64,000 nucleotides of DNA. It comes from Mobula hypostoma (taxonomy: Eukaryota). Of this stretch, positions 1 through 64,000 are shown piece by piece. A program made the translations under genes and the position numbers. The notes below the pieces were generated by a model. It had not been told where the DNA came from. It saw only the letters and a list, made by a program, of their open reading frames with translations, and ran no database searches. The DNA lies in assembly GCF_963921235.1 (NCBI RefSeq), contig NC_086108.1, positions 30,754,001 to 30,818,000 on the forward strand, in the 5' to 3' direction. Numbering within the stretch: position 1 is the stretch's first letter; each line of letters opens with the position of its first letter.

Positions 1-104
1 CAAAACAGTCATGTCAAAAGTACATCGAAATACACTGAAACAATTTGACGCAACATTAAAGGTGCCCAATCTCAATATATCAACATTACTGTGAACTAGG
101 TTCC

Positions 105-680
105 TTAAGATTGTTATAGCTGGGGAAGGTAGTGGGGATAAGTGCCACTACCTGTTGAGTGTTCCCAACGGTGTGCGCCTCAAATATCCTCTGACAACCA
201 AGACAAGCTCCTGGCTTTCATATTTGGTTTAGCTACTAAACCCAGAAGAACCATTTCCACTGACAAGAGAAGAGGCAAAAGCAGGTTACTGGGAACTTAA
301 ACCAGTTGCTTTGGGCCGATTGCCTTATCTGCCGTGGTTGGTAGCTCATCTAGGGGAAGGAAAACTCTGATCTCAAACATCCGCTGCTTTGTGGCTATAC
401 CCACTCATGGAGAAGGCTTCGGGAGTAAATCCCAAGGAGAAATCCGGAGCTGGAGTCCTTAGGAGAATCCTATGTTGAGTTCAATGCTGACTGGCAACTT
501 CTGTGATGCTGCTGGTGTCAAAGTACATCGGTCTTTGCTGTTCCGTTTGATTCATCACCTGTGTGGAGAAGGGGAGCCGGCTGCATGGGCTCTCCATCTC
601 ATACTGCTCTCGCTTGTGTAACATGTAGATAGCTGGGACACCGCATCCGTGGCTGACCCTGACAAATGGAGAGCCTCAAC
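105..680 (+). mobile_element. Non-coding interspersed repeat resembling an RTE-clade 5'UTR (non-autonomous element)
   Basis: A reverse-complement copy lies at ~49735-50077 (shared ggaaggaaaactctgatctcaaac...gggagtaaa..ccaagga.aaatc.ggag.tggagtcc.taag). No ORF. The RTE link is recalled similarity only. Confidence 0.5.
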
Positions 681-1105
681 TGTGAACTAAAATAAACATT
701 AATAATTAAACACTGTAGTTCAGGGATCACAAAATTAAATATTGGCTTCTGAAATTTGTTCTCTGGATTTGAATTGTTCTCTACTCTTATTTCTGCTGTC
801 CACCTCATCCTTAACTTCATTATTTTCTAAACATGTAAGTTGCCCCTCATTCTCCTGCTCTCAAAATGATAAAGATCATCATGGCCAACCTCTTCCAATA
901 ACTCAGGCCCTCAGGCATCATTATTGTAATTCCCTTCTGCACCTTCTCATCGACCCCCAAATTCCCCTCCCCTGCACACAAACAAATGAGAAAGGTCGGG
1001 CAAAAAACACAGAATATAAAAAACTTTGTCTGAAAAAAAAAGTCTAGAGTCCAAGTCCATATCTAAAATACAACAAACATACTCTGGAAACTGTGGCAAA
1101 CCTTT

Positions 1106-1194
1106 CCCTCTCTATAGCAGAGCAATCCTACCAGCAATCAAAAGGCAATCTCCCCTCTCTATAGCAGAGCGATCCCACCAGCAATCAAAAGGCA
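1106..1194. repeat. 47-bp tandem duplication
   Basis: ccctctctatagcagagc.atcc.accagcaatcaaaaggca at 1106 and 1153. Confidence 0.85.
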
Positions 1195-1844
1195 GGCAGC
1201 TGGCGCTCACCTTCCACATTCACCTTGTTGTTTCAATTTTCCTTGTCGCTTTCATCGGCAATCAATGGAAGCTTTAATTGGTGAAATGGAGTCAAATATT
1301 GGCTCACTGTATTCTCACTACGAGGTTTGCTTACAGTGCCTCTGCCTCTCAGAATCCTCTGAGAGACTGCAGAGAACTAGAACATCCAAACTGCAAATCG
1401 CAGGCTCCCACCCTTCCAGAGTCACATTCAAGATGAAAAACAAACATAAAAGACATAAAAGTAGTGAAATATATGGTTTGGTGATCTATCCAGAAGATGT
1501 CAACCGAAGGTGTGTTTTGCACAGGTACCATCTTGACTGGAATGCCCGTTTCCAATGAGAGGTTCAGCTCTGCAGAAGAAAGAATGAGGAGTAGAACATG
1601 TTGACTCTAGGTATTTGGCAGATTACAGGTCACATTTGAAAGCTGGAACTGACTGAGACTGATTCTTTGGAAGAGGGCAATAGATTTTTGGACTACAGAA
1701 GAACGAGGTGAATGAAAATATTGAGGCCAATGATCAAAGCAGCTGTTATTTTAATGAACAGTGGAACAATTTAATAAAATGGGAGGGTCTAAACTAGCTT
1801 GGCAGGTGATGGGAATCAGAGCATCAGGCCAGAAAATAGAAGAA

Positions 1845-2255
1845 TTCAGAAGGAGGAGAGGAGATCTTATAGAAACATATAAAATTATGAAAGGAATAGA
1901 TACAATAGAGGCAAGAAAGTTGTTTCCACTGGTAGGTGAGACTAGAACTAGGGGACATAGCCTCAAGATTTGGGGGAGTAAATTTAGGACGGTGATGTGG
2001 AGGAACTGCTTTTCCCAAAGAGAGGTGAAATCTGTGGAATTCTCCGCCCCATGAAACTATGGAAGCTACCTCAGTAAATATATTCAAGACAAGGTTGGAT
2101 AGATATTTTCATAGTAGGGGAATTAAGGGTTATGGGGGAAAAGCAGGTAGGTGGAGGTGAGTCCATGGTCAGATCAGCCATGTTCTTATTAAATAGCGGA
2201 ACAGTTTCAAGGGGCCAGATGGCCAACTCCTGCTCCTATTTCTTATGTTCTGATA
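1845..2255 (+). mobile_element. CR1-type LINE 3' fragment
   Basis: RRRGDLIETYKIMKGID...TRGHSLKI (ORF2 C-terminus); ends in ctcctgctcctatttcttatgttct. Confidence 0.9.
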
Positions 2256-2299
2256 TGAAGGTTGATATCCTGACCTGTACAGTCATGCAAGAGCAGGTA

Positions 2300-4440
2300 A
2301 TAGATGCAATGGGATGCACATTTTGAAATGTGGTGGTATTTTGATGCTAGAAGTAAGGGTGATGAACTCAGAGCACAGATTAGTATATGCAAATATGATG
2401 TTGTGCCCATAACAAAGACTTAGTTGAGAGGGGGACAGGGATAATTCTTAACGTTCCAAGGTTTCAATAATTTAGAAAAGATAGAGAATAAGGTAAAGGG
2501 TTAGCATGGAAATTGCACTATTGATCAAGGACAATGTCACAACTGCATTTAGAGGGCTTAGTCACCAAGTCTTTCTGGGTAGAACTCAACAATAATACTT
2601 GTGCAACCACAGATGGGATTGTACTACAAAAGTTTATGTTGCAACTTTATTAACCTTATGTCCATCTTTATAAAACTCTGGTTAGGCCATTTCTGGAGTA
2701 TTGAGAACAGTTCTGGTCGCCCCGCTATAGGAAGGACATTGAGGCTTTGGAAAGGTTTCTGAAGAGGTTTTCTAGGAATCTCTGTGGTTTAGAGAGCAGG
2801 TGCTGTCACGAGAGTCTGGACAAACTTGGACTGTTTTCTCTGGAGTAGCAGAGGCTGAGGAGAGTCCTGATAGAGGTTCATATAGGAAGATCATGAGAGG
2901 AATAGATAGAGTGGACAGTGTCTGTTTCTCAGGGTTGAAATATCTAATACCAGAGAGAATGCATTGAAGGTAAGAGGGGGTGGGTTGAAGGGGGGATGTG
3001 AGGAGTAAGTTTTTTTTACTCGGAGTGGTGAATGCCTGGATCTGGTAATGAGCCTGGCCATGTTACCCTTAATGGGAGAACACTTAGGAACAGTGATTAT
3101 AACTCCTTAAGTTTTAAATTAACTATAGGCAAGGATAAAAGAATATGGACCTTGTGCAGAGCCTTAAACTGGAGTAGGACAAATTATGAGTGTATTAAGC
3201 AGGAACTAGGGAGAATTGGCCACATTTGTGTTTGGCTAAGTTCATATCTGACATTTGGAAGTTAAAGATCAACTGCATTGAGCTTAGGACAAGTATATTC
3301 CAGAGGGAAGAAAGGACATGAATAGTAATGTTTCAGGAAGCCTGGATGTTATTAATTTAGTCAAGAGAAAAAGAAAGCGTATGTAAGGTTTAGGAAGCTA
3401 GAATTAAACAAAGCCCTGAGGATTATGTAAGCCAAGAAAATACTCAAGTAGTGAATTAGGAAATCCAGGAGAGGCCACAAAATGTCCTTTGTAAATAGGA
3501 TTAAAGAGAATTCTCAAGTACTTCATACAAAAATAAGGGATAACTAAGGAGTAGGCAAGACCAGTCAAAAATAAAGATGGGAACATTTGCTTAGAGGTGG
3601 AGGATGTGGATGAGGTCCTAAATGAGTACTTTACAACAGTAATTATTAAGGGATAGGACATGGAGGATAGTGAATGTGGAGTATGATAATTTGCTAAGGC
3701 AATTAAAGACAAAGAAGGAGGTAGTGTCGAGTCTCTTAAAGGTGGATAAGTCTTCAGGGACTGATGAGATACCCCCCAGGTTATTGAGAGAGGACCTTGA
3801 TGAGATTATGGGGGCCTTGACCGAAATCTTCATGCCCTTTATAGCCATAGGTGAGGTCCCTGAGGACTGGCAATAATGTTGTTCCATTATTCAAGGGGAA
3901 ATAGCAATTGTCCAGGAAACTATAGACTGGTGAATTTCACATCAATGGTAGGGAAATTACCGAGTGAAGATTCTTAGAGATAGCATTTCTGTGCATTTGG
4001 AAAACCATGGCCAAATTCGAGACAGTCAGCCTGATTTTGTACTCGGCAAGTTGTGTGTTAACTTAATAGAGTTTTTCCAAAGAGGTAAAGAAGGTAATTG
4101 ATGAAGGTAGAGCTGTGGATGTTGTCTATATGTGGATTTTAATAAGATGTTTGACAATGTTCTTCATAATGACTCATTCTTTTGGATTCAGAATTGGCTT
4201 GCCTATAGTAGACAGAAGGTAGTGGTCAATCAAACTTATTCTGACTGGAGGTGTATGACAAGTGGTGTTCTGCAGCGATCTGTACCAGGACCTATGCTAT
4301 TTGTGATATATGTATATGGTGTATATATAAATGACCTGGATTAAAACATTGAGGTGTGTGTTAGTAATCTTGTTGATGATACAAAGATCAGCGGTGTTGT
4401 AGATAGTGCAGAAGACTGCAGAATGATAAGGTAGATAATG
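2300..4440 (+). mobile_element. Stacked, decayed CR1 ORF2 fragments (endonuclease, 3' end, RT)
   Basis: KVDKSSGTDEIPPRLLRE, VPEDW, MDFNKMFDNV, SGVLQRSVPGPMLFVIY..NDLD motifs with many stops and frameshifts. Confidence 0.85.
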
Positions 4441-4444
4441 GAAA

Positions 4445-4835
4445 TCCTTTTACAAGGGTGGAAACATTATATAATGGAATTGTGATAGAGTTCCTCTTGT
4501 CTTTATCTACCACCCCATGAGCCTCCAGATCCAATACATCATTCTCTGCAACTTGCACCATTTCCAAAGGGATCCTGCTACTAAACATATATTTATGTTC
4601 CTCCCTTCCACTCCGCTTTCCACAGGGATGACTCCCTCTGTGAATCCCTTGTCCATTCATCCCTCTCCACTAATCTCCCTCCAAGAACTTATCCCTGCAA
4701 GCAGTCAAATTACTACACCTGCCCATTCACCTCCTCCCTCACCTCCATTCAGGGTCCCAGACAGTCTTTCCAGGTGAGGCAACACCTCATTTGTGAATCT
4801 GCTGAAGTCATCTATTATATCTGGTATTCCAATGC
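4445..4835 (+). mobile_element. Penelope-like element remnant (region leading into GIY-YIG)
   Basis: SLQIQYIILCNLHHFQRDPATKHIF is homologous to the 7592-8371 ORF. Confidence 0.85.
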
Positions 4836-4947
4836 ACAAGACAGTGGTCATAAACCTGACACTGATTCCAATGATGTCAAAATGTATAAATTGTATTTTC
4901 AAAATCCTCAATTCTATGCAAAGGACTTGCTTTGATAGCAATCCAAT

Positions 4948-5081
4948 CACAAAGAGAAAATCTGCAGATGCTGGAAATCCAAGCAACACACACACACACA
5001 AAATGCTGGAGGAGCTCAACAGACGAGGCACAGATGCTGCCTGGACGACAGAGTTCCTCCGGCATTTTGTGTGTATTGCTT
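4948..5081. mobile_element. Short palindromic Penelope-terminus-derived element
   Basis: Inverted arms acacacaaaatgctggagga / ttcctccggcattttgtgtgt match the 3' end of the Penelope element at 8720-8762. Confidence 0.75.
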
Positions 5082-5920
5082 CGGATAGAAACATGCATTA
5101 TCTCTGAATGTCTAATTAATGGCTCTTGGGGCACTCAGAATATTGGTGGCTTGTTTGAGAGTTCTTCACATGTTGAAACTGAGCTGACAATAGAAAAGGT
5201 TTGACCTAAATCGGTAGCTCTAATCCAGCAGATGAGTTTGCTACAATGATTCAGGGTCATACCACATGGTATGTTCAGTTTTCAAAGGTACATTTACTCT
5301 TTATAAACTACACTTATTCCTCCTTAAAGAAAATAGACTATCATCTACTGATGCACATAAAATTATGTAATTGGTTAATTCGTTACATCGGTATGGAGTT
5401 TTATATTTAACCAGCCATCACTTCACTCAGTCTCTTTATCCCTTTATGTTCTGAACTTCTTGTAGCAAGCTACCATTGACATTTCTAAAAGATAATGGTA
5501 ACTTGAGAGCATCTCTTTGAAAGTTAAACATTAAACACATTTGGTCACGCATCCTGTTCCATAGTTATTGCTCGAACATAATTAGATTCATAACTGTAAA
5601 TGCACACTCTGGAGCGCCATTTTTCTGGCATCACCTGCGGATGGTAGGGTGAGAGGGGAAAATTTTAAAAGAGAGCTCAAAGGCACCCTATTCATGCAGA
5701 GTTGGTGAGTATTTGGAAAATGAGCCACCAGAAGATCTGGCTGAAGCATGTACAATAGTAACATTTAAGAAGCACTTAGGTAGGTACATGCATTGGCAGG
5801 GCTTAGAAGGCTATGGGTCAAATATGGAAATAGGGACTAGCTGGGTGAGCACCACAGCTGGCATGGACTCATGGAGCTGAAGTTTCTGTATCCATGCTCA
5901 AAGGTTCAAAGGTTCATTTG

Positions 5921-7050
5921 ACTAGAGAGCTAGGTTAGGGATGTGACTGAATGCAGACTAGGAGCTGGGACAAGAACACAGACTTGGGCTAGGACATTTG
6001 CTAGGAAAGTGGGACCAGGACAAGGAACTGGGAACTGGGAGCCTGGGCTTGGACTCCGAACCAGAGACTGGACAAGGACCCAGAACCTGGGTCTTGACTC
6101 GGGCTTGGACTTCGGAACTGGGCAAGGACATTATGTGGCTACAGGACTGGACATGGCTTGGGTTCCTCGAGGCTTGGATTCTTTGTGGCTTGGGTTCCTC
6201 ATGGTGAGGTCTTGGGAGACAGGACTAGGCAAGGCTACAGGACAGAATGAGAGACTCGTGGGCAAGACGAGGGAACTCCAGCACAGGACGAGGTTCTTGG
6301 ACGTGGCTTGGACAGGATGAGGGAACTCCAGCACCGGGCTGGGCAAGGTACTCCTGGGCTAGGCGAGGCACATGGACAGGACGAGACACCTGGACAGGAT
6401 GAGAACATGAAGTCTTGACTTGGTCAAGGGAGACAGGAACATGGAACACAGAGCCAGGACCCCTGCTTGGAAACAGGACGTAGGGCCAGAACTCATACAC
6501 AGAACACTGAGAGACAGATCTCCACTCAAGGTAGCAGCAGACAACCTGATCTACCCAACAGAGGCGAGGGCACAAAGAGACAGTTCTCAACACAAGGTAG
6601 TGGCAAACGGTTGGACCTACCTATTGAAGGCATGGACACAGAGACAGATCCCAACACTAGGTAGCAGCAAACAGCCAGACCTACCTAGCAAAGGCATGGA
6701 CACAGAGAAACAGTTCAAAACAATGACAGACATTTCTTATCTTGCTCCAGCAGTTGAGCTTAAAAACAGTGCAGGTGAGGGTTAGAGGCAAGGCGAGGCA
6801 AGGCAAGGCGAGGCGAGGCAAGACTTCAGGAGGAAGGGGTAGGGAAGGGATTCAGACAGGGGGTTTTGACAGGAACAATCTAGCAACTGAAGCTGAACCA
6901 AGGAGCTGTTTATGTAGCCAGCCCAAAATGTGAATCAGCTGCCTCAATTAGAGCACCCAACAGAAACAGGGAAAACCAGAAAACCTGGAATAAGGAATGA
7001 TGGACCAGACCGTGAACCGGAATCTGGACTTCACGGACCGGACCATGAAA
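5921..7050 (-). mobile_element. Probable LTR or LTR-element fragment with internal tandem repeats
   Basis: On the minus strand it begins tttcatggtccggtcc (degenerate TG start) and has cagctg...tacataaa (TATA-like). GC-rich repeated modules; no recognisable protein. Confidence 0.5.
6511..6720. repeat. ~64-66-bp tandem repeat, 3+ units
   Basis: gagacag.tc...ac.c.aggtag..gca.ac... units start at 6511, 6577, 6641 and (partial) 6705. Confidence 0.85.
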
Positions 7051-7638
7051 ATTCTATCTGCCACTTTTTTGACCATTCTTCCAATTTGTTTAAGTCCTGC
7101 GGCTAACATATTGCTTCCTCAGCACTACCTACCCCCTCCCCACCTATATTTGTATCATCCACAAACTTTGCCACAAAGCCATCAATTCCCTGATCCAAAT
7201 CATTGACAACCAATGTGAAAAGTAGTAATCCCAATACTGACCCCTGAGGAACACCATTAGTCACTGGCAGCCAACCAGAAAAGGCCCCTTTCATTCCCAC
7301 TCACTGCCTCCTGCCTGTCAGCCATTCCTCTGTCCATGCCAGTATCTTTGATGTAACGACATAGGATTTTATCTTGTTAAGCAGCCTCACGTGTGGCATC
7401 TTATCAAATGCCTTCTGAAAATCCAAGTAAATGATATCCACTGCCTCTCTTTTGTCTACCCTGCTTGTTACTTCCTTGAAGAACTCCAACAGATTTGTCA
7501 GGCAAGATTTCCCTTTACAAAAACCATGCTGACTGACTTATTTTATCATTGTTCTCCAAGTACCCCGAAACCTCATCCTTAATATTAGACTTTGACACTT
7601 TCCCAACCATTGAGGTTAGGCAAACTGGCCTATAATTT

Positions 7639-8371
7639 TTTTAAAGAAAGGGGCTTCCCTTCCTCCACTATCAACTCTGCTCTTAAACGCATCTCCCCCA
7701 TTTCACGTACATCTGCTCCCACTCCATCCTCCCACCACCCCACTAGGAATAGGGTTCCCCTGATCCTCACCTACCACCCCACCAGCCTCCGGGTCCAACA
7801 TATTATTCTCCGTAACTTCCGCCACCTCCAACGGGATCCCACCACTAAGCACATCTTTCCCTCCCCCCCTCTCTCTGCATTCCGCAGGGATCGCTCCCTA
7901 CACAACTCCCTTGTCCATTCGTCCCCCCCATCCCTCCCCACTGATCTCCCTCCTGGCACTTATCCGTGTAAGCGGAACAAGTGCTACACATGCCCTTACA
8001 CTTCCTCCCTTACCACCATTCAGGGCCCCAAACAGTCCTTCCAGGTGAGGCATCACTTCACCTGTGAGTCGACTGGGGTGATATACTGCATCCGGTGCTC
8101 CCGATGTGGCCTTTTATATATTGGTGAGACCCAACGCAGACTGGGAGACCGCTTTGTTGAACATCTACGCTCTGTCCGCCAGAGAAAGCAGGATCTCCCA
8201 GTGGCCACACATTTTAATTCCACATCCCATTCCCATTCTGACATGTCTATCCACGGCCTCCTCTACTGTAAAGATGAAGCCACATTCAGGTTGGAGGAAC
8301 AACACCTTATATTCCGTCTGGGTAGCCTCCAACCTGATGGCATGAACATCGACTTCTCTAACTTCCGCTAA
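7639..8371 (+). CDS. Penelope ORF C-terminus with GIY-YIG endonuclease (5'-truncated, open frame)
   Basis: CKRNKCYTC...GVIYCIRCSRCGLLYIGETQRRLGDRFVEH...HFN...E..LIFRLGSLQPDGMN. The ORF-track start at 7592 is read-through from the flanking CR1. Confidence 0.9.
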
Positions 8372-8666
8372 GGCCCCGCCTCCCCCTCGTACCCCATCTG
8401 TTACTCATTTTTATGCACACATTCTTTCTCTCACTCTCCTTTTTCTCCCTCTGTCCCTCTGAATATACCTCTTGCCCATCCTCTGGGCCACCCCCCCCAC
8501 TTGTCTTTCTTCCCGGACCTCCTGTCCCATGATCCTCTCGTATCCCCTTTTGCCTATCACCTGTCCAGCTCTCGGCTCTATCCCTCCCCCTCCTGTCTTC
8601 TCCTATCATTTTGGATCTCCCCCTCCCCCTCCAACTTTCAAATCCCTTACTCACTCTTCCTTCAGT

Positions 8667-8704
8667 TAGTCCTGACGAAGGGTCTCGGCCTGAAACGTCG
8701 ACTG
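8667..8704 (+). ncRNA. Minimal type I hammerhead ribozyme of the Penelope element
   Basis: tagtc CTGACGA agg-gtctcgg-cct GAAA c GTC gactg. Stem I tagtc/gactg, stem II agg/cct, loop-less palindromic stem III (ACGT). Predicted cleavage after 8699. Confidence 0.8.
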
Positions 8705-11149
8705 CACCTCTTCCTATAGATGCTGCTTGGCCTGCTGCGTTCACCAGCAACTTTGATGTATGTGGCCTATAATTTCCTTTCTTTTGCCTTCCTCTCTTCT
8801 TAAAGAGTGGAGTGACATTTGCAATCTTCCAGTCCACCGGGACCATGCCAGAATCAAGTGATTCTTGAAAGATCATGAGCAAAGCATCCATTATCTCTTC
8901 AGTAACCTCTCGCAGGATTCTGGGATGTAGTCCAACTGGTCCAGGTGAGTTATCCACCTGAGTGTGCCTAGCATTTTTTTCCTTTGTAATTGCAATAGCA
9001 CTCACTCCTACACCCTGATACTCACGGACCTCTGGCATACAATTAGTGTCTTCCACAGTGAAGATAGATGCAAAGTACCCAGTAATTTCATCTACCATTT
9101 TTTTCTCCCCCATTACTACCTCACCAGCATCACTTTCCAGTGGTCCAATATCAACTCTCACCTCCCTTGTACTCTTTATTATAACTGAAAAAAACTATAA
9201 TTGTACAACTACCCTTATCACATGCCTTTCCAGCTCCATTTGCAATCTCAACTCTGCATCTTGACTACTATTTCGAGGCCTATATATGATTGCCATGATG
9301 GCTTTTTTTCACCCTTTGCAGTTTCTTAACTCCACCCACAAAGATTCAATGTTTTGTGATCCCTATGTCTGTTCTTTCTAAAGATTCAATTTCAGCTCTT
9401 ACCAACAGAGCCACACCACTGCCTATGCCTTCCTGCCTGTCCTTTTGATATAATGTATATTCATTGATGTTAACCTCTCAACTATTGCCTTCTTTCAGCC
9501 ACAACTCAATGATGCCCACAATGTCATACTGACCAATCTCTAATTATGCCATGAGTTCCTCCACCTTATTCTGAATGCTACACACACTTAATTACAGCAC
9601 CTTCAGTCCTGCATTCTTTGTCCTTTTGAATTTTGCCTCTGTGGTACAATTTAGGCCTTTGTTCTGTCTCTTTGCATTTGTACCCAATCATTGGCTTGTC
9701 CTTTCTTACATTCATCTTCATCCATCATCTACTTGCAAACCTGCTGATTCATCCTCAGCTCTATAAACCTGGTTCCCATCCTCCTGCCATATTAGTTTAA
9801 AACACACCCAACAGCTCTAGCAAATCTGCCCGCAAGAATATTGGCCCCATTTGGATTCAAGTCCACCCTGTCTCTTTTGTACAAGTCCCACCTACTTCAG
9901 AAGAAGTCCCAATTATTAGGAAATCCAAGTCCCTGCCCCCCGTTCCAATTCTTCAGCGACGATTTATCTGCTACCTATTTCGATTCCTATCCTCACTTTC
10001 TCATGGCATATGCAGCAATCCCAAGATTACTACCCCTTCTCAGCTTCTTTCCTAACTCCCTATATTCTTTTTGCAGGACCTCCTCCCTTTTTCTACCTAT
10101 GTCATTGGTACCAAATGTACCACAACTTCTGGCTGCTCTCCCTCCCTTTTCAGGATGTTGTGGACGTGTTCAGAAAAATCGCAGACCTTGGCACCTGGGT
10201 GGAAAATTGCCATCCATGTTTCCTTTTTGTGTCCACAGGATTGCCTATTTCGCCCCCTGACTATAAAGTCCCCCATTACTGCTGGCATCTTCTTCAGTTC
10301 CCTACCCTTTTGAGCTACAGGGCCAGATTCAGTGCCCTAGGCACAGCCACTGTTGCTTCCCCCATGTAGGTTGTTCCCCCCACAACAGTACTCAAAATGG
10401 AGTTCTTATTGTTGAGGGGTAACAGCCTCGGGGTGCTCTCCACTATCTGATGTTCTCCCTTCCCTCTTCTGACAGTCACCCATTTATCAGTCTCTTGTAG
10501 AGTTGGGGTGACTACCTCCCTGTAGCTCCTGTCTATTACTGCTTCATTTTCTTTAACAAGCTGGAGGTCATCGAGCTGCACCTCCAGTTGCCTAACACAG
10601 ATTCTAAGAAGCTGCATCTTGACGCATTTGTTGTAGCTGTGGCAATTGGGGAGGCTGGAATTCTCCTGGAAATCCCATATCTGACTCACAGAACAGAACA
10701 TCGGCTCTGTAGTCATCCCCCTATTCTTTCCAGATTTAAATAAGAAATAAGGAATGAACTTGCCTACATACCTTTCCTCAGTCTGTTTTCGCCAAAGCCC
10801 TTTTCAGCCAAAGCCTTACTACTCCACCTTAGACTGCTCCGGTGACAACTGCTCCCCCGATGACCGCTCTGCAAATTGTTTCCTTTCTTTTATAGTGACT
10901 GGCTTTTTAAAGCACTTTGCCAGACCTGTGTGGTAACGTCTCTACTGTGTCTGAGCAGTTCTCCAATCAATGATCATACAATCTTAAGATTGCATGATAC
11001 TGTACAACCTTCGATAATAAATATACAGTATTTCGAACTTTGAACTTTGAATTTAATTGGTGAAAAATTATTGGTGTTTTTCCAAGAAACCACACAAACC
11101 TTCATTTGGAGAGTCATTTTATTCAGAGACAAAACTGTTAATTAGTTAA

Positions 11150-14100
11150 ATCTAGTGGATTTAAACTAGGTACAAAGGGGGTAGGGGAACCAAAGCGTAG
11201 GAACAGATGTAGGGGAGAAAGAAGAAAAAGGAGATAGTAAAGTGGTTTGCGCGGTTAGTAATAAACAGAGAGAAAGAGGTGGAAAATTTCTTAAATGCAT
11301 TTATTTTAATGCTAGGAGCATTGTAAGAAAGGTGGATGAGTTTAAAGCATGGATTGATACCTGGAAGTATGATGTGGTAGCTATTAGTGAAACATGGTTG
11401 CAGGAGGGGTGTGATTAGCAACTAAATCTTCCTGGATTTCGTTGCTTCAGGTGTGATAGAATCGGAGGGACAAGAGGGGGAGGTGTTGCATTGCTTGTCA
11501 GGGAAAATATTACAGCGGTGCTCTGGCAGGATAGATTAGAGGGCTCGTCTAGGGAGGCTATTTGGATGGAATTAAGGAATGGGAAAGGTGTAGTAACACT
11601 TATAGGGGTGTATTATAGGCCACTAAATGGGGAGCGAGAATTGGAAGAGCAAATTTGTAAGGAGATAGCAGATATTTGTAGTAAGCACAAGGTTGTGATT
11701 GTGGGAGATTTTAATTTTCCACGCATAGACTGGGAAGCCCATACTGTAAAAGGGCTGGATGGTTTGGAGTTTGTAAAATGTGTGCAGGATAGTTTTTTGC
11801 AGCAATACATAGAGGTACCAACTAGAGAAGGGGCAGTGTTGCATCTCCTGTTAGGGAATGAGATAGGTCAGGTGACGGAGGTTTCTGTTGGGGAGCACTT
11901 CGGGTCCAGTGATCACAATGCTATTAGCTTCAATATAATTATGGACCCAGGGTTGAGATTTTTGATTGGAGAAAGGCTAACTTTAAGGAGATACGAAAGG
12001 ATTTGGAAAGAGTGGATTGGGACAATTTGTTTTTATGGGAAGGAAGTAATAGAGAAATGGAGGTCATTTAAAGCTGAAATTTTGAGGGTACAGAATCTTT
12101 ATGTTCCTGTTAGATTGAAAGGAAAGGTTAAAAGTTTGAGAGAGCCATGGTTTTCAAGGGATATTGGAAACTTGGTTGAGAAAAAGAGAGATATCTACAA
12201 TTAACATAGGCAGCATGGAGTAAATGAGCTGCTCGAGGAATACAAAGAATGTATAAAGAATCTTAAGGAAGAAATTAGAAAAGCTAAAAGAAGATACAAG
12301 GCTGCTTTGGCAAGTAAGATGAAAATAAATCCAAAGGGTTTCTACAGTTATATTAATAGCAAAAGGATAGTGAGGGATAAAATTGGTCCCTTAGAGAATC
12401 AGAGTGGACAGCTATGTGTGGAACCAAAAGAGATGGGGGAGATTTTAAACAATTTCTTTTCTTTGGTATTCAATAAGGAGAAAGATATTGAATTTTGTAG
12501 GGTAAGGGAAACAGAACCAATCTTCTGTCCTTGGACTCACTTTACACTGCACACTGTCGGAGCAGTGCTGCCAGGATAATCAAGGACACGACCCACCCAG
12601 CCAACACAGTTTTTGTCCCTCTTCCCTCTGGGAGAAGGCTCAGGAGCTTGAAGACTCATACGGCCAGATTTGGGAACAGCTTCTTTCCAACTGTGATAAG
12701 ACTGCTGAACAGATCCTGACCTGGATCTGGGCCGTACCCTCCAAATATCCGGACCTGCCTCTCGGTTTTTTTTGCACTATCTTACTTTCCATTTTTCAAT
12801 TTTCTATTTATGATTTATAATTTAAATTTTTAGTATTTACTTATTTTTACCATTTTTAATATTTTTAATCCAGGGAGCGGGAAGCGCAGAATCAAATATC
12901 GCTGTGATGATTGTATGTTCTAGTATCAATTGTCTGGCGACAATAAAGTATGAAGTATAAGTATGTTGTTCCATTATTTAAAAAGGGTTCTAAGAGTAAA
13001 CCTGGCAATTATCAGCCTGTGAGTTTGATGTCAGTGGTGGGTAAATTGATGGGAAGTATTCTTAGAGATGGTGTATATAATTATCTGGATAGACGGTGTC
13101 TGATTAGGAACAGTCAACATGGATTTGTGCATGGAAGGTCATGTTTGACAAATCTTATTGAATTTTTTGAAGAGGTTATGAGGAAAGTTGACGAGGGTAA
13201 AGCGGTGGATGTTGTCGATATGGACTTCAGTAAGGCCTTTGGCAAGGTTCCACATGGACGGTGAGTTAGAAAGGTTCAACCGTTAGGTATTAATATTGAA
13301 GTAGTAAAATGGATTCAGCAGTGGCTGGATGGGAGACGCCAGAGAGTAGTGGTGGATAACTGTTTATCAGATTGGAGGCAGGTGACTAGTGGTGTGCCTC
13401 AGGGATCTGTACTGGGTCCAATGTTGTTTGTCATATACATTAATGATCTGGGTGATGGGGTGGTAAATTGGATTAGTAAGTATGCAGATGATACTAAGAT
13501 AGGTGGAGTTGTGGATAATTAAGTAGGTTTTCAAAGCTTGCAGAGAGATTTAGGCCAGTTAGGAGAGTGAAAGATGGCAGATGGAGTTTAATGCTGATAA
13601 ATGTGAGGTGCTACATTTTGGAAGGACTAATCAAAATAGGACATATATGGTAAATGGTAGGGCATTGAAGAATGCAGTAGAACAGAGGGATCTAGGAATA
13701 ATGGTGCATAGTTCCCTGAAGGTGGACTCTCATGTAGATAGGGTGATGAAGAAAGCTTTTGGTATGCTGGCCTTTATAAATCAGAGCATTGATTTATAGG
13801 AGTTGGGATGTAATATTAAAATTGAACAAGGCATTGGTAAGGCCAAAATTGGAGTATTGTGTACAGTTCTGGTCACCAAATTATAGGAAAGATGTCAACA
13901 AAATAGAGTAAGTACAGAGAAGATTTACTAGAATGTTACCTGAGTTTCATCACCTAAGTTACAGAGAAAGGTTGAATAAGTTGGGTCTTTATTCTTTGGA
14001 GCATAGAAGGTTGAGGGGGGACTTGATAGAGGTATTTAAAATTATGAGTGGGATAGATAGAGTTGACGTGGATAGGTTTTTTCCATTGAGAGTAGGGGAG

Positions 14101-14403
14101 ATTTAAAAGAGAGGACATGAGTTGAGAGTTAAAGGGCAAAAGTTTAGGGGTAACATGAGGGTGATCTTCTTTATTCAGAGAGTGTTAGCTGTGTGGAACG
14201 AGCTTCCAGCAGAAGTGGATGAGGCAGGTTCGATGTTGTCATTTAAAGTTAAGTTGGACAGCTGTATGGACAGGAAAGGAATGGAGGGTTCTGGGCTGAG
14301 TGCAGATCGGTGGGACTAGGTGAGAGTAAACATTCAGCATGGACTAGAAGGGCCGAGATGGCCTGTTTCTGTGCTGTAATTGTTATATGGTTATATGGTT
14401 ATA
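11150..14403 (+). mobile_element. CR1 LINE (ORF1 end to 3' tail), frameshifted
   Basis: APE motifs GVYYRP, VGDFNFP, SDHN; RT motifs QHGF..GRSCLTNL, DFSKAF; tail (atatggtt)n. Confidence 0.95.
12513..12964 (+). mobile_element. Rex1/Babar-type LINE 3' fragment nested in CR1
   Basis: AARIIKDTTHPANTVFVPLPSGRRLRSLK..T.R..NSFFP resembles the C-terminus of the 25359-26495 ORF; ends aataaagtatgaagtataagtat. Confidence 0.85.
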
Positions 14404-15485
14404 AGTATCCTGCTATTAATTGTGTAATTTCCCTTTGCTTTTGCTCTCCCAAAGGACAGCATTACACAGTAGCCCAGATTAAACTATATTACAACACAGC
14501 AGATGTCACATTATTACATGCCTTTTTCAGCTCCATTTGCAATCTCAACCACTCATCTTGGCTACTATTTGGAGGCCTATATATGATTCCCATAATGTTT
14601 TCTTTTTACCCTTGCAGTTTCTTAATTTTGAGACCCTATGTCTCCTCTTTCTGAAGATGCAATCTCATCTCTTACCAACAGGACCATGCTACTGCAGTTT
14701 TTAAACTCTACCCACAAAGATTATATCATAATACAGCAGATGTCCCATTACAGGACCGTGCATAACCCCACTGGTGGTGGATTTCCAGACAGAATTATGT
14801 TCCAAGCACAATACACCCTGAATTTTAAGGGTAAGCCAATTCTGAATCAAAATGGCGCATTCACCATACATTGTAATTTGATTATATACTTCGAGCAGGT
14901 AACAGAGCTGAGGTGACAAGGGCAGAATGGGTGACAAAATCTATGTGGACTTTAGCAAAGGTTTTTATCAAGGTCTCAGTTGTGCAAAAAGAAGATACCC
15001 AAATACCCCTGGAATTCTGAATGAGAGTGGCAAAACAAGTTGCTCAGTAGAGGAAGCAAAGAATGAATGAAGCATAAAAAGATAGAGGCAAGAGAAGACC
15101 ATTTCAGATTGTAGTCATTCAACGCAGTCATGGCTCATCCTTTATCTTAACTCTATTCCTGTTCTCCACTTGGTGTCTAAAAATCTATCTACAAACGTTT
15201 GTATATGCTCCTTATATATTCAGTGACATGCCCTCTGTGGTATGTGTATACCAGCCACTGAATGAGATATGTCTCCTTGTCACAGTCTTGAATGACTTGC
15301 CCTGCATCCTGAGACTGTGGCACTGCATCCTAAACATTTCCTGCAGCCAGGAGAATCACTGACCTTGTATCTAAGGCACTGATAAGCCTCAGCAAGGTTC
15401 CCACCTCATTGCTCCTCATACAACCATTTCACTATCAAAGGAATCAGTCAAGTAATCCTTCATTGCACTCCCTCTCTGACAAATA

Positions 15486-16051
15486 CACTTAGTGACCACT
15501 TTATTAGGTACACCAGTACACCTATTTGTTAATGCAAATACCTAAATCAGCCAATCATGTGGCAGCAACACAATAAAGAAAAGCATGCAGACATGGTTAA
15601 GAAGTTCAGCTGTTGTTCAGACCAAACATCAGAATGGGGAAGAAATGTAATCTAAGAGAGTTTGACTGTGGAATGATTGCTGGTGCCAAACGGGCTGGTT
15701 TGAGTGTTTCCGTAACTGGTGACCTCCTGGGATCTTAACACATAACAGGCTCTAAAGTTTACAAAGAATGAAACAAAAAACGAAAGGCGTCAAGTGGGTG
15801 GCAGTTCTGTGGGCAGAAATGCCTTGTGGTCAGAGGAGAATGGCCAGACTGGTTCAAGCTGACAGGAAGTCAGCAGTAACTCAAATAAGCACGTGTTACA
15901 ACGGGGGTGTCCAGAAGGCCAACTCTGAATGTACAACACATTGAACCTTGAAGTGGGTGGGTTACAGCAGCAGAAGACCATGAGCATACATTCAATGACC
16001 ACTTTATTAGGTAGAGGACATACTTGCACCTAATGCAGTGACCACTCAGTG
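15486..16051 (+). mobile_element. Non-autonomous Tc1-like DNA transposon
   Basis: TIRs cacttagtgaccactttattagg / cctaatgcagtgaccactcagtg flanked by TA (15484-85, 16052-53); extra internal TIR copy at ~15990. Confidence 0.85.
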
Positions 16052-16344
16052 TATATCCTTCCTTTGACAAAGGGGTGCAAACTGCAAACAATATCCCAAG
16101 TGCTTTCTCCAAGGCCCTGTACAATTGTAGTAAGATATCCTTGTTTCCAAACACAAAACAACTTGTCAATATACCATATGCTTTCTCATCTGATTTTTGT
16201 ATTCTGTGACCGAATTGTGGTCAAACCTGGACTTTACCTTTTAGCTTCCCCTATCTAAATCATTGATCGTTTTGTGAATAGCTGGGATCCAAGCACTGAT
16301 CTCTGTGGTACTTTAGTTTTCTAAAGGTCTACTGTCCTAAGAAA

Positions 16345-16500
16345 AAAAGTGGGAACCAGTCAGCAGGTCAGGCAGCATCCATGAAAATTGGAAGAATATT
16401 CATATTTCACGTTGAAGCCCTGTCATCATAACTTAAACATTACCTCTGTTTCTCTTTTAAGAACTGTTGCCTGACCTCGTGTGCATTTCCAGAATTTTAT
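16345..16500. mobile_element. Degenerate Penelope-derived palindromic element
   Basis: cagcaggtcaggcagcatc / gttgcctgacctc inverted arms. Confidence 0.6.
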
Positions 16501-16824
16501 GCTTTTTACTAGTTTTCATAAACCCTTTTGTGTTTGTCCAATTCTATTATAAAGGTTGAACAAAAAGTTAAGGTTTTCAAAGTATAACTCATGAAATGTG
16601 GAAGAAATCCAGTTCCCCCAATATTTTGTAAGATGCTCCAGATCCCAGCATCTGCATTCTCTTGAGAATTTACAATTTTCAAAGTGTCTTATTATTTTGA
16701 TGTTTATAAGGGATTCCATTTTCCAAGCTGCTGATATTTTAACAATTGTGTTCTCTCTCTATCCTTTCTTAAGAAATGGGATTACGTTTGCCATGCTCCA
16801 ATCTGCAATAACAATTCCATAATG

Positions 16825-17413
16825 CATTCAAGCTTGGAAGATGGCCCAGCATACTGATGCAATTACAAAGAAGGCAAGCAGTGGCTATTTTTATTTAGGG
16901 GTTTGTGAAGACTTAGTATGTCACCAAATACTCTCCCAGATTTACTGTGAAGAGCATTCTAACTGTTCGCATCACTGTCTGGTATGGAGGGGCCACTGCA
17001 CACCATCAGAAAAAGCTGAAAGCTCAGACAGCTCCATCATGGGCGAGGGGGCAAGAGCCACCCCAGCACCGAGGACTCCTTCAAAAGGCCTTGCCTCAAA
17101 AAGGTGGCACCCATCACTGAGGACCACCATCACCTGGAAAATGCCCTTTTCTCAATGCTACCAGCAGGGAGGATGTACGACAGCGTAAAGAGACATGCTG
17201 AGCATTTTGGGTACAGCCTTTTCCCCTCCACCATCAGATTTCTGAATGGACAATAAACCCTTTTTTTTTGCTCTCTTTTTTTATTACTTGTTTAATTTAA
17301 TGTTGAAACATATTTCTTATTGTAATTTATAGTTTTTTATTATGTGTTGCAATGTACTACTGTTGCAAAATAACAAACATATGCCAGTGATATTAAACCT
17401 GATTCTGATTCTG
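16825..17413 (+). mobile_element. Rex1/Babar-type LINE 3' fragment
   Basis: Homologous to the RT C-terminus of the 25.1-26.7 kb element; tail gatattaaacctgattctgattctga. Confidence 0.75.
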
Positions 17414-18827
17414 AAGGTGGCATAAATTATTTCCACTGCTTCCACTCCTACACACTGGGATGATTGGATTTAATAATTTTCAACTTATATTTTGGTATTA
17501 ATTTGTATTAATCAAAACTTTTTTCAGTAACGCTAATTTCCTTTAACTTCCCCTTTTCATTTGACTGCTAGAGCATTTGATTTCAGGATGAACCACAGTG
17601 TTGATTGGTGTTTCTCTTTATAGAAACCTATTACCACAAGACTTAGTAATTTCTTCTTGTAATATGTATTAGTGAAGTAGAACTAAACATAGGTGCTTAA
17701 TAAAGAAGTTTACAGATGAATGTATGGTCGAAAGTGAGAAGGAAACCTTTTGAAATTTACAGAAACAAGTCATTTCATCCCCATTAAAACTCATTCCTCT
17801 CACCTTAAACTTATTCCTTCATGTTTTTGATACCTTTTGCCAAAAAGATTCAAATTACCCTTATCAGTTGAAGCAAAATAAGGAGAAATAAAGAACCAAT
17901 GGAGTTTGCATCCATGGATTCTCAAAGGTAGTAGGACAAGTCAATTGACTGGTAAAAAAGGAAAAGGACATGGAATGTTTTCCTTCATTAGCCAAGTTTA
18001 GAATATAAGAGAAGGATGATCATTCTGAAACTGTGTACTTCACCACCTAGATCAAAGCTTAAGTTCAGTTTATAGTTTATAGTTATACAACATCAAAGGA
18101 AGTATGGAGAGGGTGCAGGCCAGATTTACCAAGAGTACCCCAGAATGGAAAATTGTAACTATAAGGAAACACAAGAAATCTTTCAGATGCTGGAAATCCA
18201 GAATAACAAAAAATATTAGGAAAGATTGGAAAAGCTAAGGCTGTTTTCTTTGGAATAGAGCAGACATGGGGTGAGGGTCACCTTAGTAGGTTGTGTAGGA
18301 TCAAGTGTGCTATGGACAGAGTAAATAGCAACTATTTGTTTCATGAAATGGAGGGGTCAAAAGCAAGTGGAATACATTTAAGCTATCTGGTGGAAGGATA
18401 AGTGCAGAAATAAGGAAAAGTTATAAATAAGTAAATAAGTTATAAATAAGGAGGTTTTCCCAGAAGGCTGTCTATTCCAGTACTATGGGATTCTGATGTG
18501 ACTGATGATGCCAAAAGTAGAAAGTATAGACCTGTCCACGAATGGGACACGAGGCCTGACAGGGCAGGAAAGTAAGGAATTTGTGGGCTGATGCCCACCT
18601 CCTGTACCTAGATGCATGGACCCAAGACTCTCAATACCACACCAAATGTTCCTCCTCCTCCTCCACTTTGAGTGGTGCACGAGGGATTGCTGGGAAACAG
18701 TTGGGATATTGCATTCTCTAATAGTCATTTTCAGCACAGGCTTCAGATTTTTCCTCTGTAACACTACCTCATGATTTTTTCTTCCTGTCTTTGGGTCCTA
18801 ATTATTTAATTAATTGTGTATTAATTG

Positions 18828-21797
18828 TAACCATATAACCATATAACAATTACAGCACGGAAACAGGCCATCTTGGCCCTTCTAGTCCGTGCTGAACTCT
18901 TACTCTCACCTAGTCCCACCGACCTGCAGTCAGCCCAGAACCCTCCATTCCTTTCCTGTCCATATACCTATCCAATTTTACTTTAAATGACAATACCGAG
19001 CCTGCCTCCATCACTTCTGCTGGAAGCCCGTTCCACACAGCTACCACACTTGGAATAAAGAAGTTCCCCTTTGTGTTACCCCTAAACTTTTGCCCATTAA
19101 CTCTCAACTCATGTCCTCTTGTTTGAATCTCACCTACTCTCAATGGAAAAAGCCTATCCACGTCAACTCTGTCTATCCCCCTCATAATTTTAAATACCTA
19201 TATCAATTCCCCCCTCAACCTTCTACACTCCAAAGAATAAAGACCCAACTTGTTCAACCTTTCTCTGTAATTTAGGTGCTGAAACCGAGGTAACATTCTA
19301 GTAAATCTTCTTTGTACTCTCTCTATTTTGTTGACATCTTTCCTATAATTTGGTGACCAGAACTGTACGCAATACTCCAAATTTAGCCTTACCAATGCCT
19401 TGTACAATTATAACATTACATCCCAACTCTTATACTCAATGCTCTGATTTATAAAAGCCAGCATACCAAAAGCTTTCTTCACCACCCTATCCACATGAGA
19501 TTCCACCTTCAGGGAACTATGCACCATCATTGCTAGATCCCTCTGTTCCACTGCATTCTTCAATGCCTACCATTTACCATTTTTGTCCTATTTTGATTAG
19601 TCCTTCCAAAATGTGACATCTCACACTTATCAGCATTAAACTCCATTTGCCATCTTTCATCCCACTCTTCTAACTGGCCTAAATCTCTCTGCAAGCTTTG
19701 AAAGCCTACTTCATTTTCCACAACACCACCTATCTTAGTATCATCTGCATACTTACTAATCCAATTTACCATCCCATCATCCAGATCATTTATGTATATG
19801 ACAAACAATATTGGACCCAGTACAGATCCCTGAGGCACACTACTAGTCACCGGCCTCCAATCTGACAAACAGTTATCCACCACTACTCCCTGGCGTCTCC
19901 CATCCAGCCACTGTTGAATCCATTTTACTACTTCAATATTAATACCTAACGATTGAACCTTCCATGTGGGGCCTTGTCAAAGGCCTTACTGAAGTCCATA
20001 TAGACAACATCCACTGTTTTACTTGTCAACTTTCCTAGTAAACTCTTCAAAAAATTCAATAAGATTTGTCAAACATCACCTTCCATGCACAAATCCATGT
20101 TGACTGTTCCTAATCGGGCCCTGTCTATCTAGATAATTATATATACCATCTCTAAGAATACTTTCCATTAATTTACCCACCACTGATGTCAAACTTACAG
20201 GCCGATAATTGCTAGGTTTACTCTTAGAACCCTTTTTAAACAATCAAACCACATGAGCAATACACCAATCCTCCGGCACCATCCCCGTTTCTAATGACGT
20301 TTGAAATATTTCTGTCAGAGCCCCTGCTATTTCTACACTAACTTCCATCAAGGTCCTAGGGAGTATCCTGTCAGGACTCGGAGACTTATCCACTTTTATA
20401 TTACTTAAAAGCACCAATATTTCCTCTTCTTTAATCATCATAGTTCCCATAACTTCCCTACTTGTTTTCCTTACCTTACACAATTCAATATCCTTCTCCT
20501 TAGTGAATACTGAAGAAAAGAAATTGTTCAGAATCTCCTCCATCTCTTTTGGTTCCACACATGGCTGTCCACTCTGATTCTCTATGGGACCAATTTTATC
20601 CCTCACTATCCTTCTGCTATTAATATAACTGTAGAAACCCTTTGGATTTATTTTCACCTTACTTGCCAAAGCAACTTTGTATCTTCTTTAGCTTTTCTAA
20701 TTTCTTTCTTAAGATTCTTTTTACATTCTATATATTCCTCGAGCACCTCATTTACTCCATACTGCCTATATTTATTGTAGATATCTCTCTCTCTTTCCGA
20801 ACCAAGTTTCCAATATCCCTTGAAAACCATGGTCTTTCAAACGTTTAACCTTTCCTTTCAACCTAACAGGAACATAAAGATTCTGTACCCTCAAAATTTC
20901 ACCTTTAAATGGCCTCCATTTCTCTATTACATCCTTCCCATAAAACAATTTATTCCAATCCACTCCTTCTAAATCTTTTTGCATCTCCTTAAAGTTAGCC
21001 TTTCTCCAATCAAAAATCTCAACCCTGGGTCCAGACCTATCCTTCTCCATAATTATATTGAATCTAATGGTATTGTGATCACTGGACCCAAAATGCCTCT
21101 CAACACAAACCTCTGTCACCTGACCTATCTCATTCCCTAACAGGAGATCCAACACTGCACCTTCTCTCGTTGGTACCTCTATGTATTGCTGCAAAAAACT
21201 ATCCTGCACACATTTTACAAACTCCAAACCATCCAGCCCTTTTACAGTATGGGCTTCCCAGTCTATGTGTGGAAAATTAAAATCTCCCACAATCACAACC
21301 TTGTACTTACTACAAATATCTGCTATCTCCTTACAAATTTGCTCCTCCAATTTTCGCTCCTCATTTGGTGGCCTATAATACACCCCTATAAGTGTTACTA
21401 CACCTTTCCCATTCCTCAATTCCACCCAAATAGCCTCCCTAGACGAGCTCTCTAATCTATCCTGCCTGAGCACCGCTGTAATATATTCTCTGACAAGCAA
21501 TGCAACACTTTCCCCTCTTGTCTTTCTGATTCTATCACACCTGAAGCAATGAAATCCAGGAATATTTAGCTGCTAATCACACCCCTCCTGCAACCATGTT
21601 TCACTAATAGCTACAACATCATACTTCCAGGTATCAATCCATGCTCTAAGCTCATCTACCTTTCTTACAATGTTCCTAGCGTTAAAATAAATGCATTTAA
21701 GAAATTTTCCACCTTTTACTCTCTGTTTATCACTAATAGTGCAAACAACTTTACTATCTCCTTCTCCCCTACATCTGTTCCTACACTCTGGTTCCCC
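18828..21797 (-). mobile_element. CR1 LINE, same subfamily as 11150-14403, inverted
   Basis: Near-identical peptides (NARNIVRKVDEL, GVYYRPP, SVPQGSVLGP, KYADDTK); tail taaccatataaccatataac. Confidence 0.95.
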
Positions 21798-22499
21798 TAT
21801 AAAATTATAGTTTATAGTTTTTATTATGATGTATTGCAATGTACTGCCTGCCACAATACGACAAACCTCATGACATATGCCAGTGATATTAAACCTGATT
21901 TTATTTCTGACCTTTTCCCATGACAGTCAGATGCTCTCATCACATTTTAATAGCCCACATAGGTATCTTTGAGAAAATGTGACACGCAAGGATTACCTAT
22001 CTAGGACTAAAGGGTTAGCAGGGACTTTTTAAATAAGATGGATGGAATGACCTCCTTCTGTGCCATAAATCTGTGATTTACTGTAGTGTGGACAAAGACC
22101 ATATTAATTGAAAAAATAAAACAACTTCTATTCATGTTGTATTTCACAAGGCAGGATTTTCCAAGATGTTAGAGTATTTATTGCAGAAGATGTGGTATGC
22201 AATTAGTGCACAATAAGATCTATCAGAGTTTGCTACTGCACTGGCATGTGCCTAAAAGACAGGCAGATTTCAATCAGACATTTCATCTGATGGGTTGTGT
22301 CTGACATTGCGTAACTGGAATGTCAACGTAGATCCAATGAATGAAAATAATGGATGCAGATGCACTGTTGAGCTGTTATTGTGTTCACATAAATTGAAAT
22401 AATTTTGATCTGGCCTTGCTTTCTCATGAGTCTTCTTGTCTCCTCTTAAAGATTAGACTGGAACATTGTGAAATCATAAGTGGATGTTCCTATTGTTCT

Positions 22500-23470
22500 T
22501 TGTTAGGTGTCAATGTAAAGGATCACAAGAGACCGCAGAGGTTTCTAAACTCAGCCAACTCCATCATGAGCAGAACCCCCGTCCCACCATTGACCACATT
22601 TTCAAGAGGCAGTGCCTCAAGAAGGTCCATAATTAAGGGCCTTCACTATAAGGGACACACCCTCTTCTTATTCCTAGAAGGAGATGTAGGAAACTGAAGA
22701 CCAACACACAATGATTCAGAAACAGTTTCTTCCACTCCACCAGCTAATTCAAAGTTCAAAGTAAAATTTATTATCAGAGTCACCACATACAACACTGAGA
22801 TTCTTTTTCTGTGGGCATACTTAGCAAATCTATAGAATAGTAACTGTAAACAGGATCAATAGACAACAAACTGTGCAAATGCAGATATTAATAATAGTAA
22901 TAAATAACGAGTATGAAATAAGAACATAAAAGAGTCCTTAACTGAGTATAGTTTCCTCTTTTGATCAAGATCCTGATGGTTGAGGGGTAGTAACATGTAC
23001 CTTCTACCAGATCAACACTCACAACACGCTGGAGGAATTCAGCAGGTCGGGCAGCATCCGTGGAAACGTTGACTGATGGTTTCCACAGATGCTGCCCGAC
23101 CTGCTGAGTTCCTCCAGCGTGTTGAGAGTGTTGCTTTGACCCCAGCATCTGCAGAGTATTTTGTGTTTATCTTCTACCAGATGGCAGGAGATGGGTTAGT
23201 AAGGATCTTTGATGATGGATGCTGCTTTTCTTTGGCAATGTTTCATGTGGATGTGCTCAGTGGTTGGGAGGGTTTTACCATATGATTTCTTCACAGTCTA
23301 TGAACTCATGACACCAAATTGTTATGTCTTTTTATTTGCACTATTTATTCAGTTTTGTAATTTATGATCATTTTATGTCTTTGTTCTGTACTGCTGCTGC
23401 AAAACAACAATTACCACGTGTCACATAAGTAAGTGATAACACATCTGTTTCTGCTTCTCATTCTGATCCC
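22500..23470. mobile_element. Nested Rex1-type 3' fragments (plus-strand copy with a minus-strand copy inside)
   Basis: Plus-strand 3' fragment at 22500-22740 and 23285-23470; minus-strand copy starts with tail ttcaaagttcaaagtaaaatttattatc. Confidence 0.6.
23013..23170. mobile_element. Penelope-derived hairpin element with 12-bp TSD
   Basis: TSD cttctaccagat at 23001-23012 and 23171-23182; ~55-bp near-perfect inverted arms around gttgactgatg. Confidence 0.88.
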
Positions 23471-25130
23471 GGTGCTTTCCATTATCCTCGCTCTCTTCAC
23501 CAGTTGGACTATTTTCAATCTTCTCCAGGTCAAGGAAATTGAAATCACCAGAAACATTATTAGTTTAATCTTTAGTCCAATTATTAAGTATCATAAAAAC
23601 CTCACTCTCAACAATTTAAATAAATTATACCACGATTATGACTGAGCTAACTATTTGAACCTAAAAAGTAATTTTTTGAATACATTTTAATTGACTTCCA
23701 TGAGTATATGTATTTTAAAATATACAGTCATTGAGTCATAGAAGAGTACAGCACAGAATCAGGCCCTTCAGCCCATCTAGTTTGTGCTGAACCATTTAAG
23801 CTGCCTACTCCCATCGATCTGCACTGGGACCTGCTCCGAGACATAGCCCCCCATACCCATACCATCCATTAACCTATCCATACATCTCTTAAATGCTTGC
23901 GTCCACCACTTGTGCTTGTAGCTTGTTCCACATTGTCGTGACCCTCTCAGTGAAGAAGTTTCTCCTCGTGTTTCTTAAAACGTTGCACCTTTCACCCTTA
24001 ACCCACAACCTCTAGTTGTAACCCATGATCTCAATGGAAGAAGCTTGCTTGGATTTACCCTAACTATACTCCTTATAGTTTTGGATATCGATATCAAATC
24101 TCTCTAACTTCTATGTTCCAAGGAATAAAGTCCTAACCTATTTAATCTTTCCATATAAGTCAGGTGTTCCAGACTTTGCAACATTCTTGTAGATTTTCTT
24201 TGTATTTATTTACATATACACTATTTGCATCCTTCCTGTAGGTAGGTGACCAAGCCTGCACACAATACTCCAAATTAGGCCTCATCAATATTTTATACAA
24301 CTTCAACATAGCATCCCCTCTCCTGTACTCAATACTTTGATTAATGAAGGCCAATGTTCCAAAAGTTTTCTTTACGACCCTATCTCCCTGTGATGCCCCT
24401 TTCAATGAATTATGGACCTGCATTCCCAGATCCCTTTGTTTTACCATACTCCTCAGTGCCAAATCATTCACTGTATAACACCTACCCTGGTTGGTCCTAC
24501 CGAAGAGCAAAACCTTGCACTTGTCTGCATTAAACTCCATCTGCTATTTTTCAGCCCATCTTTCAAGCTATTCCAAATCCCGCTGCATGCTATGATGGCC
24601 TTTCTTGCTGTCCACTACATTCCCAAACTTGGTGTCATCTGAACATTTTCTGATCCAGTTAACCACATTATCATCCAGATTGTTGATATAGATGACAAAC
24701 AACAATGTACCCAGAAATGATCTCTGCAGCACTCCACTAGTTATGGGCCTCTAGTCAAAGAGGCAACCATCTACTACTACTCTCTGGCTTCTCCCACGAA
24801 GACGATGTTTAATCCAATTTACTACCTCATCTTGAATGCCAAACATCTGAACCTTATTGATCAGCTTCTCTTGTTGGATATTGTCAAATGCCTTGCCAAG
24901 GTCCATACGGACGACATCCACTTTCCTGGTAACTTTCTCAAAAAACTTTATAAGACTGGTTAGACAAAACCATGCTGACTATCCTTAATCAGTCCATGTA
25001 TATCCAAATATTTATATATCTGGACCCTCAGAATACCTTCCAATAACTTTCCCACGACTGATGTCTTGCTCACCAACCAGTAATTTCCTGGTTTATTTTT
25101 ACAGCCTTTCTTGAACAACAGAACAATATT

Positions 25131-26750
25131 GATCTTTAATCTTTAATCTTTAATCTTTATATTTTTATTGCCATTGTTGTGGAGCAATGAAACACAGCTT
25201 AGCAGCTCAACGTTTTGCAGCATGACAAAGAATATATACATAAAATAAACTCTAAAACTTCAGGAGTGCAGTCCAAAATTAATAATAAATGGATTGGGGG
25301 GTAGGACTATTGCACACCTGCCATTCCTGGAGGTGTGATGCATTTAGCTGCCGCCGTCTTAGGAGGGGGGCAGGAGAAGGGAAGGGGGTGTTATACATTT
25401 CACTGCTTGTGGGTAGAAGCTGTTAAGGAGACTCTTTGTTTTCGTCCTTAATGCTCTGTATCTCTTCCCAGAAGGTAGAGGGGAAAACAGGTGATGTCCA
25501 GGATGAGTGGAATCCTTTGAAATACAAGTAGCCTTCTTTTGAAGTCTGCCAGTATAAATGTCTCTGAGGGAGGGTAATGTTGTGCCAATAACCCACTCTG
25601 CTATCCTCACCAGCCACTGCAAGTCCTTCCTGTTCTGTTCTGTGCAGCTGGCAAACCACACTGCACAGCAAGACGTCAGGAGGCTCTCTATAGCTGTCCG
25701 ATAGAAGTTGATCAGCAGGTGATGAGGGAGGAGAGCGTGTTTTAGCTTCCTTAGGAAGTAGAGCCTCTGTTGGGCCTTCCGCACCTGATAAGAGATATGG
25801 GCAGTCCAGGTGAGGTCAGTTGAGATGTGGACGCAGAGGAAATTGAAACTCTCTACACTCTCCACCTCTTTCCCGTATACGTGCAGAGCAGAGTGCTCGA
25901 CGCGCTTTGATTTCCTGAAGTCTACTATCAACTCCTTGGTTTTTGTGATGTTCAAGTCCAGGTTATTATGACAACACCATTCTGTCAAATGCTGTACCTC
26001 CTCCCTATAGGCTGTCTCATCACAGTCTGATATGATACCTATTAGGGTGGTATCGTCAACAAATTTGACAATGGTGTTGGTGGAGTGAATGGTAGAGCAG
26101 TCATGGGTGAAAAGAGAATAGAGGATGGGGCTGAGAACACACCCCTGTGGAGTACCGGTGTTCAGGATGACAGTAGATGATGTGTGTTCTCCCATCCTGA
26201 CACTTTGGGGTCTGTTACTCAGAAAATCCGGTATCCATGAGCACAGTGAACTGTCAAGGCCCAGGTTGCTCAATTTCTGCATCAGTTTATAGGGGATGAC
26301 TGTATTAAAAGTTGAGCTGTAGTCCACAAACAACATTCTTACATAGGTGTTATCCTGATCCAGGTTTGTAAGGGCTGTGTGGGGAGCTGTGATGACTGCA
26401 TCCTCTGTCGATCTGTTTTGCACGATACGCAAACTGGTATTTATCAATGTCAGCAGGTATGGCAGACTTAATATAAGACAGTATGAGTCTTTCAAAACAT
26501 TTCATGATGATAGGAGTTAGAGCAACTGGGCTATAGTCATTAAGGCAGTTCACTGTACTTTTCTTTGGTATGGGTATTATTGTGGCTGACTTAAGGCAGC
26601 TGGGGACTACAGACTGTAGTAGCGAGAGGTTGAAGATGGTAGAAAACACTCCCGCCAGTTGATCTGCGCAGTCCACTACAGACTGTAGTAGCGAGAGGTT
26701 GAAGATGGTAGAAAACACTCCCGCCAGTTGATCTGCGCAGTCCAGATAAT
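25131..26750 (-). mobile_element. Rex1/Babar-clade LINE, 5'-truncated, RT largely intact
   Basis: [55 protein letters not shown]; one frameshift near 26420; tail (aaagatt)n. Confidence 0.92.
26606..26743. repeat. Exact 69-bp tandem duplication at the Rex1 5' end
   Basis: 26606-26674 is identical to 26675-26743. Confidence 0.95.
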
Positions 26751-28981
26751 CCAGGATTGGACTATCCTCCAATCCTCTGGTATGTCACCTGTCGCTAAGG
26801 ATGATTTAACTATCTCTGCTGGGGCCCTGACAACTTCTGCACATGCCTCCTGTAGAGTGCGAGGAAACACTTTGTCAGACCCTGGGGATTTATTCACCCT
26901 GATTTGCCTCATAGTAGCAAACACCTCCTCCTCTGTAATCTGTATGGGGTCCAAGATGTTGGTGCTGCTTTGCCACACTTGTATAGACTCTACGTCTGCC
27001 TCCTGTGTAAATAGGGATGCAAAAAAAAAATCTAAAATCTCTCCCATCTCTTTTGGCTCCACTGATAGATATAAGACTTCTTAATTTTCAGCTTATATTT
27101 TAATTAAATGTGTAGGTTCCACTCTTTATTTACCTCTCCACACAACCTTTAGGAAGTGTATTAAAACATGCTTCCTAATTTGCTGACTTGGAATTTTTCG
27201 TTGTGATTGGCTGTTCACCTGGCTTATAAGACAGTAAAGACAGATCTGATTCTGATTCAGCATGGATCACAGCTAAAGGGTGCCAGGGTCCTTTTAAATT
27301 GATGTCTGATGCAATAACTACCAGAAAAGGAGAAGATTATGCCACAGAGGTAAATAGGTCGTTGTGTTGAACTTCCTTCATTGTCAACCACGACAGTTTC
27401 TGAGCCAATATTTATTCTGAATAAAGTGTAACTATAAAGGAATGAAAACACCTGAATTACAAAAATGAATATACTGATTACTTGTCTCATGTTGATTTTT
27501 ATTTTTAAATTCTACGAGTTCTGTATTTTCATTTATTGTTCATAATAGTTGATGCCCCATGTCATCTTCAGCTCTTGAGTGACTGGGTTGTATGTTCAGG
27601 CTTTGATCCAGATATCAGAACATAAGATCAAGGCTGAAGCTGCAATGCAGTACTGTGTAAACATTTTGGGGCCAATCTGCTGACATATACAACCAAAAGT
27701 AATGCAGAGGTGACCCCTTATCCCGACTATTTTAAATAAATGCAAGAGAGCTTGCATTAGCTATAAACACTGGAAACTTTTTTTTCAAAAGTGCTGCTTC
27801 CTCAGAATTTCTTTTTGTTTATGATAGACCACTTTGAAGCTGAACTCAAATATGATTTTAGACTACTTGTATCACATAGGAATTTGGAGAAACAAGAAAT
27901 TAAGTTTATTGAATATAATGCATTTAATTGCATAATGGTGCTGATGCTTTGCAATAGTTCAACTAAGCTCGAAATGTTCTATTGATGATTTTCATTTGTA
28001 CTTGGTGCATGATGCTTCTTGCTTAAGTGCAATCAGCCAGCAATGATGGATTCCAGTTGCCCTGATACTGTTTCTTTATGACCACAATGTCTTGGTGAAA
28101 CTTTTCACTATGCTCACACTGACAGCGCCAAGGTTTGCAGGGAAGAAATCTAAATGGGAATACAGAAAATGAATCTTTAGTGACATGTGGCACTTCATGG
28201 TTTTGTATGCTTGAAGCATGTTGTCAACCTGCTGCATGTAGTTTGATGCTCTATAGTTACCAAGAAAATTTTCAACAACATCCTTGAGTGCCTTCCATGT
28301 GATTTTTGCCGGTCCTACTTAGAAACTCTTTGAATTGCCTGTCATTGATGAACTGTTTGATTTGTGGACCAACAAAAATGCCTTCCTTAATCTAAGCATC
28401 AGTTATACTGACTTGAATCAGGAATTGAAACAACAAATATCGACAATTTCAAAAAAATGGTACATGGTATGGAAATTTCATTATGATTTTCGTGATCAGC
28501 AATCCAAAATCCATATGATACACCCCAAAGTACTGAGGAAGTAAAATCTTTTTGTCCAGTGTTATTAACTCTTAATGAGCATTAGCAAAAATGTAGGGCT
28601 GGATGATTGCAGCTGATTGTGGGTGCCTGTGTGCAAATTACTTCCTATAAAGTATCTTTCTTCTTCTTTTCAGACAGTCCGCTGGGTTCAAGAGTGTCTT
28701 GCTTCCTCTCCTGTTCTGTGGACTTTGAGATATCTGATGAGGTCGATGTGGGAACCACAGATGTTTCCACAAATAGGGCAGGAAATGGATGATTGGGAAC
28801 AGACAATACTATTTTTCTGCTAATGCTGAGCTTTTTGTGACCCTGACACATGAATTTGATGTTCTCAATATCATCATAGAAACATAGAAACATAGAAACA
28901 TAGAAAATAGGTGCAGGAGTAGGCCATTCGGCCCTTCGAGCCTGCACTGCCATTTATTATGATCATGGCTGATCATCCAAC

Positions 28982-31800
28982 TCAGAACCCCGCCCCAGCC
29001 TTCCCTCCATACCCCCTGACCCCCGTAGCCACAAGGGCCATATCTAACTCCCTCTTAAATATAGCCAATGAACTGGCCTCAACTGTTTCCTGTGGCAGAG
29101 AATCCCACAGATTCACCACTCTCTGTGTGAAGAAGTTTTTCCTAATCTCGGTCCTAAAAGGCTTCCCCTTTATCCTCAAACTGTGACCCCTTGTTCTGGA
29201 CTTCCCCAACATCGGGAACAATCTTCCTGCATCTAGCCTGTCCAATCCCTTTAGGATCTTATACGTTTCAATCAGATCCCCCCTCAATCTTCTAAATTCC
29301 AACGAGTACAAGCCCAGTTCATCCAATCTTTCTTCATATGAAAGTCCTGCCATCCCAGGAATCAATCTGGTGAACCTTCTTTGTACTCCCTCTATGGCAA
29401 GGATGTCTTTCCTCAGATTAGGGGACCAAAACTGCACACAATACTCCAGGTGTGGCCTCACCAAGGCCTTGTACAATTGCAGTAGTACCTCCCCGCTCCT
29501 GTACTCAAATCCTCTCGCTATAAATGCCAGCATACCATTCGCCTTTTTCACCGCCTGCTGTACCTGCATGCCCACTTTCAATGACTGGTGTATAATGACA
29601 CTCAGGTCTTGTTGCACCTCCCCTTTTCCTAATCGGCCACCATTCAGATAATAATCTGTTTTCCTATTTTTGCCACCAAAGTGGATAACTTCACATTTAT
29701 CCACATTAAATTGCATCTGCCATGAATTTGCCCACTCACCCAACCTATCCAAGTCACCCTGCATCCTCTTAGCATCCTCCTCACAGCTAACACTGCCACC
29801 CAGCTTTGTGTCATCCGCAAACTTGGAGATGCTGCATTTAATTCCCTCATCCAAGTCATTAATATATATTGTAAACAACTGGGGTCCCAGCACTGAGCCT
29901 TGTGGTACCCCACTAGTCACCGCCTGCCATTCTGAAAAGGTCCCATTTATTCCCACTCTTTGCTTCCTGTCTGCTAACCAATTCTCCACCCACACCAATA
30001 CCTTACCCCCAATACCATGTGCTTTAAGTTTGCACACTAATCTCCTGTGTGGGACCTTGTCAAAAGCCTTTTGAAAATCCAAATATACCACATCCATTGG
30101 TTCTCCCCTATCCACTCTACTAGTTACATCCTCAAATAATTCTATGAGATTCGTCAGACATGATTTTCCTTTCACAAATCCATCCTGACTTTGTCCGATC
30201 ATTTCACCGCTTTCCAAATGTGCTGTTATCACATCCTTGATAACTGACTCCAGCAGTTTCCCCACCACCGATGTTAGGCTAATCGGTCTATAATTCCCCG
30301 GTTTCTCTATTCCTCCTTTTTTAAAAAGTGGAGTTACATTAGCCACCCTCCAATCCTCAGGAACTAGTCCAGAATCTAACGAGTTTTGAAAAATTATCAC
30401 TAATGCATCCACTATTTCTTGGGCTACTTCCTTAAGCACTCTAGGATGCAGACCATCTGGCCCTGGGGATTTATCTGCCTTCAATCCCTTCAATTTACCT
30501 AACACCACTTCCCTACTAACATGTATTTCGCTCAGTTCCTCCATCTCACTGGACCCTCTGTCCCCTACTATTTCTGGAAGATTATTTATGTCCTCCTTAG
30601 TGAAGACAGAACCAAAGTAATTATTCAATTGGTCTGCCATGTCCTTGCTCCCCATAATCAATTCACCTGTTTCTGTCTGCAGGGGACCTACATTTGTCTT
30701 TACCAGTCTTTTCCTTTTTACATATCTATAAAAGCTTTTACAGTCCGTTTTTATGTTCCCTGCCAGTTTTCTCTCATAATCTTTTTTCCCCTTCCTAATT
30801 AAGCCCTTTGTCCTCCTCTGCTGAACTCTGAATTTCTCCCAGTCCTCAGGTGAGCCACTTTCTCTGGCTAATTTGTATGCTTCTTCTTTGAAATTGATAC
30901 TATCCCTAATTTCTCTTGTCAGCCACGGGTGCACTACCTTCCTTGATTTATTCTTTTGCCAATCTTGGATGAACAATTGTTGTAGTTCATCCATGCAACC
31001 TTTAAATGCTTGCCATTGCATATCCACTGTCAATCCTTTAAGTGTCATTTGCCAGTCTATCTTAGCTAATTCACGTCTCATACCTTCAAAGTTACCCCTC
31101 TTTAAGTTCAGAACCTTTGTTTCTGAATTAACTATGTCACTCTCCATCTTAATGAAGAATTCCACCATATTATGGTCACTCTTACCCAAGGGGCCTCTCA
31201 CGACAAGATTGCTAATTAACTCTTCCTCATTGATCAAAACCCAGTCCAGAATAGCCTGCTCTCTAGTTGGTTCCTCGACATGTTGGTTCAAAAAACCATC
31301 CCGCATACATTCCAAGAAATTCTCTTCCTCAGCACCTTTACCAATTTGGTTCACCCAATCTACAGGTAGATTGAAGTCACCCATTATAACTGCTGTTCCT
31401 TTATTGCACACATTTCTAATTTCCTGTTTAATACCATCTCCGACCTCACTACTACTGTTAGGTGGCCTGTACACAACTCCCACCAGCGTCTTCTGCCCCT
31501 TAGTGTTACGCAGCTCTACCCATATCGATTCCACATCTTCCCGGCTTATGTCCTTCCTTTCTATTGCGTTACTCTCATCTCTAACCAGCAACGCCACCCC
31601 ACCTCCCCTTCCTTCATGTTATCCCTCCTGAATATTGAATATCCCTGAACGTTGAGCTCCCATCCCTGGTCACCCTGGAGCCATGTCTCTGTGATCCCAG
31701 CTATATCATAATCATTAATAACAATCTGCACTTTCAATTCATCCACCTTATTACGAATGCTCCTTGCATTGACACACAAAGCCTTCAGGCACTCTTTTAC
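28982..31800 (-). CDS. CR1 ORF2 (APE endonuclease + reverse transcriptase), one frameshift near 31615
   Basis: 871-aa open frame with GVVYRPP, GDFN, SDHN, YLDFQKAFD, GVPQGS, FADD. The N-terminal NARSIRNK/ITETW lies in the adjacent frame (31561-32013 ORF). Confidence 0.93.
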
Positions 31801-32018
31801 AACTCTCTTAGCCCTTATACAATTATGTTGAAAAGTGGCCCTTTTTAATGCTTGCCCTGGATTTGTCGGCCTGCCACTTTTACTTTTCTCCTTAGTACTT
31901 TTTGCTTCTACCCTCACTTTACACCCCTCTGTCTCTCTGCACTGGTTCCCATCCCTCTGTTGTGAACTAACCTCCTCACGCCTAGCCTCTTTAATTTGAT
32001 TCCCACCCCCCAACCATT

Positions 32019-32954
32019 CTAGTTTAAAGTCACCTCAGTAGCCCCCGCTAATCTCTCTGCCAGGATATTGGTCCCCCTAGGATTCAAGTGTAACCCGTCC
32101 TTTTTGTACAGGTCACGCCTGCGCCAAAAGAGGTCCCAATGATCCAAAAACTTTAATCCCTGCCCCCTGCTCCAATCCCTCAGCCACGCATTTATCCTCC
32201 ACCTCATCGCATTCCTACTCTCACTGTCGCGTGGCACAGGCAGTAATCCCGAGATTACTACCTTTGCGGTCTTTTTTCTCAACTCCCTTCCTAGCTCCCT
32301 ATATTCTCCTTTCAGGACCTCATCCCTTTTCCTACCTATGTCATTGGTACCTATATGTACCACGACCTCTGGCTCCTCACCCTCCCACTTCAGGATATCT
32401 TGGACACGATCAGAAATATCCCGGACCCTGGCACCAGGGAGGCAAACTACCATCCAGGTCTCTGGACTGCGTCCACAGAATCGCCTATCTGACCCCCTTA
32501 CTATTGAGTCCCCTATCACAACTGCCCTCCTCTTCCTTGCCCTACCCTTCTGAGCTACAGGGCCAGACTCTGTGCCGGAGGCACGGCCACTGTCGCGTCC
32601 CCCGGGTAAGCTGTCCCCCCCAACAGTACTCAAACAGGAGTACCTGTTGTTAAGGGGCACAGCCACCGGGGTACTCCCTATTACCTGACTTTTCCCCTTC
32701 CCCCTCCTAACCGTGACCCACTTGTCTGCCTCCCGTGGCCCCGGCGTGACCACCTGCCTGCAACTCCTCTCTATCACCTCCTCACTCTCCCTGACCAGAC
32801 GAAGGTCATCGAGCTGCAGCTCCAGTTCCGTAACGCGGTCCCTTAGGAGCTGCATCTCGATGCACTTGGCTCAGATGTAGACGTCTGGGAGGCTTGGAGA
32901 CTCCAGGGCCTCCCACATCCGACACTGAGAACAGCAAACTGCCCTCACACTCAT
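32019..32954 (-). CDS. CR1 ORF1 (zinc finger, coiled coil, SGNH/GDSL esterase) with a premature stop
   Basis: ATG at 32954, CCSQC...; in-frame TGA at 32871-32873; VIGDSIV, HIGTND, DGLHLN esterase blocks. Confidence 0.9.
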
Positions 32955-33999
32955 AATGCCCCCTCCTCAAATAACAACAGAAAATGAATGCCAAACCTTC
33001 CTCGTCTCGCCCGTTTCCGCCTAAGCCCGTTGAGTCGAAGCCCTTAAGTCTTCACTCTGCTCCCGGCTCACTCCGCAGCCTGCAAACTACGCTGCCCGCT
33101 CTATGAGGCTTTGTTCCATGAATCATGAATACTTCTTTGAATTGGTTATGTACCAGGAAATCTGAGATGTTGGCAGGAATGTTATACTCTTTCAAAGCAG
33201 CCTTTGGAATGTCCTTGAATCATTTTACTCCACCAAAATAGAAATCTCCACATGAACTATATTAAAGGAGATCAAACTTCAAATACTTAATCAGTAGAAA
33301 AACCAACATAGGATTTGATCTCCTGTATTCTGAATTACTGGTCCAGGTTTGCAGGTTACAATGTCATCAGCCCATTCCCAGTGGAACTAGAAGATATATT
33401 TTCTTTTATCTGCATTTTTACACATGGACATAAAGGGCAAAGATAACATTTACATAAAAATAGATACCAGTGTTTTGGAGTGGGGTGCAGAGGGAACGAT
33501 GGAGTTAGAGGTGCTAATAGAGAAAATGGAGACTGGAAGGACATTAGCAGATGGAGGTATTCATAGAAAGTTATCAAAAAAAACTACCTAGAGACTGAGA
33601 CATAGGTAAGATAAATAGAGTGTTTTGGTCATAATGTGCTTTGGAATGCCCCAGGTCCCAGGGTTGTGTGAAGAGCAATATAAATACAAGAATTGTATTT
33701 TTAACCATATTTTCATTTTTCACTCTCATTTGTTAATCAGACCCCCATGCAGAGATATTGGTCCATGGAGAAATTTTATTTTTATATGAAACAACAGTTG
33801 CTTCTTCTTTCAGACTTAACAGATATTAATGGAATTTAATGTTTTATGTTGAGGAATAGCGTGCCAATAGTTCTCAAAAAGGTAACATCTTAAGGATGGT
33901 ACTAATGTATGGGAACATTAATACTTCCATAGACAGAGTTACGTTTCTCAGCAGATCACACATGAAAGGAATCAGCGATTTCTAGAGCAGATTATGATT

Positions 34000-34381
34000 G
34001 CAACAATCTCCAGGGTGAATTGTGCCATTCCAGAAATCTTGTTAGGCATTTCCTGGCATAGATAGTGCTTGCTCGGAAGATTTAACCTCATGATTTAGGA
34101 CCGGGGGTAAGTCTCAGAGTAGAACAATGTCCCTTCACGAGGAGGAGAGCTTCAGCCAGAGGGTGGAGTTCATTGCCACAGACAGTCGTGATGACTAAGT
34201 CATTGGGTATATTTAAAGCGGAGGTTGATAGGTTCCTGATCAGTAAGGGCATCAAAGGCTATGGGTAGAAGGCAGGAGAATAGGGTTGAGATGGATAATA
34301 AATTAGCCTTGATGGAATGGTGGAGCAGACTCAATGGACTGAATGACCTAATTCTGCTCTTTTGTCTTATGGTCTTATGGT
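34000..34381 (+). mobile_element. CR1 3' fragment
   Basis: Ends in cttatggtcttatggtct; similar to the tail at 48000-48177. Confidence 0.75.
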
Positions 34382-34429
34382 CTGACAAAGCTGGCACCAG
34401 CTAACATGTAAAGTGCTGTGTGCTATGGA

Positions 34430-37200
34430 TTTCTGAATTTGCTCCTCATTTAGAAAATAATCCATGCCTTTATTTGTTCTACCAAAGAACATGGCCCTTT
34501 ACTTCCGTACACGGTATTCTATCAGCCACATTTTTGCCCATTCTCCTAATCTGTCCAAGTCCTTCTGCAAATTCCCTGCAGACACAACACTACCTGTTCC
34601 TCCATTTATCATTGTTTTATCTGCAAACTTGGCCACAAAGCCATGAATTCTGTCATCCAGATCACAAACATGTACTGTGAAAAGTAGTGAAACCCATTAC
34701 TGATTCCTGCAGACTTCCACTAATCACTGGCAACCAACCAGAAAAGGTCCCCTTTATTCCCAGTGTTTACCTTCTGCAGTCAGCCAATCTTCTGTTCATG
34801 CCAGTATCTTTCCTGTAATATCATGTGCTTTTATCTTGCTTAGTAGCCTCATGTGCAACACCTAGTCAAATTCCTTTTAAATTCACCAAACAATATCCAC
34901 TGACTCTCTTTTGTCTATCCTCTCTATTATTTCCTCATAGAATTCCAACAGATTTTTCAGGTAAGATTTCTCCTTCAGCAAACCATGCTGACTTTGGCCT
35001 GTTTCATCATGTGCCTCCTAGTATCCCAAAGCTTCATCTATAATACTGATCTTTTCTCAACCATAGCTGGGAGATTAATGATACACAGCATCATATCTGC
35101 CAATTCCTAATTGTGCTTCAAGATAGAATATAGAACATAGAACAGTCAGTACAGGAACAGACCCTTTGGCCCACAATGTTGTACCGGCCCAATTAAATTA
35201 GTAACAAAATAGGTAAATAAACGATTCTGTTCCGCCTGCACAATAACCATATCCTTCCATTTCAGTCAAATTCATGTGCCTATCTAAACATCTCTTCAAA
35301 GTTTCTGCCTCTACCACCACCCCAGGTAGTGTATTACAAGCATCCAGCACTCTGTGTAAAAAACGCCTCTCACATTTCCTTTGAAATTGCACCCTCCCAC
35401 CTTAAATGCATTCGCTCTGGTATTAAGCATTTCAACTCTGGGAAAAAACACTGGCCTGTCAACTCTATCCGTGCCTCTCATAATCTTATAAATGTCTTTC
35501 AATTCTCCCCTCAACCTCTTCCACTCCAAAGAAAACAACCCAAGTTTGTCCATTCTCTTGTTATAACACTTGCCTTCTAATCCAGGCAGATTCCTGGTAA
35601 ACCTCTTCTGTGCCCGCTCCAAAGCTCGACATCCTTACAATGGTGGGGAAATCAGAACTGTCTGTAATACTCTAGAAGCAGCCTAACTAGAGTTTTATAG
35701 GGCTGCAACATAACTTCCTGATTTTTGAACTTAGTGCCTCAACTAATAACGGCAAGCATGTCATATGCCTTCTTAACCACCGTAACAACTTGTGCAGCCA
35801 CTTTCAGGGAGCTGTGAACTCCCTGATCTCTCTGCTCACCAACACTGTTAAGAATCTTACTTTTTACAGTGTACTGTCTCTTTGCATTTGACCTGCAAGG
35901 TGCAACTTTTCACATTTCGCTGGATTAAACTCTGTCTGCCATTTCTCTGTCCATTTCTGCAACTGATCTATATTCCGCTGTAGTCTTTGCCAGTTTTCTG
36001 CACTATCCACTGTACCATCAGCCTTTGTATCATCTGCAAACTTACTAACTAACCAATCTACATTTTTATCCAGGTCATTTATATACATGACAAACAGCAG
36101 AGGACCCAGCACAGATCCCTGTGGAACCCCTCTAATCACAGACCTCTAGATAGAATAAGTCCCATCGACCACCACTCTCTGTCTTCCCTAAGCAAGCCAG
36201 TTCTGAATCCAATTCGCCATGGATCCTATGCATCTTAATCTTCTGGATGAGGCTCCCATGAGGAACATTATGAAACAAGCTACTAAAATTCATGTAGACA
36301 ACATCCACTGCCCTACCCTCATCAGTCTCTCTCATTAACTTGTCAAAAAACTCAGTCAAGTTTGTAAGACATGACTTGCACCACACGAAGCCAGGCTGGC
36401 TCTCCTTAATTAGGACGTGGTTTTCCAATATTCAAAAATCCTAAGGATTCTCTGCAGTAACTTCCTTACCACTGACACAAGAGTCTTCAGTCTAAAGTTT
36501 CCAGGATTATCCTTGGTTCTCTTCTATCTTATTCCATAACTGTGTGCAGCGAAGCATAACACTTGCACTTCTGTGCTCACCGCCGTTCTTTTCAATTTTG
36601 TCTTCATGTTACCTGAAGTTAAGCTTCTCAACTTTTTGTCCTATTCTTAATTCTGAGACTATCATAATCTCTCCTGCACTCTCCCTCACTATGACTTTAT
36701 CCATACTTTTCCAAGCTGTTAAAACGCACCCCCCATTAGTTAGTTTAAAGCCCTTAAACTGGTCCCAGCATGGTTTAATTGGACCCTGTTCCATTGGAAT
36801 GGCTCTCAACTTCCCCAATACTGATGCCAATGGCCCTCAAATTCAAACCCATTTCTCCCACACTAATCTTTGAGCCACACACTTAGCTCTCTGCTTTTAT
36901 TAACCCTGTGCCAGATTGCATGTGGCTCAGATAACAATCCAGAGATGACCTTTTTGGTTCTGGGTTTTAATTTTTTGCCTCGTTGCTCCAATTCCCTCAG
37001 CAGAACATCTTACTTTCTAGGTCATTGGTACCCACGTGGGCAACAAATGGATCTTTCCCCTTCCACTTCAAATTCCTCCAGAGGTCAGTTGAGATGTCCT
37101 GAACCCAGGCACCCTACAGCCTACACAGCCTTCCAGACTCTATATCTTTGCGAAAGGGGATTGTGTCTATTCCCTTGACTATACTGTTCGCAATTACAAC
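34430..37200 (-). mobile_element. Two decayed CR1 fragments (34430-35060; 35120-37200)
   Basis: GVPQGSVLGPLLFVMYINDLD, KFADDTK, KSCLTNL; tail atagaatatagaacatagaac at 35123. Confidence 0.85.
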
Positions 37201-37444
37201 TGTATTTCTCTCCTCTCCCTCACTTGAATGGCAACATAATCTGTGATGCCACAAGTCAATTATTCATCTTTCCTACAGCCTCCCTCTCTCAGCCTTACAG
37301 CCTTGTGGCAGATGTTCAGTCTCAGTGATCCAGTCGGTGGACATTGCAGCCAGCCACTGGTTAGTGAAGGACTCTGGTTATTTTCACATTGGGGCAATGC
37401 TTTTACACATTAGTATATGAGGAACTCCACTGAAAAAGTCAAAG

Positions 37445-37544
37445 TGGATGGGCTACAACAGCAGAAGACCACACACACACAAACACACACACAGTGGTTA
37501 CATTGTCAGGTACAGGAGACGCTTAATAAAGTGGCCACTGAATA
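37445..37544 (+). mobile_element. 3' end of the same Tc1-like family as 15486-16051
   Basis: gtggatgggctacaacagcagaagacca...taataaagtggccactgaatata. Confidence 0.75.
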
Positions 37545-37794
37545 TACGTATATCTTCACCCCGCCCCCCCATGAAAATTACACAGGTTCACACCTACTTT
37601 ACTGCCACAAATCTCTGTTCTCATCCCCTGCATTGCAACTGAGGAAAATTATAATTCCTCGTAAAGTGCTTTAGTATATCTTTTATGAATATAACATCCT
37701 CCTTAACCTCATGTTTTCAGAATAGAAATATTGAAACATCTACTGCTCATTAAATGTGATCAATTGTTTGGTCTCAGCCGCTACTCTGGCCTCT

Positions 37795-38090
37795 GAACAT
37801 CTTCTCACCTGCCTATCACCTCCCCCTGGTGACCCTCCTCCTTCCCTTTCTCCTGTGGTCCACTGTCTTCTCCTATCAGATTCTTTCCTCTCAAACCCTT
37901 TATCTTTCCCACCCACCTGGCTTCCTCCATCAACTTCTAGCTATCTTCCTTCTAACTCCCTCCATCCTGCCTCACCTTTTTAATCTGGCATTTTCCCTCT
38001 TCCTTTCCATCCTGGTCTCGACTTGAATTGTCGACTGTTCATTTCCATGGATGCTGCCTCCAGCATTTTGTCTGTGTAGCACACTGTATT
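37795..38090 (+). mobile_element. Penelope 3'UTR/terminus remnant
   Basis: Pyrimidine-rich tract, then ggtctcgacttgaattgtcgactg...gatgctgcctccagcattttg. Confidence 0.65.
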
Positions 38091-38109
38091 TCTACCTTGA
38101 TGAAGTGCT

Positions 38110-38712
38110 GTGAGAGACTTGGATGATAGTATTGATGGCTTTGTTGAAAATTTTGCAGACAACGTGAAGATAGGTGAAGGGGCAGATAGTTTTGCGGAAG
38201 TAGAGAGACTACAGAAGGACTTAGACTGATTAGGAGAATGGGCAAAGAAATGGCAGATGGAATACAGTGTCAGAAAGTATATGGCCATGCACCTTTGTAG
38301 AAGAAAAAAAAGGGTTGACTATATTTCCAATTGGAGAGAAAATACAAAAAACTAAGTCTCAAAGGGACTTGGGAGTCCTTGTGCAGGATTCCCTGAAGGT
38401 TAATTTGCAGGTTGAGTCTGTGGTGAGGAAGGCAAATGCGGTGTTAGCATTCATTCCCAGAGGATGAGAATATACAAGCAAGGATGTAATGTTGAGACTT
38501 TATAAAGCACTGGTAAGGCCTCACTTGGAGTATTGTAAGCATTTTTAGGCCCCTTATCTTAGAAAGGATGTGCTGAAACTGGAGAGGGTTCAAAGGAGGT
38601 TCACAAAAATGATAACCAGGATTGAATGGCTTGTTGTATGAAGAGCATTTGATGGATCTGGGCCTATATTCACTACAATTCTGATGAATGAAGGGTAACT
38701 TAATTGAAACGT
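38110..38712 (+). mobile_element. CR1 RT fragment
   Basis: QRDLGVLVQDSLKVNLQVESVVRKANAVLAFI. Confidence 0.85.
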
Positions 38713-38714
38713 AT

Positions 38715-39593
38715 GTTTCTTCATTCCTTTTCAAGGTGGCTGGGGTTCTCTTGGAGTCTGTGATCTACGGATGCATTCAAACTGCAGTTCTTCATGGTAG
38801 TGGGTTCCTGCTCCTGGGGCTTGCCAACCAGCCATTTTCGATTTCTCCAGGAGAAGCCTGGAGGGTGTGTGCCTTCAAGGTCCGGACTTGTGTAGCCCTG
38901 TGGACTCGATTCCTCACTGGTGTTGGCTACTGAAGCATTGTGGGAGAACCGGTGTTGACAACTGAAGCATCATGGGAGATCAGAACACCGCGACAGTGCG
39001 TGTAGCTGTTGGAGGCCACTGCACTCGGGCAATCACTCTCCTTCTCTCTGTCTCTCTGTCTCTCTCTTGACGGTGAGAGAGAGTTTGTAACCGATTCTTG
39101 AGTCAGAGGAACTCTGAATAAAAGCAACACTGCAGACTGTAACATATTTGTTAGTGTCTCCTCTCGCTGTGGAAGAGGTGACTCCTATCTCTCCCTTGTA
39201 GTGAGAGAGAGAGCTTGTGGCATGTTGTAGTGCTGGATTAGGGACTGTAGTTTTCCATGGCAGGGGGTTCCCGCTCCTGGAGCATGTCAACCAGCCATTT
39301 TCGATTTCTGAAGGACAGCATGGTCTCTTTGGCGGCATTGCAATTGCTTGCTTAAAGATGGTGGGCAGTCTGATGCTTACTGCTGGAATAAGTGGGATAA
39401 GTGGGGAGAGGGGGAGGGGGGAGGGTTGGTGCTTTGCAGCTGCTTGTGCGCAGGAGGGGAAGGAGCTTCTGGGTTTTAACATTTTACTGTATTTTATTCT
39501 TTGAGGTTTTCTGTTTCATGGATGTCTGTGAAGAGTAAAAATTTTAAGTTGTATACGGTACACATTCTCTGATATTAAATGGAACCATTGAAC
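38715..39593 (+). mobile_element. Unclassified non-coding interspersed repeat
   Basis: Internal ~65-bp duplication (38785-38850 vs 39247-39310); ends gatattaaatggaaccattgaacc, resembling a non-LTR tail. Confidence 0.4.
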
Positions 39594-40750
39594 CACTCTC
39601 CTTCACCTTGTCGGCTAGGACAACTTCAGACCATCTTTCAGCCCTCCTGGTTTCTTTCTTACATGTTCTCTTCCATTTCTTATACTTCATAAATACCACA
39701 TTTGTTCCTACCTGCATATCTGCCGTGCACCTTTTTTTCTGAGCTAGGACCTCAATATCTCTTGAAAGCCAAGGTTCCCTAAATCTGTTATCTTTGCATT
39801 TTATTCTGACAGGCACATACACACTTTGCACTCTCAAAATTGCACTTTGGAAGACCTCCTACTTACCAAGTAGATCTTTGCCTGAAAACAGCCTGTCTTA
39901 ATCCAGATTTTCCAGATAATTTCTGATACCATTAAAATTAGCCTTTCTCCAATTTAGAATCTCAACTCACAGACCAGACATGTCTTTTTGCACATTTGAA
40001 ACTAAAGGCATTGTGATCACTAGATGCAAAGTATTCCCCTACCCAAATCTCTGTCACTTACCCTGTCCCATTCCCTCAAAGCAAATCAAGTACTGCACAC
40101 TTACTTGTTGGGACCTCTATGTCCTGATTAAGGAAATTTTCCTGAACACGATTGACAAACTCAGTCCTATCTAGTCTTTTTACAGTATGGGGGTTCCAGT
40201 CAATATGTGGAAAGTTAAAATCACCTATTTTAACATCCTTATATTTCTTGCAACAGTCTGTGATTTCTCCACAAATTTGTTCCTCTAAATTGGCTGGTCT
40301 GCAATATCGCCCTATTAATGTGGTCATAACTTTCTTATCCCACAGTTCCACCTATAACGCCTCATTAGACAAGTTTTCCAGTATGTCCTGACCGAGCACT
40401 GCCATGACATCTCTGAATATACATCTGAATAGTAACCCCACCCTTCCTCCTTCAGTCCTTGTGGCTCTGTTGCATCAAAAACAATGGAACCCAGGAGTAC
40501 TGAGTTGGCTACGATATCTTAATTCCATGTGTTAATCCATTCCTTGTGCACATCTGCATTTCTTTCAATACTTTTTGCATTAAAATATACGCAGATTAGG
40601 TCATTAGTCACGCCATGCTTAGCCGTTGGATTCCTGACTTTGTCTGAGGTCTTAACAACATCTATCTCCACAACCTCTCCACTATCTGTTCTGGCATTCT
40701 GGTTCCCATCCCCATGCAACTCTAGTTTAAACCCCACTGTGCAGCATTAG
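39594..40750 (-). mobile_element. Decayed CR1 endonuclease region
   Basis: YFNAKSI, IGDFNFPHIDW, REPWLSRDI. Confidence 0.85.
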
Positions 40751-41110
40751 CCTTGCACTGTACCGCTGCTGTAAAACAACAAATTACACAACATGCCAGT
40801 GATAATAAGCCTGATTCTCTTATCCTTGTACTTGTCCAAATATCTTTTGAATGATTTTATTGTACCTGGCTGAACACTTTCTCAGCCAGTGAAGCCAGTG
40901 AGGACCACAGGCACTGAAGACATATTTTGAGTGCTCCAACCAAAGAAATGCAAATGGCACTGGCAGCACCCTAGGCAGGGCACCAACATTTGTGAAGAGT
41001 GGAGAAAACCAGGAGCACAGTAAAGATGGTTAAAACCAGTCCCAAGCATAATGGATGATGGGTGAGACTCAGACAGTTCATTGCAACCTGAGCTAAGTAT
41101 TGCCTGGTTA

Positions 41111-41116
<6 letters not shown>

Positions 41117-41168
<52 letters not shown>

Positions 41169-41175
41169 GTGTGTG

Positions 41176-41210
<35 letters not shown>

Positions 41211-41219
41211 GTGTATGTG

Positions 41220-41262
<43 letters not shown>

Positions 41263-41322
41263 GGGTGTGTGTGTGTGTGTGTGTGTGTATGTGGGGTGTG
41301 TGTGTGTGTGTGTGTGTATGTG

Positions 41323-41372
<50 letters not shown>
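41117..41372. repeat. Compound (TG)n microsatellite
   Basis: ~255 bp of TG with recurring tatgtgggg interruptions. Confidence 0.98.
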
Positions 41373-41374
<2 letters not shown>

Positions 41375-42216
41375 ACATGCAAATGAAGCTGTGTTTGTAT
41401 AATAGTCCAACTTGCCATTTTTGCCTTGAAAATACAAAACACATGGATAAATCATGTTTAAGGGGATCTCTGTCAAGGTGTTCAGAAAATGCAGGAGCAA
41501 CAATAGCACGTATTAGGGATGGATTTTGAAAAGACAGAAACACGAGTCGGTAAGTGAAGACAGGAAACTAATTATCCAACAGAATTTCCCAATCCCAGAA
41601 TGAGTTACACAATTAGCCTTCTCACAGGGTGCAGAGCGTGAAGCACACAGATATGTATGTATGGTAACTTTACAGCACTCCAGTTGTTCAGCCACAAAGT
41701 ACGTTGTCTAAGTGACTGGAAGAGTTCCACTCTTGATGGAAATAATGACTCATAAATTCTGATCCCTTGTGCCTTTTGGGGTTTTCTCTTATTTAGCCCT
41801 GATCCCCATAGGTCATATTACTACTAGTGGCACATTATATTTTATTATTAATTCAAGGGACATGGGCTTCATAGGCTGAGCTAATATCCCTAATTATTCT
41901 TTGCGTATTAAAGTCATATGACTATTTCACATGTCATCTTTCCACTGGAAGTCAACGCAAGCTATTCACATTGTTATAGATCATACACAATAGACAGAGT
42001 CTGAACAATTTCATCATCAAAGCCCTGCTCCAAGCACATGTGGTTGGCAATGAAAAATTAAACAGCTAAAGAAAGGAGGAAATGTCTCCAAGAACATCTG
42101 CACAGACAATATCAAGCATAAGTTAAGTGATAAGTAATATTCACTTCAATCAATGGCTATTACCAACAATAGAAGATCTAACTGTCCTTAGAAACTTTGT
42201 GAGATTAATTTCCTAT

Positions 42217-42451
42217 TGCTATGTTTTGTAATACCAAACCATAAAAACTAATTGAGAGGAAAACAAAAGAGCTGGGAAGGTGAGTCTAACTTTGTTGTTA
42301 GTTTAAATGAGGCACATGGCAGTGTGATGATATATGCATTCATGTACTTTTACATATAACCTGTGATGAATTATCTAAACAAACAAAGAATGCTTGATCA
42401 ACAACATTTAAAATATTACTCAAGTACTACTAAAAAATCAAATATACAACA
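42217..42451 (-). repeat. 3' LTR
   Basis: Direct repeat of 46030-46267 (exact core tgtacttttacatataacct at 42343 and 46157); adjacent PPT aagcagagaggag (minus strand, 42452-42464). Confidence 0.88.
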
Positions 42452-42534
42452 CTCCTCTCTGCTTAGCCACAAACTTAAAAGTTATATAAAACGCATCCTA
42501 ACGCATACATATTGCACATACATACAATACTGTA

Positions 42535-42734
42535 TTGCTGTGGAGAATTTTTTATTCTTCTGGGATAAAGTCTTTCCTGACAAGGGAGGTCATTCTGCTT
42601 GGCAGGTGAGACCTATGGGTGAGAAAACAATCTCAGATTTTGGAGCCTGTGAAAAAATCTCAAATTCCTCCACGGTGGCTGTAGGAGTTGAATCTGAAAA
42701 GGCAGGAAGTGATTCTGACAACTCTGGGCACTTT
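42535..42734 (-). pseudogene. Gypsy pol extreme C-terminus (post-integrase tail)
   Basis: CPELSESLPAFSDSTPT...CQERLYPRRIKNSPQ resembles the R-Y-P-x-R-x-R-x-P-P end of Gypsy pol. Confidence 0.65.
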
Positions 42735-43657
42735 CTCTTTTTCATTCCTCAACTTTTCTCTGTGCATCTACTTTGATCTTTGCTTCTCTTCTGGTCCCAG
42801 CTTCTTTCACTCTCTTCCTTCTGCTCTCGATCGCTCTCTCAATCATACTCTCCTTATCCTTGATTCTGTCACAATCCATATTATGGTCTTGCTCACGGTT
42901 TTTCTCTGTACCCCTTCTCTCCATTTCAACTTCTCATCTCTCTTTTCCTCACTTTCCTTTTTCTCCGAGTTACTTGTGAGTATCTCTGAATTTGTAAATT
43001 TCTTGAGAAATTAGGTCTCGTTTATGCTCTTCCATTTCCACAGCGCTTATGTCATCCTCCTATTTCTTTTCCTTTTCTTCATTCTAGGACGTGCATCTTG
43101 ATCTTGGGAAGTTGCATTTAGTTGATTAGAGTATTCTCTTATTAATCCTTCTAATGCCCCCCTTACAATTTGATCTCGCCTCTTGGTTTCCTCATCCACA
43201 ACATCATCTGACGAATCCTTTGATTTTGGATTTCCATTGACTCCTTTCTTTTTAGTCTTCCATTCATCCAGCTTGGCTTCAGTCTTTGTATCTACTTTTA
43301 TAAGCAGCTTTTTATCTCCCACTTGAAGTTCATGCAATGACCTTAATGCACGCAGAGTAGATTCTAGTTCTTTATGCTCACAAAAGTTGAATGCTTGCAA
43401 CTTTCCTGAAACTCCTTAAACTGTCTTCCAGCTTAAAACTAAGCCACAGTTTGCAAGTAACTGCCTGATTACTATATCAAAAGCTTTCTTAGAAATGTTG
43501 CCTACAAAAACAGCTGTAGTCGGACCACTGCTTTGGTCACTTTCACGATTCCTCTGAGCAGGGTGGTCCTTTCTTGGTCGAATTTGCTTTCCCACCCGAA
43601 GCACCGAGGTTACCCTCTGCTGGGCGATGGTTTATGGCATTCAGCATGGAGGCAGTA
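42735..43657 (-). pseudogene. RBM25: Processed, intronless RBM25 fragment (RRM to RE/RD-rich region)
   Basis: RKDHP...GPTTAVFVGNISKKAFDIVIRQLLANCGLVLSWKTV*GVSGKLQAFNFCEHKELESTLRALRSLHELQVGDKKLLIKVD...DEETKRRDQ...LIREYS...DISAVEMEEHKRDLISQEIYKFRDTHK. Stops and frameshifts present. Confidence 0.93.
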
Positions 43658-45789
43658 GTGGCATCAGCCAGTACCTTTTTCACTTCACTTTCAGATGACT
43701 CTGTTGTAGGCAATGTACCATACAAATTGTGGATGGATCTCCAATTAAGTTGTGGTTGTCTCAGCAGATTACATCCTCATGATGCTGGCCCTCTTGTTTT
43801 TACCACATAGAAGCCCAATGTGGCTTGTTGGGTGTTGGTTTGTATTTCATTCACTGTTACGAACATCATTCCCACAGGAATGACATTTTTCTTCAGTACA
43901 GATACTATTGGATATCTCTAGACTTCAGTTCTTCAGTATCTTTGAAATACCATTCAAACTTATTTTGTGGAATGACTTAAACAGCTGACCCAGTGTCCAA
44001 ATTTATTTCAATTAATTTGCTGTTCACTTTTGATGTAATTCATGTTGCTTGTCTATTGCTAGTTTTCACATTATAAAGCTCAAGGCTACACAGTTCTGTG
44101 TCATTTTCATCAATATCAGATTTTTCATCAATGGCATGCGGATTAGTGCTCTTTTTGAAACCGCAACTTGACTTCTTAGCTTTTTCTCTTCTCCATGCAG
44201 TTCATTTATTTTGTCTGCTTGACATGCTCATTGTATGTGTCCTACTTCGTTGTATCTTTTGCAAGTTTCACCGCAAGTTTGCAAGTTGCAAGTCTGCATT
44301 GGTCTGGTGTACTGTATGTGAGCCCCTGTCACGATATTAACACAATTAGTTCAACCAGGCAAGCCTCCATGTGGATATTGCATATTTGTTCACACGCACT
44401 TTCATTCCTGATTGCAACTCAATTGTCTCTCTGTCTGCTATTTCAACTGCTCTTTCAAATGTAAGTTGTGCTTCAGTTAGGAGCTGTAACCCTCTCACCA
44501 GGCGTGTGTACAAATTTGGCTCATTAACTAGCTCTGCTAACAGTGGCATGACTCAGCAGCAAGTAGGCCACCCTTCACAAACAATCTACGTCTAAGGTCA
44601 GTATAATTCAGGGTTCAACCAAATAGAAACGTTGTGATGTTCCAATTAAAGAGACCTTGATTTGAGCGAATGCTGGGTAAATACTGCCCATACACAATTA
44701 TCGGTTGGCGAGAAATAACAGGTCATGCACTGCATAAAATTATGAAGAAAGTATATTTATCAATTTCAGCTTTATCAGACAGTTATAAAAAGAAAGAATA
44801 GAAAGGAGAAAAAAGAATAAAAGGGCCCATTACAGTTAAATCAGTCTAAATGTGCACATGATCTTTGGAGCTCATCCCTTCCATAAGGTGGGTATAACCA
44901 TTACGCATAACGTTGAGCCCATGGTCTGAATGAAACCACCCACCACAGTCTGAATTTCCCTCAAAGTCCATATTGACCATACTGGTTCTCTGTTACGTGC
45001 ATTTGCCCTTCTTCCTTGGAGGCATTCATCTTCATAAAGCACTTCTTGCAACAGGGTCTCTCCTTCCTACGGCATTCTGCAGCATCTTCCCCTCTGCCCC
45101 ACTCTGCAGCTCCCTCCAGAAGACCCCAAAGTAGACTACTGTCAGTCACATATCTCTCTCTGCCCCACTCTCTCCAGAACCTTCTCCCGATCCCACCATC
45201 CAGACTGGATGACACAACATTCCTAACTTGAACACCGGGCTTCTTATCTTTAGCCAAAACCAAAACATCCTACCAGCAGGACATTTTGCTTTTACAGAAA
45301 ACTGCTAAAATGAAATACCTACAGCATAGCAGTAGAAATCTTAACCAGGGCATTACAGAGTCATTTTTGTTTGCTTTCTTGTAAGATTCTACAAACTAAA
45401 TGATCTCTCAGTACATCATTAAGCTCATCATTGAACTAACAATGCTAAGCCTACTTCAATACTGCCACGTTCACCGAAATGGAATCCCCTTTCTTTTGAT
45501 TCTGCTTATGAAACCTAAAGTATTCTACAATTAACAATGGCTTCAGTTCAAAATGTTCCTGCATTACTTTCAGAATATCAGCAAAACTAATTCAACTGGC
45601 TTGGCTGGAGCAGTTAAATTTCTAAGCAACCTGTATGCCTCTAAACTCAATGCACTCAGCAAAACTGGCACTCACTTCTCATTGGCCATTTCATTTGCTT
45701 TAAAATACAACTCAATCTGTTCAGTATATATATTCCAGTTACCTTTTCTGTAATCAAGTGCATCAATCTTTTCCAATGTAGCCAGCCAT
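43658..45789 (-). pseudogene. Gypsy gag-protease remnant, interrupted by a solo LTR
   Basis: ATG at 45789: MAGYIG...YFKANE...VLLSAL...LRNLTAPAKP...FRFHKQNQ...LRDHLVC | LLTEAQLTFERAVEIA; degenerate zinc knuckle (VGHIQ*AC); LDTGSAV at 44000-43981. Confidence 0.85.
44485..45357. mobile_element. Solo LTR (873 bp) nested in gag
   Basis: tgtaa...ttaca termini, flanked by gagc/gagt (4-bp TSD with one mismatch); gag reads through once it is removed. Confidence 0.85.
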
Positions 45790-46029
45790 TTCTGCCTTCT
45801 GTTTCTTTATGATTATTATCAACCGGTATCCACTGTTTATGAATCTGTGAATTCTTCCATTTTCAGCCTTTTTTTTATTTGGTCGCCTCCCTTTTCGTGA
45901 AGAAAATGTGTTGTGCTTTTTTTTGTAACTTGCTGTTCTTTATTTTAACTCAAACATATTGCTGCATTTCAACAGGTTCATTTTAAAAATACTTGTATCA
46001 GTTTCATTTTTAAAATACTTCATCAGCCC

Positions 46030-46267
46030 TGCTATGCTTTGTAACTCCAAAAACATATTGAAAGGAAAACAAGAATGCCGGGAATGTAAGTCTAACTTAA
46101 TTTTTATTTTAAGCAAATCTCATATCACATGGTGGCGTGATGATGTATGCCATTTGTGTACTTTTACATATAACCTATGATGAAATATCTGAACAAACAA
46201 AGAACACCTAATCAACAATATATTTGCAGCATTACACAAATACTACTGAAATATCAAATATGTGACA
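46030..46267 (-). repeat. 5' LTR
   Basis: Homologous to 42217-42451; followed on the minus strand by a degenerate PBS-like gggctgatgaag. Confidence 0.85.
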
Positions 46268-46277
46268 CCTATCCATC

Positions 46278-46640
46278 AATGTCCTCAGGGATCACGCTTG
46301 ACCAGAAATTTATCTGAACCAACCATATAATTACCATGATTACATGAGCAGGACAAAGGCTGGGTATCCTGTATAATTGACTTGGGCTGTCCACAGCATT
46401 TTCTCCATCCACAAGGTAAAACACAGGGGATGATGAAAGACTTCCCACTTGACCATCTTAGCGCTGCTCCAACAATACTTTGGAAGCTCAAAATCATCCA
46501 GGACAAGGCAATCCATCCAGCACATGAAGCATTCACTTTCTCTACTGCAGTGTCTGCACTTTTAAAGTGCACCACAAATGCTCACCAAGCAGCATCTCCC
46601 ACAAGAAGGTAAAGGCAACATCAATTTGCAGGATGTGGGT
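46278..46640 (+). mobile_element. Old non-LTR retrotransposon RT C-terminal fragment, clade uncertain
   Basis: GITLDQKFI*TNHI...AGQRLGIL-like peptide. Confidence 0.5.
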
Positions 46641-46864
46641 GATGGTGATAATGCCTGTGCTCAATATCTATTCCTAGTTTTTCTTCACTGCAGTCCTCAT
46701 TTCATAGATACTCATAGCGCTCAGACAGGGACTTCCAGGATTTGACTAAGCATTGATTAAGACACCATAATATATTATGTATGATTTTCAGTGGAACTTG
46801 AAGCTGGTGGTGTCCTTGCTCTTCCATAATACTTACTCAAATAACCATAAATGGTTTAAATATC

Positions 46865-48445
46865 TCAGAATTTGGATCTGGTTATTATCTTTAACAACTG
46901 TCATGAAATTTGGGTTGTTTTGCAACGACATTGGAGAGCAGACATAAAATTTACTATAAGTTACAAAAATAAATGAAGAGTAAATAAAAGAGGAATATCA
47001 AGGTTGTGTTCATGGGTTACCTTATCTTCACAAGATAAGAGCTCATGGAATTACGGGAAAGTTACATACGTGGATAGAGCGTTGGCTGATTGGCAGGAAA
47101 CAGAGAGTGCGAATAAAGGGATCCTATTCTGGTTGACTGCCGGTTACCAGTGGTATTCCACAGGGGTTCGTGTTGGGGCCGCTTCTTTTTACATTGTACA
47201 TCAACGATTTGGATTATGGAATAGATGGCTTTGTGGCTAAGTTTGCTGATGATACGAAGGTAGGTGGAGGGGCCGGTAGTGCTGAGGAAACGGAGAGTCT
47301 GCAGAGAGACTTGGATAGATTGGAAGAATGGGCAGAGAAGTGGCAAATGAAGTACAATGTTGGAAAGTGTATGGTTATGCACTTTGGGAGAAAAAATAAA
47401 CGGGCAGACTATTATTTAAATGGGGAAAGAATTCAAAGTTCTGAGATGCAATGGGACTTGAGAGTCCTCATACAGGATTCCCTTAAAGTTAACCTCCAGG
47501 TTGAGTCGGTAGTGAAGAAGGCGAATGCAATGTTGGCATTCATTTCTAGAGGAATAGAGTATAGGAGCAGGGATGTGATGTTGAGGCTCTATAAGGCGCT
47601 GGTGAGACCTCACTTGGAGTACTGTGGGCAGTTTTGGTCTCCTTATTTAAGAAAGGATGTGCTGACGTTGGAGAGGGTACAGAGAAGATTCACTAGAATG
47701 ATTCCGGGAATGAGAGGGTTAACATATGAGGAACGTTTGTCCGCTCTTGGACTGTATCCCTTGGAGTTTAGAAGAATGAGGGGAGACCTCATAGAAACAT
47801 TTCGAATGTTAAAAGGCATGGACAGAGTGGATGTGGCAAAGTTGTTTCCCATGATGGGGGAGTCTAGTACGAGAGGGCATGACTTCAGGATTGAAGGGCG
47901 CCCTTTCAGAACAGAAATGCGAAAAAATTTTTTAGAGGGTGGTGAATCTATGGAATTTGTTGCCACGGGCAGCAGTGGAGGCCAAGTCATTGGGTGTATT
48001 TAAGGCAGAGATTGATAGGTATCTGAGTAGCCAGGGCATCAAAGGTTATGGTGAGAAGGCGGGGCAGTGGGACTAAATAGGATAAAATGGATCAGCTCAT
48101 GATAAAATGGCGGAGCAGACTCGATGGGCCGAATGGCCTACTTCTGCTCCTTTGTCTTATGGTCTTATGGTCTTATGGGTTCAATGACCATTCAGAAATC
48201 TAACGGCAGATGGAAAGAAGCTGTTCCTGAATCATTGAGTGTAGGTCTACTGGCTTCTGTACCTCCTTCCTGATGCTAGCAATGAGAACAAGGCATGACC
48301 TGGGTCATGGAGGTCCTTAATGAAGGATGCCACCTCTTTGAGGCATCGCTCCTTGAAGGTATTCTGGACAGTATAGAGGCCGGTGTCCATGATGGAGCTG
48401 ACTATGCTTACAACTCTCTGCAGCTTATTTTGATCCGGTGTAGTA
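46865..48445 (-). mobile_element. Rex1-type 3' fragment split by a CR1 insertion
   Basis: Tail tcagaatttggatctggttattatc; resumes after 48181 with tcagaaatct...aagaagctgttcctga. Confidence 0.7.
47019..48174 (+). mobile_element. Young 5'-truncated CR1 with 7-bp TSD
   Basis: 277-aa open RT C-terminal frame (FADDTK, RPHLEYC); tail cttatggtcttatggtct; TSD atgggtt at 47012-47018 and 48175-48181. Confidence 0.92.
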
Positions 48446-48551
48446 GGACCTTGATGAAAATGTAGATGAGTAGGTTAATAAGTTAGAAGATAAAACATAT
48501 TTTGTTGATAGTGTAGGTGGCTGGCAGAAATACAGTGGAATTTATTCATTT

Positions 48552-48554
<3 letters not shown>

Positions 48555-48582
<28 letters not shown>
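48555..48582. repeat. (ATTG)n microsatellite
   Basis: tattgattgattgattgattgattgatt. Confidence 0.9.
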
Positions 48583-49734
48583 AGTTTAGTTACAACGTGG
48601 AATAGACCTTTCTAAACCCAGATCAGTTACACCTTGAAATTTCCAAAGTCAGAGCTTGAAACGGAGCATTGCTTTTGGGAATTAGGACCCTAGCTGCAAC
48701 ATCTGTGGATGTTAGCTATATATATATATGCCTCAAATGAGCGGAAGCATTTTAAAAAATATATTGATTATGGTTTTTGAACAATGGTTATGGCAGATAC
48801 TCAAGAGAAAGAAAAAAGAAAATGTTGGGGATAAAAGAAGCTTAACAAATTTTGTAAATTAAAACAATTTACAAACTATGGGACTTGGGAATCTCCCACT
48901 ATCTACCAGCCAACAGCATCTACAAAACCACCAAACCTCATGTTAGTTTTGACTGATAGTGTTGATCATACATGAGCCAAAAATAAAGCAGAAATAATCA
49001 GCAAATTATTTGCTACAATTGCCAGCCTATATTTCAAGGTCTTAGCCTGCACTCATTATCCTTCAATTCCTTTCTGCAGTTCAGCTTTTTCCAATTGAGC
49101 ATCACTGATGGCTACACTTGTACAGAATTGCTTACATTTCTATGTGGTCTTGGATAGTGCAACAATATACCATTGTAAAATATCTCTCACTTCAAATACA
49201 AGGCAAAAGAAGCAGCAGTGTGGACTCATTTCTGCAGTAGAGAGAATGCCCAATAAGTGAATGTTTTTGCTCACTGATTAGAAACTGAAAAACCACAGCA
49301 GTTTTCATTATCTATCAGCAGCATTGGTTCTTGTTAACAGAATATTTGCAGCTGAAAATTCCTGTCAAGCGAGTTGCTGGCGTCCAAACTCTGTCCAGTT
49401 TCCCGGACAAATGCTCAGTCACATTTTGCATCATGACCTACAAAGCTAGTGAGGATTTGGGTTTGATAATACATTGTGGTCATAAACAACCAAAAACACC
49501 GTTATTAATATGGTTATCATAACTTCAACAGAAGCGTGTAGCATGGTGCAGATTGGGTTTTCTTAGGGCAATAACTTTCTTCTGTCCACAACCCATTCTA
49601 AACTTCCAACGGAGTTAAGTGCAGCCAGATTTTCTTAGGCACTTAAATCTTCAATAGCTCTGCCTTAATTCTGCATTATAATTCTTGCCTAGGTACAATT
49701 GTTGCTCAAATTCACAGTGTGTGATATATTGTTT

Positions 49735-50077
49735 ATTGAGGACTTTCATGGTCGAGTCGACCATGGATGTTATATCCTGGTTATCTTTGTGATACACAAG
49801 GCAGTGCACATGCCAAGGCAGTATGACAATGAGGACATATTGTTCCTCATGTAGCAGGCACACCCCTCCATGCGGCTGATGAATTCAAAGGAATGGCAGA
49901 GACTTATACAGTTTGGTCCCAGCAGCATCACAGAAGTTACCAATTAGCATTGAAATCAACATAGGACTGCCTTAGGGACTCCAACTCCAGATTTTTCCTT
50001 GGGTTTACTCCCAAGGCCTTCCACATTAGTGTGTATTGCGCAAGGCAGCGGAGGTTTGAGATTAGAGTTTTCCTTCC
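49735..50077 (-). mobile_element. Second, 5'-truncated copy of the 105-680 element
   Basis: Reverse complement of ~355-680. Confidence 0.7.
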
Positions 50078-51169
50078 ACATTTCCTTCCTTATGCCTGTT
50101 TAATCATACAAATAATACATTTTATGTGGCTACAATTAACTCAGCTTATTACATCCTGTATGTTCCTTGACCTCCATTTATTTTCAAGCTTGTCACTTTC
50201 CCTATACAAAGACTATTACAGGATTCATATCTATGGTCATTGCTGGTCAGGAATTTCATACACTGACTGTTTAAGATTATTTAGCCAAGGATCTTAAGAG
50301 TCATGGAGTTGTATTAGCTCTGTGGTGGTGCAATTAATAGAGGCTATTCACTGAATGTGCAAGCCTTTACTATTTATAGTTTAACTTGAGGAATTTTCTG
50401 TCCCAAGTAAATTACTTCTTGTTGCAATTGTGCCTTGTCCAAATTTGCTTTGTGACCCTGGGAGGACAACTAATCAAATAAATCAAGGACAAACAAGAGG
50501 AAATTTGCAGATGTTGGAAATCCAAGCAACACACACAAAATAAAGCTCATCTCGTTTGTGCTGGTCACCTCTGAACTCATTCATCATTAAGCAGAAGGAT
50601 TTTGGGGTTGACTGGCTTTCACACTGTAGGTCTGAGCTCCCACCATGGCCCTCAGAAGAGGGGTAGATTGCCTTGGAGGTTGGGATGTCAGCCATCTGAC
50701 AGTGCACGCTCCAGGTAGTCCTGGCTTAACTCATCATTGTTTCATTATTGCATTGCAAAGTATTAGTGAGTAAAAGTTTCCTTATTTTTGCCTTAACCTG
50801 TGACCACGTCATTGCTTGCCTCATGAAGTATTCACAAATGACAGAGCTCAGTTACTCTGCCGTCGTTCTGAGCTTGAAGTGCAGCACCTGACTGGACCCC
50901 TGTGAAGGTAAGTCCCACACTTGCCAAGTATCCTTCACCCCATCACTCTTCTCCAACTCTCAGATCTCTGCACACCTTCCACTTCTCCAACAACACCCAA
51001 ACTGGCCCAGCCACTTACTTGTCTCCTGACTCCGATCCTGAATCCATTTGGCATCACTTTCCTTAATGTTGCAGCTTCTGGTAATAAAACCATAATCTTC
51101 AATGAGGACCTGCTGCAATTAAATCCACAAGTTGAAATGACTTTGACACAAATTCCGGGCTGGAAACGT

Positions 51170-52700
51170 TAGTTCCTTTGTACAAGCATGTGCAAAGTTG
51201 GGAGCTCGGTTTGCCCTTCTTGATCTTTTATACAAGCTTGGAGCCAGAGCTGCTGGTGACTTAATCACATCATCGCACATGCCCACCAATCTTAATTTGG
51301 TTCCAGCTGCAGAATCTAAGTGAGATTTTGCCTTTTCAGCAGCTGGCACGTGGACTATCTTCGCCCAACACTATTCGACTGCTGCCTTCTTATCTCCAAT
51401 GATTCACCATGTCTGTTCCTGAATCAGAGCTCCCCTCTGCAGAGTGTGACATAACAGGATCTGAAGTGGCTGCTCCTAATGTCACACTGAATGATCAAAT
51501 ACTCTCTTCTTCATTGCTCTCAAGCTTGGAGGTTGTCATTTACCTAGTCAGTTGGATGGTCTTGATTATCTGAAAGAAGAATTACAAAAAGTTAGCAGGC
51601 AATTGCAGTAAGTAGTTAAGAGGGCAAATGACATGTTGGCCTTCATTGCAAAGGGATTGGAGTTTAGAAATAGGCAGGTTTGTTACAAGGAAACACGGTT
51701 TTAGGGAGTCCACGTCTGTGTACTGTGCACAGTTTTGATCCTACCTAATAAAGCTCATAGTAGCATTGGAGGATAACTTAAAGAAATTCATTAGACTAAT
51801 TCCTGGTCTAGGAGGATTGTTCTAACAAGAGAGAGCAGACAGTTGTGTAAACATGCTTTGGAGTTCAAGAAAATTAGGAGTGATCTTATGGAAACATCAC
51901 AATTTAAAGCAGACATGACATGGTAGAGTATAAACATGAGAAAGTCAGCAGACTGGTCCTGAAGAAGGATCTCGGCCCAAAACCTTGACTGTTTATTCAT
52001 TTCCATAGATGCTGCCTGACCTGCTGAGTTCCTCCAGCATTTTGTGTGTGTTGACACAGCAGATGTCAAGTTTTCTTCATTGGTGTGAAAATCAGGAATC
52101 TGAAGACATAGTTTCATGATAAGGGGCCATTCATTTAACACTGAAGTACTTACAAACGTAGAAAATTCCTATAGTTGAAGGTGGTGAATCATTGAAATAC
52201 TGTGCCCTGAAATTGTGGAGGTCACATGACAGGAACCATTTGGGTGTGGGTACATACATTTTTTGAAAGATCGGGGAACTGAGAGCTATGGGGATTTGGC
52301 ACAGAGGAGAATAAAGGCTAGTGCAGGTTATGATCACATTGAATGGTAGGGCAGACTTGAGATGTCCAGGAGGCCTCTTTCTGCTCTTGTTTTCTTGCAT
52401 TCTTGTGAAAAGGAGAGGTCAAGTGTGTGCACTATCTGCAATTGTAAATTAAAAGACTGCGTGGGATGATGGGTAAATGGAATATGAGAACTGGGATTAG
52501 ATAAAGCATATATCTAACTTACTATTTTTATTAAACTTTTTTCCTTCTAAGCTGAAGACTTTGGAGCTTCAATGAATAGCAGTGCTGCTGAGTATGCACT
52601 CTGTCCGTCATACCAATAATTGTCAACACAGGCAACTCCAACCAAGTGAGCTGGACCTGGGCTTGTCCCTCTGCATCATCTGCATTGCTTTTCGCTCCTA
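51170..52700 (-). pseudogene. Possible PIF/Harbinger Myb/SANT-like ORF remnant (two pieces split by CR1)
   Basis: EGQAQVQLTWLELPVLTIIG resembles the GG...LT.LE..VL.I.G block that follows Myb/SANT domains; acceptor-like ttctttctttcag near 51570. Very decayed. Confidence 0.3.
51580..52405 (+). mobile_element. Decayed CR1 3' part with an inserted Penelope terminus (51925-52053)
   Basis: agggcaaatgacatgttggccttcattgca; insert gtcctgaagaaggatctcggcccaaaaccttgac...ctccagcattttgtgtgtg. Confidence 0.7.
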
Positions 52701-52939
52701 ATAGAGTGAGACCATAAAACCACAAAGTATGGGATCAGAACTTGGCCATTTGGCCCATTGAATCATGACTGAATTTTTAACCCTCTTCCCCGCCTTCTCC
52801 ACGTAAACTTTAATCCTCCTTTCCCCCTCTCGCTTTTAAGAATCAAGAATCTATCAATTTCTACCTTAAATACACCCAAAGGTTTGGCTTCTGCAGCACT
52901 CTGAGGCAACAAATTGAATCTTGAATCTTGAAATCAAAT

Positions 52940-53160
52940 CATTTAGTATTGTGCGAGGCAGCCCACAAGAGTCACCATGCTTTCAGCACCAACATAACAT
53001 GCCTACAACTCACTAACCCTAATCAAATGCACTTGGAATGTGGTAGGAGACCAGAGCACCAGTGGGAAACCATATCGTCATGGGAAGAATGTATAAACAC
53101 CTTACATGCAGTGTCAGGAAAGCTGATGCTGTAATGCAAAATGCTAACTGCTATGCCACT
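52940..53160 (-). mobile_element. HE1/V-SINE-like SINE remnant
   Basis: ttggaatgtggtaggagaccagagcacc...gggaagaatgtataaacaccttaca; similar to 63735-63912. Confidence 0.55.
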
Positions 53161-53199
53161 GGGCCATTCTAATCTACAGAGGCATGAGAAAGGATTTGG

Positions 53200-55220
53200 C
53201 CAAAGTTGAGTAGAAGATGTTACTAGTAGGGGTGAGGATACAGCAATGGTTTCTGGGAGCAATTTGGATGATAAATTTTCAGGATCAGTTCATCCCAAAG
53301 AAGAAGATGCATTCTAAAAAGAAGATGAGTCAATCATGGCTGACAAGGGAAGTCAAACACAGCATAAAAGCAAAAGAGAGGGCATACAATATAGCGAAAA
53401 ATAGTGTGAAGCTACAGGATTGGAAAGCTCTCAAAAACTGACAGAAATCAGCTAAAAAAGTAATAAGGAGAGAAAAGGTGAAAGATGAAGGTAAGCTAGC
53501 CAATAATATAAAAGGAGGTTCGAAAGTTTTTTTCATATATATCAGTAGTGAAAGAGAGGCAAAAGTGGACATTGGACTGCAGGAAACTGATACTAGAGAA
53601 GCAGGAATAGGGTACAAAGTAATGGTAGCTGAACTGAATAAGTATTTTGCATCAGTCTTCACAGTGGACGACACAGCAGCATGCCAGAAATTCAAGAGAG
53701 TCGTGGGGCAGAAGTAAGTGAAGTCACTATTATTAAGGAGAAAGCACTTGGGTAGCTGAAAGGTCTGAAGATAGCTAAGTCACCTGGACCAGATGGATTA
53801 TACTCTTGTGTTCTGAAAAAGTTTTAGCGGTGATCTTTCAAGAATCACTAGATTCTGGAATGCTTGCAGGGGACTGGAAAATCGCAAATGCCACTCCAAT
53901 CTTTAAGAAGGGGGAGATGGACAAAAAACAAGAAATCATTAGCCTGACAGTGATTGATAAGATATTAGAGTCCATTATTATGAATAAAGTTTCAGAGTAC
54001 TTAGAGGCATATGGTAAAATAGGTCAACATCAGCGTGGTTTCCTTCAGGAGAAATCTTGCCTGACAAATCTGTTGGAATTCTTTGAGAAAGTATCAGGCA
54101 GGATAGATAAAACAGAGTCTGTTAATGTTGTTTAGTTGGATTTTCAGAAGGCCATTGACAAAGTGCCACACATAAGGCTGCTAAACAATTAAAGGAAAGA
54201 TAATGCATGGAATTGGCTGATATTCAGATGGCAAAGACTGAGATTAAAGGAGGCTTTTTCCGGTCGGCTGCTGGTGACTTAGTGGTGCTTTGCAAGGTTT
54301 GGGTGTTGGGACCACTACTTTTTTGCATTATATGTTAATGATCTGGGTGAATGAATTGATGGCTTTGTGACTAAGGTTGCAGCTGATCCAAAGATAGGTG
54401 GAGGAGGAGCAGATAGTGTTGAGGAAGCTGGAGTCTGCATGAAGGACTTGGACAGACTAGGGGAATGATGTATAGCGATATGTATGGTCATGCACTTCAG
54501 TAGAAGGATTAAAGGCATACTATTTTCCAAACGGTGAGCAAATTCAAAATTCTGAGTTGCAAAGGGACTTCGGAATCCAGGTGCAAGATTCCCTAAAAGT
54601 TAACTAGCAGGTTGAATTGGTATTAAGGAAAGCAAATACAGCGTCAGCATTCATTTCAAGGGGACCAGAGTATAATACAAGAATGTAATGCTGAGGCTTT
54701 ATAAGGCAATGGCCATATCTAAGTAAGGATGGACTGGCATTGAAGAGGTCCCATAGAAGGTTTACATGAACGATCCTGGGATTAATGTATGATGAGCTTT
54801 TCATAGTTCTGGGCTTGTACTGGTTGGAAATTAAAAGAATGAGGGGTTTGCATTGAAACCTATCGAATATTTAAAGTTCTTGATAGGATGAACATGGAGA
54901 AAATGTTTTTAATGGTAGGAGAGTCTTGGCCCAGAATGCACACCCTCAGAATTGAAGGACATGCCTCTAAAATAGCGATGAGGAGGAACTTCTTTAGCCA
55001 GAGTTTGGTGAATCTTTAGAATTCATTGCCATAGATGACTGTGGAAACTAAGTCATTGGGTATATTTAAATCACAGGTTGATAGATTCTTGATTTTTAGG
55101 GTCAGCAAAGGTTATGAGGAGAATGCAGGAGACTGGGACTGAGAGTGAAAATGTCAGCCCTGATTGATTGGCAGCATGGCTTGAATGGCCTAATTCTGCT
55201 GAAATGACTTATGGTTTTAT
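53200..55220 (+). mobile_element. Decayed CR1 ORF2 to 3' end
   Basis: KYFASVFT, DWKIANATPIFKKG, KSCLTNLLEFFE; tail ttatggttttat. Confidence 0.88.
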
Positions 55221-56029
55221 TGAATCTCTTTCCTTCTGCCTATCTCACTTTCTGAGGAGACCACGCTATGTCTGAAAATCAGTTTGCCCATTCTCTAATA
55301 TGTATCATCTTAAGTTGCCCAGCCTTCCAAGGGAATGACCACCACAGCCAATTGCAGTCATGGTCATCTGCCCTTTAAGAGAGATAGGCATGGCTTAAGG
55401 GTGTACTAATCATCTTTAACTAGACTGAGCCATACATGGTGCTCATAGAGAATAGAAAGTGCAGTTAGTATTTCCTGGATGCAGAAACAATAGCAATGGA
55501 AATGTATGATTCAGCGCCAGGTCAAATACTTGAAATAAGACCAGTATCCCAGCACACAATTTCCAGCATGATCTAGTTTACATAACTTAATTGCACCCCA
55601 GTGAACTTGAGAGATAAAAGCATTAATTTTCAGTTCTGTAAGCTCTTTCAAATTTTAAGCAAAGTATTCTTGGCTTTCCTTCTTTTTCTATCTGTGAGAT
55701 TTCCTCTCAGTGGCTTCTTTCCTGCATGATGACATAATTGTTGCTGGAATTCAGACATCTTTGAGCTGACAATGTACATCAACTAGAGTTGGGAAATGGG
55801 AAATCCTTGCCAGGGGCCACAAGACCATTTCATGCAGTTTCTTGAAACTCCATTGTGAAAGTTTAAGGCCAATCTTTCAGTACTTGAGTTTATTAAAATG
55901 ATTTAAAACAGAAACAAAGGAAACTTGGTCATTTTTTTGGAGTAAAATGCACTTAAAACTGAATTTTGTTCTTCCCTCCCACTTTAGTTCCAGAGTCAGA
56001 GGCCTTTAGTTCCACAGGCCCAACAACAT

Positions 56030-56490
56030 CAGCCACACTCCCACTGATTGCTAAAACAGGGTAGAATTATTTTGTGGAGAGACAAGAGACGACAGATGTT
56101 GGAATCTGAAGATATGTTATCTTTTGGAGTAACACAATGAGGACTCTCTGTTCTGTCTGGAGGGACTGGTGATAAGGGTAGAAGTAGGAGAAGTAGAGAA
56201 GATGTGAGAGAGGGCTGCATCAAGCATAGCTTGACACACTTCCTGAAAAAGGAGGACTTTTGGGATGTCCTGGAGCAGAAAGTGTCAACTCCGCAACAGA
56301 TGTGTCATAAATGGAGAAATTTGGAGAAGGGAATGGCATCCTTCCGAGAGGCAGTCTGAGAACAGATGTGGACCAAAAGCAGTGGGACTCAATGTGTCAG
56401 TTCTGATGTAGAGTTTCTAACCAAGATGTTGTCACTCCTTTTATTCCACAGATCTGCTTGACACGCTGAGTTCCTCCAGCAGATTGTTTG
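56030..56490. mobile_element. Penelope remnant (inverted ORF piece plus terminus)
   Basis: cagttctgatgtagag...gatctgcttgacacgctgagttcctccagcag. Confidence 0.5.
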
Positions 56491-56506
56491 TAAAATTGTT
56501 TTAAAC

Positions 56507-56946
56507 TTAGGTTGAGAATAGGTTGAGTGAACTCGGCCTTTTCTCCTTGGAGTGACAGAGGATGAGAGGTGACCTGATAGAAGTGTATAAGATGATGAGA
56601 GGCATTGATCATGTAGATAGTCAGAGGCTTTTTCCCAGGGCTGAAATGACTAGCACGAGAAGGCACAGTTTTAAGGTGCTTGGAAGTAGGTACAAAGGAG
56701 ATATCAGGGGTAAATTTTTTATGCAGAGAGTGGTGAGTGCGTGAAATGGGCTGCCGGTGACGGTGGTGGAGGCGGATATGATAGAGTCTTTTAAGAGACT
56801 CCTGGATAGGTATATGGAGCTCAGAAAAATAGAGGGCTTTGGGTAACCCTGGGTAATTTCTCAGGTAAGGACATGTTCGGTACAGCTTTGCGGGCCGAAG
56901 GGCTTGTATTGTGCTGTAGCTTTTCCATGTTTTTGTACTCTCTATG
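56507..56946 (+). mobile_element. CR1 3' fragment
   Basis: MRGDLIEVYKMMRGIDHVDSQRLFPR. Confidence 0.9.
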
Positions 56947-56974
56947 CTAAAAAAATTCATGTTTAAAAATATAA

Positions 56975-57200
56975 ACACATGAGAATATACAGACTCTGGA
57001 AATCCAGAATAACACGCACAAGATTTCAGGAGGAACACAGCAGGTCAGGCAGTTTCAATGCAAAGGAATAAAGAGCTGATATTTCAGGCCATGACCCTTT
57101 ATCAGGACTGAAGGATCTCAGTCCAAAATGTTGCTTTTTTATTACTCTCCATGGGGATGCAGCCTGACACATTGTGTTCCTCCAGCATTTTGTGTGTATT
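56975..57200. mobile_element. Penelope-derived palindromic element
   Basis: cagcaggtcaggcag / cagcctgacacattgtgttcctccagcattttg arms; centre ccctttatcaggactgaaggatctc. Confidence 0.7.
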
Positions 57201-57269
57201 ATCATGCTTGAAAACGCCTGGCTCCCATGAAAGATTATCAAGTTTACTAGCAATCAAGATTGTTTATTG

Positions 57270-57690
57270 GGGATGACATTATGGCACAACTGGTAGAACT
57301 GCTCTCTTACAGCACCAGTGACCCAGGTCTAATCCTGACCTCAGGTGCTGGCCTGTGTGAGCTTGCACATTCTCCTTGCAACTGCAACGGTGTCTTCCAG
57401 TTTCCTCCCATATCAGAATCAGAATTGGATTTATTATCGCGGACAAATGTCGTGAAATTTGCTGCTTTGTTTCAGCAGTGTAGTCCAATGCATAAAAATC
57501 ACTATGTTACAATAAAAATGTAAGCAAATAATGCAAAAGAGGAATAGCAAGCTTGTGTTCATAGGTTCATGGATTATTTATAAATCTGATAGAGGAAGGC
57601 ACATCCAATTGGTCAATTAATTGACCTGTATAAATAGCTCCTGGTGTGTAGGTGAGTGGCAGAATCTGTAGTGAGTCAATGACAGAGAAT
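57270..57690 (+). mobile_element. tRNA-derived HE1/V-SINE-like element, interrupted by a Rex1-type tail (57411-57600, minus)
   Basis: A-box-like tggcacaactggta, B-box-like ggtctaatcc, core gcttgcacattctcc...ccagtttcctccca. Confidence 0.7.
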
Positions 57691-60600
57691 CTTTAACACA
57701 GAAAGTTGCCCAGAGACTTACAAAACCAGATTTAGGTAAGAGAAACACCAACGCAAGTATATCCTCGTATAGCTGAACGATTGCTTAGTCAGGAATGTTG
57801 CCAGAAGCAGGAATGGGGTGGACTTACATGATGTACCAGAAAGGTATATTAAGGTGAATTAAGGTAATTCCGAAATAATACTTTGCAGCAATAAGCAGCA
57901 AATATTATTAGCATAAAACCTTTTGAACTTACTCGAAGATCTATCTTCAGATCACAATTATGACTTTTTATATATGTCTATAGACCAGGTACAGATCGAT
58001 GGGACTAGGCAGAATAACAATTTATCATGGATTAGATGGGCTGAAGGGCACGCTTATGTGCTATGACTCTATGATATTGTTTATTATCATTGTAAATAAA
58101 CCAAATCCAAATGTAGAGACTAGTAAAGTATGAGGCTCCTGATTTTGGCTTAACTGCTTCACTTAATTGTAGTTGCATTTCCCTGTGGGGCTTTTCACTG
58201 GAACTAAATATATGTTGGAGAGTCAAAAAGCACGACATCCCTCAATAAGTGAACACGTAACAGCAACTCTGTATTGTCTGAACGCTCTTAGACAAGATAC
58301 TGCAACTTCTGGAATGCTGACGAAACTGGAAATACTCAGCAGGTCTCTCAGCAGATGTGGGAAAAAGAGAAACAGCTAAAATTTCAGATTGATGAGCTCA
58401 TTAACCTGCAATTCTGTTTAAACGTCATTTCTCTGTCTCTCGTTGCAGCATGACCACCCGACCTTCTGTTTTATTGGAGCCTCTTCACTGAGCAGCACAC
58501 AAGTAATGATCACAATACTGAATTCAATGTTAAAAAAGGAAAAAAAAAAAGAAAAAGAAAAGAAGTCTTAAAAATAGCTATTTAAGTTTTTCTTTGTCAA
58601 TCTCTAAGTCAGTTGATTCTTAGCACCAGAATTTACTTGGCAATAGAATCATAGAGTCATAGTCATGGAGCACACAGCATGGTTCCTTTGGCTCAATCAG
58701 TAGATGCCACCATGGTGCCCACCCAATTAGTCAAAAGTTCCAGTATCTGGCCCATATCCCTCCAAACCCCACACAATAATGTGCATCTTAAATGATCCAG
58801 TTGTATCTGCCTGAACCACTTGCTCTGGTAGCTCATTCCATATAGTCACCACCTTATGCATGAACAAGTTGCCTTTTAAATCTTTCCCCTCTCACCCTAA
58901 ATCTATGCCTCTTAGTTCTGGGCTCTCCTACCCTGGGGAAAAGACTGTTATTACCCACAATATCTGTAGCTCTGATTATTTTAAACATTTCTATAAGTTT
59001 GCCCCTCATATCCTGCAATCCAAAATGTCAACATTTCCTTTCCTCCCACAGTGCTGCTTGACACACCGAATTCTTCCAATAGGTTGTTTGTTGGTCCTGA
59101 TGCCAGTGTCTGTGATCTCTTGTGTGTTCATTTATAAAGCACCCTTGACAAACTCAGGATATCTCAAAATGTTCCACAGCTAATTATTTTTTTAGATAGA
59201 CACTTTATTGATCCCAAAGAAAATTACAGTGCCGCAGTAGCATTACAAGTGCACAGCTAAACAAATATTAGCAGAGAAGTAAGAATACAATATAAATTAC
59301 CTTATAAATAAGATGTACAAGATTTACACAATCTCCAAGTTAATGCTGATAAGATGGTAGTGGAAGAATTACAGTAATATTATACAATAATGGGTGCACA
59401 TTCACATTGTCCAGATAGGAAGTGAATCACTTTTGAAGCACAGGGTAAAATGAGCAGCTAACTTACACCTACCTCACAGATTAATACAGATAAAAGCAGG
59501 AAATAAGGAGAATATTGAACACATTTATACACCTTTCTGGGTAGACCAAGAAAATCTTAAGGGTCATAAATAGTGCCAAAGAGAAATTTTTGAGTGTGAA
59601 GCATACTAGGCAACATAGTTTAATGCCCTTGTAATCTAACCAATCCCAGAAGGTTTATCATTCTACGTCTAATACTGATTTGACATCAGCTCTGCTTCCT
59701 TTGGAACCATATTTCAGTGTACCCCACTTAACTTTGTTTAGCTGGAAATACATTTATGGTATGAATGAATCCTTGACATCACAAGGTAAAGGCATTCATT
59801 AAAGATTCACAGCTTGATTATTCTACCAGTTATTCATGTGACTCCACCCATATTTTTGCTTTTTTCTACAGGAAAGGATTCAGACATCAACAAGTAATGC
59901 TCTGCCTGGGAATGAAGTATTGTTTGGTTAAATTAGAGACCTGTGCCCAATTTAAATTGTAGTTGATGTGAGCTGTATCGTGAGCCTTCCTTTTGGGGTA
60001 CAAGCTGACTGGAGAATGAGAAGGCATTCTTAGGGGCAAATGGACACTGAAATAGTATTAACACAATGATTTTCATAACTTACACACATTCAAAAGTTTC
60101 CACTGACCACTATCCCTTTTTGTGACACTTTCCCATCATGAAGTTATAGAGCAAGGAAAATGTCCTTTGGCCCAACTCATCCATACTGACCAAGGTGCCT
60201 ACTGAGCTAGTCCCAATTGTCTAAATTTGGAACATATCTCTGTGAACCTTTCCTATCCATGTACCCATCTAAAAGTCTTTTAAATATTGTACTTGTACTT
60301 GCCCCTACCACTTCCTCTGGCAGCTCACCCTATATACCCACCAGTCTCTGTATGAAAAAAAGATTACCTCAGTAAATTTTTTCCCTCTCACCTTAAAAAT
60401 ATGCCCTCTAGTTGTGGACATGAGAATTCTGCAGATGCTGGAGATATTGGGCAACCACAAAATACTGAAGGAACTCAGAAAGGTCTCAGCCAGAAACGTT
60501 AACTGTTTATTCTCCTCCATAGATGCTGCCTGACCTGTGGTGTTGCTCCAGCATTTTGTGTGTGTGTGTCCCTTTAACTTCAGATTCCTCTCACTATGTT

Positions 60601-60718
60601 TTCACTTTCAGGGAACTCTGTGCCCATACCCCCAGTTTACAACACTCTCTGTTCACTGCCCAGGCTTAACTTTCCAAAATACATCACTTCATACTTGTTA
60701 GAGTAAAATCGTGTTTAC

Positions 60719-60850
60719 CAGTCCTGCCGAAGGGTCTCAGCCTGAAAAGTTGACTGTACTCTTTCCCTAGATGCTGCCTGGCCTGCTGAGTTCCTCCAGA
60801 ATTTTGTGTGTGTTGCTTGGATTTCCAGCATCTGCAGATTTTCTCTCGTC
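60719..60850 (+). mobile_element. Penelope terminus with a degenerate hammerhead
   Basis: cagtc ctgccga agggtctcagcct gaaa agtt gactg...gatgctgcctggcctgctgagttcctccag. Confidence 0.75.
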
Positions 60851-60964
60851 TGCCATTCCTTTGCCCAGTTTCACGATTGATCTAGATCCCTTTAAAACAA
60901 TATATTCTTCATTGTCCTAGTTTATTTAGATCCAGTTCAAAAATGGCAACCTATTCCCATCTCA

Positions 60965-61430
60965 CCATGTAAGGTCAAGTCTTTCCGGGTGAAACACACA
61001 GAGTGCAGAAGGAGCTCAGTGGGTTAGGCTGCATCTGAGGAAGGGAATGGATAGGTGACATTTTGATCCCTGACATAACATTTTGACCACATCTGTAGTT
61101 TCCCTTGTGTTTCCAGGTGAAGCAACGACTCATTTGCACTTTCTTCAATCTACTGAATTGCATTTGGTGTCCCAATATACAGTAGTCTCATCTGCACTGG
61201 AGAAACCAAACACAGATTAAGCGATCACTTTGGGAAACTCCTGTGTTTAGGCTGAAGGGGTTCCCGTAAGTTTTCTGTTGTTGCCAATTTAAATGACCAC
61301 ACCCCTCCCACACTGACCTATCAGTCTGTGGCCTCTTCTATTGTTACAAGAAAGGCCAGCACAACATCTCATATTCCACCGGGGCACATTGAAGCCTTCT
61401 GAACTCAATACAGAATTCCACAACTTCATA
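60965..61430 (+). mobile_element. Old Penelope GIY-YIG remnant
   Basis: ttccaggtgaagcaacga...tgcactggagaaaccaaacacagattaagcgatcacttt parallels FQVR...YIGETQRRLGDRF. Confidence 0.7.
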
Positions 61431-61564
61431 TGGTGTACTTTATATTTAATTTATGTTCTTCTTGTGAAACCACTTAACTGATGCCACGTGCTTGAGATAC
61501 TGCTGCAATAAAGTTTTCCATTGCACCTATGCAGACATGCAGTAGGCTTGTGCACGTGACAATA

Positions 61565-62031
61565 CGAGGGGTGATTGATAAGATTGTGGCCTAACGTAGA
61601 CAAAGTCAATTTTAGAAAATCTAGCACATTTATTTTTCAACATAGTCAATAGAAGTCGGTGTTTTAGACCTCCAGCAAGCAGTCCACAGCAGGGATGTTT
61701 GATAAATTTGTGGCCTAAGGTAGAAGGAGATGAGTTATTAACTTCAAACTTTCTGCATAATCACTCAAAGAGTTGATCTGCACATGCATGTAACGAGAGC
61801 TGTGTAACTCATCTCCTTCTACCTTAGACCACAAACTTATCCATCACCCCTGCTGTGGACCAGTTCTGGAGGTCCAAGATGCCGACTTCTACAGAGAAGG
61901 GATCCGTATGCTCCACGACCGCTGGACTAAGTGTGTAAATGTAGGAGGGGACTATGTTGAAAAATAAATTTGCTAGGTTTTCTAAAATTGACTCCTTCTA
62001 TGCTGGGCCACAAATTTATCAATCACCCCTG
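61565..62031 (+). mobile_element. Mariner-derived fold-back MITE
   Basis: TA-flanked TIRs cgaggggtgattgataag / ttatcaatcacccctg; carries the mariner transposase C-terminus EGIRMLHDRWTKCVNVGGDYVEK*. Confidence 0.9.
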
Positions 62032-62139
62032 TAAATCAGCTTCAATTGTCTGTCTGTGATATTGGCTCAGATTAGATTCCAGGAATCCCCTGGAGTAAAG
62101 ATTTTGCTGCTGTATCTTAGGCTACTTTTTTATTCAGGG

Positions 62140-62458
62140 TATTATTGCAAAAAGGCAGCGTGCATCATTACGGACCCCCATCAACCAGGTCACACCGTGT
62201 TCTCATTGCTGCCATCAGGAAGCAGGTACAGAAGCCTGCAGGTACACACTCAATGATTAGTAACAGCTTCTTCCCCTGTCTTCTGAATGGATGATGAACC
62301 CACTTTTTTATTTCTATTTTTGCACCACTTATTTAATTTATTTATGTGTGTGTAATTCACAGGGTTTTTATATTATTATGTATTGCATTGTACTGGTACC
62401 ATGAAGACAACAAATTTCAGGACATATGCCAGTGACATTAAACCTGATTCTGATTCTG
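62140..62458 (+). mobile_element. Rex1-type 3' fragment
   Basis: KKAACIITDPHQPGHTVFSLLPSGSRYRSL; tail aaacctgattctgattctg. Confidence 0.85.
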
Positions 62459-62734
62459 CAATCAGCAATCCCCCTATTTATCGGTTTGCATCTTGTGGCA
62501 CTACGATTGTCTAGTTTTTGATTTAGAATTGGCTTGAGAAAGTCCCTCACAATTCCCTTGCTGAGTTACCAAGTAACGTTACAAAGAGCTCTAAAGTTCA
62601 GGATTTAATCTTCAGGCTGCACCTTAGGGTGAACACTGAGTGAGAATAACAACCAAGGGACAAGAATTTTGAAGAATGTTTGTACTAGTTGGAGGGCAAA
62701 TACTCTCAATATTGGGGGCATCCAAAAGGGGTTA

Positions 62735-63200
62735 GAGACGCATAGACTAGAGATGCTGAAATATAGAGCAAAAATCAAACTACTGATGGAACTCAGTGGG
62801 TTTGTCGGTGGTGGAGGGGAGTGGAAGAAGTGAAAAGAATTGTTAACATTTTGGGTTGAGACGTTGCATCTAGACAAAGAGTGGTGAGGGAAGATGGCTG
62901 GTCTAAAGAGGAGGAGAGGAGATTTGAGACAGATGTTGGTAAGTAGTTGGTAAACTGAGGAGAGGTGAAGAATGACATGAGGTAGATCCGGTGGGGGAGA
63001 GGGAGAGATTGAGTTGGGAGACAGAGGCAGGTGAACAAGTACACTCCTGTCTCAATCCATCTCCTCACCTCTTAATACTGGCATTCATTGCTCTCCACTC
63101 TCAGTCCTGATGCAGGGTCTTCACCCAAAACATCGACAATTCCCCCTCTCCTACTGATGCTGCTTGACCTGTAGAGTTCTTCCTGCAGTTAGTTTTTTTT
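62735..63200. mobile_element. Head-to-head Penelope 3'UTR/termini (old)
   Basis: Degenerate hammerhead motifs in opposite orientations at ~62845-62875 and 63102-63137. Confidence 0.6.
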
Positions 63201-63409
63201 TAACCTTGCTTCTGAAAATGGTTGCCGAATTCCCATTAAAAAAACTAAATAAGGAATTAAAATATAACATTTTCTCTGTGCTGTTTTATTTATTGGACCA
63301 ATGCATTAACAATAAGGGTGAAAGGTTGGTTTGAATAGATTGGCTTGTCAGAAACATTGTCATTAAGCCCTGCAGCATTAAACATCAACAATCAGAAACC
63401 TACTTATAC

Positions 63410-63625
63410 TAACAAACAAGAGAAAATCTGTAGGTGCTGGAAATCGAAGCACACAAAATGCTGGAGGAACTCCACAGGTAAGGCAGCATCTATAGAAAAA
63501 AGTAAACAGTTGAGTTTTCAGGCCTGATGAAGGATCCCAGCCTGAAAAGTCAACTGAAGTCAGCTGTTTACTCCTTTCCATAGATGCTGTCTGGCCTGCT
63601 GATTTCCTCCAGCATTTTGTGTGTC
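63410..63625. mobile_element. Penelope-derived palindrome with a hammerhead core at its centre
   Basis: cacacaaaatgctggagga...cagttgagttttcaggc CTGATGA aggatcccagcct GAAA agtcaactg...tcctccagcattttgtgtg. Confidence 0.8.
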
Positions 63626-63639
63626 CTACACATTAATCT

Positions 63640-63912
63640 CATTTTATTTCCCTATATTCCCATCAATTCCTATCACAATCTGTGGGGACAGGGCTGTGTG
63701 TTGGTGGGGCGGGGGGTGGAAGATGGAAATTTATAGCGGTTATTAACCCACCAACTTGCATTTTGCATTGTGCGAAGATATTGAAGCACCTAGAGAAAGC
63801 TCCATACGTTCACAGGAGAAACAGGCAAAGTCTACGCACACAGAATCAGAGGTTAGGACTGAACCTAGTCTATCAGTGCTGAGAGGCAGTCACTCTACAA
63901 GCTACATCACTA
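63640..63912 (-). mobile_element. HE1/V-SINE-like SINE
   Basis: Reverse complement resembles 57270-57690 (tRNA-like head agtgatgtagcttgtagagtg). Confidence 0.6.
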
Positions 63913-64000
63913 TTTTGCCATTTTTAGAGATGGGAGATCAAGTGATAGAATACATTCAACAAAACATAACAACCAGAGACTTGGTTGTAATCTAGACTTC

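Follow-up and report, generated by a model that had tools for sequence, protein, structure and literature searches.

A non-autonomous Ty3/Gypsy family of Mobula hypostoma in which a fragment of RBM25 stands in place of the pol core

Results

The window, a stretch of 64,000 nucleotides from Mobula hypostoma (NC_086108.1, forward-strand positions 30,754,001 to 30,818,000), contains on its minus strand a dead member of a non-autonomous family of Ty3/Gypsy elements, which reads, in order, 5′ LTR, gag, protease, an intron-free piece of RBM25, the end of pol, a polypurine tract and 3′ LTR. The chimera has retroposed as a whole, with the same junctions found at different insertion sites in about a thousand copies. 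Very probably, an autonomous Gypsy element traded its reverse transcriptase (RT), RNase H and integrase for a fragment of spliced host RBM25 mRNA, and the spread of the family followed this exchange.

All of the features that a preliminary description of this sequence had listed (LTRs, gag, protease, RBM25, pol tail, polypurine tract and target-site duplication) are present, each in the place assigned to it. The element is flanked by a perfect 5-bp target-site duplication, ATAGG (CCTAT on the plus strand), at 46268-46272 on the 5′ side and at 42212-42216 on the 3′ side. The 5′ LTR (238 bp, 46030-46267) and the 3′ LTR (235 bp, 42217-42451) both have TG...CA ends and differ by a p-distance of 0.20 (K2P 0.24). 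By tblastn, the N-terminal part of gag (45358-45789, with an ATG at 45789 and the start MAGYIGK...) matched residues 5-143 of the teleost Gypsy polyprotein P0032 (E 1e-33), and the C-terminal part of gag, with its CCHC knuckle region, together with a retropepsin ending in ...KKVLADATT (43654-44484), matched residues 128-413 (E 1e-32), so that gag and protease are covered from residue 5 to residue 413; the Gypsy polyprotein P0056 also matched this region by tblastn. Downstream of the RBM25 piece, ∼68 codons of the end of pol, encoding the C-terminal tail of integrase (CPELSE...ERLYPRRIK...), occupy 42527-42730, where the 3′ limit (42527) is approximate. The polypurine tract AAGCAGAGAGGAG (42452-42464), which reads AAGCAGGGAGGAG in other copies, adjoins the 3′ LTR.

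When 12 short ORF fragments from the window copy were searched against Pfam, nothing useful emerged, and better-kept copies were required. The ORFs of other copies contain the motifs CX2CX4HX4C and LDTGSAVSVI; the protease stayed below the Pfam threshold in decayed copies, and Pfam RVP or gag-asp_proteas was found in relatives. The identity of the pol tail was established in the same way: its last 29 residues in copy L012 are 52% identical to the C terminus of P0032, and in L054 it lies directly after an integrase C-terminal domain. As had been proposed, RT, RNase H and the integrase core are missing, and no match to RT, RNase H or integrase was found in the window copy or in 29 further copies.

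Within gag, the window copy is interrupted by a nested insert of 873 bp with TG...CA ends (44485-45357, minus strand), which is present in this copy only among the copies compared. The other copies pass from position ∼910 of the query directly to ∼1784, the contig joints bypass 877-890 nt at the insert, and query positions 910-1784 were matched separately elsewhere in the genome. The insert is probably a solo LTR of another family and lies outside the chimeric family.

We then analyzed the host-derived piece, which occupies 42743-43653. It gave 31 protein matches, of which the top match was a short isoform of a shark RBM25-like protein (82%), and full-length fish RBM25 proteins were 60-68% identical; RRM_1 exceeded the Pfam cut-off in a better-kept copy. 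A sequence search of the PDB with the RRM piece returned weak matches to the U2AF65 RRM only. The parental RBM25 is a multi-exon gene located elsewhere in the same assembly (C1, about 99791400-99840650), to whose exons the piece is 77-91% identical; the sole LTR-like match in the 100 kb fetched lies outside the gene. The cargo comprises a 48-nt cassette exon, the RRM exons, a linker, the RE/RD-rich exon and ∼20-30 nt of the following exon. Although the parental introns between the captured exons measure 1.0-6.0 kb, the cargo covers eight parental exons from which all introns are gone, consistent with the intron loss that had been predicted: in the window copy, the matches to seven exons adjoin within 0-2 nt, and the start of the eighth comes next. 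The PWI exons, present in the parent at C1:99791418-99802426, are absent from the element. Overall, the cargo is a fragment of RBM25 (the RRM and RE/RD region without PWI) and not a gene copy. It is sense to the element and internal to it, with neither a poly(A) tail nor a flanking duplication of its own, as previously described, and its 3′ end lies ∼30 nt inside a coding exon, adjoining pol sequence.

To determine how widely the chimera occurs, we searched the genome for the junction-1 pattern, allowing up to 3 mismatches, and obtained 922 matches compared with 0 for a reversed control, which excludes chance. A further 29 loci align over the junctions at 72-80% identity; junction 1 was identical in 18 of 18 aligned copies, and junction 2 was common to most of the 25 copies aligned there. 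The target-site duplications, whose flanks were inspected by eye in the other copies, vary from copy to copy (GTTTC/GTTTC, CCCAC/CCCAC, CCTCC/CCTCT, CATTA/CCTTA, GACTA/GACCA and TTGTC/TTGCC). A subfamily in which exon E and the greater part of the RE/RD region are missing has also spread. The suggestion that the element belongs to a non-autonomous family is therefore borne out by the junction matches and their differing target-site duplications, together with the existence of an RT-bearing relative (see below).

These results bear on two other explanations of the chimera. A processed RBM25 pseudogene made by a LINE might have landed in an ordinary Gypsy copy, with deletions then removing pol; LINEs are abundant, and LINE ORFs flank several of the fetched loci. 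However, the cargo has no poly(A) tail, mRNA 3′ end or duplication of its own and stops in the middle of the coding sequence, pol is replaced exactly from the protease/RT boundary to its tail, and identical junctions recur at 922 places where the element-level duplications differ. We therefore regard a LINE origin as highly improbable, and the view that the piece was acquired by LTR-mediated transduction rather than as a LINE retrocopy is upheld. Likewise, we give practically no credence to a local event after insertion (gene conversion or recombination) unique to the window locus. We found no support for it, other copies form a family with the same junctions, and contigs from organism B, at single-copy depth, run across the two junctions and the two LTR edges of the window insertion with 0-4 differences each.

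Contigs of three other organisms span the edges of the window insertion, and orthologous insertions differ by ∼1% in organism B and by 6-8% in organisms C and D. The K2P distance between the LTRs was 0.17-0.31 in six copies. The family is thus old and common to related species. In run X13, which we guess to be RNA, a contig of depth 359 over 43290-43448 has 21 differences from the window copy and fits the parental RBM25 mRNA rather than the element, and a contig of depth 2.3 matches exactly within the nested insert; neither is a sign of element transcription.

The true autonomous backbone was found by the junction pattern. At 377 genomic places, compared with 0 for the control, the sequence reads ...GATGCCACAAC[A/T]GTGTTCAAGGATGGCATTGG, which is an RT start. 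In one such relative, L048, gag-protease is 72-76% identical exactly to the junction and is followed by RT, RNase H and the N terminus of integrase; the pol order RT, RNase H, integrase is present in L048 and P0056 and is missing from the window element. The counts of RBM25-type (922) and RT-type (377) junctions come from patterns of unequal stringency. The RT-type copies followed downstream towards the integrase tail are broken, and the context of the tail was taken from pattern matches. A cargo-free derivative of the same backbone, from which the integrase core is deleted, is also abundant and crosses over in the same purine patch in which junction 2 lies. The first autonomous candidates, obtained via P0056, were dropped as distant members of a different Gypsy lineage, with which DNA identity was 65-70% over short patches.

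Next we examined the two junctions, both of which the preliminary description had recognized. Junction 1, which it had placed at ∼43657, lies at 43654/43653 on the minus strand, where the final base of the element meets the first base of the 48-nt cassette exon; in the parental gene, this base comes right after a polypyrimidine tract and a CAG acceptor. The element carries a GT at the same spot, and comparison of element and exon across the junction shows that both have GT and that 6 of 10 bases are alike, with an exact overlap of only 2 nt. The putative donor of the element is ACA/GTGTTC, and AAG/GTACTG, 21 nt upstream, is unused; judged by eye against the 5′ splice-site consensus, the former is presumably poor and the latter better-looking. 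Junction 2, which had been placed at ∼42735, falls within a purine-rich patch (42742-42731) common to RBM25 exon G and the pol tail: the two share 9-11 nt of microhomology ∼30 nt inside the exon, where intact pol (L054) reads TGAGAAGAAAGA/TGTCC and exon G reads GGAGAAGAAAAGG.

Because junction 1 lies exactly on a splice acceptor, spliced read-through RNA fits the data better than two switches onto free mRNA, and the capture was probably an oncogene-style transduction in which such RNA supplied the 5′ junction. Under this model, an element in sense orientation upstream of the cassette exon would have been transcribed beyond its end, and the weak GT at the protease/RT boundary would have been spliced to the cassette-exon acceptor, giving junction 1. 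Junction 2 would then have arisen during reverse transcription, when synthesis switched once, guided by microhomology, from a helper RNA at its pol tail into RBM25 exon G. The sequences required in cis remained in the chimera, namely its LTRs and primer-binding region, gag-protease, and the end of pol with the polypurine tract; very probably, autonomous relatives then supplied in trans the enzymes that spread it to about a thousand places. The position of junction 1 inclines us, by a modest margin, to the view that it was made by splicing of read-through RNA; the microhomology makes a template switch the likely source of junction 2.

A possible, though less favored, explanation is that both junctions were made by reverse-transcriptase switches onto free, co-packaged mature RBM25 mRNA, the LTR-mediated retroposition of Tan et al. 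(2016). The agreement of the 5′ junction with an exon boundary would then be due either to chance or to an mRNA template whose end lay at that point. The clear microhomology at junction 2, the GT and the 6 of 10 bases common to element and exon at junction 1, and the poor donor next to an unused better one are all consistent with two switches, as are the observations of Tan et al. (PMC5131818), who describe microsimilarity at each of the two fusion points in several animals. Against this, we estimate that a breakpoint placed at random would come within 3 nt of an exon start, of which there are ∼8 in ∼1.1 kb, in roughly 2% of cases, the polypyrimidine tract and CAG make the cassette exon look internal, unlike a transcript start, and two non-homologous switches are required compared with one for the splicing route. 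Capture by template switching onto co-packaged mRNA, as originally suggested, therefore agrees with the microhomology at junction 2, whereas the location of junction 1 on a splice acceptor favors spliced read-through RNA.

We next investigated whether the cargo could be read together with gag-protease and whether it has been under selection. The junction motif was not found in 6 of the 30 copies, leaving 24 for the frame count, and 10 of these have a shared frame that stays free of stops for 30 codons or more in either direction from junction 1; in L016, an ORF of 284 amino acids crosses the junction and includes RRM_1. In the founder, Gag-protease ran in frame into RBM25, and the Gag-protease-RRM fusion that had been raised as a possibility is seen as a shared frame in individual copies. 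At junction 2, direct reading places the RBM25 frame at +1 relative to that of the pol tail in most copies.

Between copies, mismatches affected 18.6% of first, 16.4% of second and 17.5% of third codon positions, and this lack of a third-position excess means that no selection on the RRM is visible between copies. Pairwise dN/dS ratios of copies versus the parent were 0.23-0.60, but we rejected these values as a sign of selection on the element because there is no codon-position bias between copies. The copies have decayed neutrally since insertion, and the cargo may therefore have been only a passenger. We consider it unlikely that the cargo was more than this, that is, that a Gag-protease-RRM/RE-RD fusion or a PWI-less RBM25 fragment aided the chimeric RNA in packaging, export or splicing escape and so drove the success of the family. 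The in-frame joining of protease and RBM25 is consistent with such a role, as is the excess of RBM25-type over RT-type junctions, with the caveat on stringency given above. At 25 positions, at least 70% of the copies differ from today's parent, and the fact that 22 of these 25 are third codon positions also speaks for a function; however, this bias is expected from synonymous drift of the host gene. The even spread of copy-to-copy mismatches over codon positions, the abundance of the cargo-free integrase-deletion derivative, and the spread of the subfamily with the shortened cargo described above likewise argue against such a role.

Discussion

LTR retrotransposons are already known to capture host mRNA, and the animal cases in the sources consulted involve one to few copies. 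LTR-mediated retrocopies occur in animals as non-autonomous LTR elements (Tan et al. 2016, Genome Res, PMC5131818), and the RBM25 family resembles them in several respects: an intron-free piece of host mRNA lies between discontinuous parts of one LTR element, element and mRNA show microsimilarity at one of the fusion points, the parts could be read in frame, and the chimera as a whole has been retroposed again. Those cases reportedly have few insertion sites (1-5 copies for Bs1), whereas the RBM25 family has its junction at 922 places, its 5′ junction coincides with a splice acceptor where only 2 nt overlap exactly, and it is an old family, common to several species, in a cartilaginous-fish host. 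A second comparison is offered by plant LTR retrotransposons that carry pieces of host genes, among them maize Bs1 (PMC13317346, PMC5131818). Like the RBM25 family, Bs1 is non-autonomous and keeps its LTRs and part of gag, with host exon fragments joined at the same switch points in all copies; it differs in being a low-copy plant element with pieces of three genes, compared with one gene, ∼10³ copies, a vertebrate host and a retained protease here. Crocodilian endogenous retroviruses captured host KIT-ligand and nectin3 mRNA (Chong et al. 2014, PMC4299795), also spread by retrotransposition and are common to related species. In them, env was replaced or nothing was lost, copy numbers are low, with six insertions for nectin3, and the ORFs are intact and reported to be under purifying selection, whereas in the RBM25 family pol was replaced in a Gypsy element and many copies have decayed neutrally. 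In the literature searched, we found neither a description of RBM25 cargo nor one of comparable shark or ray families.

The route that we favor, spliced read-through RNA followed by a single switch, has its closest counterpart in the acutely transforming retroviruses. Oncogene transduction reportedly proceeds by read-through, splicing and one recombination, a scheme said to go back to work by Herman and Coffin in 1987 and Swain and Coffin in 1992. In both systems, a host splice acceptor marks the 5′ junction, illegitimate or microhomology recombination during reverse transcription is taken to account for the 3′ junction, and the loss of replication genes creates the need for a helper; the RBM25 family differs in being a germline retrotransposon with a truncated splicing factor as cargo and a weak, putative donor site in the element. 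Its two junction signatures, a splice acceptor and a microhomology patch, provide a natural case in which to examine whether the retroviral oncogene-capture route is also at work in germline retrotransposons.

Because the purine patch of junction 2 is also used by the integrase-deletion derivative, its role as a template-switch hot spot is testable. A broader reading, which we consider quite improbable, is that this Gypsy lineage of cartilaginous fishes is a recurrent gene-capturing platform, in which the patch near the end of pol would serve as the hot spot, read-through RNAs would be spliced into host exons, and the RBM25 fusion would have promoted its own RNA and out-copied its parent. If so, there should be several high-copy cargo families, and a retrotransposon would have borrowed the RNA-binding domain of a splicing factor. 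No second cargo class at the position of junction 1 was found among the 100 of 648 matches listed; these belonged to RBM25-type copies with mutations, to RT-type copies or to an unrelated repeat.

The family represents a vertebrate Gypsy element with a splicing-factor RRM that has risen to about a thousand copies and is still present in related species. As a consequence, the genome contains hundreds of intron-free RBM25-like open frames, some of them hundreds of codons long, which annotation pipelines can take for genes or retrogenes.

The window element is a Gypsy copy carrying an intron-free RBM25 segment

The minus-strand interval 42212-46272 is a complete LTR-element frame, in which the 5' LTR (46030-46267) and the 3' LTR (42217-42451), both on the minus strand, start with TG and end with CA, the target-site duplication ATAGG stands at either end, and tblastn matched the gag and protease parts to residues 5-143 (E 1e-33) and 128-413 (E 1e-32) of a teleost Gypsy polyprotein (P0032). 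All parts of the frame named in the preliminary description were thus found. Consistent with its further claim that RT, RNase H and the integrase core are missing, no tblastn match to RT, RNase H or integrase was obtained in the window copy or in 29 other copies. In the window copy alone, gag is split by an 873-bp TG...CA nested insert (44485-45357, minus strand), which starts TGTAATG, ends GGTTACA and has borders (...ACTC / GCTC...) that represent a probable 4-5-bp duplication. The insertion point is uninterrupted in all other family copies, and the insert has separate genomic matches, including ~860-bp stretches of 79-80% identity on contigs C18, C52 and C50; it probably represents a solo LTR from a different family. 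Beside the element, a long imperfect dinucleotide tract (window about 40890-41570; positions 6200-6880 of the oriented window-copy locus, L001) contains THTHTH... open frames of 134-198 residues and is ordinary microsatellite sequence.

A 122-residue open stretch of the cargo (43047-43415) gave 31 protein matches, of which those of full length were fish RBM25 proteins (60-68% identity) and the top one was a 220-residue shark protein named RBM25-like (82%). In a better-kept copy (L016), Pfam RRM_1 scored 34.8 bits, where the cut-off is 20.7. The true RBM25 gene was found on contig C1 (about 99791400-99840650) by means of its PWI-domain exons, which are absent from the element. Window positions 43651-42763 aligned to seven parental exons at 77-91% identity, with neighbouring matches abutting within 0-2 nt, and the next stretch of about 30 nt comes from an eighth exon; the introns between the captured exons, 1.0 to 6.0 kb long in the parent, are gone, which bears out the intronless RBM25 fragment first recognized by eye. 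Exon by exon, the 220-residue shark protein aligns with the parental locus; it is a short isoform encoded by the real gene, not a copy of the element.

The 5' junction coincides with the start of a cassette exon

Junction 1, where protease passes into RBM25 (43654/43653), falls exactly where a 48-nt exon begins and reads ...GATGCCACAACT|GTCTCCATGCTG... in 18 of 18 aligned copies. In the parent, this in-frame exon (VSMLYTMNRCPTEGKQ; C1:99832586-99832633, L036/L037 region) has a good acceptor and donor and, because CTCCCTCCCCCTTTTCAG precedes it and GTAAC follows it, is an internal cassette exon; 14 of its residues are identical to the N-terminus of the shark short isoform (P0001), indicating an old, conserved alternative exon. 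The captured mRNA contained this exon, and no aligned copy has parental intron sequence on the upstream side of junction 1. The element's own sequence at the junction starts GTGTTC, so that a GT is available as a candidate donor in a weak context; a better-looking candidate donor, AAG|GTACTG, lies 21 nt upstream and is unused. Junction 2 (42742-42731) is of a different kind: it lies about 30 nt into exon G, within a purine patch. There, the sequence is GGAGAAGAAAAGG|GATAGG in exon G, TGAGAAGAAAGA|TGTCCAGAG in intact pol and GGAGAAGAAAGG|TGTCCAGAG in the family copies.

As the simplest account of the capture we lean toward a splice route, in which read-through RNA from an element lying 5' of the cassette exon would have been spliced into the host exons with its packaging region kept, and a single switch from the pol tail of a helper RNA into this chimeric RNA would then have restored the 3' end. 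Read-through, splicing and one recombination are the model for transducing retroviruses. A serious but less probable rival is two switches onto free mRNA, as described for LTR elements in Tan et al. 2016 (PMC5131818); it would fit the slight microsimilarity that junction 1 has too but needs a coincidence with the exon start that we estimate at about 2%. Under the splice route and the two-switch route alike, capture occurred at the RNA level and the chimera was amplified afterward.

Host-mRNA capture by LTR elements is of a known kind, and retroviral oncogenes are another precedent of host-sequence capture. Precedents described in the literature include LTR-mediated retrocopies in animals (PMC5131818), Bs1 in maize (PMC13317346, PMC5131818) and crocodilian ERVs (PMC4299795). 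RBM25 as cargo, the host group, the number of copies and a 5' junction placed exactly at an acceptor are new here; the literature searched contained no account of an RBM25 cargo, nor of comparable families in sharks or rays.

The chimera is an old, amplified family

When the 3.48-Gb assembly was searched at the DNA level and the best 40 of 22,034 first-look candidates were scored, at least 29 further loci aligned over both junctions, with identities of 72-80%. With a gar RBM25 protein as query, at least 54 matches were scored, all contiguous and intron-free, with stop codons. Further, a 35-place junction-1 pattern had 922 genomic matches with up to 3 mismatches (reversed control, 0), from which, at about 12% decay per site, we calculate a family of roughly 1,500 copies. 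Most of the 25 aligned copies have junction 2 in common. Copies with both ends readable carry their own 5-bp duplications, judged by eye to be perfect in two and to match at 4 of 5 bases in four; one additional end pair matches at just 3 of 5. The identical junctions, together with these separate duplications, uphold the proposal that the window copy is one member of a non-autonomous family.

Five copies (L016, L017, L018, L020 and L027) form a subfamily in which the same internal stretch, from the middle of exon D to where exon F starts, is deleted and junction 2 comes almost immediately after; the loss takes in exon E together with most of the RE/RD region, and the subfamily nonetheless spread. 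Junction subvariants (ATGCTGTAC versus ATGCCGAAC or ATGCCAAAC) indicate more than one master lineage. Several loci (L002, L009, L010, L014, L026, L028 and the relative L048) are adjoined or broken by ORFs of 120-357 residues for LINE-type reverse transcriptase or endonuclease, reflecting dense repeat nesting in this genome.

Between the two LTRs of the window copy, 20% of aligned sites are different (K2P 0.24), and K2P ranged from 0.17 to 0.31 in six copies. Contigs from a second organism (X5) span both LTR edges and both chimeric junctions of the window insertion with 0-4 differences each, which speaks against an intact pol at the orthologous insertion, the outcome that the preliminary description had set against its own reading. 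Contigs from two further organisms (X9 and X10) span the insertion edges at 6-8% difference. The insertion is therefore older than the split of these organisms, and the family older as well. Summed depth over gag, protease and RBM25 was thousand-fold in all three, indicating many paralogous copies.

The reading frame is open over junction 1, and the cargo shows no sign of selection

The pol frame (GAT GCC ACA ACT) continues into the RBM25 frame (GTC TCC ATG ...), with at least 30 stop-free codons on each side of junction 1 in 10 of 24 copies (the junction motif was not found in the other 6 of 30) and junction-crossing ORFs of 178-284 residues in L004, L016 and L030. At junction 2, the RBM25 frame appears +1 relative to the tail frame in most copies. 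Of the Gag-PR-RRM fusion proposed earlier as a possibility, the passage from protease into RBM25 is sustained; a continuation into the tail may or may not have been in frame. Codon-position differences among 30 copies revealed no selection on the cargo: positions 1, 2 and 3 differ at 11.7, 9.7 and 17.7% from the present parent and at 18.6, 16.4 and 17.5% between copies, and of 25 positions at which at least 70% of copies are unlike the parent, 22 are third positions. The pattern is that expected if the host gene drifted synonymously and the copies decayed neutrally, and a rapid burst from a single master copy would leave no selection signal in any case.

An autonomous backbone and a second derivative share the purine patch

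A pattern that joins the element side of junction 1 to an RT-start motif (...GATGCCACAAC[A/T]GTGTTCAAGGATGGCATTGG) had 377 matches (control, 0). One relative, L048, is 72-76% identical to the family over gag and protease, a level equal to that among family members; this likeness ends exactly at the junction, beyond which lie RT, RNase H and the integrase N-terminus, followed by a LINE interruption. At a further locus, L054, the pol tail found in the family sits after an integrase C-terminal domain (...HIDQLRRAESIV*EERCPELSEP...), and the final 29 tail residues of L012 are 52% identical to the P0032 C-terminus.

The tail anchor had 1,794 pattern matches in non-RBM25 contexts, and of the 100 listed, about two in three, judged by eye, showed CATCCAGAAGAAAGG|TGTCC. 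At three loci with this context (L055, C5:155415040-155415700; L056, C9:27895850-27896500; L057, C12:148589850-148590510), the integrase zinc-finger region, about residues 957-995 of a second Gypsy polyprotein (P0056), is fused straight to the pol tail. Here the Gypsy backbone has given rise to a second derivative, itself abundant, in which the integrase core is deleted. Its crossover lies in the same purine patch as the RBM25 capture, which makes the patch a switch site at least twice.

At a single copy, L053 (C1:35171200-35172700), positions 299-1000 hold an antisense LINE reverse-transcriptase fragment (...ISKFADDTK..., 200-aa ORF) that stops short of the pol-tail anchor, about 25-40 nt upstream, and may be either a nested insertion that arose by chance or a further chimera that was amplified.
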